The notes below the pieces were generated by a model. That model ran no database searches and was not told the origin of the DNA. It saw nothing but the letters and a program-made list of their open reading frames with translations. A stretch of DNA of 64,000 nucleotides from an uncultured Erysipelotrichaceae bacterium. GTDB lineage: Bacteria > Bacillota_I > Bacilli_A > Erysipelotrichales > Erysipelotrichaceae. The DNA lies in assembly GCA_964449115.1 (NCBI GenBank), contig CAYUXW010000006.1, forward strand, positions 1,927 to 65,926, read 5' to 3'. This document shows, piece by piece, positions 1 to 64,000 of this stretch; the first letter of the stretch is position 1; each line of letters opens with the position of its first letter. The translations under genes and the position numbers were made by a program.

Positions 1-452
1 AAGACCCAAGAGAAACATTAGCTAAAAAACTTTGTCAGGATATACCAGAGAATGTCTGTGTTCTGGCATATTACAAATCTTTTGAATGTTCCAGAATAAA
101 AGAACTGGCGGAACAATTCCCAGAATTAAAAAGCCATCTACTAAATATTGAAAGCAATGTTAAAGATTTGCTGGATCCTTTCAAAAATGGTTATTATTAC
201 AACAAAGATATGGGTGGTTCATTCTCTATTAAAAGTGTTCTTCCAGCTATTTTTCCAAATGACCCAGAATTAAATTATGATAATTTACAGCAGGTTCAAA
301 ACGGAACAGATGCTATGACCATTTTTTCAAAACTTGAGGAAATGAAACCAGATGAGCAAAAGATTGCTAGAGAAAATTTATTGAAATATTGTAAACTTGA
401 CACATATGCCATGGTGAAAATATGGCAAGAGTTGGTTCGTGTTTCATCATAA
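1..452 (+). CDS. DUF2779-like protein, 3' part only (reading frame is open from the window edge, frame of position 3)
   Basis: Frame is open from nt 3 to TAA at 450-452. The C-terminal sequence ...GGSFSIKSVLPAIFP...LDTYAMVKIW resembles the conserved C-terminus of DUF2779 proteins as I recall it. Confidence 0.6.
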   Translation, partial: DPRETLAKKLCQDIPENVCVLAYYKSFECSRIKELAEQFPELKSHLLNIESNVKDLLDPFKNGYYYNKDMGGSFSIKSVLPAIFPNDPELNYDNLQQVQNGTDAMTIFSKLEEMKPDEQKIARENLLKYCKLDTYAMVKIWQELVRVSS

Positions 453-593
453 TTCCAATAACTTTAATATGTTTATATATTGCTGAAATGTTTGTTTCCT
501 TATTATCTATTATTTTAACTTTGACTAATTATTTATTTTTTAAACATTGGATTTCCGATATTTCCATCATTCCAAATTAATGAGGTGATTTTT

Positions 594-1496
594 ATGCGAG
601 AATGTTCCATACACATGAATTTTAAAGGTGATGATGATTTTTTTGATCCAGTAAGAGCAAAACAGTATAGTGAACTGATTAAAAAGCTGAACATCAAATA
701 CATTAACACCAAATGGAATGAAGAATTATATTTTAAACCAAACAGACCTGATGTTATATCTGTAAAAAAGATCAGAGATTTCTGTTTAGAAAACAATGTT
801 ACAATCACTTCTTTCCATTATTATGGTCCCGTTTTCCAACATGATGGTATTGACCAGAGTTTTTGTCGTGGACTTATGAAACAAAGCATAGATTTATACA
901 GTCTGTTAAAACCTCAGGTAATGGTTGTTCATCCAGGTAATCTGTCACTGGGCAGATCTCCAGAACACAAAAAAGCTTACCAGGAAGCCTTAAAAATATT
1001 TACACCTGATCAGATTCATCAGATAATAGTGGATAATTTCCGTTACTTTGGTGATATCGCTCAAGAAAAAGGCATAAAAATTGCCTTGGAAAATATCTTC
1101 GGTGGTAGATTCTATAGTCAAATAGATGATTTAGTAAAGTTAGTTAGTGACATCAACCATCCTAATGTTGGCTATTGTTTTGATTGTGGACATGGCAATA
1201 TTGATAAGGTCAATCATGCTGAAACAATCAGGATTATGGGTGATAAACTTTTTGAATTGCATTTACATGATAATGATGGTACCAAAGACAGTCATTTACC
1301 GATTGGATTTGGAACGATTGATTATGTTGAAATTATTAAAGCTCTTAATGATATCAACTATCAGAATACCGCTACCTTTGAATTCTTTCGCTGGCCAACA
1401 GAAGATCGAATTAAAGGAGTAAAAAATGCTATTGAGTTTTATCAGACTTTAGAAAAAATAGCTGCAGAAGGATATAAAAATAATCAATGGAAGTAA
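594..1496 (+). CDS. Sugar phosphate isomerase/epimerase (xylose isomerase-like TIM barrel, AP endonuclease 2 family)
   Basis: 300 aa from the ATG at 594, preceded by GAGGTG; the tracked GTG at 585 lies inside that RBS. Metal-ligand-like pattern HPG...ALEN...FDCGH...LHLHDN is typical of this fold. Confidence 0.75.
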   Translation: MRECSIHMNFKGDDDFFDPVRAKQYSELIKKLNIKYINTKWNEELYFKPNRPDVISVKKIRDFCLENNVTITSFHYYGPVFQHDGIDQSFCRGLMKQSIDLYSLLKPQVMVVHPGNLSLGRSPEHKKAYQEALKIFTPDQIHQIIVDNFRYFGDIAQEKGIKIALENIFGGRFYSQIDDLVKLVSDINHPNVGYCFDCGHGNIDKVNHAETIRIMGDKLFELHLHDNDGTKDSHLPIGFGTIDYVEIIKALNDINYQNTATFEFFRWPTEDRIKGVKNAIEFYQTLEKIAAEGYKNNQWK

Positions 1497-1573
1497 AATT
1501 AATAAACTGACAATTAGACATTAAAACAGTCTATTTATCAGTAAAATAACTATTATCAATGGGGAAGAATTAG

Positions 1574-2443
1574 ATGAAAAAGAATTTTGTTAAACAGTTT
1601 ACAAAAATGGTTATTGGTTTTTCTTTTTCTCTTTCTCTACTCTTTTTGCTTCACTATTTCAAAGAACTTGATACAATAGAGGAACCCTCTTTACCAAGTT
1701 ATGAAATTATAGAAGAGTTGGGTTATTATAAGCCATATAGCCGACTGCTGTTTAAAAATATCGATATTGCCAAAGCTGCTATTTCACTGGCAACAATGGA
1801 TAATTCAGATGGTACTGAAAAACTGTGGTTTACACGCTGGGGATTAAGTGATTTAAAAAAACATGTTGGTATCCCAGGTTACTGTCCAGAAACTTTTATT
1901 AAAGTAGCTCCTCAATTAACTGACATTCTATACTATATGGACTACTCCAAACACAATACCGGTAGATGGTGCAGCATTTCGTATTGTCTATATGCCAGTT
2001 GTGATTTCAATGTTGCTTTAGCTATCTGGTGGAGTGGTGCAGATGACAATTTCCCTGCTTATTTAGGGTGTATGGGAGAATTCAGACCAAACTTCACTTC
2101 TGGGCAAACTGGATATCTTATTCACGATTATAGTCAGGGTATGTGGATACAGCTACAGCCTGGCTCTAAAATTCTACCAGGAGATATTGCGCTGGGAAGA
2201 GATGAAGATGGTTATATTGGACATATATGGATGTATCTGGCGATTTGGGAAAATGGCAGATGGCTGGATAATTCACTGGTTCAAGAAAAATTCCCTGACT
2301 CTAAAGCTAATAGATACGAAGGCAGTTATGAACAATACTATGCCAAAATAGGTTACGATGAAAATCCTTGGTTAAGTTCAGCCTATATTTTCCGATTCAC
2401 AGGTACCATTGACCAGTTCAGTGAATTTAAGTCGGTAAAATAA
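1574..2443 (+). CDS. N-terminally membrane-anchored hypothetical protein, possibly papain-fold (NlpC/P60-like)
   Basis: 289 aa with an N-terminal hydrophobic helix. GDIALGRDEDGYIGHIWMY resembles the His-region of NlpC/P60 enzymes and a Cys-rich stretch lies upstream. The assignment is weak. Confidence 0.4.
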   Translation: MKKNFVKQFTKMVIGFSFSLSLLFLLHYFKELDTIEEPSLPSYEIIEELGYYKPYSRLLFKNIDIAKAAISLATMDNSDGTEKLWFTRWGLSDLKKHVGIPGYCPETFIKVAPQLTDILYYMDYSKHNTGRWCSISYCLYASCDFNVALAIWWSGADDNFPAYLGCMGEFRPNFTSGQTGYLIHDYSQGMWIQLQPGSKILPGDIALGRDEDGYIGHIWMYLAIWENGRWLDNSLVQEKFPDSKANRYEGSYEQYYAKIGYDENPWLSSAYIFRFTGTIDQFSEFKSVK

Positions 2444-2491
2444 AATACTATTCTGTGATATATAATCAAAATAATTAATTCGTAAATAGAG

Positions 2492-2522
2492 ATACCCAAT
2501 CAAACATAATTGGGTATTTCTT
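2492..2522. terminator. Hairpin between convergent genes (atacccaat-N8-attgggtat followed by a T-rich run)
   Basis: 9-bp perfect stem at 2492-2500/2509-2517 followed by ttctttaat. Confidence 0.6.
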
Positions 2523-2560
2523 TAATATGAAGTTTATTCTTTATGATTTTTTTAACAAGC

Positions 2561-3088
2561 TTAATTAGTAGTTTCAGTCTCCACTGCTTTTTCATTGCTT
2601 TTACTTTTTTTAAATGGATTATTTAAATACCTGTTTATCAATATCGCTACCATAATACCGATTGTCGTATCCAAAAATCTATTTACCACAAAGACAATTG
2701 GCAGCTGACCTGCTCGATTGATTACTATTGATAAATAAACCACACATCCTGTAGCTACTGAACCAAGTCTTTTAGTATAGACACAAATATAAATTACCGG
2801 AATCAAAAATATAGAAATCAGCAAATAACGCAGGGTATGATTTTCCAGCACATAAATATAATATTCAAACATTAAAAACAGATAACCGACAAGTGCTCCT
2901 ACTATCGTAGCTATAAACCTGTTAAGACCTACTCTAAAGGAATCCTCAGAATCTTTCTGCATGCATAACACAGCAGCGATAGCTGAGTAAAAAGGCGCAC
3001 TATTTTCTCTTAGCGAGCTGATTACTAAAGATAAAAATACCGCAATTATTGTTTTAATAGTTCTTAATCCTATAAATGGTTTTCTCAT
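2561..3088 (-). CDS. Aromatic acid exporter/FUSC-like integral membrane protein (short form)
   Basis: 175 aa with multiple hydrophobic helices. The N-terminus MRKPFIGLRTIKT... is typical of the ArAE/FUSC-like family. Confidence 0.5.
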   Translation of the reverse strand: MRKPFIGLRTIKTIIAVFLSLVISSLRENSAPFYSAIAAVLCMQKDSEDSFRVGLNRFIATIVGALVGYLFLMFEYYIYVLENHTLRYLLISIFLIPVIYICVYTKRLGSVATGCVVYLSIVINRAGQLPIVFVVNRFLDTTIGIMVAILINRYLNNPFKKSKSNEKAVETETTN

Positions 3089-3219
3089 ATTTACATTATA
3101 CTACAATTAAATTACTTTTGATTCCTTGTGATTACATTAACTTGTGAAAAATCGTGATTTTTATACAAGTATGATGTATAATAGTAAATAGATAAGTTTA
3201 TATAATATGTGGAGGATGT

Positions 3220-4011
3220 ATGAATATTGTTGTTTGTATTAAGCAGGTTCCCGGTACAACTAATGTAAAAGTAGATCCTGTTACAGGAGTTTTAATTCGT
3301 GATGGCATTCAATCCAAGATGAATCCCTATGATTTATATGCCCTGGAAACAGGATTACAGTTAAAAGAAAAAACTGATGGTAAAGTTACTGTCATCTCTA
3401 TGGGTCCCCCTGCTGCTTTAGAGATTCTAAAAGAAGCCATTTACATGGGAGCTGATGAAGGAATTTTAATCAGCGATAGAAAGTTTGGAGGGGCTGATGT
3501 TTTAGCTACCGCCTATACCCTTTCTCAGGCTATTAAAACCATCGCTAATGTCGATTTGATTTTAACCGGTAAGCATTCAACTGATGGTGATACCGGACAG
3601 GTTGGGGCTGAAACAGCTGAATTTTTAAATTTGCCACATTTCGGATATGTTTCTGATATTGAAATCAAAGGTGATAAGTTGCAGTTTTTCTCTAACTTAG
3701 ATACTACTATAATAAAAGCTACTATCACTTTACCTTGTGTTTTGTGCATTGATGGTGATGTTAATACTCCTAGACTTCCTTCCTATAAAAGAAAGGTTAG
3801 GTTTGCTGACTGTAAAGAACAGATCAGAATCATATCTTTTAATGACATGGAAGATCAAAACGAAAATAAATACGGCCTGAAAGGATCGGCAACCCAGGTT
3901 GAGAAAATCTTTAACCCAGAAAAAACAACCGACAGACTGGTTCTTCAAGGGACAAAAGAGCAAATTGCTGGTGACTTATTTAATGTTTTAAGAGAAAGGA
4001 AGTTTATCTAG
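3220..4011 (+). CDS. etfB: Electron transfer flavoprotein beta subunit
   Basis: 263 aa. MNIVVCIKQVP...NPYDLYALE...ISMGP is the classic EtfB signature. RBS is GGAGG. Confidence 0.9.
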   Translation: MNIVVCIKQVPGTTNVKVDPVTGVLIRDGIQSKMNPYDLYALETGLQLKEKTDGKVTVISMGPPAALEILKEAIYMGADEGILISDRKFGGADVLATAYTLSQAIKTIANVDLILTGKHSTDGDTGQVGAETAEFLNLPHFGYVSDIEIKGDKLQFFSNLDTTIIKATITLPCVLCIDGDVNTPRLPSYKRKVRFADCKEQIRIISFNDMEDQNENKYGLKGSATQVEKIFNPEKTTDRLVLQGTKEQIAGDLFNVLRERKFI

Positions 4012-4012
4012 T

Positions 4013-5209
4013 ATGGCTTTAAAAATTAATCATCATCTTGTTAATGAAGAAATCGCTAAAAAGTTAGTAGATATTTGTCCTTTTAAGGCAATTGAATACC
4101 AAAATAATAAACTATCAATAAATGCGGGCTGTAAAAATTGCAAGATCTGCGTTAAAAGAGGTCCTGCCGGTGTTATTGAAGATGTAAAAAACGAAATCAA
4201 AGAAATAGATAAGGACCAGTGGAAAAATATTGTCGTTTATGCCACCATTGAAGAAAATAAAGTACATAAAGTAACTTATGAACTGATTGGAAAAGCTAAA
4301 GAGTTAGCCCAGCTAATAAACCAGCAGGTACATGTTCTAGCTATTGGCTATAATTTATCTTATGCAGCTGAAAAAATCCTGCGCTATGGGGCTGATAAAG
4401 TCTTTCTCTATGACCATGAAAAACTACAACACTTTGATGTCGAAAGATATACCAATATCTTTGAAGATTTCATCAACAAAAATAAACCTTCTTCGATTTT
4501 ATTTGGAGCAACAAATATTGGCCGATCACTAGCGCCAAGAGTAGCAGCTAGATTTAGAACTGGTTTAACAGCTGACTGTACAGCTTTGGAAATAAAAGAA
4601 AACACTGATCTGGTTCAGATAAGACCAGCTTTTGGGGGAAACATTATGGCTCGTATAATCAATCCAAACCATCGTCCTCAGTTATGCACTGCTCGTTACA
4701 AGGTCTTTGATGCTCCAGAAAAAATAGCTACTCCTACAGGAACTGTTATTAACTGTATTGTTGAAGAAAAATGGTTAAAATCTAATGTTGAAATTCTGGA
4801 AATTATCAACAAGAAAAAAGAAGAAGATCTTTCAGAAAGTGAAATTATCATCGCTATCGGAAGAGGGGTTAAATCAAAAAAAGACTTTGAGCTTGTCTTT
4901 GAACTGGCGGATTTATTAAATGCTTCTGTAGGCTGCTCTAGACCTGTTGCTGAAGCTGGTCTGCTTGACTCCAAACATCAGATTGGCCTGTCAGGAAAAA
5001 CCGTAAAACCAAAGTTAATAATTACTCTGGGTATCTCTGGCTGTATTCAATTTACCACTGGGATGAAAGATGCTGAATGTATTATCGCCATAAACAATGA
5101 TCCATCTGCTCAGATATTTGATCTGGCACACTTTGCGGTATTAGGTGATATTTATGAAATAGTTCCAGAACTTATCAAAATCATTAAGGAGGAAAATCTC
5201 AATGTATAA
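4013..5209 (+). CDS. etfA: Electron transfer flavoprotein alpha subunit with N-terminal ferredoxin-like Cys cluster
   Basis: 398 aa. N-terminal CPFKAIE...CKNCKICV, followed by the EtfA/FixB core and the C-terminal FAD-binding region (IAIGISG...QHxxG-like). Starts 1 nt after the etfB stop. Confidence 0.9.
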
Positions 5210-6596
5210 AACTTTTGACAACTTTGATTTAGCATATCTAAAAAGCATTGTTGATAATGATAGAATTTATGGCAAAGAAAATATTTCCAGCGATTTCTCA
5301 CATGATGAGCTGGGTACCTTGAAAAATTATCCTGATGTTTTAATCAAGGTGAAAACCGTTCAGGAAATTTCAGACATTATGAAATATGCCTACGAAAAAA
5401 ATATCCCTGTAACTGTTAGAGGTTCAGGAACAGGACTGGTAGGAGGGGCGGTTCCACTGGAAGGTGGAATTCTGCTTAACACTTCCCTGATGAATCAGAT
5501 TCTTGAACTGGATGAAAACAATTTCTCGATTACAGTAGAACCAGGAGTCTTACTGATGGATTTAGCTGCCTATGTAGAAGAAAATGACTTCTTTTACCCA
5601 CCTGATCCGGGAGAAAAATCAGCAACTATCGGGGGTAATATTTCTACCAATGCCGGTGGTATGAGAGCGGTTAAATATGGTGTAACCAGAGATTATGTCA
5701 GATCTCTTAAAGTAGTAATGCCTAATGGTGATATTGAAACCTTTGGTGGCAATGTCGTTAAAAACTCTTCTGGCTATTCTTTGAAGGACTTAATTATTGG
5801 TTCAGAAGGAACACTGGCGATTGTGGTTGAAGCTACTTTAAAGCTTTTGCCACTTCCTAATGAAAGTATTTCTTTGCTAGTACCATTTAAGACAATGCAA
5901 GAAGCTTTAGATGCTGTGCCTGAAATACTGCGCTCAAAAACCAATCCAACGGCTGTTGAATATATGTCAAAAGAAACTATTCTCAACAGTGAAAAATTTT
6001 TAGGCAAGAAATTTCCTGATACCAGATATGATGCTTACCTGTTATTAACCTTCGATGGAAATGATGTTAAATCAATTGAAGAAAACTATAGTAAAGTTGC
6101 TGATTTATGTCTTTCTTTAGGAGCAATTGATGCCTATTTCGTTGATACTGAAGAAAGAAAAAAATCAGTCTGGTCAGCCAGAGGAGCCTTTTTAGAAGCG
6201 ATTAAAGCTTCAACCGACAAGATGGATGAATGTGATGTTGTTGTACCAAAAGATAAGATTGCTGATTATATCAAGTACACTCACCAACTATCTAAAGAGT
6301 TAGATATCAGGCTTCCTTCCTTTGGCCATGCCGGAGATGGAAACCTGCATATCTATTTATGTAAAGACGGTATGGATGAACAGCTGTGGCAACAGAAGCT
6401 ACAATTAACATTTGAAAAACTATACCAGAAAGCTGAAGAAATGAATGGCCTTGTCTCTGGAGAACATGGTATCGGATATGCGAAAAAAGAATACCTAAAA
6501 GAAAGCTTAGGTGAAAATCAAATCAGACTGATGCAGGAAATTAAAAAAGTATTCGATCCTAAAAATATTTTAAATCCTGGTAAAATCTGTCAATAA
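5202..6596 (+). CDS. FAD-binding oxidoreductase of the GlcD/LctD (D-lactate dehydrogenase/glycolate oxidase) family
   Basis: 464 aa. Contains an FAD_binding_4-type region ([13 protein letters not shown]) and C-terminal GEHGIG. Overlaps etfA by 8 nt (ATGTATAA). Confidence 0.85.
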
Positions 6597-6602
6597 AAAC
6601 CC

Positions 6603-6627
6603 AACACCATCAGCTGATGGTGTTTTC
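6603..6627 (+). terminator. Rho-independent terminator after the etf-lctD cluster
   Basis: aacaccatcagctgatggtgtt palindrome followed by TTTT. Confidence 0.75.
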
Positions 6628-6684
6628 TATTGGATATTTCCTGATAAAAATATATAATTAAGAAGGAACTCGGGGGTAAATACT

Positions 6685-7341
6685 ATGATTTATGAACAAG
6701 TAATAAGAAATGAAGAAATAACTTCCTATATAAACAAAGCCAATGAAATTATGAAAGCCGCAGGTTATACCGATCACTCAAGAATACATACAGCCTATGT
6801 GGCTACCAGAGCTGGCTCTATTCTAAGACACTTTGATTGCAGTGAACACGAAATCGATTTAGTCAAAACTGCTGCCTATATGCATGACATCGGCAATTCA
6901 ATTGCTCGTAAACACCATGCTGAATATGGAGCTTTGCTAGCAAAAGACTTGCTGAAACAAATTGATATCTCTTTAAAAGATACCATAACTATTGTTGGAG
7001 CTATTGCCAATCATGATGAAAGCACAGGAATTGTTGTTGATAAAATTACTGCTGCTGTGATTATCGCTGATAAAAGTGATGTCAGAAGAGTTCGTGTTCA
7101 AAATTTCAATCCTGTCAATTTTGATATTCATGACCAGGTAAACTATTCAGTATTGAAAAATGAACTTACAATCAATGATGAAAATAAAAGTATCAATCTT
7201 CATCTAGAAATTGATACTGAAATCTGCTCAATGTATGAATATTTAGAAATATTTATGGACAGAATGCTGATGTGTCGAATGGCAGCTAAAACTTTTGACT
7301 GCTCTTTCCACCTGTATGTCAATTCAACTAAAATTTTGTAA
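6685..7341 (+). CDS. HD domain phosphohydrolase
   Basis: 218 aa with H...HD motif (AAYMHDIGN) and a downstream NHDE. Confidence 0.8.
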   Translation: MIYEQVIRNEEITSYINKANEIMKAAGYTDHSRIHTAYVATRAGSILRHFDCSEHEIDLVKTAAYMHDIGNSIARKHHAEYGALLAKDLLKQIDISLKDTITIVGAIANHDESTGIVVDKITAAVIIADKSDVRRVRVQNFNPVNFDIHDQVNYSVLKNELTINDENKSINLHLEIDTEICSMYEYLEIFMDRMLMCRMAAKTFDCSFHLYVNSTKIL

Positions 7342-7527
7342 ATAAAAAGCATATTCTTAATATTAAAGAAACAAATTCTGTTTTCTCTATTATTTATTAA
7401 TCAGCAAAACTTGTTTGGGGCAGATGGTATAAATAAGTTGTGGTGAAAGAAAAGGGTTATTCTAATAATTTCAATTTTAAATATCTAAAAAAGAGAATGT
7501 ATAGACGAAATATTAAGGTAGGATAAG

Positions 7528-7929
7528 ATGAAGAAAAGAGAAATTAACAAAGATGGGCTATTGATGTGCAATTTGCAAGCCAGAATATTTGAAAATTCAA
7601 TTAAAAAAGCCCAAGTAAGTTCAGAAATTTTTATTAGAAGATTTATGAACAGTGACGTGGCTAAACTTTTTGATAATGGTGCAATTCTACAATCGAATAT
7701 CCAGGAAGATGATGCTCTATATATGATCGAAAAACAATATGGAAAATCAAACTACGGAACAGTTAGATACTCTTCTAACGAAATGTATTGGATAGGATAC
7801 ATCTATCGATATTTCTGTTTCACTTATGATTTAACATCGACACAAGTCTATAAAATTATCAAGCCTAAAAAACTTAAAGGGTTGTATTTTGCCTACCATA
7901 CTTTAGACCCCGCTCAAGCCATTGAATGA
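7528..7929 (+). CDS. Hypothetical protein. Ends at TGA, but the frame stays open for 29 more sense codons up to TAA at 8017-8019.
   Basis: 133 aa with RBS AAGGTAGG. The post-TGA translation IIEANHSSFFDKYEIKKQYELFKKNRGKQ looks protein-like. Confidence 0.5.
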   Translation: MKKREINKDGLLMCNLQARIFENSIKKAQVSSEIFIRRFMNSDVAKLFDNGAILQSNIQEDDALYMIEKQYGKSNYGTVRYSSNEMYWIGYIYRYFCFTYDLTSTQVYKIIKPKKLKGLYFAYHTLDPAQAIE

Positions 7930-8049
7930 ATTATCGAAGCCAATCATTCTTCATTTTTTGATAAGTACGAAATTAAAAAACAATACGAACTTTTTAAAAA
8001 AAACAGAGGCAAGCAATAAAGATACCTCTATGGAATATATTAATTATAC

Positions 8050-8222
8050 TGACTAATAGAAAATTAATAATTCACTAAACATTAATCTTCATTCATTAAT
8101 TGATTCCTTGATTTGTTCAATATATGAATGTTTAGAAATCTTCATGGACAGAACGCTGATGTGCCAAAACATTTGACTGCTCTTTCCACCTGTATGTCAA
8201 CTCAACTAAAATCTTGTAAGTA
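8050..8222 (+). pseudogene. Degenerate duplicate of the last ~175 nt of the HD-domain gene (compare 7165-7345)
   Basis: Hand alignment shows 8121-8222 is about 90% identical to 7232-7345 apart from an 11-nt deletion. Homology fades 5' of about 8076. The copy includes the stop codon region ...cttgtaag taa. Confidence 0.65.
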
Positions 8223-8269
8223 AAAACAGGAATTTAAAGTTAAATCAACTTTATAAAACCTGTTTTTTT
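8223..8269. terminator. Bidirectional hairpin terminator between the HD-gene remnant and the convergent isomerase gene
   Basis: aaaacagg...cctgtttt stem with an internal taaagtt/aacttta sub-stem, followed by T7 on the plus strand. The minus-strand reading is also followed by a T-run. Confidence 0.6.
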
Positions 8270-8281
8270 GTGTTTTAATTA

Positions 8282-10021
8282 TCATTCTCTCACATAGGCT
8301 TTAAGGTACTTTATTTCTTCTCCATCTTTTTCTGGTTTAATAGTATATTCTTCAATACAGGCAGGAATAATAAAAGTTTCTACATAATGAACTGCAAAAG
8401 GGGCAAATTCATTATTTGGACTTTCAATTATAGCGCTGGTCCCATCTACCAGATTGAGTTGGTTAACTGTGTTGTTTGTTTTATGCAACACTTTATTTTT
8501 GGAAGTAAACACTCTTGTTTCAATAAACTCTAATTCATGTAAACCTGTTTTAACTTCTTTATATGCAGGGTTATCGACCAGCACTTTGAAGTTATTGACA
8601 AGATTTTTCTTAACCCAATCCGTTGTTCTATTCCACTGAATAACCTTTTTACCATCTTCAAGATGTATTGGACGAGGTAGACCATCTTTTCCCAGCCTAT
8701 TCCAATCCCATAATTTAAAGGTAAAAATATATGGTGTAGCACTGATTTCTAAAACCATGCAATCAGCTGATGAACAGTGAATGGTTCCTGCTGGAATTAA
8801 ATAATGATCGTGTTTTGATGCCTTAAATCTATTTACATATTTATCAGCTTCAAAACTTTTTCCACCATCTTGGGCATTTTCCAAATCAAAAATCATTTCT
8901 TCCTTGTTAATTCCTTCTTTTAGACCTAGATAAACTCCACCATTGTTCTGGCAGTCCAAAATATAGTAGCTTTCATCCTGGGTATATGACATACCAAATT
9001 TTGATTTTATATATTCATTTAAAGGATGAACCTGTAAGCTTAAATTCTGTCCTTCCATCGTATCTAGAAAATCAAATCTAATAGGATATTCTGCTCCGAA
9101 ACGACTGTAAATATTTGGACCTAATAGTTCATTAGGCTGATATTTAACTAGATTCATTGCTGGTGTTTCTACTTTAATATTGCCATATTTTAAGAAAAGA
9201 CTGTTTTCTTCAGGAACTCCATCAAAACTCCAGGCATAATTATCTTTCTCTTTATCTAAATTGCAGACTTCCTTCATCCATTGTCCACCCCATACTTCTG
9301 AATCGAAATAAGGAACAAGTCTAAATGGTTGTTTTACAATCTGTTTTAATCCACCTCTTATTGCTTCACCTGTTACCATTTTAGGATTATTTTCAACATT
9401 TGTATCTAAATAGAAATCAATCTTATCAAATAATTCAAATTTAAGTTTATCAGCAATTCTCCACTCTACAAAATAACCGCGCTTGTACTTTTTCAAATTG
9501 TCTTCGTTCTCATTATGACACTTATAATTTGGCCTTCCTTTACGATATCTAAGTTGAGCCTGCCATCTTGTCAAATCAGCATAAACTAAAACATCTCCCT
9601 GACTTATCAGTGATGCAGCAAATCCATATATGATAGTCAAACCGTCTTCTTTAATTTCCTGTTTAGCCTTTTTTAGTTTTTCCTTATCAATAAAATCATT
9701 AACTTTGCCATAATACATAAAACCTCTAACTCGATCTTCAGTTAAGACATCTTTCAGCATTTCATCTAATTTATCACTATCATAAAAAATATCAATGCTC
9801 TTTATTATTCTTTCAGCTTTAAATCTTTTGGAAATCTCTGTTAACACTTCCTCATCAATTACTCCAGGATATGTTTCAATAACAAGAACATTTTTCTCAT
9901 TTAGCTTCTCTTCTATTGCCAGACAAATATCATCATACCCTGACCAGGCGCATTTATCATAACCAAAAATAACCGTCTGTGGATACTTGTCATAGTTTGA
10001 TTTTCGATTCAGATACTTCAT
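8282..10021 (-). CDS. Long-form class I mannose-6-phosphate isomerase-like protein (C-terminal PMI cupin, ~250-aa uncharacterised N-terminal region)
   Basis: 579 aa from the ATG at 10021, preceded by AAGGAGG; the tracked 619-aa start is an upstream extension. LSLQVHP...ESYYILD...PAGTIH are PMI type I motifs. Stop is TGA followed immediately by TAA. Confidence 0.7.
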   Translation of the reverse strand: MKYLNRKSNYDKYPQTVIFGYDKCAWSGYDDICLAIEEKLNEKNVLVIETYPGVIDEEVLTEISKRFKAERIIKSIDIFYDSDKLDEMLKDVLTEDRVRGFMYYGKVNDFIDKEKLKKAKQEIKEDGLTIIYGFAASLISQGDVLVYADLTRWQAQLRYRKGRPNYKCHNENEDNLKKYKRGYFVEWRIADKLKFELFDKIDFYLDTNVENNPKMVTGEAIRGGLKQIVKQPFRLVPYFDSEVWGGQWMKEVCNLDKEKDNYAWSFDGVPEENSLFLKYGNIKVETPAMNLVKYQPNELLGPNIYSRFGAEYPIRFDFLDTMEGQNLSLQVHPLNEYIKSKFGMSYTQDESYYILDCQNNGGVYLGLKEGINKEEMIFDLENAQDGGKSFEADKYVNRFKASKHDHYLIPAGTIHCSSADCMVLEISATPYIFTFKLWDWNRLGKDGLPRPIHLEDGKKVIQWNRTTDWVKKNLVNNFKVLVDNPAYKEVKTGLHELEFIETRVFTSKNKVLHKTNNTVNQLNLVDGTSAIIESPNNEFAPFAVHYVETFIIPACIEEYTIKPEKDGEEIKYLKAYVRE

Positions 10022-10061
10022 AGCTAGCCTCCTTAAACAGTTATTAATAAAAATTATTATT

Positions 10062-10841
10062 TTATGGTATAAAATTAATCCATTTATCTTCAGCAATTTC
10101 TGGATTGGAAACAAATAAAAACCTGTCGGGATTTTCTTCAAACTGCCTGTAAATGGACTTTTCTTTTTCGATATTGAATTCTTTATATTCCCTAGGTGAT
10201 TTAACTACTAATTCACTAAAGCCATAATTCTCATTTTTAATAAAAGTAATGCTGCTATCTTCATTTACTATTGGAAAATATGCCAAACCTTTATAGGCCC
10301 TGACATCTTCATAATCAAAACCATAATCACGAACACACCAGGCCCCAAATGTCAGCCTCTTTTTTATATTGGCAACGATAGTAGCATGCGCCCAATATGG
10401 AGGAACAATTACTACATCTCCAACATTAGCTAAAACAGCAAAACAGCGCCCTGGATTAACAGCTACTTTTTCCTGCATTAAGATATAAGCTGATCCTGAC
10501 CATATTTCGTAAACTTCGCAGGTTGATGAATTGCAAGATGATGAAACAGCATGGATGTGTCCCTGTGATCTTACTGGTTCATTTCCCAGTTTTCCCTTTT
10601 CATAGGTTACCACACCATATAATAAATTTCTATCAACTATTTTTTCTTTATCTTTGATGTTTCCAACATCCATCGCAATGCTATAAACAATTTCTGGTCC
10701 TTCACAATCAGGATCCTGTAAACTTTTTCTGATTGCATCTAATGTTCTATTTTCAACTTCAGGGCCAAAGCAATCTTTTCCATAACTAAAACCCAGTGGA
10801 GCAAATAGTGGTTTGATATTTAAGCCGGAATCAAATCTCAT
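10062..10841 (-). CDS. Cupin-type glucose-6-phosphate isomerase family protein
   Basis: About 259 aa. GHIH...EVYEIWSG...PPYWAH is a cupin metal-site pattern like archaeal-type PGI. The ATG at 10841 has better RBS spacing than the one at 10847. Confidence 0.65.
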   Translation of the reverse strand: MRFDSGLNIKPLFAPLGFSYGKDCFGPEVENRTLDAIRKSLQDPDCEGPEIVYSIAMDVGNIKDKEKIVDRNLLYGVVTYEKGKLGNEPVRSQGHIHAVSSSCNSSTCEVYEIWSGSAYILMQEKVAVNPGRCFAVLANVGDVVIVPPYWAHATIVANIKKRLTFGAWCVRDYGFDYEDVRAYKGLAYFPIVNEDSSITFIKNENYGFSELVVKSPREYKEFNIEKEKSIYRQFEENPDRFLFVSNPEIAEDKWINFIP

Positions 10842-10865
10842 AAACATCCCTCTGCAGTTAAAAAA

Positions 10866-11780
10866 TTAACTAAATGAAATCGTTTTTAAAAACTCTCCAT
10901 TACCTGTAATCCTATAGGTTCCATAATTGGCTGGAACAAGAAAAGTATCACCTTTTTTATAATCAAGGTTTTCAATCATTCCTTCTCCATCTAGGAAGTT
11001 AATGATTTGATAATCTCCGTTAGTGTTAAAAACTAATTCATCAGTTCCCTTATGATGTTCTACTTCAAAATATTCACATGAACATATCACACCATTAGTG
11101 CTTTGTTTTCTGTCACGATTATCTATAACACTAGGAATTGTCTTAACTACATCCATGGCTTTATCAATATGCAGCTCTCGCAAATTACCAAACTTATCGC
11201 GTCGATTAAAGTCATACAATCGATAGGTCAGGTTTGAGTTTTGCTGAATTTCACATATTACATTTCCTGCTCCAATAGCATGTATCGTTCCAGCTTCAAT
11301 CAGAAAATAATCACCTTTTTTTGTTTCAACCTTATTTAATACTTCAAGAATTGTATTGTTTTCAATTCTTTCTCTTAATTCTTCAGTGGTTACTTCTCTG
11401 TTAACTCCATAATAAATATATGAGCCTTCCAAGTTTTCCATTATATACCACATCTCTGTTTTTCCTATATCCTGCTCGACAATCATGGCATATTCATCAT
11501 CAGGATGTACCTGAATACTTAATGATGATCTGGCATCAATAAATTTAACCATAATGTTCAAGTCCGCTTTACTCCCTAAGACTTTACTATTATTTTTCAA
11601 ATATTCTTTTAAATTGATTCCTTTGTGCTTTCCGCTATCCACCACTGAAACACCATCCTGATGAACTGACAGTTCCCAAGACTCCGCCATGATATCATCG
11701 CTGAACTTTCCATATTCTTTTAAGCGCATTCCTCCCCACGGATAGTTTTTTGTTACACCTTTTAACTTAATTATTTCCAT
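10866..11780 (-). CDS. manA: Mannose-6-phosphate isomerase, class I
   Basis: 304 aa with NYPWGG, QVHPDD, TEMWYI and EAGTIHA motifs. Confidence 0.85.
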   Translation of the reverse strand: MEIIKLKGVTKNYPWGGMRLKEYGKFSDDIMAESWELSVHQDGVSVVDSGKHKGINLKEYLKNNSKVLGSKADLNIMVKFIDARSSLSIQVHPDDEYAMIVEQDIGKTEMWYIMENLEGSYIYYGVNREVTTEELRERIENNTILEVLNKVETKKGDYFLIEAGTIHAIGAGNVICEIQQNSNLTYRLYDFNRRDKFGNLRELHIDKAMDVVKTIPSVIDNRDRKQSTNGVICSCEYFEVEHHKGTDELVFNTNGDYQIINFLDGEGMIENLDYKKGDTFLVPANYGTYRITGNGEFLKTISFS

Positions 11781-11882
11781 AATAAACTTCCTATTCTATT
11801 TTTCTTTTTTTATACACTATTATTATAAGCCTAATTATTCTTGTTTCAATCTCAAATCCATTTTATCTTGTTTGATGAATTT

Positions 11883-11907
11883 AAAAAATGCTCTAAAAAG
11901 AGCATTT
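11883..11907 (-). terminator. Rho-independent terminator downstream of the PTS-nanE-ycxB unit
   Basis: aaatgctct-loop-agagcattt stem, followed by T6 on the minus strand. Confidence 0.65.
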
Positions 11908-11933
11908 ACATTATGTCTTTATAAAAATACTAT

Positions 11934-12455
11934 TTAATCGGAAACAGCCAAACCTTCAGCAATCTTTTCATAAATAAATTTTATCAGCTCAGTCTGCTGG
12001 TCTTGCTCTCCTATTGCTTTATTAGGAATAACAAAAGTCTGGCTTCCACCATAAAATATGATCAGAATGTGCTTTAATGGAATAATATTCTCAACATCTT
12101 TATATTCAACAGTTTTTCCATCAACTATAATATTGTTTTCTTTAAAGTCGACTGTTACCTTCTCAAATTCTTTAATATTCATTTTCTTGACAAAATTGAT
12201 GTTGATACTGCGGAACAAAAAGGCTTTCCATATTTTGTCACTTAAAAACAAAAACCACAGCAACCCAAAAGCTAACGCTATTACAACATATAGTATATTG
12301 GTATAAAGTTTAAAAAATGTAAATGAGAATAATAGCAGTAAAGGAACAATGACTCTTAACCACCATCCAGTATTTCTATTCTTTTTTGAATTTGAAATCA
12401 TGAAACGTAAATATTCCAAATAATCTTCTTCTGCCAGTTTAAAAACAATTTTCAT
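11934..12455 (-). CDS. YcxB-like membrane protein
   Basis: 173 aa with two central TM helices and an overall layout like YcxB-family proteins. Confidence 0.5.
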   Translation of the reverse strand: MKIVFKLAEEDYLEYLRFMISNSKKNRNTGWWLRVIVPLLLLFSFTFFKLYTNILYVVIALAFGLLWFLFLSDKIWKAFLFRSININFVKKMNIKEFEKVTVDFKENNIIVDGKTVEYKDVENIIPLKHILIIFYGGSQTFVIPNKAIGEQDQQTELIKFIYEKIAEGLAVSD

Positions 12456-12486
12456 AAAAGTACATCCTTTAAAAAGAGAGGGGTTA

Positions 12487-13185
12487 TCAACCCCTGACCT
12501 CTTTATTTTTTTCGATAAAACGTTTCGTAATCAGATGTGGTCTGCTGATTGCTGAACCGATACAGATCATATCAGCACCAGCTTCAATCAAATCATCGAT
12601 ATCTTTAATTTCCCACACATTTCCTTCAGCGTTGACTGGTAATTTACAATGTTTTTTAATTTCTCTTATCAGTTCAACATCTGGACCATCTAAATGTTTA
12701 AACACACCAGATAATGTGGTAGCTAAAATATCAACCATTCCAGTTTCCTCGGCATAAATGCATTCTTCAAGTGTTGCACAGTCTGCCATAATAGCGATAT
12801 CTGGATATTTTTCTTTGATTGATTTTAATAAGTCGTATAATTCTTCTTTACCACGACAATCACGAATTGTACAATCGAGCGCTAAAATATCACAACCAGC
12901 CTCGATAACTTCAGAAGCAGCTTCCAGGGTTGGTGTAATAATGACGTAATTTTCATCCTCGCGGCTAGGATCAATTACCTTATTTAAACCTACAATTGGA
13001 AAATCACCTAATTCACGAATGGCACGAATATCCTGTGGCCAACAGGCACGAATAGCTTCAGCACCACCCATCAGGACACTTGCAGCCATTATTTTCATAT
13101 TGTCTGCTCCATATAATGGAGTGTCTTCATAAGCTTGACAAGAGATGATCAATTTTCCAATTAAATTCTTAACTACCTCTTTCAT
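12487..13185 (-). CDS. nanE: N-acetylmannosamine-6-phosphate 2-epimerase
   Basis: 232 aa. LIISCQA...PL...IALDCT...ADCAT pattern is typical of NanE. Stop is TGA followed immediately by TAA. Confidence 0.85.
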   Translation of the reverse strand: MKEVVKNLIGKLIISCQAYEDTPLYGADNMKIMAASVLMGGAEAIRACWPQDIRAIRELGDFPIVGLNKVIDPSREDENYVIITPTLEAASEVIEAGCDILALDCTIRDCRGKEELYDLLKSIKEKYPDIAIMADCATLEECIYAEETGMVDILATTLSGVFKHLDGPDVELIREIKKHCKLPVNAEGNVWEIKDIDDLIEAGADMICIGSAISRPHLITKRFIEKNKEVRG

Positions 13186-13191
13186 TTGATT

Positions 13192-14016
13192 TTAAGGTGC
13201 CAAGAATCCTGTGAAGTAACCTACTATAGCAACAACCAGATACAACATGATAACTTTCATTGCACCCCAGTTTTTCTTAGCCATTAACCAGTAAGTAAGC
13301 ATTGCGGTAACAAAGACAGGAAGTTTTGGCCATACACCATTGAGCAGAGCATTTAAGTCAACCAAAGTAACACCATCTCTGACAAATTTGAATCCAATAT
13401 TTACATTAGCATAAGCACAAGCGATACATCCTACTACAATTAAACCTACAGTGTTTAATGCTGTGATAATATCATCCTTTAAGTCATTTCCTAAGATTAG
13501 TTCTGCAGCATTAGCTCCCAGTTCACAGCCCTTCTTGAATAAGAACCATGTAACAGGAATCATCACACCAAGGAAGACAACCATATAGAAAATTGCGCCT
13601 ATTGGAGAACCATCCTGTGTTAATCCACAAGCAATAGCTAATAAGATAGGAATAAATGTGCCTGGTAATAAAGCATCACCAATACCTGCAAATGGACCCA
13701 TCAATGCTGATTTAATAGCTGTGATTAATTCATCTGGTACATCTGCACCAGTAGCTTTTTCAGCTTCCATACCTAATACGATACCAGGAATGATACATCC
13801 TAAAAAAGGTTCAGTATTGAAGAATGGAAGATGTCTTGCCATTAATTCCTGTTGTTTTTCTTTATCACCCGGATATAAATCTTCACGTAATAAACCAAAC
13901 ATTCTGACTAATGCGGGAGCCTGCATTGTTTCTGGCTGGTATAATGCCAGGTTAAAACACATCCAGTTGATATAAGCGTTCTTAATCATTTTATTTGTTA
14001 ATTTAGTTTCAGCCAT
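13192..14016 (-). CDS. PTS mannose/fructose/sorbose family transporter subunit IID
   Basis: 274 aa with FNTEP...G motif and a membrane C-terminal half. Confidence 0.9.
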   Translation of the reverse strand: MAETKLTNKMIKNAYINWMCFNLALYQPETMQAPALVRMFGLLREDLYPGDKEKQQELMARHLPFFNTEPFLGCIIPGIVLGMEAEKATGADVPDELITAIKSALMGPFAGIGDALLPGTFIPILLAIACGLTQDGSPIGAIFYMVVFLGVMIPVTWFLFKKGCELGANAAELILGNDLKDDIITALNTVGLIVVGCIACAYANVNIGFKFVRDGVTLVDLNALLNGVWPKLPVFVTAMLTYWLMAKKNWGAMKVIMLYLVVAIVGYFTGFLAP

Positions 14017-14789
14017 TATACTGCACCACCTTTCTTAGCAGCTCTGCCAATTTGGAACTGGAGTAGAGCAATTACCAGCGCAAACACTAATACAGTAATC
14101 ATATCAGCACCCAGTGCACCAACAAGAGCAAAACCAAATGTAAAGTAAATTAAATCTGTTGGCTTCTTGACCATCAGTTTTAACAGGATAGCAAACCCAA
14201 CTAAGCACATTGGATTTCCGAAAATTGTCATAATATCGATTAACCACTGTGGTGAATTCTGAACAATCCATTCAATACCTGCCTGTCCAAAATAGATAGA
14301 AACAAAAGTAGGAATGAAACGGAATAAGAATTTAACACCATTACCCCAAATAGGAACCCAGACAGCTTCTTCCAGCTTTCCTTCCTCAACCATTTTCTTT
14401 TGGATGTTGACAGGAATCATAGTCATTGCAAAGTTAGGAGTAGCCATGATGTTGGCAACGTTAGCAACTACTAATGATAATGCCACAGTAGATGCAGCAT
14501 CCATATTAGCAGCAACACCTAACGGCAATGCTACATAGGTAGCCAGGTTCATATCCGGTGTGATAGAGCCACCAGGAGTAATTAACCCAATAAATATTAA
14601 TTGGATATAAAGTCCAAGCTCCATTGCCTTAGGAATATTACCGAGAATGATACCGATAAATAAGGCAGATACTAGTGGACGTCCAATACAATACCAACCA
14701 ACTAATCCCCCTCCTAAAAATGGAGTGTGAATAAAGGTCAGGTATCCTAGTAACGCAATTAAAATTGCTTGAATTAAAGAAATTTGCAT
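14016..14789 (-). CDS. PTS mannose/fructose/sorbose family transporter subunit IIC
   Basis: 257 aa polytopic membrane protein with a typical ManY-like sequence. Start/stop overlaps with IID. Confidence 0.9.
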   Translation of the reverse strand: MQISLIQAILIALLGYLTFIHTPFLGGGLVGWYCIGRPLVSALFIGIILGNIPKAMELGLYIQLIFIGLITPGGSITPDMNLATYVALPLGVAANMDAASTVALSLVVANVANIMATPNFAMTMIPVNIQKKMVEEGKLEEAVWVPIWGNGVKFLFRFIPTFVSIYFGQAGIEWIVQNSPQWLIDIMTIFGNPMCLVGFAILLKLMVKKPTDLIYFTFGFALVGALGADMITVLVFALVIALLQFQIGRAAKKGGAV

Positions 14790-14816
14790 TCTAGAACATA
14801 TCTCCTTTCTATTAAA

Positions 14817-15311
14817 TTATGCAAGTTTATTTTTTACATCTTTCCAATCCAGACGCTGCATGCCTGGAACTGCCTGGAAATAAACTTCAACACCGCGTTC
14901 TTCAGCCAATTCTTTAAGAGCCTGTATTTCTTCTTCTGAAACATAGCAACCATCCATAACGGTTTTACAGCCAGGTCTCATCTGACATGGTCCAACCATG
15001 ATATGTTTTGGTAAATCAGGTATCTTATCGAATAGAACTTTTGCGGTTGTCGGGAAACGGAATACAACCATTGTAGATACATTATCAACTATTGCTGCCT
15101 TAATAGGCTCAATACTATTCTCGTGAGTATAAACATTAATCGTCATCCCCGGCATAGCAGCCTTCTCAAAAACCATCTTTAAAATAGAGTTGGTTGCTGT
15201 CATGTCATCAACTACGATTATGCGACTCAACTTGAAATGTTGAACCAGGCGAACCATACATTGACCATGAATTAAACGGTCATCGTTTCTAACTAGTGAA
15301 ATCAAATTCAT
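14817..15311 (-). CDS. PTS mannose-family subunit IIB
   Basis: 164 aa. RNDDRLIHGQ contains the phosphorylatable His of PTS_IIB_sorb domains. Confidence 0.9.
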   Translation of the reverse strand: MNLISLVRNDDRLIHGQCMVRLVQHFKLSRIIVVDDMTATNSILKMVFEKAAMPGMTINVYTHENSIEPIKAAIVDNVSTMVVFRFPTTAKVLFDKIPDLPKHIMVGPCQMRPGCKTVMDGCYVSEEEIQALKELAEERGVEVYFQAVPGMQRLDWKDVKNKLA

Positions 15312-15449
15312 CTCTCCTTTCCTGCAATAGCAACTTCACAAAACTAGAAATTTCTCACTTTTCAGCCGCGTTTCAAAGTGATACTTAATTATTTAATTAT
15401 TCTTCAAGAATATATATGATAACCCCATTTTACATCTTATCGGACAATT

Positions 15450-15463
15450 TGTAAACGATTCCA
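15450..15463. promoter_or_regulatory. Candidate catabolite-responsive element (cre) upstream of PTS operon 1
   Basis: TGTAAACGATTCCA versus consensus TGWAANCGNTNWCA, one mismatch. Lies about 140 nt upstream of the IIB start. Confidence 0.3.
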
Positions 15464-15552
15464 AAATTTTGTTTCTGCTTTTTTTTCACAAATAGAATAA
15501 TTTCTATTATTTTGTTTATGTATTATTTATTTAAAAATTTTAATGAATCAAC

Positions 15553-15603
15553 AAAAAAGATTAGAATCTTTTAGCTGACTTTGTCAACTGATTCTAATCT
15601 TTT
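15553..15603 (-). terminator. Rho-independent terminator after the GntR gene
   Basis: 11-bp perfect stem agattagaatc/gattctaatct, with a T-run on the minus strand. Confidence 0.7.
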
Positions 15604-15611
15604 AACTGCTT

Positions 15612-16322
15612 TTATTTTCTGGTTATTTCTACTGTAACCGAATACCAATCCTTATTGAAGTATGTTCGACAGTATTCTATAATTTCATACTTGTTATCAT
15701 AAGCCACTCTTTTGACATGAAAGGCTGGGTATCCCTTTTTTACCTTTAAATGCTGACAGATGTTGGCATCATTTACCTCTTTTACAGAATATGTTTCAGT
15801 TACAGTTTCAACATTTATCATATTGTTTTCCAAAGTTTCATAAAAGGACCTGGTCTTTTTTACTTCCTCTAACTCATCCAGAGAAATCAAGGTCGAAGAA
15901 ATATATGAGATATGATAAGCTACTGGCTGATTATTCGCTAATCTAACTCTTTTCAGACAATAAATAGGTGTGGCAGGATCAATGTTTAGAATTTTCGCAA
16001 TTTCATTATCTAAAATTTCATCAATCCCATCTAAAACCATTCCAGTCTCATAGCCCTGCTCTTTAAGTTCTTCAGAAAAGGAAATAGAGCTCAGGTTTCT
16101 GATGTATGGTTTTTTAGTCACAAATGTGCCAAGTCCCTGAACTCCATACAGATAACCTTCATTGATTAAATCAGTAAAAGCTTTTCTGACCGTGATAGTT
16201 GAAACATCATATTTTTTCTTTAATTTTGATTCACTGTCAACTTTATCTCCTGGTTTCAAGATACCTTCTTTAATGTCTTTAATAATGTCGTTTTTTATTA
16301 TTTGAAACTTGCTGATTGTCAT
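15612..16322 (-). CDS. GntR family transcriptional regulator (HutC/UTRA type)
   Basis: 236 aa from the ATG at 16322, preceded by GGGGGA. N-terminal winged HTH (SESKLKKKYDVSTITVRKAF) plus a UTRA-like C-terminal domain. Confidence 0.85.
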   Translation of the reverse strand: MTISKFQIIKNDIIKDIKEGILKPGDKVDSESKLKKKYDVSTITVRKAFTDLINEGYLYGVQGLGTFVTKKPYIRNLSSISFSEELKEQGYETGMVLDGIDEILDNEIAKILNIDPATPIYCLKRVRLANNQPVAYHISYISSTLISLDELEEVKKTRSFYETLENNMINVETVTETYSVKEVNDANICQHLKVKKGYPAFHVKRVAYDNKYEIIEYCRTYFNKDWYSVTVEITRK

Positions 16323-16351
16323 ATGCTTTTCCCCCATCCACTACATTATAG

Positions 16352-17035
16352 CTAAAAATCACGCAATTTTTCAGGGGCTTTTTCACAAAGCTCAACTATT
16401 TGTTGATAATTTGTTTTTTCCACCAGTGGTTTTGCCAAATGTAAATACTTTACAACATCTTTCTGCTCTTTTTTATAATAGGCAATTTTGGCAAGTCTGA
16501 AATAGGTAATCCCCTTTTGAATACCTTTCTGTCGATTTGCCAGCTGTAATAATTCATTTTTTAAAGAAACATCCTTATCAATATAGAGTCTAAAGATTCT
16601 ATCAGCTTCCTCTTTTATTTCCTTATATTTTGTCTGATTATTGCCTTCCAGGATTTTATTGATAGCATCTAAAGCCTGTTTTGATTTCTTTTTATTATCA
16701 GCTTTCGCAAAATAGGATAATTTCTTCAGATTGAAGTCTAACAATTCACCCTTGTTCAGATGCAGATCTTCAACTTTTTCAAATTGCTTTTCAATGATTT
16801 CTGCATCATCAAGCATCATATAGCCATCTAAAATAAGGTTCTCTATTGTTCCCTTAGGATAAAGAATCTTTAATAGCTTATTGTTATTTAAAACGGTGAG
16901 ATAAGTTTTTACATCATTATTAACATATAAAATTTCTTCCAGTTTTAAAGTTGTTTCTCTTCTAAGTCTAGTAAGTTGCAATATGATAAAAATAATGATA
17001 ATGCCTATCAGCAGGATAAATAATTTATTTTCCAT
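16352..17035 (-). CDS. Hypothetical N-terminally anchored helical-repeat (TPR-like) protein
   Basis: 227 aa with a single N-terminal TM helix followed by all-helical repeat-like sequence. Confidence 0.45.
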   Translation of the reverse strand: MENKLFILLIGIIIIFIILQLTRLRRETTLKLEEILYVNNDVKTYLTVLNNNKLLKILYPKGTIENLILDGYMMLDDAEIIEKQFEKVEDLHLNKGELLDFNLKKLSYFAKADNKKKSKQALDAINKILEGNNQTKYKEIKEEADRIFRLYIDKDVSLKNELLQLANRQKGIQKGITYFRLAKIAYYKKEQKDVVKYLHLAKPLVEKTNYQQIVELCEKAPEKLRDF

Positions 17036-17070
17036 AATTAAATAAAAGGACCTTTACAGGCCCTTTTTCA

Positions 17071-17931
17071 TTAAGCGTAAAATCCAGTAGCGTATCCTAA
17101 ACCGGTTAATACAACTGCCAATACCAGAATCAAGACCATCAGTTTTAATGGAGACCATTTTTTCTTGGTGTATAGATAATAAACAACCAGAGTCAAGCCT
17201 AATGGTAAGATCTTAGGGAAAATTCCATTTAACATATTGTCAGCATTGAAAATTACAACACCTTCAATAATTGTTCCAGATACACTGTCATATAAATCTC
17301 TAACAATTTGAACTGGTAAGGTCATTGAAACGAAATTAGCTGTTAATGCTCCTGTTACAAGTAGACCTAAAACACCCATAGCATCAGTCAATTTATCTAA
17401 TTTGCCTGAAGCCATCATTGATGACATACCTTCTAAACCAGATTTATATCCCAGTTTGAATAACCACCAGCTGAGGGCACAGGTTCCAAGTGGATAAATA
17501 GCCATATAGAGAACTGGTCCCAGCCAAGCTACTGATGATTGTGATACTGATAAACAGATTGTCAATAAAATAGGAATTGCTGTTGCTACCCATAAAGAGT
17601 CGCCAATTGCACTGGTAGGGCCAATTAAAGCAACCTTGACTGAACTGATAACTTCTGGTGTACATTCTCCGTTAGCATTAGCTTCTTCTAAAGCACAGAC
17701 AATACCATTACAGATTGAACCAACCTGTGATTCAGTATTGAATAAGGTAATGTGTCTTAATAAACCTTCAGCTTTTTCTTCTTTTGTGTCATACAATTCA
17801 TCAATAACTGGAGCCATTGCCTGACCAAAAGCCATACCTAACATTGATTCAGCCTGCTGAGAACAGCCATTCCAGAAGAACCAGTTAAAGAATGATTTCT
17901 TTAAAGTCTTTTCACTAATTTTCTTTGCCAT
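17071..17931 (-). CDS. PTS mannose-family subunit IID (second system)
   Basis: 286 aa from the ATG at 17931, preceded by AAGGAGGC. FNTE motif and a ManZ-like sequence. Confidence 0.9.
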   Translation of the reverse strand: MAKKISEKTLKKSFFNWFFWNGCSQQAESMLGMAFGQAMAPVIDELYDTKEEKAEGLLRHITLFNTESQVGSICNGIVCALEEANANGECTPEVISSVKVALIGPTSAIGDSLWVATAIPILLTICLSVSQSSVAWLGPVLYMAIYPLGTCALSWWLFKLGYKSGLEGMSSMMASGKLDKLTDAMGVLGLLVTGALTANFVSMTLPVQIVRDLYDSVSGTIIEGVVIFNADNMLNGIFPKILPLGLTLVVYYLYTKKKWSPLKLMVLILVLAVVLTGLGYATGFYA

Positions 17932-17932
17932 A

Positions 17933-18706
17933 TTAAGCCTCCTTTGTAACTGCAGCAAAGTATAATACTGCCACAATTACCGCAATAACTGCTACTGGCA
18001 TCATTCCTAAACCGAAATATGTAACCAGTACAAATCCTAACAGGAAGATTGCCCAATGGTAGGCCTTCTTAACCAGGAAAGATAAGATGATACCCATACC
18101 CAATGAAGCCATCATTCCACCGAATACTGATAATGCTGTTGAAACCCAGCCTGGAATTAAACTAGCAAAATCAGCTTGACCACTTGCTGCATTCATTGTT
18201 GTTAAAACAATAACTGCAGGAATGAAACGACATGCAAATCCGATTAACTGACCACCAATAACGTTAGCAACATGCATTTTATCAGTAGCACCTTCAGATG
18301 CATATTTGTAAGCGATACGGTTTAAAGGTAAGTTTAAAGCATATGAGATATTCCACATCATACCACCAACTAATCCACCAATACCAGCAAACAAGACAGC
18401 CAAACCAATTAATTCAGTTGTTGGTAAACCTTTACCAAACATGATTGCTCCAGCTGTACCAATGTAGGTAGCATAAGATAAATCCCAAGCTACCGCTCCT
18501 CCAGGAGTAACATTACCCATATACATGATCTGTAATGGGATGCCGACAACCATTGCAGTTTGTACATCACCGAGGATGACACCTACAACAAATGCAGCGA
18601 CAAGTGGACGACCTAAACAGTACCATCCAATTGTATTGCCTACAATTGAGCCAATAGCCCCAAGGTAGACGAACAGTGCAACTAGCACTATTTGTAAAAA
18701 TGACAT
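17933..18706 (-). CDS. PTS mannose-family subunit IIC (second system)
   Basis: 257 aa polytopic ManY-like protein. Confidence 0.9.
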   Translation of the reverse strand: MSFLQIVLVALFVYLGAIGSIVGNTIGWYCLGRPLVAAFVVGVILGDVQTAMVVGIPLQIMYMGNVTPGGAVAWDLSYATYIGTAGAIMFGKGLPTTELIGLAVLFAGIGGLVGGMMWNISYALNLPLNRIAYKYASEGATDKMHVANVIGGQLIGFACRFIPAVIVLTTMNAASGQADFASLIPGWVSTALSVFGGMMASLGMGIILSFLVKKAYHWAIFLLGFVLVTYFGLGMMPVAVIAVIVAVLYFAAVTKEA

Positions 18707-18723
18707 ATATTGTCCCTCCTAAT

Positions 18724-19212
18724 TTATATTGATTTTCTAAATGACTCCCACTGCACAGCATTTGTATTTGGTAACTGTTGGAAAATCACATTAAATCCTT
18801 CGTTAAACAGTTCAGAAAGTTCTTCAACATCCTGATCTGATAAGTAGAAGATGCCTGTTGCCCCAGTCAATTGATGCACTGTATCTTCTCTTTTGGCCAT
18901 ATTGCCCAGAATTATCATTTCACATTCTTTGATGTGCTCTTTCAGCTGATAGACATGATGTGGAAACTTCACAATAAGTAGACGATTGTTTTCACTATCC
19001 TGGCTGACAAGCTGTTTGGCTTTTTCCAAAGTTACAACATCAATGTCATAACTTTTTGGCACTGACATCGTGACAATAGTTTTCAGCATTGGATTTTTAG
19101 CTGTAAAATCATCAACGCCAATAATTTCCTTAATTGATAAAGTTGGACACCAGGCAACTATTGTCTGACCATGAATCAGTCTATCATCAACACGAATATA
19201 TAACTTATCCAT
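18724..19212 (-). CDS. PTS mannose-family subunit IIB (second system)
   Basis: 162 aa with RVDDRLIHGQ. Confidence 0.9.
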   Translation of the reverse strand: MDKLYIRVDDRLIHGQTIVAWCPTLSIKEIIGVDDFTAKNPMLKTIVTMSVPKSYDIDVVTLEKAKQLVSQDSENNRLLIVKFPHHVYQLKEHIKECEMIILGNMAKREDTVHQLTGATGIFYLSDQDVEELSELFNEGFNVIFQQLPNTNAVQWESFRKSI

Positions 19213-19221
19213 AAACTTCTC

Positions 19222-19905
19222 CTAAAATAATTTGTTTTCAATCAAACTGGCATACATATAGCAGACCGTTGGACCAGCTGATCCTGATTCTATTTGTCTG
19301 ATTTGTAGATTTGTTGGATAGTACTTCAAATAAGGGAAATCATTGACCCCACCCTTAAATACGGTATAGCACTTTAAAGCCTCAAACCATTGCTCTACTT
19401 CCTCTGGTTTTAAAACAAAATAAGCCTGAGGAATAAATCCAACCAAATCTTCAAAAGTTTCACCATAAACTAATTTGATATTTGACCCTTTTCTTCTTAA
19501 TCTTTTAACAGCTTCAAAGACAGCATCATGAGTGTTGATATGTCTGGGATGCATACTGCCACGCCAATGAGTAATTACCAGATCAACTTTTTCATCAACA
19601 AAGTATTTCTCTAATCTGCTTGAAAACTCATCTAATGTTGGCATATTAGAACTAACATAACCTAGCCACAAACAATCAGCCCCTAATTTTTCAGCTGCTT
19701 TAGCATTTTGATCCAATACATTTTTCAAATAAGCATCACACTCTTCTTTTGTCGCATTAGGATCTTCTAGTCTACCTTGAGTAACATGTAACAAAGTACA
19801 CTTGGCATTATTTTCTTTAACATACTTGATAATTAATGGTCCACCCATTAATTCAGCATCTAAAGAATGTGCTCCAATAGATACAACTCTTTTTATCCCA
19901 CACAT
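19222..19905 (-). CDS. PIG-L/LmbE family deacetylase
   Basis: 227 aa. VSIGAHSLD...H..H pattern is typical of the LmbE-like N-acetylglucosaminyl deacetylase fold. Confidence 0.75.
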   Translation of the reverse strand: MCGIKRVVSIGAHSLDAELMGGPLIIKYVKENNAKCTLLHVTQGRLEDPNATKEECDAYLKNVLDQNAKAAEKLGADCLWLGYVSSNMPTLDEFSSRLEKYFVDEKVDLVITHWRGSMHPRHINTHDAVFEAVKRLRRKGSNIKLVYGETFEDLVGFIPQAYFVLKPEEVEQWFEALKCYTVFKGGVNDFPYLKYYPTNLQIRQIESGSAGPTVCYMYASLIENKLF

Positions 19906-20843
19906 TTTGTAAAATCCTTTCTATAGTCAACAAATGTTCTTATTACTTCTAAGCCCATTCTCTCATAATATCTTCTACCATTTTCATCGGTAGTAACAAA
20001 ATACATACGATAGATTCCTTTTTTAGCCATCTCATACAATCCTAACTCCATTAAGATTGTGCCTAGACCACTATTTCTTTCACTGGCAGAAATACCAATC
20101 GGACCAAAACGCATTTCATTATCATCAATGGCTCTATTACTGCAACCACATATTTTTCCTTGTGGATCTAAAACCAACAGAATTCTATCCTGGGCTTTAT
20201 TTTTCTGCATAGCTATTAAAGCATTTCTTTTCCAGCCTCCACCAAATTCCTGACGCATATACTCTAAAAGCTCTAAAGCATATTTATAATCGAAGTTTAT
20301 AAAACGATAACCTTTTTCTTCAGCCGCTTTTTTCTTTTCCAAAGTTTTTTCTCTTATTTGGTAGCCATGTAGATTCATCCCCATAGAAAAAGCTTTTTCT
20401 CCAGCTTTATAATTGTTTTTTTCAAAAAATTCAATCGCTTCTGGATAATTGTCAGGATCAATACCTGCAAAGAAATAATTTGGTGAATAAGCTCCTAAAG
20501 TAATATCCGTTGCTCCCATTTCAAACAGTTTATTTTCTACCACATCCAGCAAAGCCTGACCAATACCTCTATTGCGATATTCTTTATCTACAAACATGAC
20601 ACTGATCCAGCCTCTATTTGGTTCTAAGCCTCTTTCAAGATAAGGAAATTTTCTTTTAATTCCCAAAATAAAACCGACAACCTTTTCATCTTTGATAGCT
20701 ACATAACAAAGCTCTTCATCAAAGTTTTCATCAAACAGTGCCTGTCTTCTGAATTTATTGACATCGATTGGATCAAAAGTACAGGTCTTGTTCCAAAGAT
20801 CTACTACCTGTTGTTCATACTGTTGGCTATATTTTACAATCAT
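19893..20843 (-). CDS. Tandem GNAT-domain N-acetyltransferase
   Basis: 316 aa from the ATG at 20843, preceded by AAGGAG. Two acetyl-CoA-binding-like motifs (RNRGIGQALL and RNSGLGTILM). Confidence 0.8.
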   Translation of the reverse strand: MIVKYSQQYEQQVVDLWNKTCTFDPIDVNKFRRQALFDENFDEELCYVAIKDEKVVGFILGIKRKFPYLERGLEPNRGWISVMFVDKEYRNRGIGQALLDVVENKLFEMGATDITLGAYSPNYFFAGIDPDNYPEAIEFFEKNNYKAGEKAFSMGMNLHGYQIREKTLEKKKAAEEKGYRFINFDYKYALELLEYMRQEFGGGWKRNALIAMQKNKAQDRILLVLDPQGKICGCSNRAIDDNEMRFGPIGISASERNSGLGTILMELGLYEMAKKGIYRMYFVTTDENGRRYYERMGLEVIRTFVDYRKDFTKCVG

Positions 20844-20989
20844 ATTATCTCCTTGATATGTTAACATATTAAGTATACTTTTATAGTATTATAATCATTC
20901 AATTATGTCAATTAAGATTAAAAAAAATAAATTAAGATTATAGTTTTATTCAAATTTATGTGATACCATAATAAAAAGAGAAACTAAAT

Positions 20990-23900
20990 ATGGATAAAAA
21001 ATTAAGAGAACAATTGTATGAAATACTAAACAATCTTCCTTCCGAAAATGCTTGTTTAGATTATAAAACGATACCTTATAAAAAAATGAAGGTGGAGAAT
21101 TTATCAAAGATCTAAATGGTTTTTTAAATTCCAACGACGGCTATGGTGAAGATAAATTTATTATATTTGGCATTCAAGATAAAAATCATAATAAAAATTT
21201 AGTTGGTATTCAAGAAGGTTCTCCTTTATTGGATGACCACTGGTTTCAAGATCATGCAAAAAAAATAACACCTAGACCTTGTATAAAGGTTGGAACAATT
21301 GAATATGAAGAAAAAAATGTTGTTTATGAAATTGGATATGTCTATATTCCAGCAGATAAAAACGATGATAGAGTGTACTCAATAAATAAAAATTATCCCG
21401 ATGAAGGCACTGTCTTTAAGAAAGTCAAAGAAAGTGGAACATTTAATGGTACATGGGCATTAGCTTCTACAGCTTACATAAGGAATGGCAGTACAACAAA
21501 CTATCTAACCGAAGAAGAGAGAAGAAGAATATATGAAGCAGATTCAATGAACAAAAACAATAAATTTTTTAACAAATTAGCCCTATATGATTCATCAAAA
21601 ACAAAACTTGATAACCATATTTTAAAAATGATTGTTTTAGTCGGTTCATGGGATGAAAATAATAAAAAAGATAAAGAATTAATCAGTGAATTAGTAGGAC
21701 TTCCTTATGATGAAATATTCATATATTTAAGCCAAAGTGTAAGCGAAGGAAATGGGTTTTTGAATTTTAAAAACAACAAATGGATTGTAAACAATAGATT
21801 AGAGTTATTGAATAAAATGTCTAGTTTTTATTCAAAAGAAAATATTAAAACTTTTCAAAATAAAGCCATCAATGCTCTGTCTAATTATAATCCTAAATTT
21901 GATTTAGCTCCTGAAGAAAGGCTGATAGGCAATTTTGGCGACGATAAAACAAGCTATTCAGAAATATTAAAACATTCAGTTTCTGAAGTTTTGCCGATGA
22001 TTGCTTCGATTGCTGATAAATTTAAATTTTGTAAAGAGGAAGTCAAAAATTTGACATACAATGTCATAGACAAAATATTAAGTTCAACAAACTGGAAACT
22101 TTGGGCAACTTTAGAAAATTGTTTACCATTATTTGCAGAAGCTGAACCATCTTTATTTTTGAAAAAAATAGCAGATAAAATTTTAAGCGAACCTAATATG
22201 ATGAAGGAACTAATGACAACAAGCAAAAGGTTTATTACTACTACTTATTATACAGATGGTTTATATAATTCTTTTCGATTAATAGCTTGGCAAGAAAACC
22301 ATTTAGTTTCAGTTTGCGTAATTCTTACAAACCTATTTAATTATGATAATAAAGCAATTGATGTAATAGCAAGAATATTGTTGCCATGGTATCCACAAAC
22401 TATGGCTAATTTAGAAGTAAGAGAAGCCGCGATAAAAAATGTTTTGAAAGAAAACAAAGAAGTAGGTTGGCAATTACTTATGAAATTAATGCCTAAAAAA
22501 ATTACTTCTACAACTCCATCGCCAAAACCTAAATGGAACAATATAATCCCAGAAATTGATGAAGACGTGTTAGTAAGTGATTACTGGATACAAATTGAAA
22601 ATTATATAAAATTAGCTTTAGAAACAGCTAATAATGATGTCAATAAATTATCTCAGTTAATATATATTCTTGACGATGTCCATAAGGATTTGTTTGGTAA
22701 AATTGTCAATCATATGTCACAAAAATCAATTTTAAACTTATCTGATGAAGAAAAATATCCTTTATGGGATAAAATTGAAGATTTTATTAATAAGCATTTA
22801 AGGTTTTATGATGAAGAATGGTCTTTACCAAAAGACCTTCTTGATAAATTAAAAGAAATGTCAGATTTGTTAAAACCAAAATCATTATTAGTATTTAACA
22901 GGAGATTTTTTAAAAGGGATTTTTGGAAATTACAAGACAACAATTTAGATTATGATGAATATTTAAAGGCTTTAGATGAAAAAAGAATTAATATTTTAAA
23001 AACAATTTATGAACACGGAATTGATTATGTTATTAAATTTGTTGAAGAAGTTGAAGACCCATATGCTGTAGGGTTTTGCTTAGGTAGTATACAAATTTCT
23101 AAAGCAGATGATAAAAACATTTTTTCTTTTTTAGATTCTAGTAATGAGAATTTCTGTTTGTTCGCAAAAGGATTTACTTATAAAAAATACTGCGAATTAG
23201 GCGATGATTGGCTAAATGGTTTTGATATAGAAAAATGGAATATTAACAAAAAAATAAATTTACTTATAACACTTCCAAAAAATGACTCAACATGGGAAAA
23301 AGCATGTAATTATTTAGGCGAAAAAGAAGATTATTATTGGAAAAAAGTCGACATACACGTTATAGAAAAAGGGTCTGATATAAATTATCCATTAGAAAAG
23401 TTATTAGGTGTTGAAAGAGCAAATATTGCTATAAATATAATTGGACAAGCCATATTGACTGAAACAAATTATGATATAAAATATGCCATAAAAGCATTGA
23501 ACGATATGTTAAATATGCAAGAAAACATTAATAGTGTTAACACTTTCTACATACAAGAAATCATCAAAGATTTGCAAAAATCAAATATTTCTAGAGATGA
23601 ATTATTTAAAATTGAATGGTCTTATTTATCAATTATGGATGATTCAAATTGTAGACCTATTACAATTGAAAAAGAATTGTCAAACAATCCTAAAACATAT
23701 GTAGAACTTTTAAAATTGGCATATAAACCTATGAAAGCAATTAATGAAAAATACGAATTTGATAAAAGAGCTTCGAATGCTTATAGGGTACTTCATAAAT
23801 GGAAAACACCACCAGGTTTAAATGAAAACAATCAAATTGATAAAGTTAAATTAGAAAATTGGTATAACGAAATGAGAAATTTAAGCGAAAAAGAAGATCG

Positions 23901-24228
23901 ATTAGAAGTAGGTCTAACTAACTTTGGCAGAGTTTTATTCTATTCTCCTAAGGATAATAACGGTCTATGGATTGATAAGAATGTTGCTGAAATTCTAAAT
24001 GATCCATATGCAGAAAACGTTAGGAAAGGTTTTAGCGTAGAAAATTATAATTCTATCGGAGTAGTGACTATTGATTCAAAAGGAACAGTATATGAAGAAA
24101 AAGCAAAAGAATTTGAAGAAAAAGCAAAGAATATAGAAATGGCTGGATATAATAGAATAGCTAATGTAATGAGAAAATTAGCAAATAATTGCAGAAGAGA
24201 AATAGAACGAATTAAAGAACGCTATTAA
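20990..24228 (+). CDS. Large orphan protein with Schlafen/AlbA_2-like N-terminal domain. The reading frame is broken by a 1-nt frameshift in an A7 run (21080-21086).
   Basis: From the ATG at 20990 the frame gives MDKKLREQLYEILNNLPSENACLDYKTIPYKK. Adding one A continues it as NEGGEFIKDLNGFLNSNDGYGEDKFIIFGIQDKNHNKNLVGI..., which runs into the 999-aa tracked ORF (21229-24228). The pattern E..LDYK...FIKDL.GFLNS.GG..IFGI.D...VGI matches the AlbA_2 consensus (E..lEfK...i.k.i.AfaN..GG.l.iGv.d...ivG). I saw no P-loop, HEPN or nuclease motif in the remaining ~900 aa. Confidence 0.7.
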
Positions 24229-24346
24229 TTTAAGGAATAAAAAAAGAAATGAAAAATTAACTTTTATAAAAATTGAATTGTAGAAAGCAAAGATAATGTC
24301 AAATCAAATGTGTAAGTAGTTAAATGAAACATTTCAAATAATATGT

Positions 24347-24382
24347 AATTTATATTGGAAGGCTAGCCTTCCAATATAAATT
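24347..24382. terminator. 36-bp perfect palindrome, a bidirectional terminator between convergent genes
   Basis: aatttatattggaaggct/agccttccaatataaatt followed by TT(TT). Confidence 0.7.
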
Positions 24383-24640
24383 TTGCGGTTAACCTATAGG
24401 GTCATATTTTTCAATAATCTGCTTGAATATATCATATATTATAAGTTGGCTTCTTCCTAATGACCAGTTAGATACAGACCGGTTATTTCATTTTCTATAC
24501 AGTTCCTATATACATAAATATGACATTTGGTATAGTGCTCTTTTATTTGAAAAAGTACCTTGCTTGGTAGAGTTTAGTTAAATAAAGCGCTCTACTTTAA
24601 ACATTTAAAGTAACCATTAAATTATAACCTTCCAAAAGGA

Positions 24641-25732
24641 TTAGTCATTTTTTAGAAATTTATATCGATACCCATAATTATAGTATAAAAGTTTTTTTAA
24701 ATCTTTATCATCAATTTTCCCTACCACATTTACTCTCTCATCTCTCTTTTTGTCTTCTAAGACAATCTGCATTTCACCAGAATAGCGACCATAAAGTTTA
24801 TTATCAACGGTTATGCTTCCTTTTAATCTATCAGCAGTATTATCAATTTCTATTACACTGGCATACTGAGACATTTGTCTGCTGCTTCGCGATCTTAAAA
24901 ATGATGCATTGGAATCATATCTGAATTCATGAGTTTTCAAAACTATATCATTATAATTATCATTTAATAAATCAACTTCAATCTCTAGAGGTTGATGATT
25001 AATAACAGCATCAAACTGCTTAAAGCTATACTCGCTGTAAAAATTGTCTGAAAAGATAAATGAATCTGTTTTATAGACATATAAAAGCTCTAAGGTTATT
25101 AAAACTATATCACTATACCTATGCTTTTCAATTGTTGGAAGCCCCTTATAAACTGGTCCTCTGGCTCTGCTTAAAGAAGGTATAAAATAATAAATTGGAA
25201 GATTGTATTTTCTTAGCATTTCATCCTGTCTTAAAGCAAAGTCCTTATCCAGACCGCTTTCTTCTCTAGGATAGAAATTATGACAGGCTTTAATTTCAAC
25301 ATTTCCTAAACTATTAAGAAATTGTATTTTTTCTTCTATCTCTTTTTCCTTATACATTGATGCATTGATTACAAAGCCTTTAAGATTAAACTCTTTATAA
25401 AGAGTTATGACATCTTCCTGATCATAGCCATAATCCAGTCTGATAAAAGCTATTTCTACTTCTTTTAATTTTTCCAGATAATGCTTATCATCTAATATTT
25501 TTTTAAGATGGGGACCACCAATATCGACAGTCAAATCCATCTGATACTCCTTGGCTAGCATTGATATATAGCGTAGCGATTCAATTTGTTGGCTAAGAGG
25601 CAATTCTGGCAAATGAACCGTTGAAAAAATCTCTGTAAAGCCATATTTTTTAGCTAATTGAATATATTTGTCCCACCTTGCTATATTGTAATTTGTATGG
25701 AGCCCAGGGAAAATTGAGATGCATTTATTCAT
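24641..25732 (-). CDS. DUF871 family protein (MupG-like 6-phospho-N-acetylmuramidase family)
   Basis: 363 aa from the ATG at 25732. N-terminus ISIFPG...YIQLAKKYGFTEIFSTVHLPE resembles the DUF871 TIM-barrel N-terminus. Confidence 0.65.
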   Translation of the reverse strand: MNKCISIFPGLHTNYNIARWDKYIQLAKKYGFTEIFSTVHLPELPLSQQIESLRYISMLAKEYQMDLTVDIGGPHLKKILDDKHYLEKLKEVEIAFIRLDYGYDQEDVITLYKEFNLKGFVINASMYKEKEIEEKIQFLNSLGNVEIKACHNFYPREESGLDKDFALRQDEMLRKYNLPIYYFIPSLSRARGPVYKGLPTIEKHRYSDIVLITLELLYVYKTDSFIFSDNFYSEYSFKQFDAVINHQPLEIEVDLLNDNYNDIVLKTHEFRYDSNASFLRSRSSRQMSQYASVIEIDNTADRLKGSITVDNKLYGRYSGEMQIVLEDKKRDERVNVVGKIDDKDLKKLLYYNYGYRYKFLKND

Positions 25733-25816
25733 AATTATTATCCTCTTTCTTAGTCCTATTCTATCTTTATTTACTATCGTTTTCAACATTTGATACCAAC
25801 AAAAAACCTTCAGATT

Positions 25817-27907
25817 TTACTTTGAAGGTTCATTTTTGTCATTGTATTTTTGTAATTCATAAAGCTTTTTATAAATGCCATCCTGAGTCAGAAGTTCTTG
25901 ATGAGTTCCACTTTCTATAATCTGTCCCAAATCCAAAACAATAATATTATCAGCATGTTGAATGGTAGACAAACGATGAGCGACCATAATTGTTGTTCTA
26001 TTTTCCATCAACGTTTTTAACGCTTCCTGTATTAACAGTTCTGTTTCAGTATCGATATTAGCAGTTGCTTCATCCATTACCAAAATTGTCGGATTAATCA
26101 CCAGAGTTCTAGCAAACGACAATAGCTGCCTTTGACCAAAGGATAGATTTGTTCCTCTTTCCGTTAACATCTCATCATATTTATTTGGCAAACTTTCAAT
26201 AAATTGATGAGCATTTACTGCTTTAGCAGCTTCTTTTATTTGTTCTATGGTGATATCTTCATTTAACAATCTGATATTAGATTTTACATCACCATTAAAG
26301 ATAAAGACATCCTGCTGAACCTGGCCAATAGCATTTCTAATCTGGTTTAATGACATCTCTTTGATGTTAATGTCATCTATCAGGATCTCTCCTTTTTGAA
26401 TATCATAATAACGACCGATTAAATTCATAATTGATGATTTACCAGCTCCGGTAGCTCCTACAAAAGCCACCTTTTGACCTGGCTCTATGACAAATGAAAC
26501 ATCCTTTAAAACCCAGTTTTCATTTTCATAAGCAAACCAGACATTTCTAAATTCAATTTTACCTTTAATTTTTTCTGGTCTGATTGGATTTTCCAGCTCT
26601 TCAATCATACTTTTTTCATCTAATAGACTGAAAATCTTTTCTGCTGAAGCAAAAGAATTCTGCAAGGTTGAAAATTGCTGAGCCATTTCCTGGATTGGCC
26701 AGAAAAATGAACGAATATAGCTGATAAAGATAAATAAAACTCCTACCGTCAAACTGTCAGATAAAACATAATGAGAACCTTTATAAACTATCGCTACCAG
26801 TGCCAGATTGGCAATCAAACTTGTAAAAGGTCTAAAAAAGGCAAAAACGAGCAATTCTTTAATTCTTGTATTATATAAATCATCGCTTTTTTCTTCAAAC
26901 TGAGCAAATTTTTCTTTTTCCCTGGCAAAAATCTGAATCAGCTTCATACCAGAAATATGTTCACTTAAAAAGGTATTCAAATACGATAATTTAGTTCTTG
27001 CAACACGATAGACATTTCTGGAAATCTTTCTAAACATGTTGGTTATGATGAATATCACCGGCAGATAAATAAAGGTAATAATCGCTAATCTACTATTTAA
27101 AGTAAGCATTACCAGAGCATAGCCGGCAATCATAATAAAGTTTCTGATTAGATTAACCAGAACATGGGAAAACATTCTGTTTAATGATTCCACATCGTTA
27201 GTAATTCTGGTATCAATCTGCCCAACAGGATGAGTATCAAAAAACCTCAAGGATAATGAATGGACATGAGCAAACAGTTCATTACGCATATCGTAAATGA
27301 TATTCTGTCCTGTAACTAATAAAGTGTAGGTATTGGCTGAATCAATAAGAGCATTAAGGACCAAGACAATTAAATAAATAATGCCTATCATTAAAATACC
27401 CTTATAGTCTGAACTTCTCAAAACTTGTAAATCTTCTTTTAACAGCCGTTTCCCTTCCAGCAGGTTTCCATTTTCATCACTGATCATGATGAGATTTTCC
27501 TTTTCCGCTTCAACCTTTTCAATGCCGGCATTATTTTTTTCTACCAGCACTTTAATTTGACCAGCATCCAGATTCTCAAAATAATAATATTTGTCATCAT
27601 ATAAAACTATCTGACAATAACTTGAAACTTCATCTTCCTTATAATCTTTTGTTAAGAATAAACCATTATAGGATAAATCTGCCTCTGTTTCATTTACTAT
27701 GGCATAACTGCGATCATAGCCTTCAATATAGGTGTCGATGGCTTTTGCGATTAACATTGGTCTGATTATCTCAAAAGCAGTAACTGCCAGAATCATACAG
27801 ATTGATAGAATAAATCTGCCTAAATAAGGTTTCATATAACCAAAAATTCTTTTAAACACATTGCCAGAATAAGAGGTAATGACTTTTTCTTTTTCTATTT
27901 TAGCCAT
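25817..27907 (-). CDS. ABC transporter ATP-binding/permease protein (type I exporter half-transporter)
   Basis: 696 aa. Six-TM domain plus NBD with Walker A GATGAGKSS, signature LSFGQRQ and Walker B LVMDEAT. An unusually long extracytoplasmic insert lies between TM1 and TM2. Confidence 0.9.
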   Translation of the reverse strand: MAKIEKEKVITSYSGNVFKRIFGYMKPYLGRFILSICMILAVTAFEIIRPMLIAKAIDTYIEGYDRSYAIVNETEADLSYNGLFLTKDYKEDEVSSYCQIVLYDDKYYYFENLDAGQIKVLVEKNNAGIEKVEAEKENLIMISDENGNLLEGKRLLKEDLQVLRSSDYKGILMIGIIYLIVLVLNALIDSANTYTLLVTGQNIIYDMRNELFAHVHSLSLRFFDTHPVGQIDTRITNDVESLNRMFSHVLVNLIRNFIMIAGYALVMLTLNSRLAIITFIYLPVIFIITNMFRKISRNVYRVARTKLSYLNTFLSEHISGMKLIQIFAREKEKFAQFEEKSDDLYNTRIKELLVFAFFRPFTSLIANLALVAIVYKGSHYVLSDSLTVGVLFIFISYIRSFFWPIQEMAQQFSTLQNSFASAEKIFSLLDEKSMIEELENPIRPEKIKGKIEFRNVWFAYENENWVLKDVSFVIEPGQKVAFVGATGAGKSSIMNLIGRYYDIQKGEILIDDINIKEMSLNQIRNAIGQVQQDVFIFNGDVKSNIRLLNEDITIEQIKEAAKAVNAHQFIESLPNKYDEMLTERGTNLSFGQRQLLSFARTLVINPTILVMDEATANIDTETELLIQEALKTLMENRTTIMVAHRLSTIQHADNIIVLDLGQIIESGTHQELLTQDGIYKKLYELQKYNDKNEPSK

Positions 27908-29677
27908 TTAATTACCTCCCTGTTCTACAGCAATCAACTGTTTTTCTAACTGTTGCTTTTCTACCATCTGAGCAAATAAACCCTTTTTATCTAATAGTTG
28001 CTGATAAGTACCATATTCAGCCACTTTTCCATCTTCCAAAACCAGAATACGATCTGCTGATTGAACCGTAGAAACACGATGAGCAATCATAATGGTCGTT
28101 TTATCTTTTCTGATTTTTTTAAGGTTGTCGATAATTGTATCTTCAGTATCAGTATCAACAGCACTTAAAGAATCATCCATAATCAATATGGGACTATCTT
28201 TGATTATTGCCCTGGCAATAGAAGTTCTCTGTCTTTGACCACCTGAAAGAGTAACTCCTCTTTCACCTAACATAGTTTCATATTTATTTGGAAAGCTCAT
28301 GATATTGTCATGAATATCAGCCATTTTACTAGCCTCAAATATCTCTTGATCAGTAGCATCCAATTTACCAAAAGCGATGTTTTCTTTTAAGGTCTCAGAA
28401 AACAAGAAATTGTCTTGGGGAATATAACCTATATTTGAACGCAGAACGTCCAATGGAATATCTTTAATATTGTTTCCATCAATGTAAATGTTGCCACCGG
28501 TGACATCATAAATTCTGGTTATTAAATTAACCATTGTCGTCTTACCACAACCGGTTCTACCCAATATCGCAAAGGTTTCTCCTTCATTGATTTTTATGTT
28601 TATATCTTCCAAAGCTAAAGGCAGATTGTCCTCATATCTAAAATCTACCCTATCAAAGACAATTTCACCTTTAATTTCTTTAACATCCAGCATCTTTGCA
28701 CTATTTTCAATCTCAACTTCAGCAGCAAATATTTCATCAATCCTTTTTAATGAAGCGCTGGCTTCTGAAAAAATTGTGACAACATCGCCAACAATAATCA
28801 TTGGCCAGACAAGCGCACCAATATAAGAAGAAAAAGTGACAAACTTACCCAAACTTATTTCACCAGTCAAACAATAGTAACCACCTAATACAATAGCGAC
28901 AACATACGAAAGACCGATAAAGGTTTCTAAAACTGGCCAGAAGATTGAGCGCAAGATTGAAATTTCAGCATTGGATTTACGATTATGATCATTAACTTTT
29001 TTAAAATGTTCCAGCTGTTTTTCTTCCTGAACAAAGGCTTTGATAACCCTTATCGCTGTTACTGATTCCTGTACTGCATCATTTAACTGACCAAAAGCAT
29101 CCTGTTTGATTAAGAATTTCTCATCAAACTTTTTAGATAAAACAATACTGTAAACACCTACCAAAGTCATTGGTATTAATGTCAGCAAAGTCAGCGGTAA
29201 ACTAACGTATGTAATCATGTTATAGACAACCATAAGAGTCAAAATCACCGCATCAAAGGACATAATAAGCGCAAAGCCGATTGCCCCTTCAATCGCGTCT
29301 AAATCATTGGTAAACCTGGTCATAATATCACCAGTTTTATTTTTGTTGAAATATGATTGTGATAACATTTCTAATTTTTTAAAGATATCTTTTCTTAAAC
29401 TATTGATTACTTTCAGACAGGCACCAAAAATAAAATAGTGCCAAAAGAAACGAAATATGGCAATTATTACTGACAAAACAATCATCAGAAGAACTGTTTT
29501 ATCAATTGTAGATGTTTCAATTGTACGAGAAGTTAAACCATCAGTTATTTTACCAATATACAACGGAATATATAAATCTAAAAAGTCCACTATTAAAAGA
29601 GCAATTATACCAAAAAAGTATAAGTGTTTATTCTTATATATATGGTAAAACAATCTTTTCTTTTTTAGTTTTTCCAT
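27908..29677 (-). CDS. ABC transporter ATP-binding/permease protein (partner half-transporter)
   Basis: 589 aa from the ATG at 29677, preceded by AAGGGGAG. Walker A GRTGCGKTT, signature LSGGQRQ, Walker B LIMDDSLS. Abuts the downstream partner gene. Confidence 0.9.
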   Translation of the reverse strand: MEKLKKKRLFYHIYKNKHLYFFGIIALLIVDFLDLYIPLYIGKITDGLTSRTIETSTIDKTVLLMIVLSVIIAIFRFFWHYFIFGACLKVINSLRKDIFKKLEMLSQSYFNKNKTGDIMTRFTNDLDAIEGAIGFALIMSFDAVILTLMVVYNMITYVSLPLTLLTLIPMTLVGVYSIVLSKKFDEKFLIKQDAFGQLNDAVQESVTAIRVIKAFVQEEKQLEHFKKVNDHNRKSNAEISILRSIFWPVLETFIGLSYVVAIVLGGYYCLTGEISLGKFVTFSSYIGALVWPMIIVGDVVTIFSEASASLKRIDEIFAAEVEIENSAKMLDVKEIKGEIVFDRVDFRYEDNLPLALEDINIKINEGETFAILGRTGCGKTTMVNLITRIYDVTGGNIYIDGNNIKDIPLDVLRSNIGYIPQDNFLFSETLKENIAFGKLDATDQEIFEASKMADIHDNIMSFPNKYETMLGERGVTLSGGQRQRTSIARAIIKDSPILIMDDSLSAVDTDTEDTIIDNLKKIRKDKTTIMIAHRVSTVQSADRILVLEDGKVAEYGTYQQLLDKKGLFAQMVEKQQLEKQLIAVEQGGN

Positions 29678-29872
29678 CAAGAATTTTCTCCCCTTAAAAT
29701 AATAAATGAACTTAATCATTATAACATAATTATATTGGATGGCAGCATTCAACTTTTATTAAAGTGACAAACGCTGGTTGATAAAATAAAATAATAATAT
29801 ATTTTCATATCTGGCCAATTAAAAAGCCAGCAGACTGTTTCCACTGACTTCTTAAACTTAAATTAATTTTTA

Positions 29873-30574
29873 TTAGACAATATACTGGTCTTTCTTTGAC
29901 GTTGCTCTGACAGTAGCGAAAATAATGATATAAATTAACACTACCAGACCTAGCCATAGATAATATAAATTTACTGATGGATCGAATAAACAGTAATCAT
30001 ATAAGCCATGCAGGAAAACAGCTAAAAACAGACCTGTCATCTTATAAATTTGAGCTGAAACAACTTTCCCCTGATTTGCGACCATTCTGGCTTTAGCATA
30101 ATAGGCACCCATCACAACACCAAAACAGACATGAGCAGGTATAGCTGTGAAAGCTCTAAGATAAGCTGTATTCAGTCCATAAGAATAAACGTACAGAAGG
30201 TTTTCTGAAATTGCGAAACCTAAAGAAACAAATACTGAATAAATTAGTCCATCATAAAGACAGTTAAAGTGTTTACTTCTCCAAGAGAAAATATTTAAAG
30301 CCAGATATTTTGTCCCTTCTTCAATTAAGGCCACACCAATAAAGGCTGAGGCTAAATAGTAAAGTGTATTTGGATATCTGAATATCTGAGTTAAAACACT
30401 ATCAGCAAACATTTCCAAAAAGAACGAAGCTACAGTAGCCAGCAGTCCCCCAAACAACATCAAGGCAAGTAGCCAAAGAGGTTCTTTTTCTTTTCTATCT
30501 CTTATATAGAGATAAGCTGCATAGACTAAACCAGGCACTACTGCAGCAATTGTTAATACATTGTAATAATCCAT
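29873..30574 (-). CDS. PrsW family intramembrane metalloprotease
   Basis: 233 aa polytopic protein with EEGTKY and HGLYD motifs. Confidence 0.8.
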   Translation of the reverse strand: MDYYNVLTIAAVVPGLVYAAYLYIRDRKEKEPLWLLALMLFGGLLATVASFFLEMFADSVLTQIFRYPNTLYYLASAFIGVALIEEGTKYLALNIFSWRSKHFNCLYDGLIYSVFVSLGFAISENLLYVYSYGLNTAYLRAFTAIPAHVCFGVVMGAYYAKARMVANQGKVVSAQIYKMTGLFLAVFLHGLYDYCLFDPSVNLYYLWLGLVVLIYIIIFATVRATSKKDQYIV

Positions 30575-30584
30575 AATTTTTCTC

Positions 30585-31160
30585 CTAATCTATTTTTATA
30601 TCTTTCAACTTATCATTAAGTTTACTATAAATATTTTCTTTAAACCACTTTTCATTTGAGGCTTCAACTGCATCTTCTAAATTAAACCAGCCTACAGCAC
30701 TGTTTTCATCCTCTTTACTGGTAATGGTTTCCTCTTCATCAGCTTGCAGCAAATATGTAATATTTAAATGCACATGGGTAGGAACATATTCTCCATTTTT
30801 GAAATGTCCATCAACTGATAATATTTCTAAAGAATAGATATCTTCAAGTAACGCTTTAACACTCTTTACACCACTTTCCTCTTTTACTTCCTCAATAGCC
30901 ACTTCCAATAAATCATAATGACCATCAGCATGACCACCGAGCCAAGCCCATGAATCATATAAATTATGGTAAGCCATCAACAACTTGTCCTTATTTTTGT
31001 TTAAAACCCAACCTGAAGCTGTCATGTGAGCAATTAAATTGGTACGATAAAAGATATCTTCATAATCTTTTAAATAATTTAAAATAATATCCTTATCTTT
31101 TTTTTCCTGTTCATTAAAAGGTTTATAATCTTTAATCTGTTGAATTAATTTGTTTTTCAT
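30585..31160 (-). CDS. NUDIX hydrolase
   Basis: 191 aa with a variant Nudix box: LGGHADGHYDLLEVAIEEVKEESGV. Confidence 0.7.
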   Translation of the reverse strand: MKNKLIQQIKDYKPFNEQEKKDKDIILNYLKDYEDIFYRTNLIAHMTASGWVLNKNKDKLLMAYHNLYDSWAWLGGHADGHYDLLEVAIEEVKEESGVKSVKALLEDIYSLEILSVDGHFKNGEYVPTHVHLNITYLLQADEEETITSKEDENSAVGWFNLEDAVEASNEKWFKENIYSKLNDKLKDIKID

Positions 31161-31230
31161 ATTCTTATTATAGCAAATACATCCTTCTATATAAATAAAG
31201 ACACTTAATATTTAGTGTCTAAACTTTTAT

Positions 31231-31509
31231 CTATTCTTGATCTTTCAGTTTCAGGAAAGCTTCATTTAATTCCGTGAAAATATTCAAGTTCACTGAATAA
31301 TAATGCGCTATTCCCACTTTTCTAATCTTCACCATTTTCGCATTGGTCAACTCTTTCATATGATAAGAAAATGTTGGTTGCGATAAATTGAAATATTCAA
31401 GTAAATCCTTCTGATTCATCTCTCCAGCTTTCAACAGCAAAGCCATTATTTTTATTCTGCTGTCATCTGCTAATGCTTTAAAAAAATCTGCTAAATCTTT
31501 GTATTGCAT
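31231..31509 (-). CDS. ArsR/SmtB family transcriptional regulator
   Basis: 92 aa winged HTH: DSRIKIMALLL...NQKDLLEYFNLSQPTFSYHMKEL. Confidence 0.85.
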   Translation of the reverse strand: MQYKDLADFFKALADDSRIKIMALLLKAGEMNQKDLLEYFNLSQPTFSYHMKELTNAKMVKIRKVGIAHYYSVNLNIFTELNEAFLKLKDQE

Positions 31510-31817
31510 AATACCCTCCTAAAAATTATTTTCCCCAGTTGCCTAATTTTACATTAAAAAGTATTAATATTCAATCGCTTGTGAAATTTTCACTAGTTTA
31601 TTTAATGATTTTTATTAAGAAATTGAATTTTTTACTTTCATTTTACTTGGCACTTACTTCAAAATTACATTTGAACATAATATCTTTAAAATTATTTTTT
31701 CACTTTCAGCAAAAAAGAAGCAATCTATTGTCATGATTGCTTCCTTATTTTTCACTTGTTTATAAGATTTATTTTAAAATTTTATTTGCTATAAAGATTT
31801 AATCAAATCCTATAATT

Positions 31818-34289
31818 TTATATTATTCTTTTCTTTTTGCCATAAACTGTAAGTCCAAGACTTCCAGATCCACTTAAGAACATTACAGCAAGCAGTAAAG
31901 TAATATTGATATTATCTCCTGTATCAGGTACAGGTTCTGGTTTTGTATTAGTAATTGTCCATACATTATTGTTTTCAACAACGGTTTTATTATAACCATT
32001 TGGAACAACAACTTCATCAACGGTCCAGACATGATTATTGTACATATCTGTCCATGTATGAGTCCAGCCATTAGCCTCATCTAAGATAACAATTTCTCCA
32101 TAAGCAACACCATCACGATATAGTTGAACTTCAACATAATCAGGTCTGTCTACAGAATTGTTATCATTCCAAACCTTGGTTACTTTTACATCAACCAAAT
32201 CTGCGGTAAATTCCCACTTACCATACACTGTCACATCTGACTTGATGTTCACTGTTGTCAGAGGATTACCGGCATAGCTTGTATCACTTGACCAGCCTGT
32301 GAATTTCCAGGTTCCAGGTATTCCATTAACCGTACCATCTGATGTTGTCCAGCTTGTTGTTGGAACTGCTCCAAGAGTCTCATCAGTATTGTACGAGATT
32401 CCTGTCTTGTTATCAGGGTTAACTGCATCAGTTGGAGTTCCATAAATCGCATCTGCTGCAACTACATAGTTCAGTGAATAGGTTGTTGGGGTAAATTTCC
32501 AGCTACCTTCTATATCTGTATTAGCTGTTATGATAAAATCAACTTTATTCCAACCTGAAAACTCCCAGGTTCCAGGAATATTAACACCACCAACTACTGC
32601 ATAAGTCTGTGTTGTTGTAAGAGCAGCAAACACAGTAACCAAATCACCAGATTTATAATTTGTCCCGTCAATAGGAGTAACACTGCTGATAGGTTTTCCA
32701 TAATTGACATCTGAATTCACAATATAAGTTACTTTTAGGATTGCTGAGTTTTTAATTGACCATGTTGTTGATCCGACATCATTGTTACCAATATAGATAT
32801 CATTTGCATTGTCATTATGAATATGGTCTGTAAGGTCTTCGTCTTTTATATCCTCTGTATACCCAATGTTTAAAGTCCATGTAGTGATATCACCAAGAAG
32901 GTATCCATCAGGGGCATTAACCTCCGTTAATGTATATGTTCCCCATGGAAGATCTTTAAATTTCCAATTCCCAGTTAAGCCACCTTCAGATGCCAACCAT
33001 TCTTTATTGTTTGCATCCTTCAAAGTAAACTCTGCTCCAGGAATAGAGTTTCCTGTTTGAGCGTCTACTTTGCTGAAAGAGAAATCATATAGTGTGCCTA
33101 AAACTTGAGGCACAGGGAAGATTACAGAGCATGTTTCAGTACCGCAATTATAATTAAGAACTGTCGTTCCGTTAACATCATAAAGTGTACCACTGGTAAA
33201 ACCAGCTTTTTCAACATCTAAATAGACATTGTATATAATTTCTACCACATTTAGATACCATTGAGTGGTTGTTGTTACTCTTGTGGTAACCGTGCTTCCA
33301 TCTGGTCGAGTAATAGTTTCTTGGGTAACTGTTACAACTGGATCAGTTTTATTAACACTATCAGTTGCTTTAGGACTAATATTCCAAGTTACAGATGTAC
33401 CAGCCTCTGTAGCTGCTGCTGGTGCTGTTCCATATATATCGCCATTAACAAAGCCATCAAAAACAATATATGATCCCATTGGATCTACGATAGATGCACT
33501 ACCTTCATTATCGAAAACAATCACAGTTTCCTCTTGTGTTTCTTCATTAACAATCGTATTAAATAAAGCATTGTATGCATTATCAGTAAGATTAACTGGT
33601 ACTAAATAAGAGCCATCAGGAAGTACTGTTGGTGTTTGGCCACCGACTGTTATAACTCCTCCTTGTTCACGAATATTATCAAGTGCTATATACTGAGTTC
33701 CTACCTTTAGATAAAATACTGAATTAGGAACCACCAGTTGCAATTTTGGTTCTGCGATAACCAGTCCGTTATACTTTATTTGAATGGTAAAATATGGAGA
33801 TGTAGCAACTGGGGTCTCTAACGGTTTTGGAGCCCCTTGAGTACTATTACTTAAACTACCATTACCAGGACGAACATCGACGCCAGTATTGTCTGGAAAA
33901 CCATTTCCAGCACCATTAACATATAGACTTTGAGAATTTACTTCCAACATACTGGTAATAGATTGATAAGTAGCAACCTTTTTGCTCATTACATCAATAG
34001 CCAAATATACCAAAAACTGATTCTCTGTATTTGTTGGGACAACGTTTTTCTGAACACGAACCATCCCATCAGCTGAAACAGTTGTCTTGTGTTCAGGACC
34101 ATTTCCTGAATATTCGCTGCTAAGTGGAACCTGCCATTCATTTACTCCAGACATATCTAAATCATCTCCATATGTTGGATACGCAGCCAATAGAGTAATG
34201 CTGTTAGTTACTAGCAGTACCATTGCTAGGAAAAATGATAATATGCGCTTCCGCATTGTTTTCCTTTTTTTAATTTTGTTTTTTATCAT
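31818..34289 (-). CDS. Sortase-anchored surface protein (prealbumin/SpaA-like domain, two SHIRT-like repeats, CnaB domain, VPDTG sorting signal)
   Basis: 823 aa. Signal peptide, then FSFSKVDAQTGN...GTYTLTEVNAPDGY (SpaA-type). Two ~85-aa repeats end in GTWEFSGW and GTWKFTGW. KVWNDNNSVDRPDYVEVQLYRDG is CnaB-like. The C-terminus is VPDTGD plus a TM helix plus KKKR. Confidence 0.85.
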   Translation of the reverse strand: MIKNKIKKRKTMRKRILSFFLAMVLLVTNSITLLAAYPTYGDDLDMSGVNEWQVPLSSEYSGNGPEHKTTVSADGMVRVQKNVVPTNTENQFLVYLAIDVMSKKVATYQSITSMLEVNSQSLYVNGAGNGFPDNTGVDVRPGNGSLSNSTQGAPKPLETPVATSPYFTIQIKYNGLVIAEPKLQLVVPNSVFYLKVGTQYIALDNIREQGGVITVGGQTPTVLPDGSYLVPVNLTDNAYNALFNTIVNEETQEETVIVFDNEGSASIVDPMGSYIVFDGFVNGDIYGTAPAAATEAGTSVTWNISPKATDSVNKTDPVVTVTQETITRPDGSTVTTRVTTTTQWYLNVVEIIYNVYLDVEKAGFTSGTLYDVNGTTVLNYNCGTETCSVIFPVPQVLGTLYDFSFSKVDAQTGNSIPGAEFTLKDANNKEWLASEGGLTGNWKFKDLPWGTYTLTEVNAPDGYLLGDITTWTLNIGYTEDIKDEDLTDHIHNDNANDIYIGNNDVGSTTWSIKNSAILKVTYIVNSDVNYGKPISSVTPIDGTNYKSGDLVTVFAALTTTQTYAVVGGVNIPGTWEFSGWNKVDFIITANTDIEGSWKFTPTTYSLNYVVAADAIYGTPTDAVNPDNKTGISYNTDETLGAVPTTSWTTSDGTVNGIPGTWKFTGWSSDTSYAGNPLTTVNIKSDVTVYGKWEFTADLVDVKVTKVWNDNNSVDRPDYVEVQLYRDGVAYGEIVILDEANGWTHTWTDMYNNHVWTVDEVVVPNGYNKTVVENNNVWTITNTKPEPVPDTGDNINITLLLAVMFLSGSGSLGLTVYGKKKRII

Positions 34290-34568
34290 GACCTCTCAAC
34301 GCCTCTCTTTTTTAAGATACAAAAACTAGAAATATTCTCTAGCAATATTTAAGCCAAAAAAAATCTTTCAACTTTATCAACTTCTATGTATATAATACAA
34401 TATCAACTAAAATGTATCAATAGATATAAATCGTTTTTATAATTTAGCACAACCATATTATAGCCAAATTAATCTCGTTAAATATTAAAGTTTTTATTCA
34501 TTTTTTAAAATTTTATTTAAAATAAACCAGACTATACTTCAAAAGGTAGAAATATATCTACCTTTTTG

Positions 34569-35927
34569 TTATTTTTCTTGTTGCTCTTCAAACATTTTCT
34601 TCATTGTTGGATTGTTTCTAGTTAATTTTTTAATTGATAAATCCTGAGCTTTATCATTTGCTAAACGCAGGTTTCTGCCAGAAGACATTAGGGCGTCTTT
34701 GATTTTCTGCAGTTGAACTATCGACTTGTCTATCTGTTCAATAGCTTCTTCAAATTTATTGGCTGCTCTGACAAAGTTTTTAGAAAATTTATCTTTAAAA
34801 TCGTTTATCTCCTGCTCAAAATTAGTAATATCAATATTCTGATTACGCATCAACATTAATTCTTTTTTATATTCCATAGAGTTTAATGCTGCATTTCTTA
34901 ATAAGGTAATTATCGGTATAAAGAATTGAGGTCTTACTACATACATTTTTTCATACCTATAGGAAACATCAACAATTCCAGCATTATACAAATCGTTATC
35001 TTTTTCCAGCATAGATACTAAAACCGCATATTCACAGTCCTTGTTCTTTCTGTCTTTATCCAACTTTAAGAAGAAAGCTTCATTTTTCTGTTTATTTTTA
35101 GAACCTTCTTCTTCGTTTTTCATCTCAAACATAATCGAAACTATCAGATTTCCTTCATTATCATAATCTTTAAAGATATAGTCACCTTTGGTTCCTTCTT
35201 TAACAGAGGTGTCCTTTTCAAAATAGGCGTTCTTGAAAGCCGTAGCTCTAATCTTGTTGAATTCATTTTCACAATACTGCTCCAGACTTTCTCCTATATC
35301 CTTGATAGTTAACTGAGCCTTATAGTCTCTATAGTAATTAATCATGTCATCTTTCGCTTTTAGCTGATTTTCATAATTCTGCTTCAGTGAGTTTTCTTTG
35401 ATTTTAAACTGGTCCTGGCTGCTTTCCAGAGCATTACTGAGTTTTGCAATTTCGCTGTCCTTGCTATTTACAATCTTTTGAATCTCCAGTTGAGTCTGAC
35501 TCTCTTTGTTTTCAAGTTTGTTTGACAAAGCTGTAATCTCGTTGTTTTTCTCACTGATTTTTCTTTGCAGTTCATTTTCTAGAGTCTTTCGCTCTAATTG
35601 CATTTTGTTTTGCAGTTTTTCGATTTCACTTTCCTTTTCAGTTATTTTTTTCAAATAATCTGTTTCCAGCTGGTTAGTTGCCAATTTTATGTTTGCTTCA
35701 CTTTCGCTTTTCTTCTGCTCCAATTTCAAACTTAATTTATCAATTTCAGTTTGCATTTCTTGTTTTGCTAAAGCCAAGGCACTTTCTTTTTCTTTAATTA
35801 ATTGCTCTTCTCTTAATTTTAAATCATCTGAAAACTGCTGATCTCTAATCTGATTTACAATTGATTGATAATTTGACTCATCTATTTGAAACATTTCTCC
35901 ACAATTTGGACACTTAATCTCTTTCAT
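34569..35927 (-). CDS. DUF2130 domain protein (zinc ribbon, long coiled coil, C-terminal PD-(D/E)xK-like region)
   Basis: 452 aa from the ATG at 35927, preceded by AAGGAGAGG. CPNCGE at the N-terminus, about 200 aa of heptad-rich E/K/Q sequence, then GDYIF...IMFEMKNE. Confidence 0.7.
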   Translation of the reverse strand: MKEIKCPNCGEMFQIDESNYQSIVNQIRDQQFSDDLKLREEQLIKEKESALALAKQEMQTEIDKLSLKLEQKKSESEANIKLATNQLETDYLKKITEKESEIEKLQNKMQLERKTLENELQRKISEKNNEITALSNKLENKESQTQLEIQKIVNSKDSEIAKLSNALESSQDQFKIKENSLKQNYENQLKAKDDMINYYRDYKAQLTIKDIGESLEQYCENEFNKIRATAFKNAYFEKDTSVKEGTKGDYIFKDYDNEGNLIVSIMFEMKNEEEGSKNKQKNEAFFLKLDKDRKNKDCEYAVLVSMLEKDNDLYNAGIVDVSYRYEKMYVVRPQFFIPIITLLRNAALNSMEYKKELMLMRNQNIDITNFEQEINDFKDKFSKNFVRAANKFEEAIEQIDKSIVQLQKIKDALMSSGRNLRLANDKAQDLSIKKLTRNNPTMKKMFEEQQEK

Positions 35928-36099
35928 TTGCCTCTCCTTTCTTGGCACTTTATTTCAACTTTTTTATCCTGCTACTAATATTATACATCATTGATAATTC
36001 CCTTTTTTAAAAGAAAACCCATCAACTTCTTATACATCTTTATTATACAGAAGGCATAAATTAATGATGGGTGTTTATTTGGACTTTATTATTAATATT

Positions 36100-39000
36100 C
36101 TATTTTACCTGACGATATGTTGACTCCATTAAACTGAATAAATAGCACTCAACCTTTTTATATGAAACCGATTCAATATATTCCTTATACCCCAACAGCT
36201 GCAAATCATAGTTTTCATCGGAAATATTTTTAAGCTTATAATCAATAATGACAAATCTGTCTTCATATTCAAGTAATAGGTCGATAAAACCATGCTTCTG
36301 CTGGTTATCCTGTTGATAAATAAACTCGAACTCTTTTATTACTTTGACACTTTTAACATCCTTAAGTAAATCACTTTCCACAAATTTTCTAATCTTGCCT
36401 TCACACTCTGCTTCGATGATTGAATAATCAGGATTTTTCAAATCTATAACTTCCAAAAGATAGTGTAATTTTGTGCCATATTCCATTATATCTTTGGTAG
36501 TTTGATCAATAATTGAAATTTCTTTAGAAAACTTTCCTTTTTCCAGTAGTTCTGGAACTATTTCCTTAGGAATAGAAACTTCTATTGGATCAGCATTTTT
36601 ATCCAAATCTTTAAAAACGTCTGTTATTTTATCCAAATATTTTTTATTTAACTGTATTTCTTTACTATCTTTACTTAAATCAATTTCCCAGACATATTTT
36701 GCGAGTGCACCAGATATTGAATTCAGCATACTTAAAAAACTGTTGTATTTTAATCTGGTATCATTTTCTACTACACCATCATCAAATTCTGTCTCGTTAC
36801 TTTCCAATGGACAAATCATAATAATTTTTTCTTGAGCTCTGGTTAAAGCAACATAAAACAGTCTGATTTTTTCGGAAATCATTTCTCTATTTTTATCCTG
36901 TTTAAATAGTTTCTTTAAAACTGTTTCCGACAAGCCCAAATACTGATTTCTTTCATAAATCTTACAAGGTAAAATAACCCCTCTTTCTTTAGAGAACAGA
37001 TAATCTCCTTTGACATCCGAAGTATTAAACCTTCCAAATAATAATGGATAATAACAGATACGGAACTCTAAACCTTTAGAGTTGTGAATCGACATTATCT
37101 TAACAGCATTTTCTTCGTGCTGATTCAATTTAAACTCCAGTTTTTTCTTTTCATCATTCAATATCTTTTCTAAATGACTGGCAAAATCAGAATAGCTATA
37201 TCCAATTTGCCCTAATTGAATTGCCAGATCACTAACGTACTCGATAATAGCAACATTCATTTCCACTTCACCAAGCAAATGAATCTTCTCATAGAAATCA
37301 AAAGCTTTGATAATTTCATTAAATACTTCTAAAATCGTTTTATTCTCAATTCCCTGGGAAATATTGACACATTTTAAATAACTTATAGTCTTTTCAATTG
37401 TATCCTCTTTAATTGTTTCATAAATTGCTTCATCAGTATTTTGAATCAGAAAACTTCTTTCAATAGAAGCATAGCAATGTTTTTGAACTTCTTTATCTTT
37501 TTTATTAACGATGTTATCAATCATCATAAAGATTCTTTTAATAACTTTGATAATATCTGTTTCGCCTATTTGAACTTCTCTTTCTACTTTTACCGGAATT
37601 GCTTCAGCAGACAATATTTCGTTAAATAAATCGAAATGTTTTTTGGTCTGGGCCATGATACAGAAATCACCATAGTTAACTTTTCTTAAATTCTTACCAT
37701 CAAAAATCTGAAATTCGCCAGCAATTTTATTTTTGATATCTCTAGCGATAATCATCGCTTCAACTTCTTCTTTTTTAAATTCCTTATCAGCAAACGGATA
37801 AATATCAACCTTTTCAATTGTTATTTTACCTTTTGAATCTTCAGACTCCTGTTCTTGTTTGAGTCTGTAGCTGATTATTTCTGTCTGATAATAGTTTGCA
37901 TCTGGACAGTTTTGCGTATATTTTTCTTGGCCAAATTCCAGCATTTGAGACTTGTCATAATTGACTCCTCCGATATACTGGTCCATTAGATATGAAAAAA
38001 TATGATTTACAGAATCTAAGACTTCTTTTCTACTTCTAAAGTTTTTATTCAGGTCAATTACTTTACCATCACTTACCTTTTTGCATTCATTGTACTTGTT
38101 TTGAAAATTTAAAGGATTGGCATTTCTAAAACCATAAATAGACTGTTTAATATCACCAACGACAAAGACATTGTTATTAGATATCAGACTAATAAACTCT
38201 TCCTGCAGATCGCTGTTATCCTGATACTCATCTACCAATATTTCTTTAAAGTAATCCTTTATTTCGTTTCTGATATTTTCATTTTCTTCGACCAGCTTAA
38301 TCGACATCTTGGCGATATCAGTATAAGTATACAAATCTTTTTCTTTTTTAAAAATAGAAGTCTTTTTCTCTAGTCTATTAATAATTTCCAAAATAACTTC
38401 AACATATTTTCTAGTACTTGATATCTGATTTTTCACTTCTGTTTTACTAAAGGCAAATATTTCCTTTATCTCTTTAACAGCCTCAGAAATCTTATCCTTA
38501 AAGAAAGAGGCTCTTAATTTCGTATAATCATCTATACCTGAAATTCTCATAGATCCAAGACTGAAATCAGAAATTTCATTTTCTAAATCTTCTACGGTTT
38601 TACAACTAACAAGGGTTTCCAGTTTTGGCACTTCTTTTTCGATAAAGGTAGTTTTATATCCATATATTATATCCATCAGAGTTTCAAGCCATCTTTCAAT
38701 GTTTTTTAGTATTTCTAAAGATGACTCACGATATTCTATTACCTGTTTTTCTACAAATTCATTACTGAAAAATTGATTGAAGTAATTATTAATAAACTCA
38801 TCTTTATCAATTATTAAATCCATTTTATTATTTATTGCTATTATGGCCTCTTTAAAAGCATTATCGCTTTTTATACATAAATCGTTTATTGTTTCTAAAA
38901 ATTTACTATCTTTAGAAAGATACTTCTGATTGATAATTTCATCAAGTATCTCTTCCTGTTTTATCTTCATTACATTTTCATCAATAACACTGATATTATT

Positions 39001-39357
39001 GCTGACATTTAACAGGTAGTGATATTTTTTCACTAAAGACAGGCTATAGGCATCAAAGGTCATAATATAGCTTCCATCAATTTTATCTAATTGATCTTTT
39101 CGACGATTTTCATTTAAAGCTCCACCTTCATTTTTTTCTATCTTTTCTTTGGTTTTTTCTTTCATCGAAGCTGCTGCTGCCTTGGTAAAAGTCAAAACAA
39201 GAAGGTGGTCAATATCAATACCCTTACACAGATGATTAAAGATACGTTCTGTCAGCACGGCTGTTTTACCACTACCGGCTCCAGCTGAAACAATAGTGTT
39301 GGCAATATCACATGTTATTGCTTCATGTTGCTCTTTTGTCCAAGTTATCTTACTCAT
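36100..39357 (-). CDS. addA: ATP-dependent helicase/nuclease subunit A (UvrD/Rep-type helicase with C-terminal RecB nuclease)
   Basis: 1085 aa. Walker A AGAGSGKT, DEYQD, and C-terminal GFIDLL...IIDYK nuclease motif. The start overlaps the addB stop (ATGAGTAA). Confidence 0.85.
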   Translation of the reverse strand: MSKITWTKEQHEAITCDIANTIVSAGAGSGKTAVLTERIFNHLCKGIDIDHLLVLTFTKAAAASMKEKTKEKIEKNEGGALNENRRKDQLDKIDGSYIMTFDAYSLSLVKKYHYLLNVSNNISVIDENVMKIKQEEILDEIINQKYLSKDSKFLETINDLCIKSDNAFKEAIIAINNKMDLIIDKDEFINNYFNQFFSNEFVEKQVIEYRESSLEILKNIERWLETLMDIIYGYKTTFIEKEVPKLETLVSCKTVEDLENEISDFSLGSMRISGIDDYTKLRASFFKDKISEAVKEIKEIFAFSKTEVKNQISSTRKYVEVILEIINRLEKKTSIFKKEKDLYTYTDIAKMSIKLVEENENIRNEIKDYFKEILVDEYQDNSDLQEEFISLISNNNVFVVGDIKQSIYGFRNANPLNFQNKYNECKKVSDGKVIDLNKNFRSRKEVLDSVNHIFSYLMDQYIGGVNYDKSQMLEFGQEKYTQNCPDANYYQTEIISYRLKQEQESEDSKGKITIEKVDIYPFADKEFKKEEVEAMIIARDIKNKIAGEFQIFDGKNLRKVNYGDFCIMAQTKKHFDLFNEILSAEAIPVKVEREVQIGETDIIKVIKRIFMMIDNIVNKKDKEVQKHCYASIERSFLIQNTDEAIYETIKEDTIEKTISYLKCVNISQGIENKTILEVFNEIIKAFDFYEKIHLLGEVEMNVAIIEYVSDLAIQLGQIGYSYSDFASHLEKILNDEKKKLEFKLNQHEENAVKIMSIHNSKGLEFRICYYPLLFGRFNTSDVKGDYLFSKERGVILPCKIYERNQYLGLSETVLKKLFKQDKNREMISEKIRLFYVALTRAQEKIIMICPLESNETEFDDGVVENDTRLKYNSFLSMLNSISGALAKYVWEIDLSKDSKEIQLNKKYLDKITDVFKDLDKNADPIEVSIPKEIVPELLEKGKFSKEISIIDQTTKDIMEYGTKLHYLLEVIDLKNPDYSIIEAECEGKIRKFVESDLLKDVKSVKVIKEFEFIYQQDNQQKHGFIDLLLEYEDRFVIIDYKLKNISDENYDLQLLGYKEYIESVSYKKVECYLFSLMESTYRQVK

Positions 39358-41680
39358 CGTCATCCTCCTTTTTTTCTACTTTTTTATAGTCACTGTTTTT
39401 CTTATAACAGATATCACTATAGGTACAATATTTGCAGGCCTCATCATAATCATAAGGAGAAATAGAAAACTCTCTCTGTAATATGGAAGTGGCTGCTTCC
39501 CTTATTTTACTTTCCGTTAAGTTTATTAAATTTTCAATCTGGACATTACTCATTCCTCTTTTACCCGAAATTTTATTGTCTTTTGTTTTTAAAGCTTTAA
39601 TAAATTCACTGTTCTGACAGTCTGAATCAAAAGCCTGGATGTTTTTTAAATTATCATCACCATTGCTTTTTCCATCAAGTTTCATTGAATCAATTTTCTT
39701 TTCCTCTACAGTTTTTTTGCCATCATATTTGGTATCTGTATTAATTAAATGCTGAATATAAAAACCAGCATATTTTTTATCTTCATCCTTAAAGATCTGA
39801 CTTGCCAGATATAGATAACTTGGCAGCTGTAAAGATAGGCCAGCTTCAACCTTGTCTTCTTTAAATTCTTCTGCACCTGTTTTATAATCAACTACCACAA
39901 TCAGTCTTTCTTCATCTATTTTTTGATGAATCAGTTTATCTATTATTCCTTTAAACTCAACATTTTCAGTCATTTGTACTTTTACTTCTTTTTCATATTC
40001 ATAATTATCAAAACCAATTTTCTGATGTTGCTTTCGGATTATTTCAATATCTTTAAGTAGTTCCTGTTTCAAACTTCTGGTAAAAAACTTCTCGCTTTCT
40101 GTATACTGCTGCTTTGAAATCACTTCTTCTATGGTGCTATCAATTAAATCATTAATCTTTTTTTCATCATTGATATCATTTTCAAAAACCTCTTTTAATA
40201 CTTCATGGAAAACATTTCCCAGCTGCATATGAAACTGACTTGTTTCATCATTAATTTTTAGCTTTCTTTCGATAAAGTACTTAAAAGGACATCTAAAATA
40301 ATTGTCAACCTGTGAATAAGATAAATTTAATGCCTCATCTATCTGTCTGTTAATCTGCTTATAACTATGTTCATATTTTCGATAATTATTTTCTTTATAA
40401 GTTGAATACAGCCTTTCCAGATTTTCATCCTTAAAATTATATTTGGAAAACTGGTCTAACTTTTTAGAAAAACTATATCTGTTCAGTTTATCGGAATAGT
40501 TAAAACCTGCTGCTTTATCATTATTTTCTTTTAATTTAATTTTTTCCATTAGTACACTTGGTTTAAAATTATCCATTAAACTATTTTCACAATATGAAAG
40601 ATATAAATTGTTTATATTAGACAGATAATTTAATACATTCTCTTTTTTAATAACATTTTTCTCTTCAGTATTACTTAAACCAACCAGATTTTTAATATCA
40701 TCAGTAATATAATCGGTATCAACAGAAAGTGCAGGACAGCTATCATTAAAACCTACCAAAAACACATGATCATCTTCCTCAAAAGGTTCTAATAGATTAA
40801 CCTTTCTAACAATATTGGTATATGATTCATTTTTAACCTTGGTATTATTCAACTCATCAATAATTAAATCACTATACTCTTCTATTTGAACATATTTATT
40901 GATGATTGAAACAATTGTACCGATGTGTTTAGAATTACTATTTCTAGCAATAAAATCATTTATTGCCGACTGATCTTTTTCTTTTAAAATTTTTATAAAA
41001 TCTTTAACTATTGTCAAAGAAGAAAAACTATTTTCATTTTTTTCTTCTATTTTAAAATGAAAGTATTCATTGTAGCGATTAAAATAACTTTCATAGCAAC
41101 TGCCAGCATTCATTACATAAATATTATTGATATCCACTTTATTATCCAATAGTTGAGAAATCCTATCATATAAATAATGGACTTCTTTTTCCATAGTATC
41201 AAAACTGTGATATTCAAATTCTTTTTCCACATAATTGAATTCAAATATCTCAGCTTTCAGCTTTGCAAAAATATCTCTGTAGAATTTATCTAGTCTACCA
41301 TAGCCAACAACAAGTATTTTTTTCCACTTTTTTAAATAATCTGCAAAAAGAGGGTTTTCAATTAAAAGTCCTTTTTCAGTCAACTCTTTTTTATAATTAA
41401 CCAGTGGATCCAGCTTTTCATTGTCATAATTTTTATCTTCAATAAAATACAGATTATTAAGATATGTTTTAGCCACATCTATTTTCATCTTATATTTATC
41501 AACAAAATATTTAACGGCCTTAAAATCATAGTCAAAGAAATAGTCTTTTAAAAATTCTTCCAGGGACATGAATTTATTATTTAAAAATGCACCTTTTTTG
41601 GAAACTTTTTTTAAAATATGATTTTTAAAAGCAGTTGGACAAATAACTAAAGCATCATCCAAATATTCGATATTAATCAT
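39350..41680 (-). CDS. addB: AddB/RexB-like PD-(D/E)xK nuclease subunit (short form, no Walker A seen)
   Basis: 776 aa. C-terminal CPFKYF...GIIDKL...VVDYKTG...CKYCTYSDIC is a RecB-type nuclease with an Fe-S staple Cys pattern. I could find no GxxGxGK(T/S) motif. Confidence 0.75.
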   Translation of the reverse strand: MINIEYLDDALVICPTAFKNHILKKVSKKGAFLNNKFMSLEEFLKDYFFDYDFKAVKYFVDKYKMKIDVAKTYLNNLYFIEDKNYDNEKLDPLVNYKKELTEKGLLIENPLFADYLKKWKKILVVGYGRLDKFYRDIFAKLKAEIFEFNYVEKEFEYHSFDTMEKEVHYLYDRISQLLDNKVDINNIYVMNAGSCYESYFNRYNEYFHFKIEEKNENSFSSLTIVKDFIKILKEKDQSAINDFIARNSNSKHIGTIVSIINKYVQIEEYSDLIIDELNNTKVKNESYTNIVRKVNLLEPFEEDDHVFLVGFNDSCPALSVDTDYITDDIKNLVGLSNTEEKNVIKKENVLNYLSNINNLYLSYCENSLMDNFKPSVLMEKIKLKENNDKAAGFNYSDKLNRYSFSKKLDQFSKYNFKDENLERLYSTYKENNYRKYEHSYKQINRQIDEALNLSYSQVDNYFRCPFKYFIERKLKINDETSQFHMQLGNVFHEVLKEVFENDINDEKKINDLIDSTIEEVISKQQYTESEKFFTRSLKQELLKDIEIIRKQHQKIGFDNYEYEKEVKVQMTENVEFKGIIDKLIHQKIDEERLIVVVDYKTGAEEFKEDKVEAGLSLQLPSYLYLASQIFKDEDKKYAGFYIQHLINTDTKYDGKKTVEEKKIDSMKLDGKSNGDDNLKNIQAFDSDCQNSEFIKALKTKDNKISGKRGMSNVQIENLINLTESKIREAATSILQREFSISPYDYDEACKYCTYSDICYKKNSDYKKVEKKEDDDE

Positions 41681-41804
41681 CTTATCACCTTCCTGCACAA
41701 CTATATTTTACAACATCCTGCTGACAATAAATATATAAAAACAGCCCACAATTTACTAGTGAGTAAATATATGGACTGTATTTTGTTCAATTCATATTTT
41801 TTCT

Positions 41805-42527
41805 TTATTTTTTGCTTTTACGTTGATACAAGATTAACGCAACTATTGAAGCAAAAGAAACTATCATTACCGCAATCCAGAAAACAGGATTGAAATTATC
41901 CCCTGTCTCAGGAATGATGTTTTTATAAGTATTAATGATATTATAGCCTTCAATTTCAGTAGTATAATCTACAACTTCATCTTCAGTTATCGTATAGACA
42001 ATCAATTCCCCATTTTTATATTTTGGCAAATCTTCAAACTTCCACGCCCAGCCATCCTGTTCTGTAACGGTTATTGAATCAATTTCTATCTCATTTTCAA
42101 AAAGACGTATTGTAATACTTTCTGGTCTTTTAGCTCGAATATTATTATCATCATTCCAGGTTTTACTTCCTTCAATTGAAATTCTTTTTGTTTCAATAGT
42201 GTTTGTTATCAGTACTCTGTCAGAAGCCTTTTGCTCTATGGTTGTTACATAGCCTGTTACTGGTCTTTCTTTAATGATATATTCAAACTCATTTCCTAAA
42301 CCGTCTTTCTTATGTAGATTGTTAAACTTCATTGACCAGTTGCCATCGGCATCTGGTGTAATGGTTTCATAACCAACATATATTGGCTCTTCTGATGTGC
42401 CAGCTGTTTTACGCCACAATTCTATTTCTATCTTATCAGGACGAAGTCCACTGAAGTTGTTGTCATCATCCCATACTTTACTGACATACAGATCAAAGGT
42501 TTCTTCATAAAAGCCAAAAACTACATC
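41805..42527 (-). CDS. In-frame continuation of the upstream surface-protein ORF: two CnaB-type domains plus IPETG cell-wall sorting signal
   Basis: Same frame as 42528-44081, separated only by TGA (42528-42530). Translation directly after the TGA is DVVFGFYEETFDLYVSKVWDDDNNFSGLRPDKIEIELW..., a CnaB domain. The C-terminus is IPETGD plus a TM helix plus RKSKK. Confidence 0.75.
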   Translation of the reverse strand, partial: DVVFGFYEETFDLYVSKVWDDDNNFSGLRPDKIEIELWRKTAGTSEEPIYVGYETITPDADGNWSMKFNNLHKKDGLGNEFEYIIKERPVTGYVTTIEQKASDRVLITNTIETKRISIEGSKTWNDDNNIRAKRPESITIRLFENEIEIDSITVTEQDGWAWKFEDLPKYKNGELIVYTITEDEVVDYTTEIEGYNIINTYKNIIPETGDNFNPVFWIAVMIVSFASIVALILYQRKSKK

Positions 42528-44081
42528 TCAATTAGAGCCTACTCCTCCACCAGAAGTGTAGGAATAGTTGCCAGTAATAAACACTCTAGCTAACCTTAAA
42601 GTTATTTCATCAGCCACTTCATCAGTATGAAGCAGTAAGGCAACTCCTTCTCCTAACAAGACACCTTTAAGACCATTTAAAGGCACCTCAGTTCCATCAT
42701 AGTTCTTCCAATGGTAAGGCGCACAGCCCAGCATTGAATCACTGATGAAAAACTCAGGATTGCCACCATGAGTACCATATCCCTGTGTTTGAGCATAGAT
42801 GAAAAGATCCTTGCCCCTTGAATAATAATTAGCCTTATTTCCGTATATTGCACCACTATCACTTAAATAAATCTTGGTATCACTTATTGGACAGGCAGCA
42901 TAACCACCACCGTATATTCTAGCTGTATTGTTGGTAACAATGGTGTTCATCAGAATCAATTTCCCATTTGTTACTTCTGGAGAATTATTACCATTGACAT
43001 AAATGCCTCCGCCTCCAAAGGCATAATTGGTATATCCACTTCCAGTCATTCTGTTATTGGTAATATAGCCAGCATTAATAGTCGCTATTGACTCCAAAGG
43101 AGTGATAGCAACCTGGACAAAGATTCCCCCTCCTGTTGCCCCAGAAGTGTTTCTATCAATAGTTCCTCCATCCATAACTAAGCGATTGCTTCCAGTTGTA
43201 CTGCCTCTTATAGTACCAACACTGATGCCGCCACCTACTTCTTCTGAACTGTTACTTTGAATTAGAGCTTCACCACTTATATTACATGTTGCTCCATCAA
43301 ATAAGCAGATTCCGCCTCCAGCTCCAGAAACATTCCAGGTATCTGGATTGTATCTATTAAATCCTGGTCCAGTATAAGCATTATTGTTTCTAATTGTTCC
43401 ACCTGACACATTAAGTACAGCATTTTTGGTCAAATAAAAACCTCCGCCCCACATGGCAGAATTATTCTGCACTAAGCCAGCTGTCATATTTACAGTACAT
43501 CCTGGTCCAGTACAATAAACTGCACCACCAAGATTCTTTGTTCTTTTTGACTTTGAAGCAATCCTGTTGTTTTCCAGAACTGTACCTTCGGTGATATTAA
43601 GAGTTCCCTGACATCTGATTAGTGAACTATTGGCATTAACAGCCTGCTGAGAGTTACCATCAATACTGATATTTTTAAGCGTTGCTTCCGTTCCGTAAGC
43701 TATCTGTATTAAATAACCATTGAATGCCGCATCTCTTTTTAAGATGGCATTTGTACCCTCAAGTGTTATTTCTCCACTGACAACAACAGTACCAATAACA
43801 TAAATTGTATTTATATTCTGATAATCCGTGGCAATCTGTTTTGCTCTTTCAAAAGTTTTGACTGGCGCTTCTCTTGTACTGCCATCATTTAAATCATCAC
43901 CATTTATACCATCAAGATAAATCTGTGTTGTATTTTCATCTAGATTCATAAGAACTGGTGGATTATTAGCAGTTGAATAAATATTAGCTAAAGCCTGAAC
44001 AGGTTGATAAACCTGCAGCACTAGATAGGCAAATAAAGTAGCTATGACTATAAACAGATTTTTATTTTTCATTTTTTCCAC
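42528..44081 (-). CDS. Secreted beta-helix (PbH1/Pmp-like GGxxY/F repeat) protein, the N-terminal part of an interrupted sortase substrate
   Basis: 517 aa. Signal peptide ending QALA. Repeated GGAVYC, GGGFYL, GGGICL, GGGISV, GGGIFV and GGGIYV motifs are typical of right-handed beta-helix adhesins. Terminates at TGA with no anchor. Confidence 0.8.
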   Translation of the reverse strand: MEKMKNKNLFIVIATLFAYLVLQVYQPVQALANIYSTANNPPVLMNLDENTTQIYLDGINGDDLNDGSTREAPVKTFERAKQIATDYQNINTIYVIGTVVVSGEITLEGTNAILKRDAAFNGYLIQIAYGTEATLKNISIDGNSQQAVNANSSLIRCQGTLNITEGTVLENNRIASKSKRTKNLGGAVYCTGPGCTVNMTAGLVQNNSAMWGGGFYLTKNAVLNVSGGTIRNNNAYTGPGFNRYNPDTWNVSGAGGGICLFDGATCNISGEALIQSNSSEEVGGGISVGTIRGSTTGSNRLVMDGGTIDRNTSGATGGGIFVQVAITPLESIATINAGYITNNRMTGSGYTNYAFGGGGIYVNGNNSPEVTNGKLILMNTIVTNNTARIYGGGYAACPISDTKIYLSDSGAIYGNKANYYSRGKDLFIYAQTQGYGTHGGNPEFFISDSMLGCAPYHWKNYDGTEVPLNGLKGVLLGEGVALLLHTDEVADEITLRLARVFITGNYSYTSGGGVGSN

Positions 44082-44314
44082 CTCTCTTACCTATAAATTT
44101 CACCTAAATAATTTTGAAAATTTTTAGACACAACTATTATAACATTAATCAACTTCTTTTTAACTTTTTTTAAAACACATTAGAAAATATTTGTCTCTCT
44201 TCCTATACAGATATTCTTTCTGATAATATCTTTACTACATTGAAATATGTATAATCCCCTTTTATTTTTATAAATAAGAAGTATAATTATATCGATTAAA
44301 AAAAGGAGAAAAAA

Positions 44315-44764
44315 ATGGAGAAAAAAGGAATTGTCGAAGAGTTTAAGGAGTTTATATCTAGAGGTAATGTATTGGATATGGCAATCGGGGTCATCATTGG
44401 TGGTGCCTTCGGTAAAATAACTTCTTCACTTGTTAATGATGTGATTATGCCAATAGTTTCGGTTTTAACTGGTGGTATTGAATTTAAAAACTGGAAAATA
44501 GTACTTAAGGAAGCTGTAGTTGGTGCTGATGGCGTAATTGATGCTGCAACAGAAGTTGCCATTAATTTTGGATCACTGGTAGCAACAGTCATTGATTTTC
44601 TAATTATTGCCTTTACTGTCTTTACTATTATTAAACTTGTTAACAAATTTAAAAACACACTGCAAAAAGAAGCTGAAGAGGAAGAAAAAGAAGAAGAAAC
44701 CGAAAAAGAACCTTCAGAAGAAGTTAAATTGCTTACTGAAATTCGTGATGCTTTAAAGAAATAG
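44315..44764 (+). CDS. mscL: Large-conductance mechanosensitive channel
   Basis: 149 aa. EFKEFISRGNVLDMAIGVIIGGAFGKI is a canonical MscL N-terminus. Confidence 0.9.
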   Translation: MEKKGIVEEFKEFISRGNVLDMAIGVIIGGAFGKITSSLVNDVIMPIVSVLTGGIEFKNWKIVLKEAVVGADGVIDAATEVAINFGSLVATVIDFLIIAFTVFTIIKLVNKFKNTLQKEAEEEEKEEETEKEPSEEVKLLTEIRDALKK

Positions 44765-44772
44765 CTCATTAA

Positions 44773-44801
44773 GAAAGTTGTAGCATTTACAACTTTTTTT
44801 G
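44773..44801 (+). terminator. Rho-independent terminator after mscL
   Basis: aaagttgta-gcatt-tacaacttt stem-loop followed by T7. Confidence 0.8.
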
Positions 44802-44887
44802 TTTAATCCCCCTACTGCAACATTATATTTATGTTTTTTGACTTAAGTGTTATATAATTAGTTTACCAATCTTGATGAGGTGATAAT

Positions 44888-45718
44888 ATGCAGCAGGTTT
44901 TATTATTTTCAAAAATCAACACCATTACCGATTTTCTTGAACCCAATGTGATAGAGTATATCAACACTAAGCAGACCTTTGCTTTTGAAAGTTTTGAGAA
45001 ATCAAATATTTTCGCTTTCCAGTGGCATAACATCAATCTTTATTCCTCAAAAACAGAAAAAGTTTTAGTTTATATGGACACTGAAGATCTGTTTATTTTT
45101 TGTGAAAATGACGCTTGCCTAAGCAATCTTGCTGTTCTTTTACCAGCGGGTTTATCTAACGAAAAAGCCTTATATCAATTTTTTGTCAACCTGTTTCATG
45201 ATGACCTCAGATTTTTAGAAAACTTTGAAAGTAAAATCATCGATATTGAGGATTCAGCTTTAAAAAATTCAAAACATGATTACATAAACAATATTATGTC
45301 TTATCGCAAAGAATTATTATCTTTAAAGCGCTATTATGAACAGTTAGATATTATTTTAGATAATCTTTGTGCCAATGATAATAATATTTTATCTACTGAA
45401 GCAGAAAGATCTATGGCAATTATAAGTGGCAGGGTTCATAGATATTATAGTTATGTATTAAATCTGCGCGACTATGTTACCCAGATGCGTGAAGCTTATC
45501 AAGCTCAGATTGATATCGAACAAAACCAGTTTATGAAAATATTCACTGTTGTGACCGCGATATTTTTGCCATTAACTTTAATTGCTGGCTGGTACGGAAT
45601 GAACTTTAAATATATGCCGGAACTCTATTGGGAATATGGTTATATATCTGTTATTGTACTGAGTGTAATTGTTTGTGTCGGAATGCTGTGGTATTTCAAA
45701 AAGAAAAAATGGTTTTAA
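44888..45718 (+). CDS. CorA-family divalent cation transporter
   Basis: 276 aa with GWYGMNF (GMN motif) between two C-terminal TM helices. Confidence 0.8.
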   Translation: MQQVLLFSKINTITDFLEPNVIEYINTKQTFAFESFEKSNIFAFQWHNINLYSSKTEKVLVYMDTEDLFIFCENDACLSNLAVLLPAGLSNEKALYQFFVNLFHDDLRFLENFESKIIDIEDSALKNSKHDYINNIMSYRKELLSLKRYYEQLDIILDNLCANDNNILSTEAERSMAIISGRVHRYYSYVLNLRDYVTQMREAYQAQIDIEQNQFMKIFTVVTAIFLPLTLIAGWYGMNFKYMPELYWEYGYISVIVLSVIVCVGMLWYFKKKKWF

Positions 45719-45825
45719 AAGTTTTATATAAGTAGTTTACGATTAGTGTTAACTACTTTTCTTTTTACCATTTTAATACTTGTTATTTTCCCCATAATTT
45801 AATACTTAGGTTTTATTATATATTT

Positions 45826-46419
45826 TTATTTCAGCCACCAGGCTTTTACTCTATAGTCAAGATTAAAGCTGTCATCAATAAATTTTGGAATATCATTAAC
45901 AGTTTTGCTATAAGCTTTATTTCCTGGTTTTATATTTTTTCTAAGTTCTGAGGCAATTTCACTCTGATCGTTAATTTCTATCAGCTGTCCTTGATCAAAG
46001 ACTAATTCTATTAGAACTTTATAAGCCCACCCACGTTGATAACCCATATGAATATAATACTCACGCAAAAATTCAGCACCAACAAGAATCTTTCCTGAAA
46101 ACATCATTTTTATGTTCAGGTCCTTATATAAATGATGACCGATATACTTTTCAAGATCTAGATGATAATTATTTGGAACTGCTTCAACATTATTAATACT
46201 TGGATAAAGACCATCTTTAGAATTAATATACAGATCTTCTAGAAAAATACCTTTATCGTTTATATTATAAACACACCAAAAACCATTCCTACAGCCAGTA
46301 TGCAGCGGTGCTGGAATAATGCCATAATCCTTTGGATTAAAATTCAGGGGATTTGTTATCGCAACAATTGAATATTCTTTTTCTTTGTACTTAAATACAT
46401 CTCCCTTTTGAGCAGTCAT
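45826..46419 (-). CDS. Hypothetical cytoplasmic protein
   Basis: 197 aa ORF with RBS AAAGGA. No motif recognised. Confidence 0.5.
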   Translation of the reverse strand: MTAQKGDVFKYKEKEYSIVAITNPLNFNPKDYGIIPAPLHTGCRNGFWCVYNINDKGIFLEDLYINSKDGLYPSINNVEAVPNNYHLDLEKYIGHHLYKDLNIKMMFSGKILVGAEFLREYYIHMGYQRGWAYKVLIELVFDQGQLIEINDQSEIASELRKNIKPGNKAYSKTVNDIPKFIDDSFNLDYRVKAWWLK

Positions 46420-46470
46420 ACAAAAATATCCTTTCGCTAATTATTTACAATTAATTAAAGCTGTTTTCTA

Positions 46471-46662
46471 TTAATTTATTTTACTTTTGTTGTAATCTAT
46501 AATTCCAATTACGCCTAAAACAACATATCCGATAGCTAGAAACAAGGTAATCGTCCATTTTCCTGTTGGCTCACCAACACTGGCAAGATATACATAAGCG
46601 ATAACCGCTGCTATTCCAACAACCAATTGTAATATTGAGGCATACAAATACCATTTTTTCAT
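46471..46662 (-). CDS. Small two-TM membrane protein
   Basis: 63 aa with two hydrophobic helices and RBS AAAGGA. Confidence 0.45.
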   Translation of the reverse strand: MKKWYLYASILQLVVGIAAVIAYVYLASVGEPTGKWTITLFLAIGYVVLGVIGIIDYNKSKIN

Positions 46663-46711
46663 TTTAATTTTCCTTTCAACACTATATAAAACTAACCATT
46701 AATAACATTTT

Positions 46712-47335
46712 TTATAATCTATTAATCGCTATGCTTTCTATAATAGCACCAATCAGCATCAAAATGATACCAATAAGCAGGATTATTTTTTCCAATTTCT
46801 CCAGTTTTATTTCTTTAAAACTGGATTTTATCGTCTGTTTACCACAGCTTTTTACTACTGCTATCTTAGCGACAGCACAGGTTATCAATAGTTGACCCAT
46901 CATCTCCCAAAAAGCGGCTTTATCAAACAGGTTAAATAAACCTGCTATTCTACTTAAAAGAGAAGGTGAACTACTTTCTACCGAAAATGACCAGGTACCC
47001 AAAACAACAGCATTAATTGCAATCAGTGTGTAAAAAACGCTATAACCTACTGATAAATATTCTTTTTCATCACTTTTTTTACTGGCAAATAAACTGGCTA
47101 GAAATATTATGACTACCGATATCATATTATAGACAAATATCTGCAAAGCTAAAATAACAGCATTTTCTGAAGGACTCCAATTTTGAGCCGGATTCTTATT
47201 TTTAAGTAAGCCTTCAGGAAGAAAATAATAGCTGACAATGACAATGCTGAAAAAGAAGATGAAAAATAAAACAATTGCCCAAATTATTCTTTCTTTAACA
47301 CTCTTGCTACTGAGTTTTTTGCGAAAATATTTCAT
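46712..47335 (-). CDS. Polytopic membrane protein (possibly SpoIIM/DUF95-like)
   Basis: 207 aa with about 5 TM helices. The family assignment is weak. Confidence 0.45.
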   Translation of the reverse strand: MKYFRKKLSSKSVKERIIWAIVLFFIFFFSIVIVSYYFLPEGLLKNKNPAQNWSPSENAVILALQIFVYNMISVVIIFLASLFASKKSDEKEYLSVGYSVFYTLIAINAVVLGTWSFSVESSSPSLLSRIAGLFNLFDKAAFWEMMGQLLITCAVAKIAVVKSCGKQTIKSSFKEIKLEKLEKIILLIGIILMLIGAIIESIAINRL

Positions 47336-47478
47336 ATTATTACTCCAGAAATTATCTTGTTTCTTTTTCTTTAATATATCACTTCTGTTGCCATCCGTTT
47401 GTAAAATTCAGGTAATTTAATTATCTATAAATTCAAATAAAAAGAGACACACCTTTGTAGGCGTATCTCGTCTTTTAA

Positions 47479-50082
47479 TTATTTGTCGTAAACTTTCTTT
47501 AACATCAGCTTCATGTCTTCTACCATTGGTACTCTTGGATTAGCTGGTGAACATTGATCTTCATAAGCTGCCACAGCAATAGAAGCAATCTTTTCATTCC
47601 AACTTGTTTCATCTATATTTAATTGTTTAAAGTTAGTCTCTAAACCAATTTCGACAATCAATTTTTCTACCGCCTTGGCAAACTCTTCTACTCCCTGCTC
47701 TGGTGTATCAGCTTTGAGCCCTAATAATCTAGCGATATCCTGATATTTTTTATCTGCCTTATATACATTGTATTTAGGCCAGACACTCAGTTTTGTAGGC
47801 TGTTGTCCATTGTATCTGATTGTTTCTGGCAGTAATATCGCACAGGTGTGTCCGTGTACAGTATGGAATTCAGCACCAATTTTATGTGCTAATGAATGGG
47901 TCATTCCCAAGAAAGCATTGGCAAAGGCCATTCCTGAAATAGTAGCTGCATTATGCATTTTTTCTCTAGCTTCTAAATCGTTTTTGCCATTTTTAACTGC
48001 TTTTGGCAAATACTCAAATACCAATTTAATGGCCTGCAAACTTAAACCATCGGTATAATCATTGGCCATAACTGAAACATAGGCTTCTACCGCATGCGTC
48101 AAGACATCCATTCCAGTAATCGCTGTTGATCTTGCAGGTAGATTGGTTGTAAATTCTGGATCTACAATAGCGACTGTTGGCGTTAACGAATAATCCGTTA
48201 ATGGATATTTTTTGTTGTTGGCTTTATCGGAAATAACCGCAAATGGCGTTACTTCACTACCAGTACCTGAAGTTGTAGGAATACAGATCAGTTTAGTCAT
48301 TTTCCCTAATTCAGGATATTTGAAAGCTCTTTTTCTAATATCCATGAACTTTTGTTTTAAATCATCAAAATCAACTTCTGGATGTTCATAGAATACCCAC
48401 ATTCCTTTAGCAGCATCCATAACACTGCCTCCACCTAAGGCGATAATCGTATCGGGTTTGAAAGCTTTCATCAATTCAACACCTTTTCTTACAGTAACGA
48501 TATCTGGATCTGGTTCAACATCACAGAACAACTGGATTGCTACTTCATTTTTTCTCAAATGCAATTGCTCAGTAATCTTGTTAACAAAACCAAAATCAAC
48601 CATACTTCTATCAGTTACAATAAACACCTTTTTGACATCGCGACAAGATTGTAAATATTGAATACTGTTTCTTTCAAAATATATCTTACTAGGAACTTTA
48701 AACCACTGCATTGTATTTCTTCTCTTTCCAACTTTTTTAATGTTTAATAAATTAATTGCACTTACATTTCCACCAATTGAGTTTCTACCATAAGAACCAC
48801 AACCTAAGGTCATTGATGGTAAAAATGAATTGTAGACATTACCAATTCCACCAAAAGTGGCTGGACTATTCCAGATAATACGCATAGCTTTGACAACTTT
48901 ACCAAATTCATCAGCCATTTCTTTTTCCTTACAGTGAATTGCTGCTGAGTGTCCTAATCCATTGAACTCAACCATCTGTTGGGCTTTTTTAAATCCTTCT
49001 TCAGCACCTTTGACTTTATAGAAAGCCAGTATTGGCGAAAGTTTTTCTCTGCTTAATGGCTCACTTACTCCAACTTCATTACACTCAACACAGATTATTG
49101 AAGTATCTTCACTTACTTCAAATCCCGCCTGGCTGGCAATCCAGGTTACAGGCTTACCTACTGCTTTTGAATTTAAAACGGCATTGGGATAATCAGCTTT
49201 TCCTTCAACATTGAACAGATACTTTTCCAACATTTTCTTTTCTTTCTTGTTGGCAAAATAAGCCTTATACTTTTTAAAGTAACTTGCAGCTTCATCGTAG
49301 ATTTCTTCATCAACAATACAGGCTTGTTCACTGGCACAGACCATTCCATTGTCAAAAGCTTTTGATAAGACAGTATCATTAACTGCCTGTTCAACATCAG
49401 CACTGGCGTTGATATAAGCCGGAACATTTCCTGCCCCTACACCCATTGCTGGTTTACCACAACTATAGGCTGCTTTGACCATCGAGTTTCCACCAGTAGC
49501 CAGAATTGTAGCTACTCCTTCATGATTCATCAAGGCATTTGTCGCATCCATGCTTGGATTTTCAATCCATTGGATACAGTTTTCAGGTGCGCCTGCTGCG
49601 ACAGCTGCCTTATACATGATTTCAGCGGCTTGTTTTGAACACTGCTGAGCTGATGGATGAAAAGCAAAAATAATCGGATTTCTTGTTTTCAAACAAATCA
49701 ATGCCTTAAATACAACTGTACTTGTTGGATTTGTAACTGGAGTAATACCACAAATAACTCCTACTGGAGAAGCTATTTCCGTAATACCTGTTACTGGATC
49801 ATCACTGATAATATCAACTGTTTTTAAATGCCTCATGTTGTTAACAACATACTCACAGGCAAACAGGTTTTTTGTGGCTTTATCCTCAAAAACACCTCTT
49901 TTTGTTTCTTCAATAGCACTGGCTGCTAAAATACCATGATTATCCAAACCAGCCACAGAACACTTGGCTACAATATAATCAATCTGTTTCTGATTTAAAT
50001 GATTAAACTCTTCCAAGGCCTTTAAACCTTTTTCTACTAATATGTTTACTTCTTTTAAAGCTGCTTCATTCATACTATACAC
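47479..50082 (-). CDS. adhE: Bifunctional acetaldehyde-CoA/alcohol dehydrogenase
   Basis: 867 aa: N-terminal ALDH domain plus C-terminal Fe-ADH domain (GGGSVMDAAK, H..H metal ligands). Confidence 0.95.
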   Translation of the reverse strand: MYSMNEAALKEVNILVEKGLKALEEFNHLNQKQIDYIVAKCSVAGLDNHGILAASAIEETKRGVFEDKATKNLFACEYVVNNMRHLKTVDIISDDPVTGITEIASPVGVICGITPVTNPTSTVVFKALICLKTRNPIIFAFHPSAQQCSKQAAEIMYKAAVAAGAPENCIQWIENPSMDATNALMNHEGVATILATGGNSMVKAAYSCGKPAMGVGAGNVPAYINASADVEQAVNDTVLSKAFDNGMVCASEQACIVDEEIYDEAASYFKKYKAYFANKKEKKMLEKYLFNVEGKADYPNAVLNSKAVGKPVTWIASQAGFEVSEDTSIICVECNEVGVSEPLSREKLSPILAFYKVKGAEEGFKKAQQMVEFNGLGHSAAIHCKEKEMADEFGKVVKAMRIIWNSPATFGGIGNVYNSFLPSMTLGCGSYGRNSIGGNVSAINLLNIKKVGKRRNTMQWFKVPSKIYFERNSIQYLQSCRDVKKVFIVTDRSMVDFGFVNKITEQLHLRKNEVAIQLFCDVEPDPDIVTVRKGVELMKAFKPDTIIALGGGSVMDAAKGMWVFYEHPEVDFDDLKQKFMDIRKRAFKYPELGKMTKLICIPTTSGTGSEVTPFAVISDKANNKKYPLTDYSLTPTVAIVDPEFTTNLPARSTAITGMDVLTHAVEAYVSVMANDYTDGLSLQAIKLVFEYLPKAVKNGKNDLEAREKMHNAATISGMAFANAFLGMTHSLAHKIGAEFHTVHGHTCAILLPETIRYNGQQPTKLSVWPKYNVYKADKKYQDIARLLGLKADTPEQGVEEFAKAVEKLIVEIGLETNFKQLNIDETSWNEKIASIAVAAYEDQCSPANPRVPMVEDMKLMLKKVYDK

Positions 50083-50120
50083 CTCTTTTTACAAGAATAA
50101 TTTATACTTCTGTTCGCCAT

Positions 50121-50138
50121 TTGTCAACATTTTCACAA
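50121..50138. promoter_or_regulatory. Candidate Rex operator upstream of adhE
   Basis: TTGTCAACATTTTCACAA versus Rex consensus TTGTGAAnnnnTTCACAA, one mismatch. Lies 39-56 nt upstream of the adhE start. A second TTCACAA half-site is at 50174-50180. Confidence 0.45.
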
Positions 50139-50205
50139 TTTGAAAACGCTTGCGTGTTATTAAAGTAGTCATTTTCACAAACTTGGAGAATTTTCTCAAA
50201 TATAT

Positions 50206-50261
50206 TTGTTGATTTATCAACAAGTGTGTGATATATTTATCCTGTTGATTTATCAACAAGT
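50206..50261. promoter_or_regulatory. Two copies of a palindromic operator (TTGTTGAT-TT-ATCAACAA) overlapping a predicted marR promoter
   Basis: 19-nt exact direct repeat tgttgatttatcaacaagt at 50207-50225 and 50243-50261. Each copy contains an 8-bp (7-bp in copy 2) inverted repeat. Predicted promoter: -35 TTGATT (50209-14), 17-bp spacer, extended -10 TGaTATATT (50229-37). Confidence 0.45.
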
Positions 50262-50278
50262 TAAGAAAGGAGGACTTA

Positions 50279-50719
50279 ATGAACGACCGTTTTGGAACTT
50301 TTAACTTGCTAACTAACCGTATTAGTCGCAATATTTATAGAATAAAAAACAAAGAAATTGCTGCTTTCAATTTGAAAAGCACACATGTTTCCTGCTTATA
50401 TCATCTATATAAGACTGATGGCTTGACCGCAACCGAATTATGCCATAAATGTGAAGAAGACAAAGCAGCTGTCTCCCGCTCTCTCGATTTTCTAGAAAAA
50501 AACGAATACGTAGTGTGCATGAGTGCCCAATCCAAACGTTACAAGAGTCCTTTCTTCTTAACTGACAAGGGTCGACAGGTAGGAAAAGAAATTATCGATA
50601 AAATTGATATGATTCTAGATGCTGTCGATGCCGGAACCACTGAAGAAGAAAGAAAGTTATTCTATCGCTATCTTTCAATTATCAGTGAAAGGTTAGAAAA
50701 CATAGCCAATAATTTATAA
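50279..50719 (+). CDS. MarR family transcriptional regulator
   Basis: 146 aa winged HTH (LTATELCHKCEEDKAAVSRSLDFLEKNEYV). RBS is AAAGGAGG. Confidence 0.85.
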   Translation: MNDRFGTFNLLTNRISRNIYRIKNKEIAAFNLKSTHVSCLYHLYKTDGLTATELCHKCEEDKAAVSRSLDFLEKNEYVVCMSAQSKRYKSPFFLTDKGRQVGKEIIDKIDMILDAVDAGTTEEERKLFYRYLSIISERLENIANNL

Positions 50720-50755
50720 AGATTAAAAATAGAATTACAAACAAGGAGAATTAAA

Positions 50756-51595
50756 ATGAAAATTAGATTAATCGTAGATTCAACGACAGAAATGATGCCA
50801 GAATTTCAGGACAGGGTACATGTTGTTCCACTGACTGTACACTTTGGCGAAGAATCATATGTTGATGGAGTAGATATCGACCATAACGCTTTCTATAAAA
50901 AGCTTATCGAGTCTGATGTTCTTCCAACTACCAGTCAACCAAACCCTGAAGCTTTCGCTAAAGAATATGAAGAAGCTAAAAAGTTAAATCAAGCATGCAT
51001 TGTACTGGCTTTACCTAAAAATTTGTCAGGAACATACCAAAGTGCTACCATTGCTGCTCAAGACTATGAAAATGTTTACATAATTGATACTGGAACTGTT
51101 GCTATTGGAGCTGCTATCCTGACTGAACTTGCAATAAAATATATTGATCAGGGACTTGATGTTAAAACCATTGTCGAAAAAATTGAAGAAGAAAAGAAAA
51201 AAGTTCTTATTGTCGCATTAGTTGACACACTGGAATATTTACATAAAGGTGGTCGTCTATCAAAATCAGTTACTGTTGCTGGAGCAGTTTTGAATATTAA
51301 ACCTGTTCTTTCAGTAGAAAACGGAAATATTAATGCTATCGGAAAGGCAATGGGCTCTAAACGTGGTAATAACCTGCTTTCTCAAGAAATCGCAAAAGCT
51401 GGTGATGTCGATTTCACCAAACCAGTGTTATTAGGATATACTGGTATATCTAATGCGCTTTTGCTAAAATATATTGAAGATAGCAGACCGCTATGGGAAA
51501 AAGACCTCAAAGAAGTCCGTTATTCAACTATCGGTTCAGTTATCGGAACCCACGCTGGACCTGGTGCCGTAGCTGTTGCTTTCTTTAAAAAATAA
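50756..51595 (+). CDS. DegV family fatty-acid-binding protein
   Basis: 279 aa. IRLIVDSTTEM...TSQPNP...LSGTYQSA is the DegV signature. Confidence 0.9.
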   Translation: MKIRLIVDSTTEMMPEFQDRVHVVPLTVHFGEESYVDGVDIDHNAFYKKLIESDVLPTTSQPNPEAFAKEYEEAKKLNQACIVLALPKNLSGTYQSATIAAQDYENVYIIDTGTVAIGAAILTELAIKYIDQGLDVKTIVEKIEEEKKKVLIVALVDTLEYLHKGGRLSKSVTVAGAVLNIKPVLSVENGNINAIGKAMGSKRGNNLLSQEIAKAGDVDFTKPVLLGYTGISNALLLKYIEDSRPLWEKDLKEVRYSTIGSVIGTHAGPGAVAVAFFKK

Positions 51596-51616
51596 AAAAT
51601 ATAAGGAGGCAAAAGA

Positions 51617-51955
51617 ATGAAAAAAGTATTGATTTACACTATGGAAGGCAAGAAAATGTGCTTCTTGCATGCACTTATGAATGCCAGACAATTAAAAGAT
51701 GCTGGTCATGAAGTAAAAATGGTTCTTGAAGGAATGTCTTGTGTACTTCCTAAAGAATTAGAAGAAGAAAAAAACGCTTTATATCTGGCGCTTAAAAATG
51801 ATGGCACTATTCAAGGAGTATGTTTAGCTTGTTCTAAAGCTCTTGGAGTATATGAAGACAATGTAAAGACAGGTCTTCGCCTTCTAGATGATATGTATAA
51901 TCATGCTGGAGTTTTGGATTATGTAAATAATGGTTTTGAAGTTCTAATCTTTTAA
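51617..51955 (+). CDS. Small DsrE/DsrF-like fold protein (tentative)
   Basis: 112 aa with an alternating beta-alpha pattern and a CLAC motif. The assignment is tentative. Confidence 0.35.
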   Translation: MKKVLIYTMEGKKMCFLHALMNARQLKDAGHEVKMVLEGMSCVLPKELEEEKNALYLALKNDGTIQGVCLACSKALGVYEDNVKTGLRLLDDMYNHAGVLDYVNNGFEVLIF

Positions 51956-52071
51956 TTAAACATTCAAAAAGCATTATTCATAATATTTAATTTAAAATGT
52001 TTCCCAATAACATGTAAAAAACGCAGTAGATAATAACTGCGTTTTTACTTTCTTTTTTTTACAAAAAAACA

Positions 52072-52677
52072 TTAATATTCTACTCTCATTCCAGAAATAC
52101 ACTTGCTGAAAATCCATTGTTTGAACTTTTTATAATCTTTACTCTGATGAAACTCTTTAAGCAATTCTCTAAATTTGGTTTTGTTATATTCGCTGACAGT
52201 AATCACACCACAGCCATGATCAATCATAATCTTATTGGCAAACATGATTGAAATTCTAACATCTCCATCTGAAAACAGATGTTTTTCCAATAAGAACAGC
52301 ATAGCATCTATAGCAATTTCAGTATTTGATTTAGTGGGTTGATTAGTCATAGCGGCCAGCTGTTGTTTTTGTTCTTCTGTCAACTCCGCTTTTACACCAA
52401 CATTTAAATCTTTCATCAGCATATCATGTAATTTAAGTAAAAAGTCAGCATCCGCTTTTTCATCTGGGTTGTTTAAAATATGATAGAAAGTATTTTTAAA
52501 ATTGTCAGCTGCAATAGCGACTTCACTATCCCTTTTATTATTTTCTAAAAGTGGTTCTACTTCATCATACTCAATTTCATACCTTGATAAAACAAGGGCA
52601 TTATAAACATAATCAATAATTTTCTCATTGACTAATTTAACATTTTGGATTCTAGTAAGTCTGAACTTGTTTCTCAT
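52072..52677 (-). CDS. Fic/Fido-like protein with degenerate active-site motif
   Basis: 201 aa from the ATG at 52677. HLFSDGDVRISI versus the Fic motif HxFx(D/E)GNGRxxR keeps H, F, D, G and R but lacks N, G and the final R. Confidence 0.4.
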   Translation of the reverse strand: MRNKFRLTRIQNVKLVNEKIIDYVYNALVLSRYEIEYDEVEPLLENNKRDSEVAIAADNFKNTFYHILNNPDEKADADFLLKLHDMLMKDLNVGVKAELTEEQKQQLAAMTNQPTKSNTEIAIDAMLFLLEKHLFSDGDVRISIMFANKIMIDHGCGVITVSEYNKTKFRELLKEFHQSKDYKKFKQWIFSKCISGMRVEY

Positions 52678-52795
52678 AACCAACAACTTTCCTTTCTATA
52701 CCCAGATTATACATTAAATTAAATTTTAATATACCCTTACTTTAAATATTGTTTTATTTTAGAATTAAGCATCTGCTGTTTATACGTTTTTTTAG

Positions 52796-53407
52796 CTATT
52801 CATTTGGATATTTTTCCAGGTCCACCATAAACAGACCGCCATCATTCAGAATATACAGTGCCATCTGAGCAAACATGTTATCAGATCGACCCTGATATAT
52901 TAACACGAAATAGCCATCTTCCTGGTATTCAATTCTCATATCTGACTCTACATTACCATAAGCTTTGATAATTTCTGCTTCAGTGCTGCCCCATTTGATT
53001 CCTTTTGACAACTCGATTTCATATACGTTTTCTAAAAGCACTCCTAGATAAGGCATTCTTGTAAACGAAATCCACCAGATAGTACAGTCTTTAATATTCC
53101 TTTCTTTATCAGTTTCGTTTTCAAAATCCAATGTAATTGTGGCATACAGCTGCTGTTTTTCATCATAAAAACCATTGTTCCACATTTCGTAGTAATGCAT
53201 TGTGTACTCCCCAGGTTGTAAGATGTCATTTTCTTCTAACAGCCAACCATTTTTGTTAAATGGCGCAAAAGTATGTGGAAAAGTATATTTTTTCCCATCT
53301 ACTATAAATTCCATGTCTGTCCAATCATCGCTAATTGTTTCCTTATCGCATCCTACTAAAGATGTCATTAACAATAAGGCCAATAAAACCACTAATACTT
53401 TTTTCAT
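52796..53407 (-). CDS. Lipoprotein of unknown function
   Basis: 203 aa with signal peptide and lipobox LVGC. Confidence 0.65.
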   Translation of the reverse strand: MKKVLVVLLALLLMTSLVGCDKETISDDWTDMEFIVDGKKYTFPHTFAPFNKNGWLLEENDILQPGEYTMHYYEMWNNGFYDEKQQLYATITLDFENETDKERNIKDCTIWWISFTRMPYLGVLLENVYEIELSKGIKWGSTEAEIIKAYGNVESDMRIEYQEDGYFVLIYQGRSDNMFAQMALYILNDGGLFMVDLEKYPNE

Positions 53408-53463
53408 AATTATATTTTCCTTTCCATATAAAAATTATACACTAAAGTGCAAATAAATATAAC

Positions 53464-55965
53464 CTACATTAAATATTGTTTGGCTTTTTCGTTTAAATGT
53501 TTTAGTTCCAGCATAAACTCTCTACTGCTTCTTCTAATTGCTCCATCACCAAGCACCATATTTTGTACCGCAAAATCCGAACTGACCACAATAATGTCGT
53601 ATTTGTTTCTATTTTCATGAACCATTTTTTCGATATAAGAATCAGCTGTCTGATTAGCTTTGGTATAAACTATATCTACCGTATCACTTTTTATTTTTCT
53701 AGATGTAACTTCATCTGTTTTATAGGCATCAAAGACCACAATGGTTTTAAAGTTTTTATAACCATTATAACTGGCTACATCATTTATGACTCTATCTCTT
53801 GCTGCATCAAAATTCAAAACAGCATAGTTATCACGGTATGAGTACATCAGATTATAACCATCCACTATCAATAGATATGGTTTTTTTATTTTAGGGACAA
53901 TTTTTGTTTTAGAAAAAGATTCACTATCATCAACCTTTTTTCTACTAATCATTTTCTTTTCTTTTTTATTTCTGCCACTTGCTGCCTCAACTACTCTCTT
54001 TAATTCTTCTTCAGTTATAGTGCTTCTGGTAGTTGCACTATAAGTTTTATCAAAATCAGTATCCTTTTGAGGTTTAATATGCAAATACTGTTCTACATAA
54101 TCATAAGGCACATAGAAACCCGCGCCATGAGAAATAAATATTGAACCGGTTGGATTATCAATATCTGTTTCGCTGTCATATCCTATCTGCTTGACTATTT
54201 CATCCTGATCAAGACAGATGTCATAACCTTTTAAAGAAAGAATCACTTTTCCTGTCGCTGATGTCAGCGAAAGCAGTCTGTCCTGGTAATTTTGCATCTT
54301 TCTAATTGGGCCACTTCCGGCAATCAGCATCAAATCCTGATCTACCTGTTCAACTGTAAAAGAAGCGCCAACAGTTTCTAAATCATATAGTACCTTACTT
54401 AAATATTCACTTCTTACATTAATTCTAAAATCATAAAATGGTTCTAACAAAATGCTTTCAGCCATTTTTAACCCTTGTCTGACTGCTCGATATGTTGCTT
54501 CTCTAAAATCTCCGCCTTCAGTATGCTTGATGTGACCTCTACCATTAATCAAAGTGATTTTAATATCCGTAACAGCACTTCCTGTCAAAACACCTGGATG
54601 TTGTTTTTCCTTTAAGTGATTAAGAATCAGATTCTGCCAATTGGAAGATAAGACATCCGTCGAAACTTCACTTTCAAACTTTAAGCCTTCATCTCTATTT
54701 AAAGGTTCAAGCCTCAAATGTACTTCTGCATAATGCTTTAAAGGTTCAAAATGTCCATATCCATTGACCGGCTGGGCAATAGTTTCCTTAAATAAGACTG
54801 AACCCTTTTCTAGTTTAATCTTGATTCCTGTTCTTTCAAAAATTGTGCTTTCAACCACTTCTGTCTGAATTTTTCCCATTAAAGATAATCTTAATTCCTT
54901 TAATTGCTGATGATAGCTTATTTTTATTGCTGGATCTTCCTGCGACAGCATTTCTAGCTGTTTCAGCAGATAATTGCTATCAGTATCTTCTGGATAAGAA
55001 ACCTTATAAGTCATATAGGCATTTAAAGCTGGTTTTTTACTCTCTCCTATACCGATAACATCATAAGCCATCACGGTGTTCAATCCCTTTAATCCAACTA
55101 TCATTCCTGGTTTGGCACTTTGTACCAGTTCATATTTCTGTCCATTATAGACTCTTATCTGGTCAACTTTATCTTCCTGATTGATTTTATCCTTAACATT
55201 CAACTGGCCCCCAGTAACTTTGCAATAACAGATTCTTGTGCCATCATTTTCGTAATTAACTTTGAAAAACCTTAATCCCAGCTCTTGGGGATAAATCTTT
55301 TTATCAGTATACTTGTTTAAACCTTCCAACAGTTTGTCAACACCCTCATCCTTTAAAGCTGAACCAAAATATACTGGAAAAATAACTCTTTCAGAAATTT
55401 TTCTGGCAATAGTTTCTTGGGAAATTTTTCCGCTTTCCTCATATTCCAGTAAAGTCTTTTCACTGGCCAAAGCAATATGTTCTATTAAATCTTCATCAGA
55501 AAAATCAAAACAGTTATCATCCAATTCCTTTTGAATTTCCTTTAACAGCTGTTCTTTGCTATTTAAAGAAATATCCATCTTATTGACAAAGATAAAAGTT
55601 GGAATATTGTAATATTTCAACAGATTAAAAATCGTCAAACTATGCGATTGTACACCATCCAGCCCACTAATAACTAAAATAGCTACATCAACAACCTGCA
55701 GGCTTCTTTCCATTTCACTGGAGAAATCATTATGCCCTGGAGTATCAACCAGATAAAAATGGGTATCCTTATATTTAAAATTAGCCATTTTACTATAAAT
55801 GGTGATTCCTCTTGCTTTTTCCATTTTGTCAAAATCCAAAAAGGCATCCTGATGATCAACTCTTCCCATCTTACGAATAATCCCACCATGAAAAAGAAGA
55901 CACTCATTAAGTGTCGTCTTTCCTGCATCAACATGGGCTAAAATGGCTAAGCTGATATTTTTCAT
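53464..55965 (-). CDS. TetM/TetO-like ribosomal-protection-family translational GTPase fused to a C-terminal Rae1/YacP-type NYN ribonuclease domain
   Basis: 833 aa. G1 AHVDAGKTT, G2 RGITI, G3 DTPGH, G4 NKMD, with TetM-like collinear similarity over about 640 aa. A K/S-rich linker follows. The last 138 aa (53467-53880) are LLIVDGYN...IVVFDAY...VYTKANQTADSYIEK...VVSSD...GAIRRSSREF, matching B. subtilis YacP/Rae1 (LLVDGYN...VVFDA...FTKENETADERIEK...VATSD...GALRKSAREL) as I recall it. Confidence 0.85.
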   Translation of the reverse strand: MKNISLAILAHVDAGKTTLNECLLFHGGIIRKMGRVDHQDAFLDFDKMEKARGITIYSKMANFKYKDTHFYLVDTPGHNDFSSEMERSLQVVDVAILVISGLDGVQSHSLTIFNLLKYYNIPTFIFVNKMDISLNSKEQLLKEIQKELDDNCFDFSDEDLIEHIALASEKTLLEYEESGKISQETIARKISERVIFPVYFGSALKDEGVDKLLEGLNKYTDKKIYPQELGLRFFKVNYENDGTRICYCKVTGGQLNVKDKINQEDKVDQIRVYNGQKYELVQSAKPGMIVGLKGLNTVMAYDVIGIGESKKPALNAYMTYKVSYPEDTDSNYLLKQLEMLSQEDPAIKISYHQQLKELRLSLMGKIQTEVVESTIFERTGIKIKLEKGSVLFKETIAQPVNGYGHFEPLKHYAEVHLRLEPLNRDEGLKFESEVSTDVLSSNWQNLILNHLKEKQHPGVLTGSAVTDIKITLINGRGHIKHTEGGDFREATYRAVRQGLKMAESILLEPFYDFRINVRSEYLSKVLYDLETVGASFTVEQVDQDLMLIAGSGPIRKMQNYQDRLLSLTSATGKVILSLKGYDICLDQDEIVKQIGYDSETDIDNPTGSIFISHGAGFYVPYDYVEQYLHIKPQKDTDFDKTYSATTRSTITEEELKRVVEAASGRNKKEKKMISRKKVDDSESFSKTKIVPKIKKPYLLIVDGYNLMYSYRDNYAVLNFDAARDRVINDVASYNGYKNFKTIVVFDAYKTDEVTSRKIKSDTVDIVYTKANQTADSYIEKMVHENRNKYDIIVVSSDFAVQNMVLGDGAIRRSSREFMLELKHLNEKAKQYLM

Positions 55966-55966
55966 C

Positions 55967-57295
55967 TTATTTTTTCTCTTTGAATTCCTGGATTATTTTA
56001 TCCGCCATTCTTGTTCCTAATCTTTCTGCTCCAATTTCAATATATTTTAAAGCTGTTTCCAAACTTCTGATACCACCAGCGGCTTTTACCTTAACTTCTC
56101 CATCAACTTCTCTCATCATCAATCTTAAGTCCTCGACAGTTGCTCCACCAGTACCAAAACCGGTGCTGGTTTTAATGAAGTCAGGTTTTACCTCTTTAGC
56201 AATATGACATAGCTTTATTTTTTCTTCTTCAGTCAAATAACAGTTTTCAAATATAACTTTAACAATAATGTTGTTGTCACGACAAACTTTAACTATCTGC
56301 TGCATCTCGTCTTTGATGTAATCATAATTATGCTCTTTTACTTTGCCAATGTTGACAACATAATCGATTTCATCAACACCATCTTTAATTGCGTTAATAG
56401 TTTCCTGTACTTTTGTTTCTATTGTTGTCTGCCCAAGTGGAAAGGAAATTGCCGCTCCCACATGAACATCACTATCTTTCAAGTATTCTTTACAGAATTT
56501 AACTGGATAAGAGTTAATCGCAATCATACGACAACCTAAATTATGAGCATCATCACAAAGCTTTTTGAAATCTTCTTCTGTCGCAAATGGCTGCAGATTG
56601 GTATGATCAAAATAACTTGCCAATTCTTTTTCTGTAATATAGGTGTTTTTAATCATTCTTTTAACTTCAAACAAATCTTCTTTAATCATATCTATTTTTT
56701 CCATCAGCTCTTCTGTTGGAGGCACTATATCTATTATCATACAGGTCGTTGCTCCAGAAGCACGAGCTGCTTTGATGCCATTGAATGAATCTTCTATAAT
56801 TAAACATTTTTTAATATCACAGTTAATCAGTTCAGCTGCTTTCAAGAAAATGTCCGGTTCTGGTTTAGATTTTTCTACTTCACAGCCAGTTACTACATAT
56901 TTAAAAGGATTTGAACCAAATTTAGTATTGTTGAAACACATCTCTACCCTTTTTCTTGATGAAGAAGTTGCCAGGGCATAAGGAATATTTTTTTCATTTA
57001 AATAATTGATAAGTTCAAATGCTCCTTTTTTCAAATCGATTTTTCCTTCTTCGTACCCTTTATCTAACAGGTAGTTAAACTGTTCTCTAAAATATAAAAC
57101 GTCTTCTTTATTGCCAAAATATTCATGAAGAATCTTGTTTTCCACTTCGGGAACAACTCCCAATACCCTTACAAAAAGCTCGTGTGTAAATTTATGATTT
57201 AATTCATTGAATATTTTTTCAAATATTTTTTCAGAATAACGTTCTGAATCAAGAATAATCCCATCCATGTCAAAAATAATACCTTCAAACTTCAT
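55967..57295 (-). CDS. Fusion protein: HAD-superfamily phosphatase/beta-phosphoglucomutase-like domain plus deoxyribose-phosphate aldolase (DeoC)
   Basis: 442 aa. N-terminal FDMDG...ATSS...EDS.NG (HAD motifs I-IV). The C-terminal ~220 aa carry DHTNL...VKVI(F)E...IKTSTGF...VKAAGGIR (DeoC Schiff-base Lys region). Confidence 0.85.
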   Translation of the reverse strand: MKFEGIIFDMDGIILDSERYSEKIFEKIFNELNHKFTHELFVRVLGVVPEVENKILHEYFGNKEDVLYFREQFNYLLDKGYEEGKIDLKKGAFELINYLNEKNIPYALATSSSRKRVEMCFNNTKFGSNPFKYVVTGCEVEKSKPEPDIFLKAAELINCDIKKCLIIEDSFNGIKAARASGATTCMIIDIVPPTEELMEKIDMIKEDLFEVKRMIKNTYITEKELASYFDHTNLQPFATEEDFKKLCDDAHNLGCRMIAINSYPVKFCKEYLKDSDVHVGAAISFPLGQTTIETKVQETINAIKDGVDEIDYVVNIGKVKEHNYDYIKDEMQQIVKVCRDNNIIVKVIFENCYLTEEEKIKLCHIAKEVKPDFIKTSTGFGTGGATVEDLRLMMREVDGEVKVKAAGGIRSLETALKYIEIGAERLGTRMADKIIQEFKEKK

Positions 57296-57296
57296 T

Positions 57297-58103
57297 CTAA
57301 TACCTCTCTTTCAAATAATCTCTTGTAAAATCTACCGCTTCAGAAAATCTGAATAAACGACATACTGCATTGCCTATTTTCCCAACTCGAACCATCTTTC
57401 TTTTTTCCATTTCTTTACCGATTTCAATAAACTCACTGCTATCTAATTCGATATCCAGATATTTTTTCCAGATTGTTTCACCTTTTCTCTTAACTGCTCC
57501 ACCCTGTAAAATGATGTTTCTTCGTTCTGATAAATATTCACCTAAATGCATGCCTGTCGCTTTATCATAACCAACACCAACAAGTAAAATATAGCTATCC
57601 TGTTTATCATATAGTTTTCCTAAAGGTGAATCCAAAGCAAGAGGAAAAGATAAAGGCTGATTGGACATCAGATATTTAGCATCTTTACCATTAGCTATAA
57701 AACCACTGTTTGGATGGTAGGAATGGTAGGTTGATTTTCTAACTCTTAAATTATCTACAACAATACCCATCATATGCTGTCCTGATGTATAGATATCATA
57801 TCCTGGAGTATTTTCACGGATTTTATTCATCAACCTGATTTCAGCAGGTGGATTTTCCCAATATAACGGTTCGCTGTTATTAAAGTCCTGACTGGCCATA
57901 ACTATAGTTCCATTTTCACCAACAGCTTTTAATAAAGCATCAACAAAAGAAGTTGGCCCACCAATAACATTTCCAACACTATTAAAAGATACATGTACTT
58001 CTAAACACATATCTTCTACAACTCCCAAATGCTGAAGTTGTCTTATCACTTCTTTTTCACTTAAGGCTACACTTATAATCTCATCATTCTGGTAAGTATT
58101 CAT
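57297..58103 (-). CDS. AAC(3)-family (Antibiotic_NAT) aminoglycoside N-acetyltransferase-like protein
   Basis: 268 aa. QLQHLGVVEDMCLEVHVSFNSVGNVIGGPTSFVDALLKAVGENGTIVM matches the conserved N-terminal block of AAC(3) enzymes. Confidence 0.7.
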   Translation of the reverse strand: MNTYQNDEIISVALSEKEVIRQLQHLGVVEDMCLEVHVSFNSVGNVIGGPTSFVDALLKAVGENGTIVMASQDFNNSEPLYWENPPAEIRLMNKIRENTPGYDIYTSGQHMMGIVVDNLRVRKSTYHSYHPNSGFIANGKDAKYLMSNQPLSFPLALDSPLGKLYDKQDSYILLVGVGYDKATGMHLGEYLSERRNIILQGGAVKRKGETIWKKYLDIELDSSEFIEIGKEMEKRKMVRVGKIGNAVCRLFRFSEAVDFTRDYLKERY

Positions 58104-58497
58104 ATTGTTTAAACCACTCTTCTAAAGTTTCTAATTTTAAAGAACCCTCTTTCATATCTATTGTTTTTCCATCCTTGATCAGATAGGTAGATGGTGTCAT
58201 ATTTAAACGATATAAGTAATCGTAAATCAATGTATTTAAAAACTCTTGCTGTTCTTTATTTAGAGTATCAACATAGATAATCTCAATTTCATATTCACTG
58301 ATCAGCTCTTGTAAAACTTTACGATATTCTGTACAACTTTCACAATTGCTGTTTCCAGCATAAAGTATAAAACTTTCTTTTTCTTCAAACATCTCTAAGA
58401 TTTCCTGAGCTTTTTTTGTAGTTACCTCTCCTTTAGTAAACTTAAAACAGCCACCTAATAAAGTAAGAATTAAAAGCAGAAGCAAAATCTTTTTCAT
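58084..58497 (-). CDS. Thioredoxin-fold lipoprotein (CESC motif)
   Basis: 137 aa with lipobox LGGC and a CxxC after a beta-strand. Stop is TGA-TGA. Confidence 0.6.
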   Translation of the reverse strand: MKKILLLLLILTLLGGCFKFTKGEVTTKKAQEILEMFEEKESFILYAGNSNCESCTEYRKVLQELISEYEIEIIYVDTLNKEQQEFLNTLIYDYLYRLNMTPSTYLIKDGKTIDMKEGSLKLETLEEWFKQYEYLPE

Positions 58498-58545
58498 CGA
58501 GACATCTCCCTTTTCAATATTATAGCATACATAATTTTATAGTCT

Positions 58546-59109
58546 TCAGTTTTCAATAATTAAAAGTCCTTCAAATTCTTTATTATATTGATACTTTAAT
58601 CTTTCTTTTTGTTTTTCAGTTAAAGGATCTTCAAAACCATTGTGACCTGAAACTGTTCCAACATGCACTTTATATACTTCACCTTGTTTTATATATAAAA
58701 CTGTTGGAAAAAGAAACGCAAACTCACCCTCTTTTAGACCTGTTTGATCATAATCACAAATTTCGCTAATCTGCTTCATCCCTTCAATATTTTCATTATT
58801 AATACTATTATTAAAATCCATATAATATATTGGCATATCGTTTTCAATCGATACTTCATTTAAAACTGGCACCACACAATTACACCATGGGCAGTTTTCA
58901 TAACCAAAATAGACAATGAAAGTTTCTTTATTGGCTATTTTTTCTAAAATTTCTTCTACTGTTATATCATAAAACTGTTCACTGACTAACCCTTCATAGC
59001 CACTCATATCAGAAATAGTTCCTGTTGGTTTTACATATTCAATAAACTTTTCTTTTTGACAGCCACTTATTATCAATAACAGCAGTAACATAATCAATAA
59101 TTTTTTCAT
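58546..59109 (-). CDS. Thioredoxin-fold lipoprotein (CPWC motif)
   Basis: 187 aa with lipobox ISGC and YFGYENCPWCN. Stop is TGA, with TAA two codons later. Confidence 0.65.
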   Translation of the reverse strand: MKKLLIMLLLLLIISGCQKEKFIEYVKPTGTISDMSGYEGLVSEQFYDITVEEILEKIANKETFIVYFGYENCPWCNCVVPVLNEVSIENDMPIYYMDFNNSINNENIEGMKQISEICDYDQTGLKEGEFAFLFPTVLYIKQGEVYKVHVGTVSGHNGFEDPLTEKQKERLKYQYNKEFEGLLIIEN

Positions 59110-59199
59110 GTTCTAATTTTACCACTTACTTTTCAAAAGAAAAAGTCTTCACTTTAATAATTATTGAAGACTTCTTTTTCTTTTCCTTTAATCTTTAAC

Positions 59200-60378
59200 T
59201 TATCTTTGGTAATAGATTTTACCTTTGATAATTGTTTTTAAGACATTATAGTCTTTATCCATTAAGCAGAAATCACTTCTTCTGCCTACTTCAATTTTAC
59301 CACGATCAGTTATGCCTAAACACTTAGCCGGGTTTTCACCATACATCTTAGCAATTTCTATTTCATTTAAACCAATGACATCTCTTGCTTTACGCATCAT
59401 CTTATCCCAGGTATTATTACCACCTAAGATCATCCCTGTTTCTTTTACGGCGACTAGTCCATCTTTAACTAAGATTTTGCCATAAAAATCATTATCATAT
59501 TCGCCATCTTCTAAACCAGAGAAATTAAATTCATCAGTTATGCCATATATCTTATCTATTCCTTTAGTCTTAACAGCTAATTTTACCCACTGCTTATTGA
59601 CATGATACCCATCACAAATCATCTGAAAGGTAAGTCTATCCTCCAGTAAGCAACCTACAATCGCTCCATCTTTTCTATGATGCATTGCTTCAAAACCATT
59701 AAAGAAATGCGTTGTTGTATCTGCTCCCCAATCCGCAGCTTTTTTAACCAATTCACTATCACATAAGGTATAGCCAATTTCTACATGAACGCCTTGAGCA
59801 GTAATCCAGCGACACCACTCTTCTGCTCCCTTTAATTCCGGAGCCAGACACATAATCCCAATATCACTTAAATCATTATCAACTAAAGCTAAAGTGTGCT
59901 CTTTGGAAGGAAGAACACATAAATTTGGATCTAGACAAGCACTTCTGTTAGGGTTTAAATAAGGCCCTTCAAAATGTATCTTCATTGGATCAGCCCCTAA
60001 AGCTTGTTTTCTAGCTTTTCTTATCGCTCTTAAAGCTTCAACAGTATCTTCAACAGGTTGAACATTCAAGGTTGGAAAAACCGTTGTTACTCCATACTTT
60101 GGTAACTCTTTTAAAATGTAGTTGACATCTTCTAAACCATTAAAGTTTTCAGCATTTTCTGAATATTCGTTACGATAAAAAGTTTTTCTAAAACCTCCAT
60201 GCTGATGAGTTTCGATAAAACCCGCAAAAAGATAATTCCCCTTAGCATCAATTATCTTTTCAGAATTGACATTTTCAGTTAAGTTTTTGCCAATTTTCAA
60301 GATTTTCTCTTCATTATACTGTACATCAACATCATGAAATGCCCCATCAATAAATACTTTGGCATTTGTAATTATCAT
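59200..60378 (-). CDS. nagA: N-acetylglucosamine-6-phosphate deacetylase-like amidohydrolase
   Basis: 392 aa from the ATG at 60378, preceded by AAGGGGTG. GFIETHQHGG, HFEGPY and HFFNGF resemble NagA metal and substrate motifs. Confidence 0.7.
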   Translation of the reverse strand: MIITNAKVFIDGAFHDVDVQYNEEKILKIGKNLTENVNSEKIIDAKGNYLFAGFIETHQHGGFRKTFYRNEYSENAENFNGLEDVNYILKELPKYGVTTVFPTLNVQPVEDTVEALRAIRKARKQALGADPMKIHFEGPYLNPNRSACLDPNLCVLPSKEHTLALVDNDLSDIGIMCLAPELKGAEEWCRWITAQGVHVEIGYTLCDSELVKKAADWGADTTTHFFNGFEAMHHRKDGAIVGCLLEDRLTFQMICDGYHVNKQWVKLAVKTKGIDKIYGITDEFNFSGLEDGEYDNDFYGKILVKDGLVAVKETGMILGGNNTWDKMMRKARDVIGLNEIEIAKMYGENPAKCLGITDRGKIEVGRRSDFCLMDKDYNVLKTIIKGKIYYQR

Positions 60379-60463
60379 AATATTCACCCCTTACCTCTTT
60401 ATTCCGTTTAATCTATGATAACATTAATTTCAATTCTACAATAATTAAACCTTTGGGTTCAGA

Positions 60464-60496
60464 TATAAAAAGAAGCGATTATTAATTCTCGCTTCT
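60464..60496 (-). terminator. Rho-independent terminator after the EF-G paralog
   Basis: agaagcga-N10-tcgcttct stem, followed by a T-run on the minus strand. Confidence 0.7.
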
Positions 60497-60517
60497 GTTT
60501 TACTTTAATAACTACGA

Positions 60518-62572
60518 TTAATCTTCGTCGTCTTCTTCCAGTCTTGCCTTAGCTGCAGCGATAACTCTATCTGCCACATCTTTTGGAGCTCTTTCGTATC
60601 TCAAGAACTCTTGGACATACGAACCGTTACCCTGAGTCATACTTCTCAGTTCAGTTGCGTAGCTCATCATTTCTGCCTGTGGAACTTCTGCAACGATGAC
60701 AGTTGTTTCTTCATCAATAGCATTGTTTTCCATAATCATACCACGACGTTTTGAAAAGTCGCCATAGATTGTTCCAACATAATCAGAAGGAATCTGTACT
60801 TCAGCTCTGATGATTGGCTCTAAAAGTGCTGGTTTAGCTTCTGGCATACCTTTTCTATAAGCCAGTCTAGCTGCTGATTTGAAAGCAACTTCCTTTGAAT
60901 CAACTGGGTGCATTGAACCATCATATAAGGTAGCTTTTACCTGAACAACTTTAAATCCAGCTAAAACACCTTTATTCATCGCTTCTCTTAAACCTGATTC
61001 AACAGCTGGGAAGTAGTTTTTACTTACTGCTCCACCAACAATCTCTTCTTCAAAGACCATTTCATCTTCCTCAGGATTTGGTTCAAATCTAATGAAGACT
61101 TCACCAAACTGTCCAGCTCCACCAGACTGTTTCTTATGTCTTCCCTGAGCTTCAGCTTTTCCAGTAATAGTTTCACGATATTGAACTGTTGGTTCTGTTA
61201 AATCAACTTCAACCTTGTATCTTGATTTCAACTTATTAACGATAACATCAATATGCTGATCGCCAAGGCCGTATAAAACCTGCTCTCTGGTTTCAGTGTT
61301 GTTAACCAGCATCATGCTCTTGTCTTCACTAGCCAGTCTTGATAAACCTGTCGATAATCTATCTTCATCATTTCTTGTTCTTGGCCAGATTGCTTTTCCT
61401 AACATACCCTTAGGGAATTCAATTGGCTTATATTCAATTGGATTAGCTTTTGTAGCCAAGGTTTCATTAACATCAGTATCCTGAAGTTTTAAAATAGCTC
61501 CAATATCACCACATTCCAGTTTATCAACTTTAATCTGGTTTTTCCCTCTAACTAATACTAAAGAACCCATTTTTTCGTTTTCAGACTTATTTGAATTGTA
61601 TAAAGGAGTATCAGCAGATAACGTTCCACTCATTACTTTTACAAATGAAGCCTGAGCAAAGTTATCGCTTACCAGTTTGAATACAAGGGCACTGAAATCC
61701 TCATCACTAGATGTCACAACTTCTACACCGTTAGCATCAGTAATTGTGCCTTTTTCACTATGTGAAGGAAAATAGTGAATAATTGTATCTAATAATGTGT
61801 CAAGACCAACATATGCTGTTGCACTGCCACATAAGATAGGGCGAATACTGCCATCTCTTAAACCGTGTGAAACACCAGTAATCATCTCTTCATCAGTGAA
61901 ATCTTCTTCCATCAAAAACTTCTCTGTTAAAGCATCATCAGTCATCGCAACTGCTTCACAAAGTTCAAAGTGACCATTTTCTACCTGATCTACAAAGTTT
62001 GCTGGAACTTCTGCATCTTTGCCATTTACTGTTGCTTTTCTAGTAATAATATTAACAACACCTGTTGATTTTCCGTTTTCCATAATTGGAAGTACCAGTG
62101 GTACAGCTTTACATCTTCTTTCCAGTTCAGCAACTACTTTTGTATATTCAGCATGCTCTTCATCAACTCTGGTAACAAAGAAGATAACTGGTAGATTCTT
62201 AGCTAAAGCCTGTCTATAAGCTTTCATTGTTCCAGACTCAACACCATTTCTAGCACTGACGACAACTACTACTGCATCAGCTACTGATAATGCCGCTACC
62301 TGCTCACCAGCAAAGTCAACATAACCTGGAGTGTCAATAAAATTAATCTTGTAATCTTTCCACTCAATTGGTACTACTGAAGAATAAACACTCATTCCTC
62401 TTCTTATTTCTTCTGCATCATAGTCAATGATACTGTTGCCATCAACAGCTTTTCCAAAGCGGTCAGTGATTTTATTATTATATAAAATCGACTCTAACAC
62501 TTCACTTTTGCCAGCACCGGTATGACCTAATACTGCAACGTTTCTAATAAAATCCGTTTTATATTCTTTCAT
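60518..62572 (-). CDS. Elongation factor G paralog (EF-G2-like) with non-canonical G4 motif
   Basis: 684 aa. G1 GHTGAGKS, G3 DTPGY, G4 position reads TRVD instead of NKxD. EF-G domains II-V are recognisable. Confidence 0.85.
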   Translation of the reverse strand: MKEYKTDFIRNVAVLGHTGAGKSEVLESILYNNKITDRFGKAVDGNSIIDYDAEEIRRGMSVYSSVVPIEWKDYKINFIDTPGYVDFAGEQVAALSVADAVVVVVSARNGVESGTMKAYRQALAKNLPVIFFVTRVDEEHAEYTKVVAELERRCKAVPLVLPIMENGKSTGVVNIITRKATVNGKDAEVPANFVDQVENGHFELCEAVAMTDDALTEKFLMEEDFTDEEMITGVSHGLRDGSIRPILCGSATAYVGLDTLLDTIIHYFPSHSEKGTITDANGVEVVTSSDEDFSALVFKLVSDNFAQASFVKVMSGTLSADTPLYNSNKSENEKMGSLVLVRGKNQIKVDKLECGDIGAILKLQDTDVNETLATKANPIEYKPIEFPKGMLGKAIWPRTRNDEDRLSTGLSRLASEDKSMMLVNNTETREQVLYGLGDQHIDVIVNKLKSRYKVEVDLTEPTVQYRETITGKAEAQGRHKKQSGGAGQFGEVFIRFEPNPEEDEMVFEEEIVGGAVSKNYFPAVESGLREAMNKGVLAGFKVVQVKATLYDGSMHPVDSKEVAFKSAARLAYRKGMPEAKPALLEPIIRAEVQIPSDYVGTIYGDFSKRRGMIMENNAIDEETTVIVAEVPQAEMMSYATELRSMTQGNGSYVQEFLRYERAPKDVADRVIAAAKARLEEDDED

Positions 62573-62587
62573 AATATATTTTTCCCC

Positions 62588-63259
62588 CTAAGCTAAAATT
62601 TTCATCATTTCTTCATTGTTACTTTTAGTAACATAGTAATCATAGGCTTTTCGGCCATCTTTGTCTTTAATATTTATATCAGCACCATTATTTACCAATA
62701 GGTTAATTAACTCCTCAAATCCTGAATATGCAGCTCTCATAAGCGCTGTACAACCCATCTCATCCTGTAAATCAATGTTTGCTCCTCTTGATAGCAGCAC
62801 CTCAATTACTGCAATATGTCCTGCTGAGCAGGCTTCCATTAAAGCTGTTCGGCCTTTGGTGTCCTGATCATCTAAATTAGCTTTATATTGTAGCAGCAAT
62901 CTGACAATATCTTCAAAGCCATAGAAACTTGCACGCATCAAGGAATTATTTCCTTTATAGTCAGCAGCATTTACCTCTGCGTTTGCTTCAAGCAACATCT
63001 GAACTATGTCATAATGTCCTTTTTGACAAGCTCCCATTATTGCTGTCTTTTCATGATAATCTCTTAAATCAACGCCGGCTCCACTATCTAAAAGTAGTCT
63101 GGTCATTTGGATTCTTCCTCTTTTAGCGCAACGCATCAAGGCTGTTCTTTGTTGCTGGTTTTGCACATCGACGTTAACGCCATCTTCAATAGCTTTTTTT
63201 ACAACGTTTATATTATTTTCAACCGCTGCATCAAAAAATACTCTTTCTAATTGGTCCAT
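62588..63259 (-). CDS. Ankyrin repeat protein (about 6 ANK repeats)
   Basis: 223 aa with repeated G.TALM.A...G....V..LL..GA.....D units. Lies 15 nt upstream of the EF-G paralog. Confidence 0.85.
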   Translation of the reverse strand: MDQLERVFFDAAVENNINVVKKAIEDGVNVDVQNQQQRTALMRCAKRGRIQMTRLLLDSGAGVDLRDYHEKTAIMGACQKGHYDIVQMLLEANAEVNAADYKGNNSLMRASFYGFEDIVRLLLQYKANLDDQDTKGRTALMEACSAGHIAVIEVLLSRGANIDLQDEMGCTALMRAAYSGFEELINLLVNNGADINIKDKDGRKAYDYYVTKSNNEEMMKILA

Positions 63260-63293
63260 AGCCTTTTTCCTCCTGTTCTGTAATCATTTAATT

Positions 63294-63326
63294 TAAAGAA
63301 AAGACGCTCCATTAAAAAAGCATCTT
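63294..63326 (-). terminator. Terminator-like hairpin between the leader ORF and the ankyrin gene (possible attenuator)
   Basis: Minus strand reads AAGAUGC-N12-GCGUCUU (7 bp including one G-U) followed by UUUCUUU. Confidence 0.35.
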
Positions 63327-63417
63327 ATTTTTTATCTTTAGAGTTAAAAACCACCACCATAAGGTGGCTAGATACTCCGCCAAGTTGTGTGCCTTTAACA
63401 GCAAACATTTTATTCAT
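63325..63417 (-). CDS. Candidate 30-codon leader ORF upstream of the ankyrin/EF-G2 operon
   Basis: MNKMFAVKGTQLGGVSSHLMVVVFNSKDKK, with RBS AGAAGGGA 9 nt upstream. Predicted promoter: -35 TTGCAA (63473-78), 17-bp spacer, -10 TAAAAT (63450-55). Its stop codon lies in the 5' arm of a hairpin. Confidence 0.3.
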   Translation of the reverse strand: MNKMFAVKGTQLGGVSSHLMVVVFNSKDKK

Positions 63418-63543
63418 TTTAGCTGATCCCTTCTGATAACTCTATTAACATTTTAGTATTAATTAGCCCCTATTGCAAGTCATTTCTTGATTATGAAAGG
63501 GAAAATGGGTAAAATGAAAGTGGTATGTATGGAGGTTTAATAA

Positions 63544-64000
63544 ATGGAAGATCCGGTATTAGTTATTTTGGCTGCTGGCTTAGGAAGCAGATATGGTGGA
63601 TTAAAGCAAATCGACACTATTGGAAATAATGGAGAAAGTATAATCGACTTTTCTATTTATGATGCCTATCAGGCTGGTTTTAGAAAAGTTATACTAATTA
63701 TTAGAGAAGAGCATGAAGAACTATTCGAAGAAAACATTGGTTCTAAGGTCAGACCTTTTATGGACGTCGTTTATGCTTATCAGGATGTCAATGATTTGCC
63801 AGAAGGATTTATCTGTCCAGAAGATAGAATTAAACCTTGGGGGACAACTCATGCCTTACTATGTACTGAAAAACATATTAATGGACCATTTATGATTATT
63901 AATGCTGATGATTTTTATGGAAAAGAATCATATAAAATAATGTATTCTTTCTTGAAAAATGAAGTAAAAGACAATTTATTCGGTATGGTTGGTTATCAGC
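63544..64000 (+). CDS. Sugar-phosphate nucleotidyltransferase, 5' part (runs off the window)
   Basis: MEDPVLVILAAGLGSRYGG.K contains the GxGxR nucleotidyltransferase signature. The frame is open to the window end. Confidence 0.75.
   Translation, partial: MEDPVLVILAAGLGSRYGGLKQIDTIGNNGESIIDFSIYDAYQAGFRKVILIIREEHEELFEENIGSKVRPFMDVVYAYQDVNDLPEGFICPEDRIKPWGTTHALLCTEKHINGPFMIINADDFYGKESYKIMYSFLKNEVKDNLFGMVGYQ

Follow-up and report, generated by a model that had tools for sequence, protein, structure and literature searches.

The window, a stretch of 64,000 nucleotides from an uncultured Erysipelotrichaceae bacterium, contains a single plus-strand ORF of at least 200 amino acids between positions 8282 and 44081, in agreement with the initial annotation, which had placed a sole plus-strand gene in this region. 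This ORF (21229–24228, plus strand) is a mechanically called frame of 999 codons that starts with TTG and lacks the catalytic motif described below; its product (P0001) recurs, identical, among the records of NCBI, Logan, and ENA. A 41-codon ORF (20990–21115, plus strand) is the 5' fragment of the same gene; it encodes Schlafen residues 1–32 followed by 9 out-of-frame codons and is annotated as a gene of its own in L001–L003, L006, L007, and L009. The remainder of the gene sits in the −1 frame relative to the ORF that begins with the ATG at 20990, and one A added to the A7 homopolymer at 21080–21086 (plus strand) joins both ORFs, indicating that a 1-nt deficit at this site splits the gene. Of the 1,079-codon gene that had been proposed, the long plus-strand frame terminating at 24228 in the ORF list of the window and the reconstructed N-terminal peptide are present in the sequence, but an intact frame does not exist in the DNA.

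The same A7 tract is present in all nine independent short-read metagenome assemblies and an A8 tract in none of the nine, so the frameshift is a real mutation; a sequencing error is ruled out as its cause, and what had been treated as a matter of frame correction is a true frameshift in this lineage. An intact ortholog (P0070 at locus L102), 91% identical and 1,079 amino acids long, occupies the same genomic slot and reads AAA GAT AAA GAA at the position of the A7 tract, which together with the nine assemblies indicates that the break is recent as well as real. Comparison with this ortholog gave a dN/dS of 0.35. A conserved programmed frameshift was considered and ruled out, as the A-run is missing from the intact homologs. 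In the window lineage the gene has probably been inactivated, and recently, by the loss of 1 nt in codons 32–33. The break falls just past the catalytic motif and strands it on the 41-amino acid peptide, and the window copy is therefore most likely dead, a non-functional pseudogene from which standard decoding does not produce the full-length protein. The public annotation of the gene as a 999-amino acid protein is an artefact. That the A7 tract is an expression switch and not a lesion, with A7/A8 phase variation, transcriptional slippage, or a −1 ribosomal slip on A-AAA-AAA yielding some full-length protein, is highly improbable. The shift needed is indeed a −1 shift on an A-run of lysine codons, a slip there would yield the homolog-like ...YKKNEGGEF, and the 999 remaining codons are free of a second lesion; yet the uniform A7 count among the assemblies and the missing conservation of the run, which is lacking even in the 91%-identical ortholog, argue against a switch, and an A7 tract counts as short for efficient slippage.

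The broken gene lies in a lineage-specific accessory insertion of 3.8 kb (20856–24647) between the start of the GNAT gene and the end of the DUF871 gene. Homology to two relatives (L104 and L105, 78% at the nucleotide level) ends at 20855 and restarts at 24648, and in both of them DUF871 and GNAT are directly adjacent with a spacer of about 70–135 nt. Because the DUF871-GNAT junction is empty in these close relatives, the segment is an insertion, as the initial annotation had supposed. The 3.8-kb cassette is probably horizontally acquired. The GC content of the insertion is 26.8% and that of the gene 27.3%, compared with 32.8% for the window, and the GC3 of the gene is 18.9% versus 25–29% in its neighbors. 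The low GC content noted earlier for the gene thus holds, but the PTS genes with which it had been compared have about 38% GC and not 43%. Between the convergent genes, the perfect 36-bp palindrome that had been described is found at 24347–24382, with a 16-bp stem and a 4-nt loop and a folding energy of −20 kcal/mol (z = −3.6), and is probably a bidirectional terminator. A repeat or mobile element was also considered for the palindrome, which occurs once in the window, and was set aside with a terminator being more likely. The decayed HTH-like remnant thought to follow the gene is not borne out, as the ORFs in 24229–24640 are chance-sized at 22–52 amino acids, and an Rfam scan of the window returned no RNA families. 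Every short-read contig stops at window position 24376, within the palindrome.

Residues 1–200 of the frame-repaired protein (20990–21588, plus strand, broken by the frameshift) make up a Schlafen/AlbA_2 nuclease domain. The Pfam profile SLFN_AlbA_2 (PF04326) matches residues 19–148 with 34.6 bits against a cutoff of 25.3, and about 50 full-length homologs carry precomputed PF04326 matches. Residues 1–200 were modeled by AF2 with a pLDDT of 88.7, and the 12 best Foldseek matches of this model in the PDB are entries for the SAMD9 tRNase, SLFN13, SLFN14, SLFN11, and SLFN5 and, at rank 12, 7q3z, which is titled only "DNA/RNA binding protein" (probability 0.87–1.00, E-values of 1e-5 to 7e-3, best TM-score only 0.49). 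Profile and fold search thus agree with the AlbA_2/Schlafen assignment made initially. The catalytic motif E19-N-A-C-L-D24-Y-K26 (Ex4DxK) is encoded at 21044–21067 (plus strand) and was assigned by its conservation and by its spacing relative to CbCash and pSlfn. Glu-19, Asp-24, and Lys-26 are invariant in 16 aligned family members, and in a 39-member alignment Glu-19 and Lys-26 are invariant with Asp-24 at least 90% conserved. The triad of CbCash, E17/D22/K24, has the same spacing (PMC13462974), and the pSlfn motif logo is Ex4(E/D)xK, with the triad experimentally essential (PMC13056530, PMC13462974). No obvious effector motif had been noted by eye; since the triad is kept, the AlbA_2 domain itself is, as judged from its sequence, the supposedly missing effector, a putative nuclease of the tRNase type.

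The C-terminal part of the protein, about 875 amino acids, looks like a winged-helix element followed by an α-solenoid in the predicted structure, with no specific solenoid family indicated. Its start (residues 205–270; 21601–21798, plus strand) has H-E-H-H-E-E topology in the AF2 model, from which a winged helix is putatively assigned, and carries a conserved G-x-W-D/E motif; Gly-219, Trp-221, and Trp-265 are nearly invariant among relatives. It is inside this small element that the two-gene relatives are split, the upstream partner proteins of the split systems ending in "LLGxWxE...D..I..L". Residues 271–1079 (21799–24228, plus strand) form a predicted HEAT/ARM-like α-solenoid body with a conserved C-terminal helical domain, presumed to be the sensor or regulatory module. 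The model of the C-terminal module (pLDDT 84) is all-helical, with only short β-hairpins besides in residues 205–1079 and with no Rossmann-like core. Foldseek matched it in the PDB only to karyopherins, CAND1, listerin, and similar generic solenoids at E-values of about 1e-3 (TM 0.06–0.16 with query normalization and no more than 0.22 with target normalization), and when the full model was searched against PDB and BFVD folds, generic solenoids or noise were all that came back. Searches of residues 205–1079 from the window protein and seven relatives against Pfam, NCBIfam, and PADLOC gave no family match, no Pfam repeat family was found for the region, and neither a single sequence nor a 64-sequence profile matched PDB sequences; the 2023 PADLOC models recognized neither the whole protein nor the module. 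The match to a well-characterized family that would have spoken against the proposal of an undescribed module was accordingly not found in these databases. In the alignment of 64 relatives the invariant C-terminal residues are mostly Trp, Gly, and Pro and form no catalytic constellation, which goes along with a candidate role in sensing and regulation, suggested by the model and by analogy with known systems.

The gene had been described as an orphan, which does not stand: the homolog search found 69 homologs of the window protein, and the C-terminal module is present in at least 4,290 representative proteins, counted as clusters at 50% identity. Among GTDB representatives the best match to the protein is 44% identical. 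Conservation of the module reaches from Firmicutes to archaea, and the N-terminal or partner domains that accompany it are of at least eight kinds, several of them recognized defence effectors. Relatives carry it either in fusion with or next to separately encoded HEPN-like, SIR2, kinase, metallophosphatase, GT4-conflict, and HTH domains and two unassigned domains. The SIR2-bearing relative (P0085) has its SIR2 domain at the N terminus, with a PADLOC match to pAgo-type SIR2 of 6e-100; the metallophosphatase domain matches PDC-S60 in PADLOC, and the GT4-conflict domain is joined to the module. Protein kinase and Rx4H HEPN-like partners are encoded separately, the latter also being fused in L080, and one further domain shows an E..DD..QxK pattern. 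A nuclease or HEPN reading of the N-terminal classes B, C, and HEPN-like, taken from the E..DD..QxK and Rx4H motifs only, is putative, and PDB profile searches of these classes gave no hits.

The protein might instead be a DNA-binding regulator or a nucleoid-associated protein, in which AlbA_2 and winged helix bind DNA and the solenoid is an interaction scaffold, with neither nuclease activity nor an immune role. A homolog goes by the name "putative DNA binding domain-containing protein" in one source, the module begins with a winged-helix-like topology, and some relatives have XRE, MerR, or HigA-type HTH N termini instead of an enzyme, those on plasmids being annotated "helix-turn-helix transcriptional regulator." This explanation is nevertheless improbable. 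The nuclease triad does not vary within the AlbA_2 clade, whereas Schlafens without catalytic activity, mouse Slfn2 among them, are missing the catalytic residues (PMC13462974), and the domains found fused to this module (SIR2, HEPN-like, kinase, metallophosphatase, GT4-conflict) are effectors and not DNA binders. The embedding of relatives in R-M and BREX operons, described below, also argues against it. An HTH domain in the place of the enzyme fits a regulator as well as it fits a scheme of effector and sensor.

The genomic neighborhoods of the relatives support the defence role proposed in the initial annotation. Close homologs of the AlbA_2 clade adjoin integrases, R-M, GmrSD, AIPR, and BrxL genes, and further relatives lie inside defence operons: among 80 GTDB loci there are 13 within type I R-M operons, as a rule in the order hsdS-gene-hsdR, and 5 within BREX between pglX and pglZ, these being raw counts. 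With their variable position and recurrent defence-gene neighborhoods, the relatives are associated with defence islands and defence operons. No recognizable defence genes are found near the window copy, P0016, or P0027. The module also occurs on mobile elements, with homologs on 24 plasmids (11 conjugative), some of these homologs adjoining parAB or the TA genes AbiEi/AbiEii and one bearing the annotation of a HigA-family antitoxin, and integrases flank several AlbA_2-clade copies; among 50,697 phage records there is no homolog. All of these features would suit a selfish addiction or anti-plasmid conflict module, in which a toxic nuclease, joined to an inhibitory domain that acts in cis, stabilizes its carrier element or excludes competitors. 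We regard this as rather unlikely, because no partner antitoxin gene is conserved at the loci of the relatives, a position inside type I R-M and BREX operons is what back-up effectors against phage typically show (PMC12839542), and the pSlfn proteins tested to date act on phages (PMC13056530), although an addiction role and an anti-phage role are not mutually exclusive.

An anti-phage protein of this kind is not undescribed, as had been supposed: prokaryotic Schlafen nucleases with diverse sensor fusions were shown in 2025–2026 to protect from phage by tRNA cleavage, the fused domains being the sensors (PMC13056530, PMC13462974). Examples are RorSlfn5, with an Ig-like sensor, and EcoSlfn7, a DUF262-Slfn protein (Perez Taboada et al., Nat Microbiol 2026; PMC13056530), and 17% of pSlfn proteins are fused to unannotated domains (PMC13056530), a category into which the window protein probably falls. 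It shares with pSlfn the PF04326 domain, the Ex4(E/D)xK motif, the combination of effector and candidate fused sensor in one polypeptide, and, for its relatives, the location in defence islands; it differs in that the window copy is frameshifted and that the fused part is a winged-helix-like and α-solenoid module and not an Ig-like, HisKinase, DUF262, or HTH domain. The window gene is most likely a pseudogenized member of an uncharacterized subfamily of prokaryotic Schlafen defence nucleases. The CRISPR-associated Schlafen-Csx15 protein Cash (Weickert et al., Nat Commun 2026; PMC13462974) has the same nuclease fold and E-x4-D-x-K triad, and Cluster 4 of that study, with an unknown C-terminal domain and R-M association, fits the contexts of the window family by description only. 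In contrast to Cash, the window protein lacks a nucleotide sensor of the Rossmann-like, CARF, or Csx15 type as well as any link to CRISPR, and activation by cA4 is excluded for it.

A parallel in overall layout is DSR2, whose α-solenoid C-terminal domain binds a phage tail tube protein and thereby switches the enzyme on (PMC11850899, PMC11263360). DSR2 likewise has an N-terminal toxic enzyme followed by a long α-solenoid, and P0085 even carries a SIR2 domain in the N-terminal position, but the effector in the window protein is a candidate Schlafen RNase and not an NADase, and Pfam finds no SIR2 in it. No DSR model is among the PADLOC matches (E-values up to 1 for the window protein and up to 0.01 for the relatives including P0085), and the 50 best fold matches listed include no DSR2 structure. 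A precedent for the operon context is given by PrrC/RloC, in which a tRNA-targeting suicide nuclease, comprised in PrrC of an ABC-ATPase and an anticodon-nuclease domain, is encoded in a type I R-M operon by hsdS and hsdR (the E. coli prr locus) and acts as a back-up once restriction is neutralized. Relatives of the window family occupy this same hsdS-hsdR slot; the folds are unrelated, the window protein has no P-loop and no ATPase or PrrC match in Pfam, NCBIfam, or PADLOC, and the window copy is not beside R-M genes. By analogy with PrrC, which watches over EcoprrI, the module could keep check on whether the R-M or BREX system in whose operon it is embedded is intact, or it could recognize a conserved phage protein. 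With Avs/STAND proteins the family has in common a constant sensor-like region containing repeats and swappable N-terminal effectors (nucleases, SIR2, kinases, and others), but it lacks an NTPase domain and Walker motifs and is helical without a Rossmann-like core, and the window protein has no NACHT, NB-ARC, or STAND match in Pfam or PADLOC.

The reading we favor, and consider reasonably probable, is that the locus is a 3.8-kb acquired cassette with a single-gene defence protein of the pSlfn kind, recently inactivated by the loss of 1 nt. In the intact form the N-terminal ~200 amino acids would be a metal-dependent Schlafen/AlbA_2 endoribonuclease with the E19-D24-K26 triad, which by analogy with pSlfn, Cash, SLFN, and SAMD9 would cut tRNA and so arrest translation, leading to abortive infection or growth arrest. 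The C-terminal ~875 amino acids would act as sensor and regulator that keeps the nuclease off until an infection cue binds. Either a phage protein or a neighboring R-M or BREX system put out of action could provide this cue, and activation would probably proceed by allowing the Schlafen domains to pair. We further put forward, tentatively, that the winged-helix-like and α-solenoid module may be an unnamed, very widespread, NTPase-independent immune sensor or guard of bacteria and archaea that works with interchangeable effectors (Schlafen, HEPN-like, SIR2, PD-(D/E)xK-like, kinase, metallophosphatase, and GT4), either fused or in two-gene form.

Schlafen tRNases have been recognized as prokaryotic anti-phage effectors only in 2025–2026, and the majority of the "sensor" domains fused to them lack annotation so far. 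For the genome of the window the meaning of the locus is modest, that of an acquired and recently pseudogenized defence gene. The interesting part is the shared helical module, a large sensor candidate that extends from Firmicutes to archaea, is absent from Pfam, NCBIfam, and PADLOC, and shows a marked tendency to lie within operons of type I R-M and BREX systems. Constructs that can be tested directly are available in P0070, the intact ortholog, and in the forms split into two genes. If the sensor role is true, the module would represent a new, NTPase-free solution to phage recognition and a way to study how restriction systems are coupled to suicide effectors that serve as back-up.

The long open reading frame (999 codons, TTG start, 21229-24228) lies on the plus strand, enclosed by a run of minus-strand genes at 8282-44081. 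The start at 20990 chosen in the initial annotation is a genuine ATG but opens merely 41 codons (20990-21115, plus strand), the 5' fragment of a broken gene. The frames are split at an A7 run (21080-21086, plus strand), where ENACLDYKTIPYKK is the peptide end in one frame and EGGEFIKDLNGFLNS carries on one base back. Lengthening the run to A8 joins the two frames and yields a 1,079-aa protein with no further stop; since this single added A is needed, the "1,079-codon gene" is a reconstruction and not the current state of the DNA. A sequencing artefact is ruled out as the cause, as A7 is present in all nine independent assemblies, with 99.9-100% identity to the window. The exact 999-aa product (P0001) is recorded in at least nine independent metagenome assemblies (run series SRR8925xxx, SRR20818xxx and SRR35116082), always with the same PTS/PIG-L/GNAT neighbours. 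A conserved recoding signal is likewise ruled out, because neither the intact homologs (37-63% identity), which vary in the loop from 'PY' to 'F(I/V)KD', nor contig L102, which reads AAA GAT AAA GAA, has an A-run at the site. L102 encodes P0070, the intact 1,079-aa second member of the 90% cluster of P0001; its DNA is 94% identical to the window, and its flanks match both the GNAT and the DUF871 side, placing the gene in the same slot. Against L102, the repaired window gene has a dN/dS of 0.35, for its N-terminal 200 codons as well as for the remainder. The frameshift is recent, fixed and lineage-specific. In public records the TTG-start ORF is entered as an ordinary protein with no pseudogene flag and no recorded Pfam match, and some call a separate 41-aa gene upstream, so that the Schlafen domain is hidden by annotation.

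In the repaired protein, residues 19-148 match Pfam SLFN_AlbA_2 (PF04326; 34.6 bits, gathering score 25.3). Residues 1-200 were modelled with AlphaFold2 from 16 family sequences (pLDDT 88.7); the best 12 PDB fold matches of this model comprise the SAMD9 tRNase domain, SLFN13, SLFN14, SLFN11, SLFN5 and, at rank 12, 7q3z, titled only 'DNA/RNA binding protein'; their probabilities are 0.87-1.0, and unrelated folds appear only from E > 0.08. The AlbA_2/Schlafen assignment made earlier is borne out by both lines of evidence. The prokaryotic Schlafen active site has been described as Ex4(E/D)xK (2026; PMC13056530), and mutation of the CbCash active site, E17/D22/K24, abolishes tRNA cleavage and toxicity (2026; PMC13462974). 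The window protein carries E19-NACL-D24-Y-K26, with E19, D24 and K26 invariant across the aligned family, which establishes that the catalytic triad of this Schlafen-fold domain is intact. The statement that the protein has no obvious effector is therefore wrong, and the effector is predicted from this motif to be the AlbA_2 domain itself. As the catalytic motif lies within residues 1-32, the remaining 999 aa cannot act as a nuclease.

For the C-terminal 875 residues (205-1079, the module) of the window protein and its relatives, searches of Pfam, NCBIfam, PADLOC-DB 2.0 and PDB sequences came back empty. In a full-length model from a 64-sequence alignment (pLDDT 84.1, pTM 0.67), residues 205-270 have H-E-H-H-E-E topology, suggesting a putative winged-helix element, and the module past residue 270 is helical except for a low-confidence stretch at ~740-810. 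A PDB fold search with the full model returned generic HEAT/ARM solenoids only (listerin, CAND1, karyopherins), with TM values of at most 0.16 query-normalised and 0.22 target-normalised, and a BFVD fold search gave no useful match. Among 64 relatives W784, E876, P942, G943, W958, G980 and G1032 are invariant and the near-invariant positions include an 'LPWxPQT' motif; the conserved residues resemble neither a catalytic constellation nor a P-loop.

Of 69 homologs from a word-indexed search, about 50 are full-length (1,060-1,090 aa) with PF04326, and about 20 are more distant, aligning over the C-terminal ~80% only, with different N-termini. An exhaustive phmmer search of 1.84 billion representatives with residues 205-1079 gave 4,290 matches at E <= 1e-3 and 1,789 at E <= 1e-30, with N-terminal extensions of about 0, 190, 290, 380 or more residues before the module. 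The N-terminal partners comprise Schlafen/AlbA_2; a ~290-aa domain in which E21, Q25, D61, D62 and Q81-x-K83 are invariant, a putative PD-(D/E)xK-like pattern by motif only; a ~380-aa domain without family assignment; an Rx4H HEPN-like domain with a weak DUF4145 match; SIR2_2 (PADLOC pAgo-associated SIR2 model, 6e-100); GT4-conflict; Metallophos matching PDC-S60; and XRE/MerR HTH. A large, non-enzymatic helical module is common to many effector types. In ~19 loci it is a separate ~865-aa protein; the start of its gene either overlaps the stop of the gene upstream or directly adjoins it, and the upstream gene encodes the ~290-aa domain, the HEPN-like domain or else a protein kinase (effector gene at -1 in L046, L047, L051, L056, L073 and L088; L041, L043, L049, L050, L074, L077, L091 and L096; and L065, L075, L081 and L084). 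All upstream proteins end in 'LLGxWxE....D..I..L', equivalent to window protein residues ~213-236; the split point therefore falls inside the putative winged-helix element, which argues for a tight physical complex.

The 118 relatives among GTDB species representatives span Firmicutes, Proteobacteria, Cyanobacteria, Nitrospirota, Acidobacteriota, Verrucomicrobiota, candidate phyla and methanogenic archaea; the representative closest to the window protein is just 44% identical. Neighbours of 80 GTDB loci were clustered, and cluster representatives annotated with Pfam. In 13 of the 80 the gene has HsdM, HsdS and HsdR as neighbours (typically hsdM-hsdS-gene-hsdR), and in five BrxC, PglX, PglZ and BrxL, with the gene between pglX and pglZ; a type I R-M or BREX operon is present in 14 of the 47 loci having at least 5 kb on each side. 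Within the Schlafen-bearing AlbA_2 clade, P0036 adjoins a tyrosine integrase followed by DUF6076, HTH_17, TnpV, a Dam/N4-N6 MTase/Mrr/DpnII cluster, AIPR and an AAA_15 ATPase. P0041 is flanked on one side by BrxL, MazG-like, an SLFN-g3-type helicase, Pkinase and a DUF2726 helicase, and on the other by C5-MTase plus MutH-like, WYL, Fic and DUF2397. The neighbours of P0003 are a ResIII-Eco57I enzyme and, across the gene, GmrSD; L018 lies beside a C5-MTase/MutH-like pair, L092 within a type I R-M operon with GmrSD, and integrases stand beside L023, L024, L026 and L028. The proposed defence-island link is seen at several such loci, near R-M, BREX, GmrSD, AIPR or integrases, but not for P0016, P0027 and the window copy, which stand alone amid ordinary genes. 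Module homologs occur on 24 plasmids, 11 of them conjugative, annotated as 'hypothetical protein', 'helix-turn-helix transcriptional regulator' or 'HigA family antitoxin', and none was found in phage records. These data establish mobility and defence-locus association, and agree with published work, in which 69.6% of pSlfn genes have a known defence gene within 10 kb (PMC13056530) and Schlafen and HEPN RNases have been described as back-up effectors residing in BREX loci (PMC12839542).

A second Schlafen gene (AlbA_2 + HATPase_c_4, 577 aa) occurs in the same BREX/type I R-M loci as the module gene (3905-5638 in both L034 and L057; also L042, L045 and L067), so some loci hold two different candidate back-up effectors. 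HTH-fused relatives of 1,354-1,370 aa (L113, a Rhizobium gallicum plasmid, 3023-8709; L114, 152-4264), one adjoined by an AbiEi/AbiEii pair, are labelled 'helix-turn-helix transcriptional regulator' or 'HigA family addiction module antitoxin', names that probably reflect the small N-terminal HTH alone.

The metagenome relatives L104 and L105 (ABC exporters 83-85%, GNAT 79-81% and DUF871 68-72% identical to the window proteins) have the order ABC2-ABC1-DUF871-GNAT with a DUF871-GNAT spacer of 70-135 nt, and their nucleotide homology to the window ends at 20855 and restarts at 24648. The 3.8 kb between is therefore an insertion, as the initial annotation had supposed; it occupies a junction empty in these relatives and is older than the split from the L102 lineage. 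Its GC content (26.8%) and the GC3 of the gene (18.9%) are both below the neighbours' values. The perfect 36-bp palindrome reported downstream is confirmed at 24347-24382 (16-bp stem, 4-nt loop, -20 kcal/mol, z = -3.6); it lies between convergent genes, is marked terminator-like by the scan, and belongs to the window's version of intergenic DNA that is not alike in L102. Every Logan short-read contig with the gene (L001-L009) stops at window position 24376, inside the palindrome, seemingly since k-mer assembly fails where a palindrome exceeds k, and because of such breaks public contigs never reach across to DUF871. In L103 (1-620), whose GNAT is the one most similar to the window's (86% aa), the ORF upstream of GNAT contains GLGPGLTPSGDDFLIGY and differs from both DUF871 and the Schlafen gene; this region is therefore variable among relatives. 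A 227-aa ORF at 16352-17035 (minus strand), between the GntR regulator and PTS IID genes, has no recorded Pfam family, here or in L001, and appears to be an uncharacterised PTS operon member. Rfam at gathering score found no family (no tRNA, rRNA or riboswitch) in the whole window, 1-64000.

A pSlfn effector with a fused sensor is of a kind known since 2025-2026, and that literature already mentions fusions lacking annotation, as well as a 'Cluster 4' that is linked to R-M and has unknown C-terminal domains. A limited literature search found no description of the putative sensor module, its family size, effector swapping or split forms, or of the module in hsdS-hsdR and pglX-pglZ slots. In prokaryotic Schlafen proteins, triggering of the fused sensor leads the Schlafen domains to cleave tRNA loops, the active sites arise where Schlafen domains meet (PMC13462974), phage specificity is set by the fused domains (PMC13056530), and in DSR2 the alpha-solenoid C-terminal domain is a phage-protein sensor (PMC11850899, PMC11263360). 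In the mechanism we propose, of which the window gene is incapable unless its A7 run is slipped, the solenoid would hold the nuclease inactive and would bind a phage component or sense lost R-M or BREX function; once triggered, it may let Schlafen domains pair and cleave tRNA, leading to translation arrest.

Follow-up and report, generated by a model that had tools for sequence, protein, structure and literature searches.

In a gut Erysipelotrichaceae bacterium, a single polypeptide encoded on the reverse strand of the window (the whole stretch of DNA analyzed, 64,000 nucleotides) combines a complete EF-G/TetM-like ribosomal GTPase with a Rae1-type RNase domain, both of which are apparently active as judged from their motifs. 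We consider it slightly better than an even bet (a probability of about 0.55) that this protein is a GTP-gated, ribosome-state-sensing factor which would keep an mRNA endonuclease of the Rae1 type tethered to ribosomes that have stalled or collided. The original prediction from the DNA letters, of a GTPase-delivered, ribosome-targeted RNase, is in our judgment the most economical reading, with a correct architecture and two catalytic modules that look intact; taken as a whole, that earlier interpretation is partly supported.

The fusion of the GTPase and the NYN domain in one ORF is confirmed. The complete CDS (53464..55965, reverse strand) is one unbroken frame of 833 aa with an ATG start, 0 internal stops and a TAG stop at 53464-53466, and it is matched by the 100%-identical protein P0001. 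In Pfam, the full set of five EF-G-type domains and, C-terminal to them, NYN_YacP all scored above their gathering cut-offs, at residues 3-220 (GTP_EFTU, 1e-49), 234-299 (EF-G_D2), 318-386 (EFG_III), 389-502 (EFG_IV, 1e-19), 506-584 (EFG_C) and 699-830 (NYN_YacP, 1.7e-36), and both the single reading frame and the domain order that had been predicted are therefore borne out. The probability that a Tet-like GTPase gene and an adjacent yacP were joined by sequencing or assembly error is close to nil. We found nothing in support of such an error beyond some shorter database members (627-680 aa) and many short representatives, and these short forms begin at an internal Met or at contig ends; the same continuous ORF is complete in 73 of 80 independent species-representative genomes and split in 0, and it recurs in more than 120 protein clusters, which excludes a missed stop or frameshift between two genes. 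Every module of the protein, linker and NYN domain included, shows a pN/pS of ~0.1-0.2, indicative of purifying selection, and selection on the linker (~0.2) argues against an artificial junction. Database proteins consisting of only the post-domain-V module and the NYN domain were judged to be fragments, given their starts at an internal Met or contig end and the lack of any split gene in the genomes.

The architecture is widespread. Every one of the best 120 homologues listed, at 45-100% identity, carries PF05991, and with few exceptions, among them a 649-aa partial, they are full length; at least 82 full-length clusters were obtained at 50% identity, and the fusion is present in at least 582 GTDB species genomes that range over Lachnospiraceae, Ruminococcus, Faecalibacterium, Desulfitobacterium, Desulfosporosinus and Erysipelotrichaceae. 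The fusion is ancient and has a wide vertical distribution. Among its hosts are dominant human gut genera (Roseburia, Blautia, Dorea, Agathobacter, Faecalibacterium, Ruminococcus and Holdemanella), and its occurrence in hundreds of species implies that its role, whatever its nature, is common in translation control within the gut microbiota. The architecture itself has been in print since 2015: TetM-like/NYN_YacP fusions were listed for "ten species of Clostridiales" or "some Clostridia", with neither their anatomy nor their function described (Atkinson 2015, BMC Genomics 16:78, PMC4342817; Matelska 2017, NAR 45:6995, PMC5499597). The window protein has the features of that published group, a Tet-subfamily trGTPase with a C-terminal YacP-like NYN domain, and is a member of it. 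The earlier statement was that no characterized protein of this architecture was known to its author; the architecture had been reported, and our literature search found no functional study of, or experiment on, any member of the fusion family. Relative to the 2015 and 2017 reports, the present analysis adds a distribution that covers hundreds of species and reaches Erysipelotrichia, and it defines the domain IV signature of invariant residues, the additional module and the tether's properties.

The GTPase body belongs to the EF-G/EF2 branch of translational GTPases, with G1-G5 motifs, the DxxGH histidine, domains II-V and Foldseek matches to EF-G at ~1e-49. The G domain, which has a short G' insertion, spans residues 1-225 (55291..55965, reverse strand, as are all features below) and reads AHVDAGKT (G1), RGITI (G2), DTPGH (G3, with the catalytic His78), NKMD (G4) and SAL (G5); K16, T17, T55, D74, G77, H78, N128, K129 and D131 are invariant in 74 of 74 sequences. 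Domain II (residues 226-315, 55021..55290) has beta-barrel secondary structure with a pLDDT of ~90, and is followed by domain III (residues 316-388, 54802..55020), domain IV (residues 389-503, 54457..54801) and domain V (residues 504-580, 54226..54456). Conservation peaks in domain IV, where mean column identity reaches 0.89 in the 20-residue block 401-420 and 0.93 in the 20-residue block 481-500. Its tip loop I (residues 402-415, GYGHFEPLKHYAEV, 54721..54762) stands in place of the EF-G QSGGxGQ loop and contains H405, E407, P408, H411 and E414, invariant in 74/74, while tip loop III (residues 477-488, GHIKHTEGGDFR, 54502..54537), placed by alignments to TetM (3J9Y) and to the EF-G paralogue in the window (60518-62572, one of the separate EF-G-family genes in this genome), contains H478, K480, H481, T482, G484, G485, D486, F487 and R488, also invariant in 74/74. 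H478 corresponds to the tip His of EF-G, and K480 to TetM Pro509. This putative decoding-centre probe appears to carry the strongest constraint in the protein and to be distinct from the tips of both EF-G and TetM; the invariance of 14 of the 14 tip residues checked would define a new decoding-centre-reading surface in the EF-G family. With EF-G and EF-G2 the protein shares its overall fold (Foldseek top matches with E values of 1e-49 to 1e-41), the tip His H478 and the catalytic His of DTPGH; it differs in lacking the QSGGxGQ loop I, in carrying a nuclease, and in scoring far below the EF-G equivalogs (224.9 against 659.4 for TIGR00484; 301 against 583 for NF009381).

Similarity to the tetracycline-resistance proteins requires closer attention. 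In TetM, Pro509 clashes with tetracycline, and the loop III tip overlaps the tetracycline site. The corresponding TetM segment YYSPV (Tyr506-Tyr507-Ser508-Pro509-Val510) aligns with G477-H478-I479-K480-H481 of the fusion protein, which has no TetM tip signature, and the description of the body as TetM-like is apt for overall similarity only: the score of 393.7 against tet_protect (NF012153), although this is its best NCBIfam model, falls well short of the cut-off of 775, and that of ~289 against the TetM/W/O/S model (NF033148) falls short of 1100. By curated score, the fusion protein is no member of the Tet family. Among solved structures, residues 1-585 nevertheless score best against Tet(M)/Tet(O) (PDB 3J9Y, 3J25, 4V6V), at ~27-30% identity, with the same five-domain plan, intact GTPase motifs, short G' insertion and loop III length; as a match to the body, TetM/TetO (249 bits) also outscores EF-G (196 bits). 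These similarities favor a role in protecting ribosomes from tetracycline or a different A-site antibiotic, in which the GTPase would dislodge the drug, as in TetM, and the RNase would be an accessory, a proposal close to the suggestion of [quoted passage not shown] (Atkinson 2015, PMC4342817). Loss of Pro509 is not decisive because TetM tolerates S508A/P509A/V510A (PMC4750697); the second gene upstream is AAC(3)-like, and PGAP assigns some members to the Tet ribosomal protection proteins. We regard a protection role as quite unlikely, however. H-x-K-H, whose H, K and H are unchanged in all 74 genomes, replaces YYSPV, and loop I is family-specific as well; the gene is chromosomal, lineage-wide and off mobile elements, unlike the horizontally spread genes for ribosomal protection proteins; the AAC(3)-like neighbor scores below its own cut-off and is adjacent in close relatives only; and drug displacement would not explain why a nuclease active site is so strictly conserved. 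Many members carry the pipeline annotation [quoted passage not shown], and the evidence argues against their being standard resistance determinants, a point of consequence for resistome surveys.

Beyond domain V the protein appears to depart from TetM. Tet ribosomal protection proteins have a short C-terminal extension helix that is needed for function. The alignment to TetM ends at TetM residue 614, where a helix is predicted at residues 587-594 of the fusion protein and runs into a different 35-aa module, an apparent replacement that would also weigh against a protection role. The GTPase, predicted to extend over residues 1 to about 640, is complete and has its motifs, but homology to TetM stops at ~585. 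The family-specific module (residues 581-630, 54076..54225) is recognized by its conservation and by a pLDDT of 83-91 in the full-length model, which places a helix at 587-594, the position of the EF-G C-terminal helix, and then a beta-hairpin at 608-619; modeled alone, the module gave a low-confidence result with a different secondary structure. Its family consensus, C584...C611xH613...H629, might hypothetically form a CCHH metal site, an idea weakened by the isoleucine at position 611 in this clade (I611, common to P0001-P0006). A flexible Lys-rich linker follows (residues 631-696, 53878..54075), with a pLDDT below 50 at 634-652 and 660-692 and one conserved short helix at 652-662 that bears the family motif [DE]EL..[IV]F..TYGP.K. 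Its composition (22% Lys, ~22% Ser/Thr) matches the Lys/Ser-rich linker that had been predicted; the conserved ~50-aa module after domain V and the disorder of the linker had been overlooked. Across family sequences the linker is 59-123 residues long (median 77.5), and in 97% of the sequences its final 35 residues, which lead into the NYN domain, carry a net positive charge.

The NYN_YacP/Rae1-type endoribonuclease domain occupies residues 697-833 (53467..53877) and scores 126 bits against PF05991 (gathering 24.6). It matches the B. subtilis Rae1/YacP crystal structure (PDB 5MQ8/5MQ9) with an E value of 2e-19 and ~34% identity over 130 residues, and its blocks VDGYN (D702), VFDA (D746), TADSYIE (D775/E779) and SSD (D797) place the five acidic residues opposite Rae1 D7, D53, D81, E85 and D104; all five are invariant in 74/74, and D702, D746, D775 and D797 take the positions expected of metal-binding acidic residues in a PIN-like/NYN active site. 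The domain has a pN of 0.11 against a pS of 0.68. Conservation of these residues and of the G motifs establishes, at the level of sequence, that both catalytic centres of the fusion protein are intact and conserved. The domain had been described as a full YacP/Rae1 NYN unit, which is right as regards the acidic residues and overstated as regards length, since only profile positions 1-136 of 166 are covered: ~30 aa of C-terminal tail are missing in this clade, whereas Rae1 and most fusion-family members retain the tail. Like Rae1 of B. subtilis, the fused domain has the NYN_YacP fold and sequence with all acidic active-site residues, and both would be expected to act on ribosome-engaged RNA. 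Rae1, however, is a free ~170-aa protein encoded next to rlmB and sigH (an rlmB-yacP-sigH neighborhood, the canonical one, also seen in C. difficile), whereas the NYN domain described here forms the C-terminal 137 residues of an 833-aa GTPase, on a long tether and among unrelated neighboring genes. A second NYN gene was not found in the window or in the examined loci, and a C. difficile YacP probe for standalone Rae1 returned matches from Peptostreptococcaceae only.

The known biology of Rae1 points to mRNA on stalled ribosomes as the probable substrate. Cleavage of mRNA by Rae1 depends on translation and falls at the tail of stalled ribosomes, ~12 nt upstream of the stalled A-site codon (PMC12407103), and Rae1 acts in collision rescue, feeding tmRNA (PMC13622287). 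Cleavage in the A site itself, on which the original prediction was premised, was superseded in 2025 and withdrawn by the same laboratory (PMC13622287), and the argument that GTPase and nuclease work at the same site therefore needs reformulating. The nuclease could instead have rRNA or tRNA as its substrate, which would make the protein a GTP-gated rRNA-processing, ribosome-inactivating or ribosome-degrading enzyme that, for example, cuts near the 16S 3' end or the decoding centre or disposes of defective ribosomes. We consider this unlikely. YacP was first predicted to act in rRNA/tRNA maturation from the cysS-mrnC-rlmB-yacP operon (PMC5499597), which is seen in C. difficile; the GTPase would set the protein against rRNA, with domain IV reaching the decoding centre, and the basic tether could lie on rRNA. 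Translated mRNA is, however, the only experimentally defined substrate of the YacP family (PMC12407103; PMC13622287), a nuclease held 60-120 disordered residues from the body is a poorer fit to the decoding centre than to a substrate beyond the factor pocket, and the 80 loci show no linkage to rRNA-processing genes.

For the preferred reading, a tethered, Mg-dependent mRNA endonuclease at stalled or collided ribosomes, we infer ribosome binding, the RNA substrate, the cut position and the link to rescue along the following lines. The GTP-bound body would dock at the 70S factor-binding site, and the domain IV tip would enter the decoding centre and read the stalled state, either a vacant A site or blocked pre-translocation. 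The C-terminus of the body (module 581-630) would then sit close to the A-site entrance, where domains IV and V meet, as do the C-termini of EF-G and TetM, from which the ~60-120-residue linker could let the NYN domain reach ribosome-proximal mRNA. With the factor on the trailing ribosome of a collided pair, the entering mRNA would be the very segment that Rae1 cuts. Cleavage would yield a truncated mRNA and so make tmRNA rescue possible, as in Rae1-dependent CART, and GTP hydrolysis (His78) would release the factor, allowing the nuclease a single ribosome-gated event. The ribosomes bound by TetM-type factors are non-rotated and have an empty A site, whereas in B. subtilis disome structures the trailing ribosome of a collision is described as rotated, with hybrid tRNAs; we count this mismatch against the proposed mechanism.

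Several known systems resemble the proposed factor in part. SmrB of E. coli and Cue2/NONU-1 of eukaryotes share the proposed job, an mRNA cut at stalled or collided ribosomes for rescue, but they have an unrelated SMR fold and are recruited via the disome interface or ubiquitin rather than through a GTPase module. In Hbs1-Dom34/Pelota (and aEF1A-aPelota), a translational GTPase likewise brings an A-site probe to stalled ribosomes for mRNA surveillance; that system, however, belongs to the EF-Tu/EF1A branch and consists of two proteins, of which Dom34 is no nuclease, whereas the fusion unites the EF-G branch with a covalent nuclease domain. A more ambitious reading, which we put forward only tentatively, is that the family represents a third, unrecognized bacterial route for stalled or collided ribosomes, in which the invariant domain IV tip would sense arrest and GTP would license a single mRNA cut by the tethered Rae1 domain at the ribosome boundary, a one-polypeptide counterpart of Hbs1-Dom34 plus Cue2 in a large share of human-gut Clostridia and Erysipelotrichia. 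Rae1 was lately placed at the centre of Gram-positive collision rescue, and it binds the ribosome so briefly that the complex escapes capture (PMC13622287). A naturally occurring Rae1 domain built into a GTPase, which GDPNP or GDPCP could trap, gives experimenters a direct way in, and locking the protein on the ribosome with non-hydrolysable GTP could, if the proposal is true, give the first structural view of a Rae1 nuclease engaging the ribosome.

The genomic setting bears on one further possibility, a defense or toxin-like translation shut-off (abortive infection, as had been suggested) in which a phage- or stress-activated enzyme would destroy mRNA on ribosomes. A role for Rae1-type cleavage against invader mRNA has been raised as a speculation (PMC13622287, discussion), the second gene downstream is weakly Fic-like and gave a weak PADLOC candidate match, and a BrnT/CopG toxin-antitoxin pair adjoins the gene in Agathobacter. 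This explanation is nonetheless very unlikely, as the fusion protein matches 0 PADLOC-DB families, no conserved partner, immunity or antitoxin gene was found in the 80 loci, and a single chromosomal gene kept under strong purifying selection in hundreds of species is core-like and not a patchy defense island. The two "Bacteriophage sp." matches proved to be fragments of bacterial chromosomes, and no real plasmid or phage carriage was found by tblastn, the plasmid matches being two replicons of 250-520 kb and standalone yacP in mislabeled chromosome pieces. The window holds no tRNA or Rfam elements that we could find, and clustering of 879 ORFs from the 80 loci revealed neither a conserved neighborhood nor an operon partner; nor was the fusion linked to ssrA/smpB or any further rescue genes, which counts against the preferred reading. 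The neighbors of this chromosomal gene vary; those which recur belong to generic families (MATE efflux in 11 loci, GreA in 6), none at a fixed position, and the setting appears housekeeping-like.

The fusion gene of this uncultured Erysipelotrichaceae bacterium is a single ATG-initiated, uninterrupted ORF of 833 codons (window 53464..55965, minus strand), along whose product Pfam placed, each above its gathering score, GTP_EFTU (residues 3-220, 1e-49), EF-G_D2 (234-299), EFG_III (318-386), EFG_IV (389-502), EFG_C (506-584) and NYN_YacP (699-830, 1.7e-36). The sole solved-structure match of the C-terminal 148 residues was B. subtilis YacP/Rae1 (5MQ8/5MQ9, E 2e-19), and D702, D746, D775, E779 and D797 align as counterparts of Rae1 D7, D53, D81, E85 and D104. 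The InterProScan/CDD-type check proposed with the original prediction thus returned every domain it named (this list less EF-G_D2), and the predicted architecture of GTPase and NYN_YacP in one ORF stands, three anatomical details excepted. The body had been described as TetM-like to about residue 640; Tet(M) and Tet(O) were indeed the best alignments (249 and 244 bits, with EF-G lower at 196 bits), but these cover residues 1-585, and residues 581-630 form a module that is conserved in the fusion family and absent from Tet(M) and EF-G.

The identical protein was found on 8 contigs, and all of the best 120 database matches (45-100% identity) carry PF05991 and are full length except for one 649-aa partial. 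An exhaustive search with the C-terminal 248 residues as query gave 894 representatives at E<=1e-10; 82 of the best 150 are at least 780 aa long with both the G1 motif and VDGYN. Scanning one genome per GTDB species, which answers how widespread the architecture is, yielded at least 600 matching stretches, at least 582 of them confirmed. In the best 80 of these the C-terminal region was matched end to end, with hosts in Lachnospiraceae (Roseburia, Blautia, Dorea, Faecalimonas, Lachnospira, Anaerobutyricum) and Erysipelotrichaceae (Holdemanella, Catenibacterium, Massilimicrobiota, Coprobacillus) as well as Ruminococcus, Faecalibacterium, Flavonifractor, Desulfitobacterium, Desulfosporosinus, Anaerovorax and Clostridium punense. 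A complete GTPase-to-NYN ORF was present in 73 of these 80 loci, five were ended by a contig edge, two were missed by the G1 regular expression only, and none held split GTPase and NYN genes. The fusion therefore survives the concern that a missed stop or frameshift had joined two genes by error, an artefact that the 120 fused database matches and these loci refute and to which we assign practically no probability. The pN/pS ratio against the nearest species representative (82% identity) was ~0.1-0.2 in all eight segments, linker and NYN included, with synonymous sites near saturation in this comparison.

Across 74 family sequences, the GTPase residues K16 and T17 (G1), T55 (G2), D74, G77 and the catalytic H78 (G3), and N128, K129 and D131 (G4) were invariant, as were the five NYN acidic residues, the pattern expected if both enzymes are used. 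Two apparently active enzymes are genuinely fused here, and the fusion is both ancient and widespread. The group had already been noticed in two bioinformatic papers (Atkinson 2015; Matelska 2017), both of which left its function open, and full-text literature searches found no functional study of any member; the earlier remark that no characterised protein with such an architecture was known holds for function, but not for the architecture itself. In one further database protein, P0250 (414 aa), the NYN domain, preceded by the linker and the module after domain V, runs into an RNase R-like RNB/S1 C-terminus, which reflects either a chimeric assembly or a different fusion of nucleases.

Over 20-residue blocks, conservation peaks in the two domain IV tip segments, with mean column identities of 0.89 and 0.93 compared to ~0.8 for the G motifs; H405, E407, P408, H411, E414, H478, K480, H481, T482, G484, G485, D486, F487 and R488 are invariant in the 74 sequences, which include both classes. 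Alignment with the EF-G paralogue of the window identifies H478 as the EF-G tip histidine, which is kept, whereas GHFEPL(K/R)HYAEV replaces the QSGGxGQ loop of EF-G. G477-H478-I479-K480-H481 aligns with Tet(M) loop III (Y506-Y507-S508-P509-V510), preserving its length but not its YYSPV signature, so that the proline overlapping the tetracycline site (P509; PMC7456112) is replaced by the invariant K480. Although this preserved length, and the loop III substitutions that TetM tolerates, would allow ribosomal protection of the tetracycline type, we consider such a function unlikely given the missing signature, the failed curated cut-off (393.7 vs 775) and a gene that is not mobile; in the plasmid collection the fusion occurred on two 250-520 kb replicons only, the remaining matches being standalone yacP beside rlmB. 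The protein, a new combination of both kinds, should be filed neither as a Tet resistance protein nor as a standalone Rae1. RefSeq/PGAP names an Agathobacter rectalis locus (NZ_CP143948.1, 4093-6894) and two homologues (P0060, P0085) ‘TetM/TetW/TetO/TetS family tetracycline resistance ribosomal protection protein’; such naming of family members probably gives rise to false positives when resistomes are surveyed.

In the full-length AlphaFold model, module 581-630 (pLDDT 83-91) contains a helix (587-594) and a hairpin (608-619), while modelled alone it was of low confidence, suggesting that it probably packs on domains IV/V. C584, C611, H613 and H629 each occur in at least 70 of the 74 genomes, forming a near-invariant C...CxH...H set in which codon 611 (window 54133-54135, minus strand) is Cys in 73 of 74 and Ile (ATT) here, a change requiring two base substitutions. 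Ile611 is common to the closest relatives (P0001-P0006), with Phe in P0009; a metal site is thus possible but, since this small clade has Ile611, not essential. The linker (634-692) is predicted to be disordered apart from one short helix (652-662) carrying the family-wide motif [DE]EL..IF..TYGP.K; its length is 59-123 residues (median 77.5), and its last 35 residues have a net positive charge in 97% of sequences. Beyond the last catalytic Asp there are 36 residues in the window clade, 63 at the family median and 66 in Rae1.

We propose, with a probability of roughly 0.55, a ribosome-docked GTPase with tethered Rae1-type mRNA cleavage feeding tmRNA rescue, which from ribosome binding onward we infer. 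From established knowledge of the GTPase family and the solved TetM and EF-G complexes, the GTP-form body would bind the ribosomal factor site with domain IV reaching into the decoding centre, and the extreme conservation of a tip that resembles neither that of EF-G nor that of TetM suggests that one specific arrested state is recognised. EF-G and TetM have their C-termini close to where domains IV and V meet, at the A-site entrance. A basic tether of 60-120 residues leaving the body there could extend to where mRNA enters that ribosome; if this were the rear member of a collided pair, the message entering it would be the stretch immediately behind the stalled ribosome, Rae1’s cut site. Cleavage would yield a truncated message for tmRNA-mediated rescue, with the factor released by GTP hydrolysis after the cut. 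The A-site cleavage by Rae1 assumed in the original prediction was superseded in 2025. When ribosomes collide, tmRNA tagging (CART) depends on Rae1, whose transient binding explains why it has no ribosome-bound structure (PMC13622287); the fusion has become more interesting since 2025, Rae1 now being a collision-rescue nuclease. That the nuclease instead targets rRNA or tRNA, in agreement with older YacP predictions and Atkinson’s suggestion, seems rather doubtful, as it conflicts with the sole experimental substrate known and fits the long tether poorly.

The ATG of the fusion lies 1 base after the stop (TAA-G-ATG) of a gene whose product joins a HAD-type sugar phosphatase to a deoxyribose-phosphate aldolase (55967-57295, minus strand; deoC equivalog 227 vs 117), making translational coupling of the two likely. 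Its neighbours form an ordinary chromosomal set (AAC(3)-like, thioredoxin-like lipoproteins, amidohydrolase, AdhE, DegV, MarR, AddAB), an arrangement shared with the closest relative alone; no conserved neighbour was found across 80 loci. The aminoglycoside 3-N-acetyltransferase-like gene (57297-58103, minus strand; Pfam Antibiotic_NAT 4e-59) falls short of the NCBIfam AAC(3) cut-off (135 vs 270) and shares 20 nt with the gene upstream of it, which encodes a thioredoxin-like lipoprotein. Full-length fusions occur in two ‘UNVERIFIED: Bacteriophage sp.’ records (MT835563.1, 5397-8024; MT835514.1, 15204-17813), the rest of which consists of bacterial housekeeping genes (AddAB, FeoB, GltX, GlpK, GreA, DapF-like); these look like misclassified bacterial contigs, and phage carriage was rejected. 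With no PADLOC model matching the fusion protein, no neighbour conserved and the phage records bacterial, the abortive-infection-like shut-off suggested earlier found no support, and we regard a role in defence as highly improbable.

A 204-aa protein (52072-52686, minus strand) gave a sub-threshold Fic/DOC match and weak matches to the PADLOC candidate system PDC-S04. In 6 of 80 loci (including L024 and L082) the fusion had a gene for a GreA-like transcription elongation factor only a few genes away, at no fixed position, and a MATE efflux family recurred in 11 loci; both recurrences are probably chance. No tRNA or Rfam element was found in the window. The EF-G-family gene at 60518-62572 (minus strand; 684 aa, five domains), outside any str operon and with an ankyrin-repeat gene upstream, has G1 GHTGAGKS and G3 DTPGY, without the catalytic His; it scores above the cut-off of the NF009381 ‘elongation factor G’ subfamily model (808 vs 583) but below that of the EF-G equivalog TIGR00484 (579 vs 659), and may encode an EF-G2-like, GTPase-impaired paralogue. 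A 999-aa ORF (21229-24228, plus strand) breaks a long run of minus-strand genes in the lowest-GC segment (27%), where GC skew is reversed.
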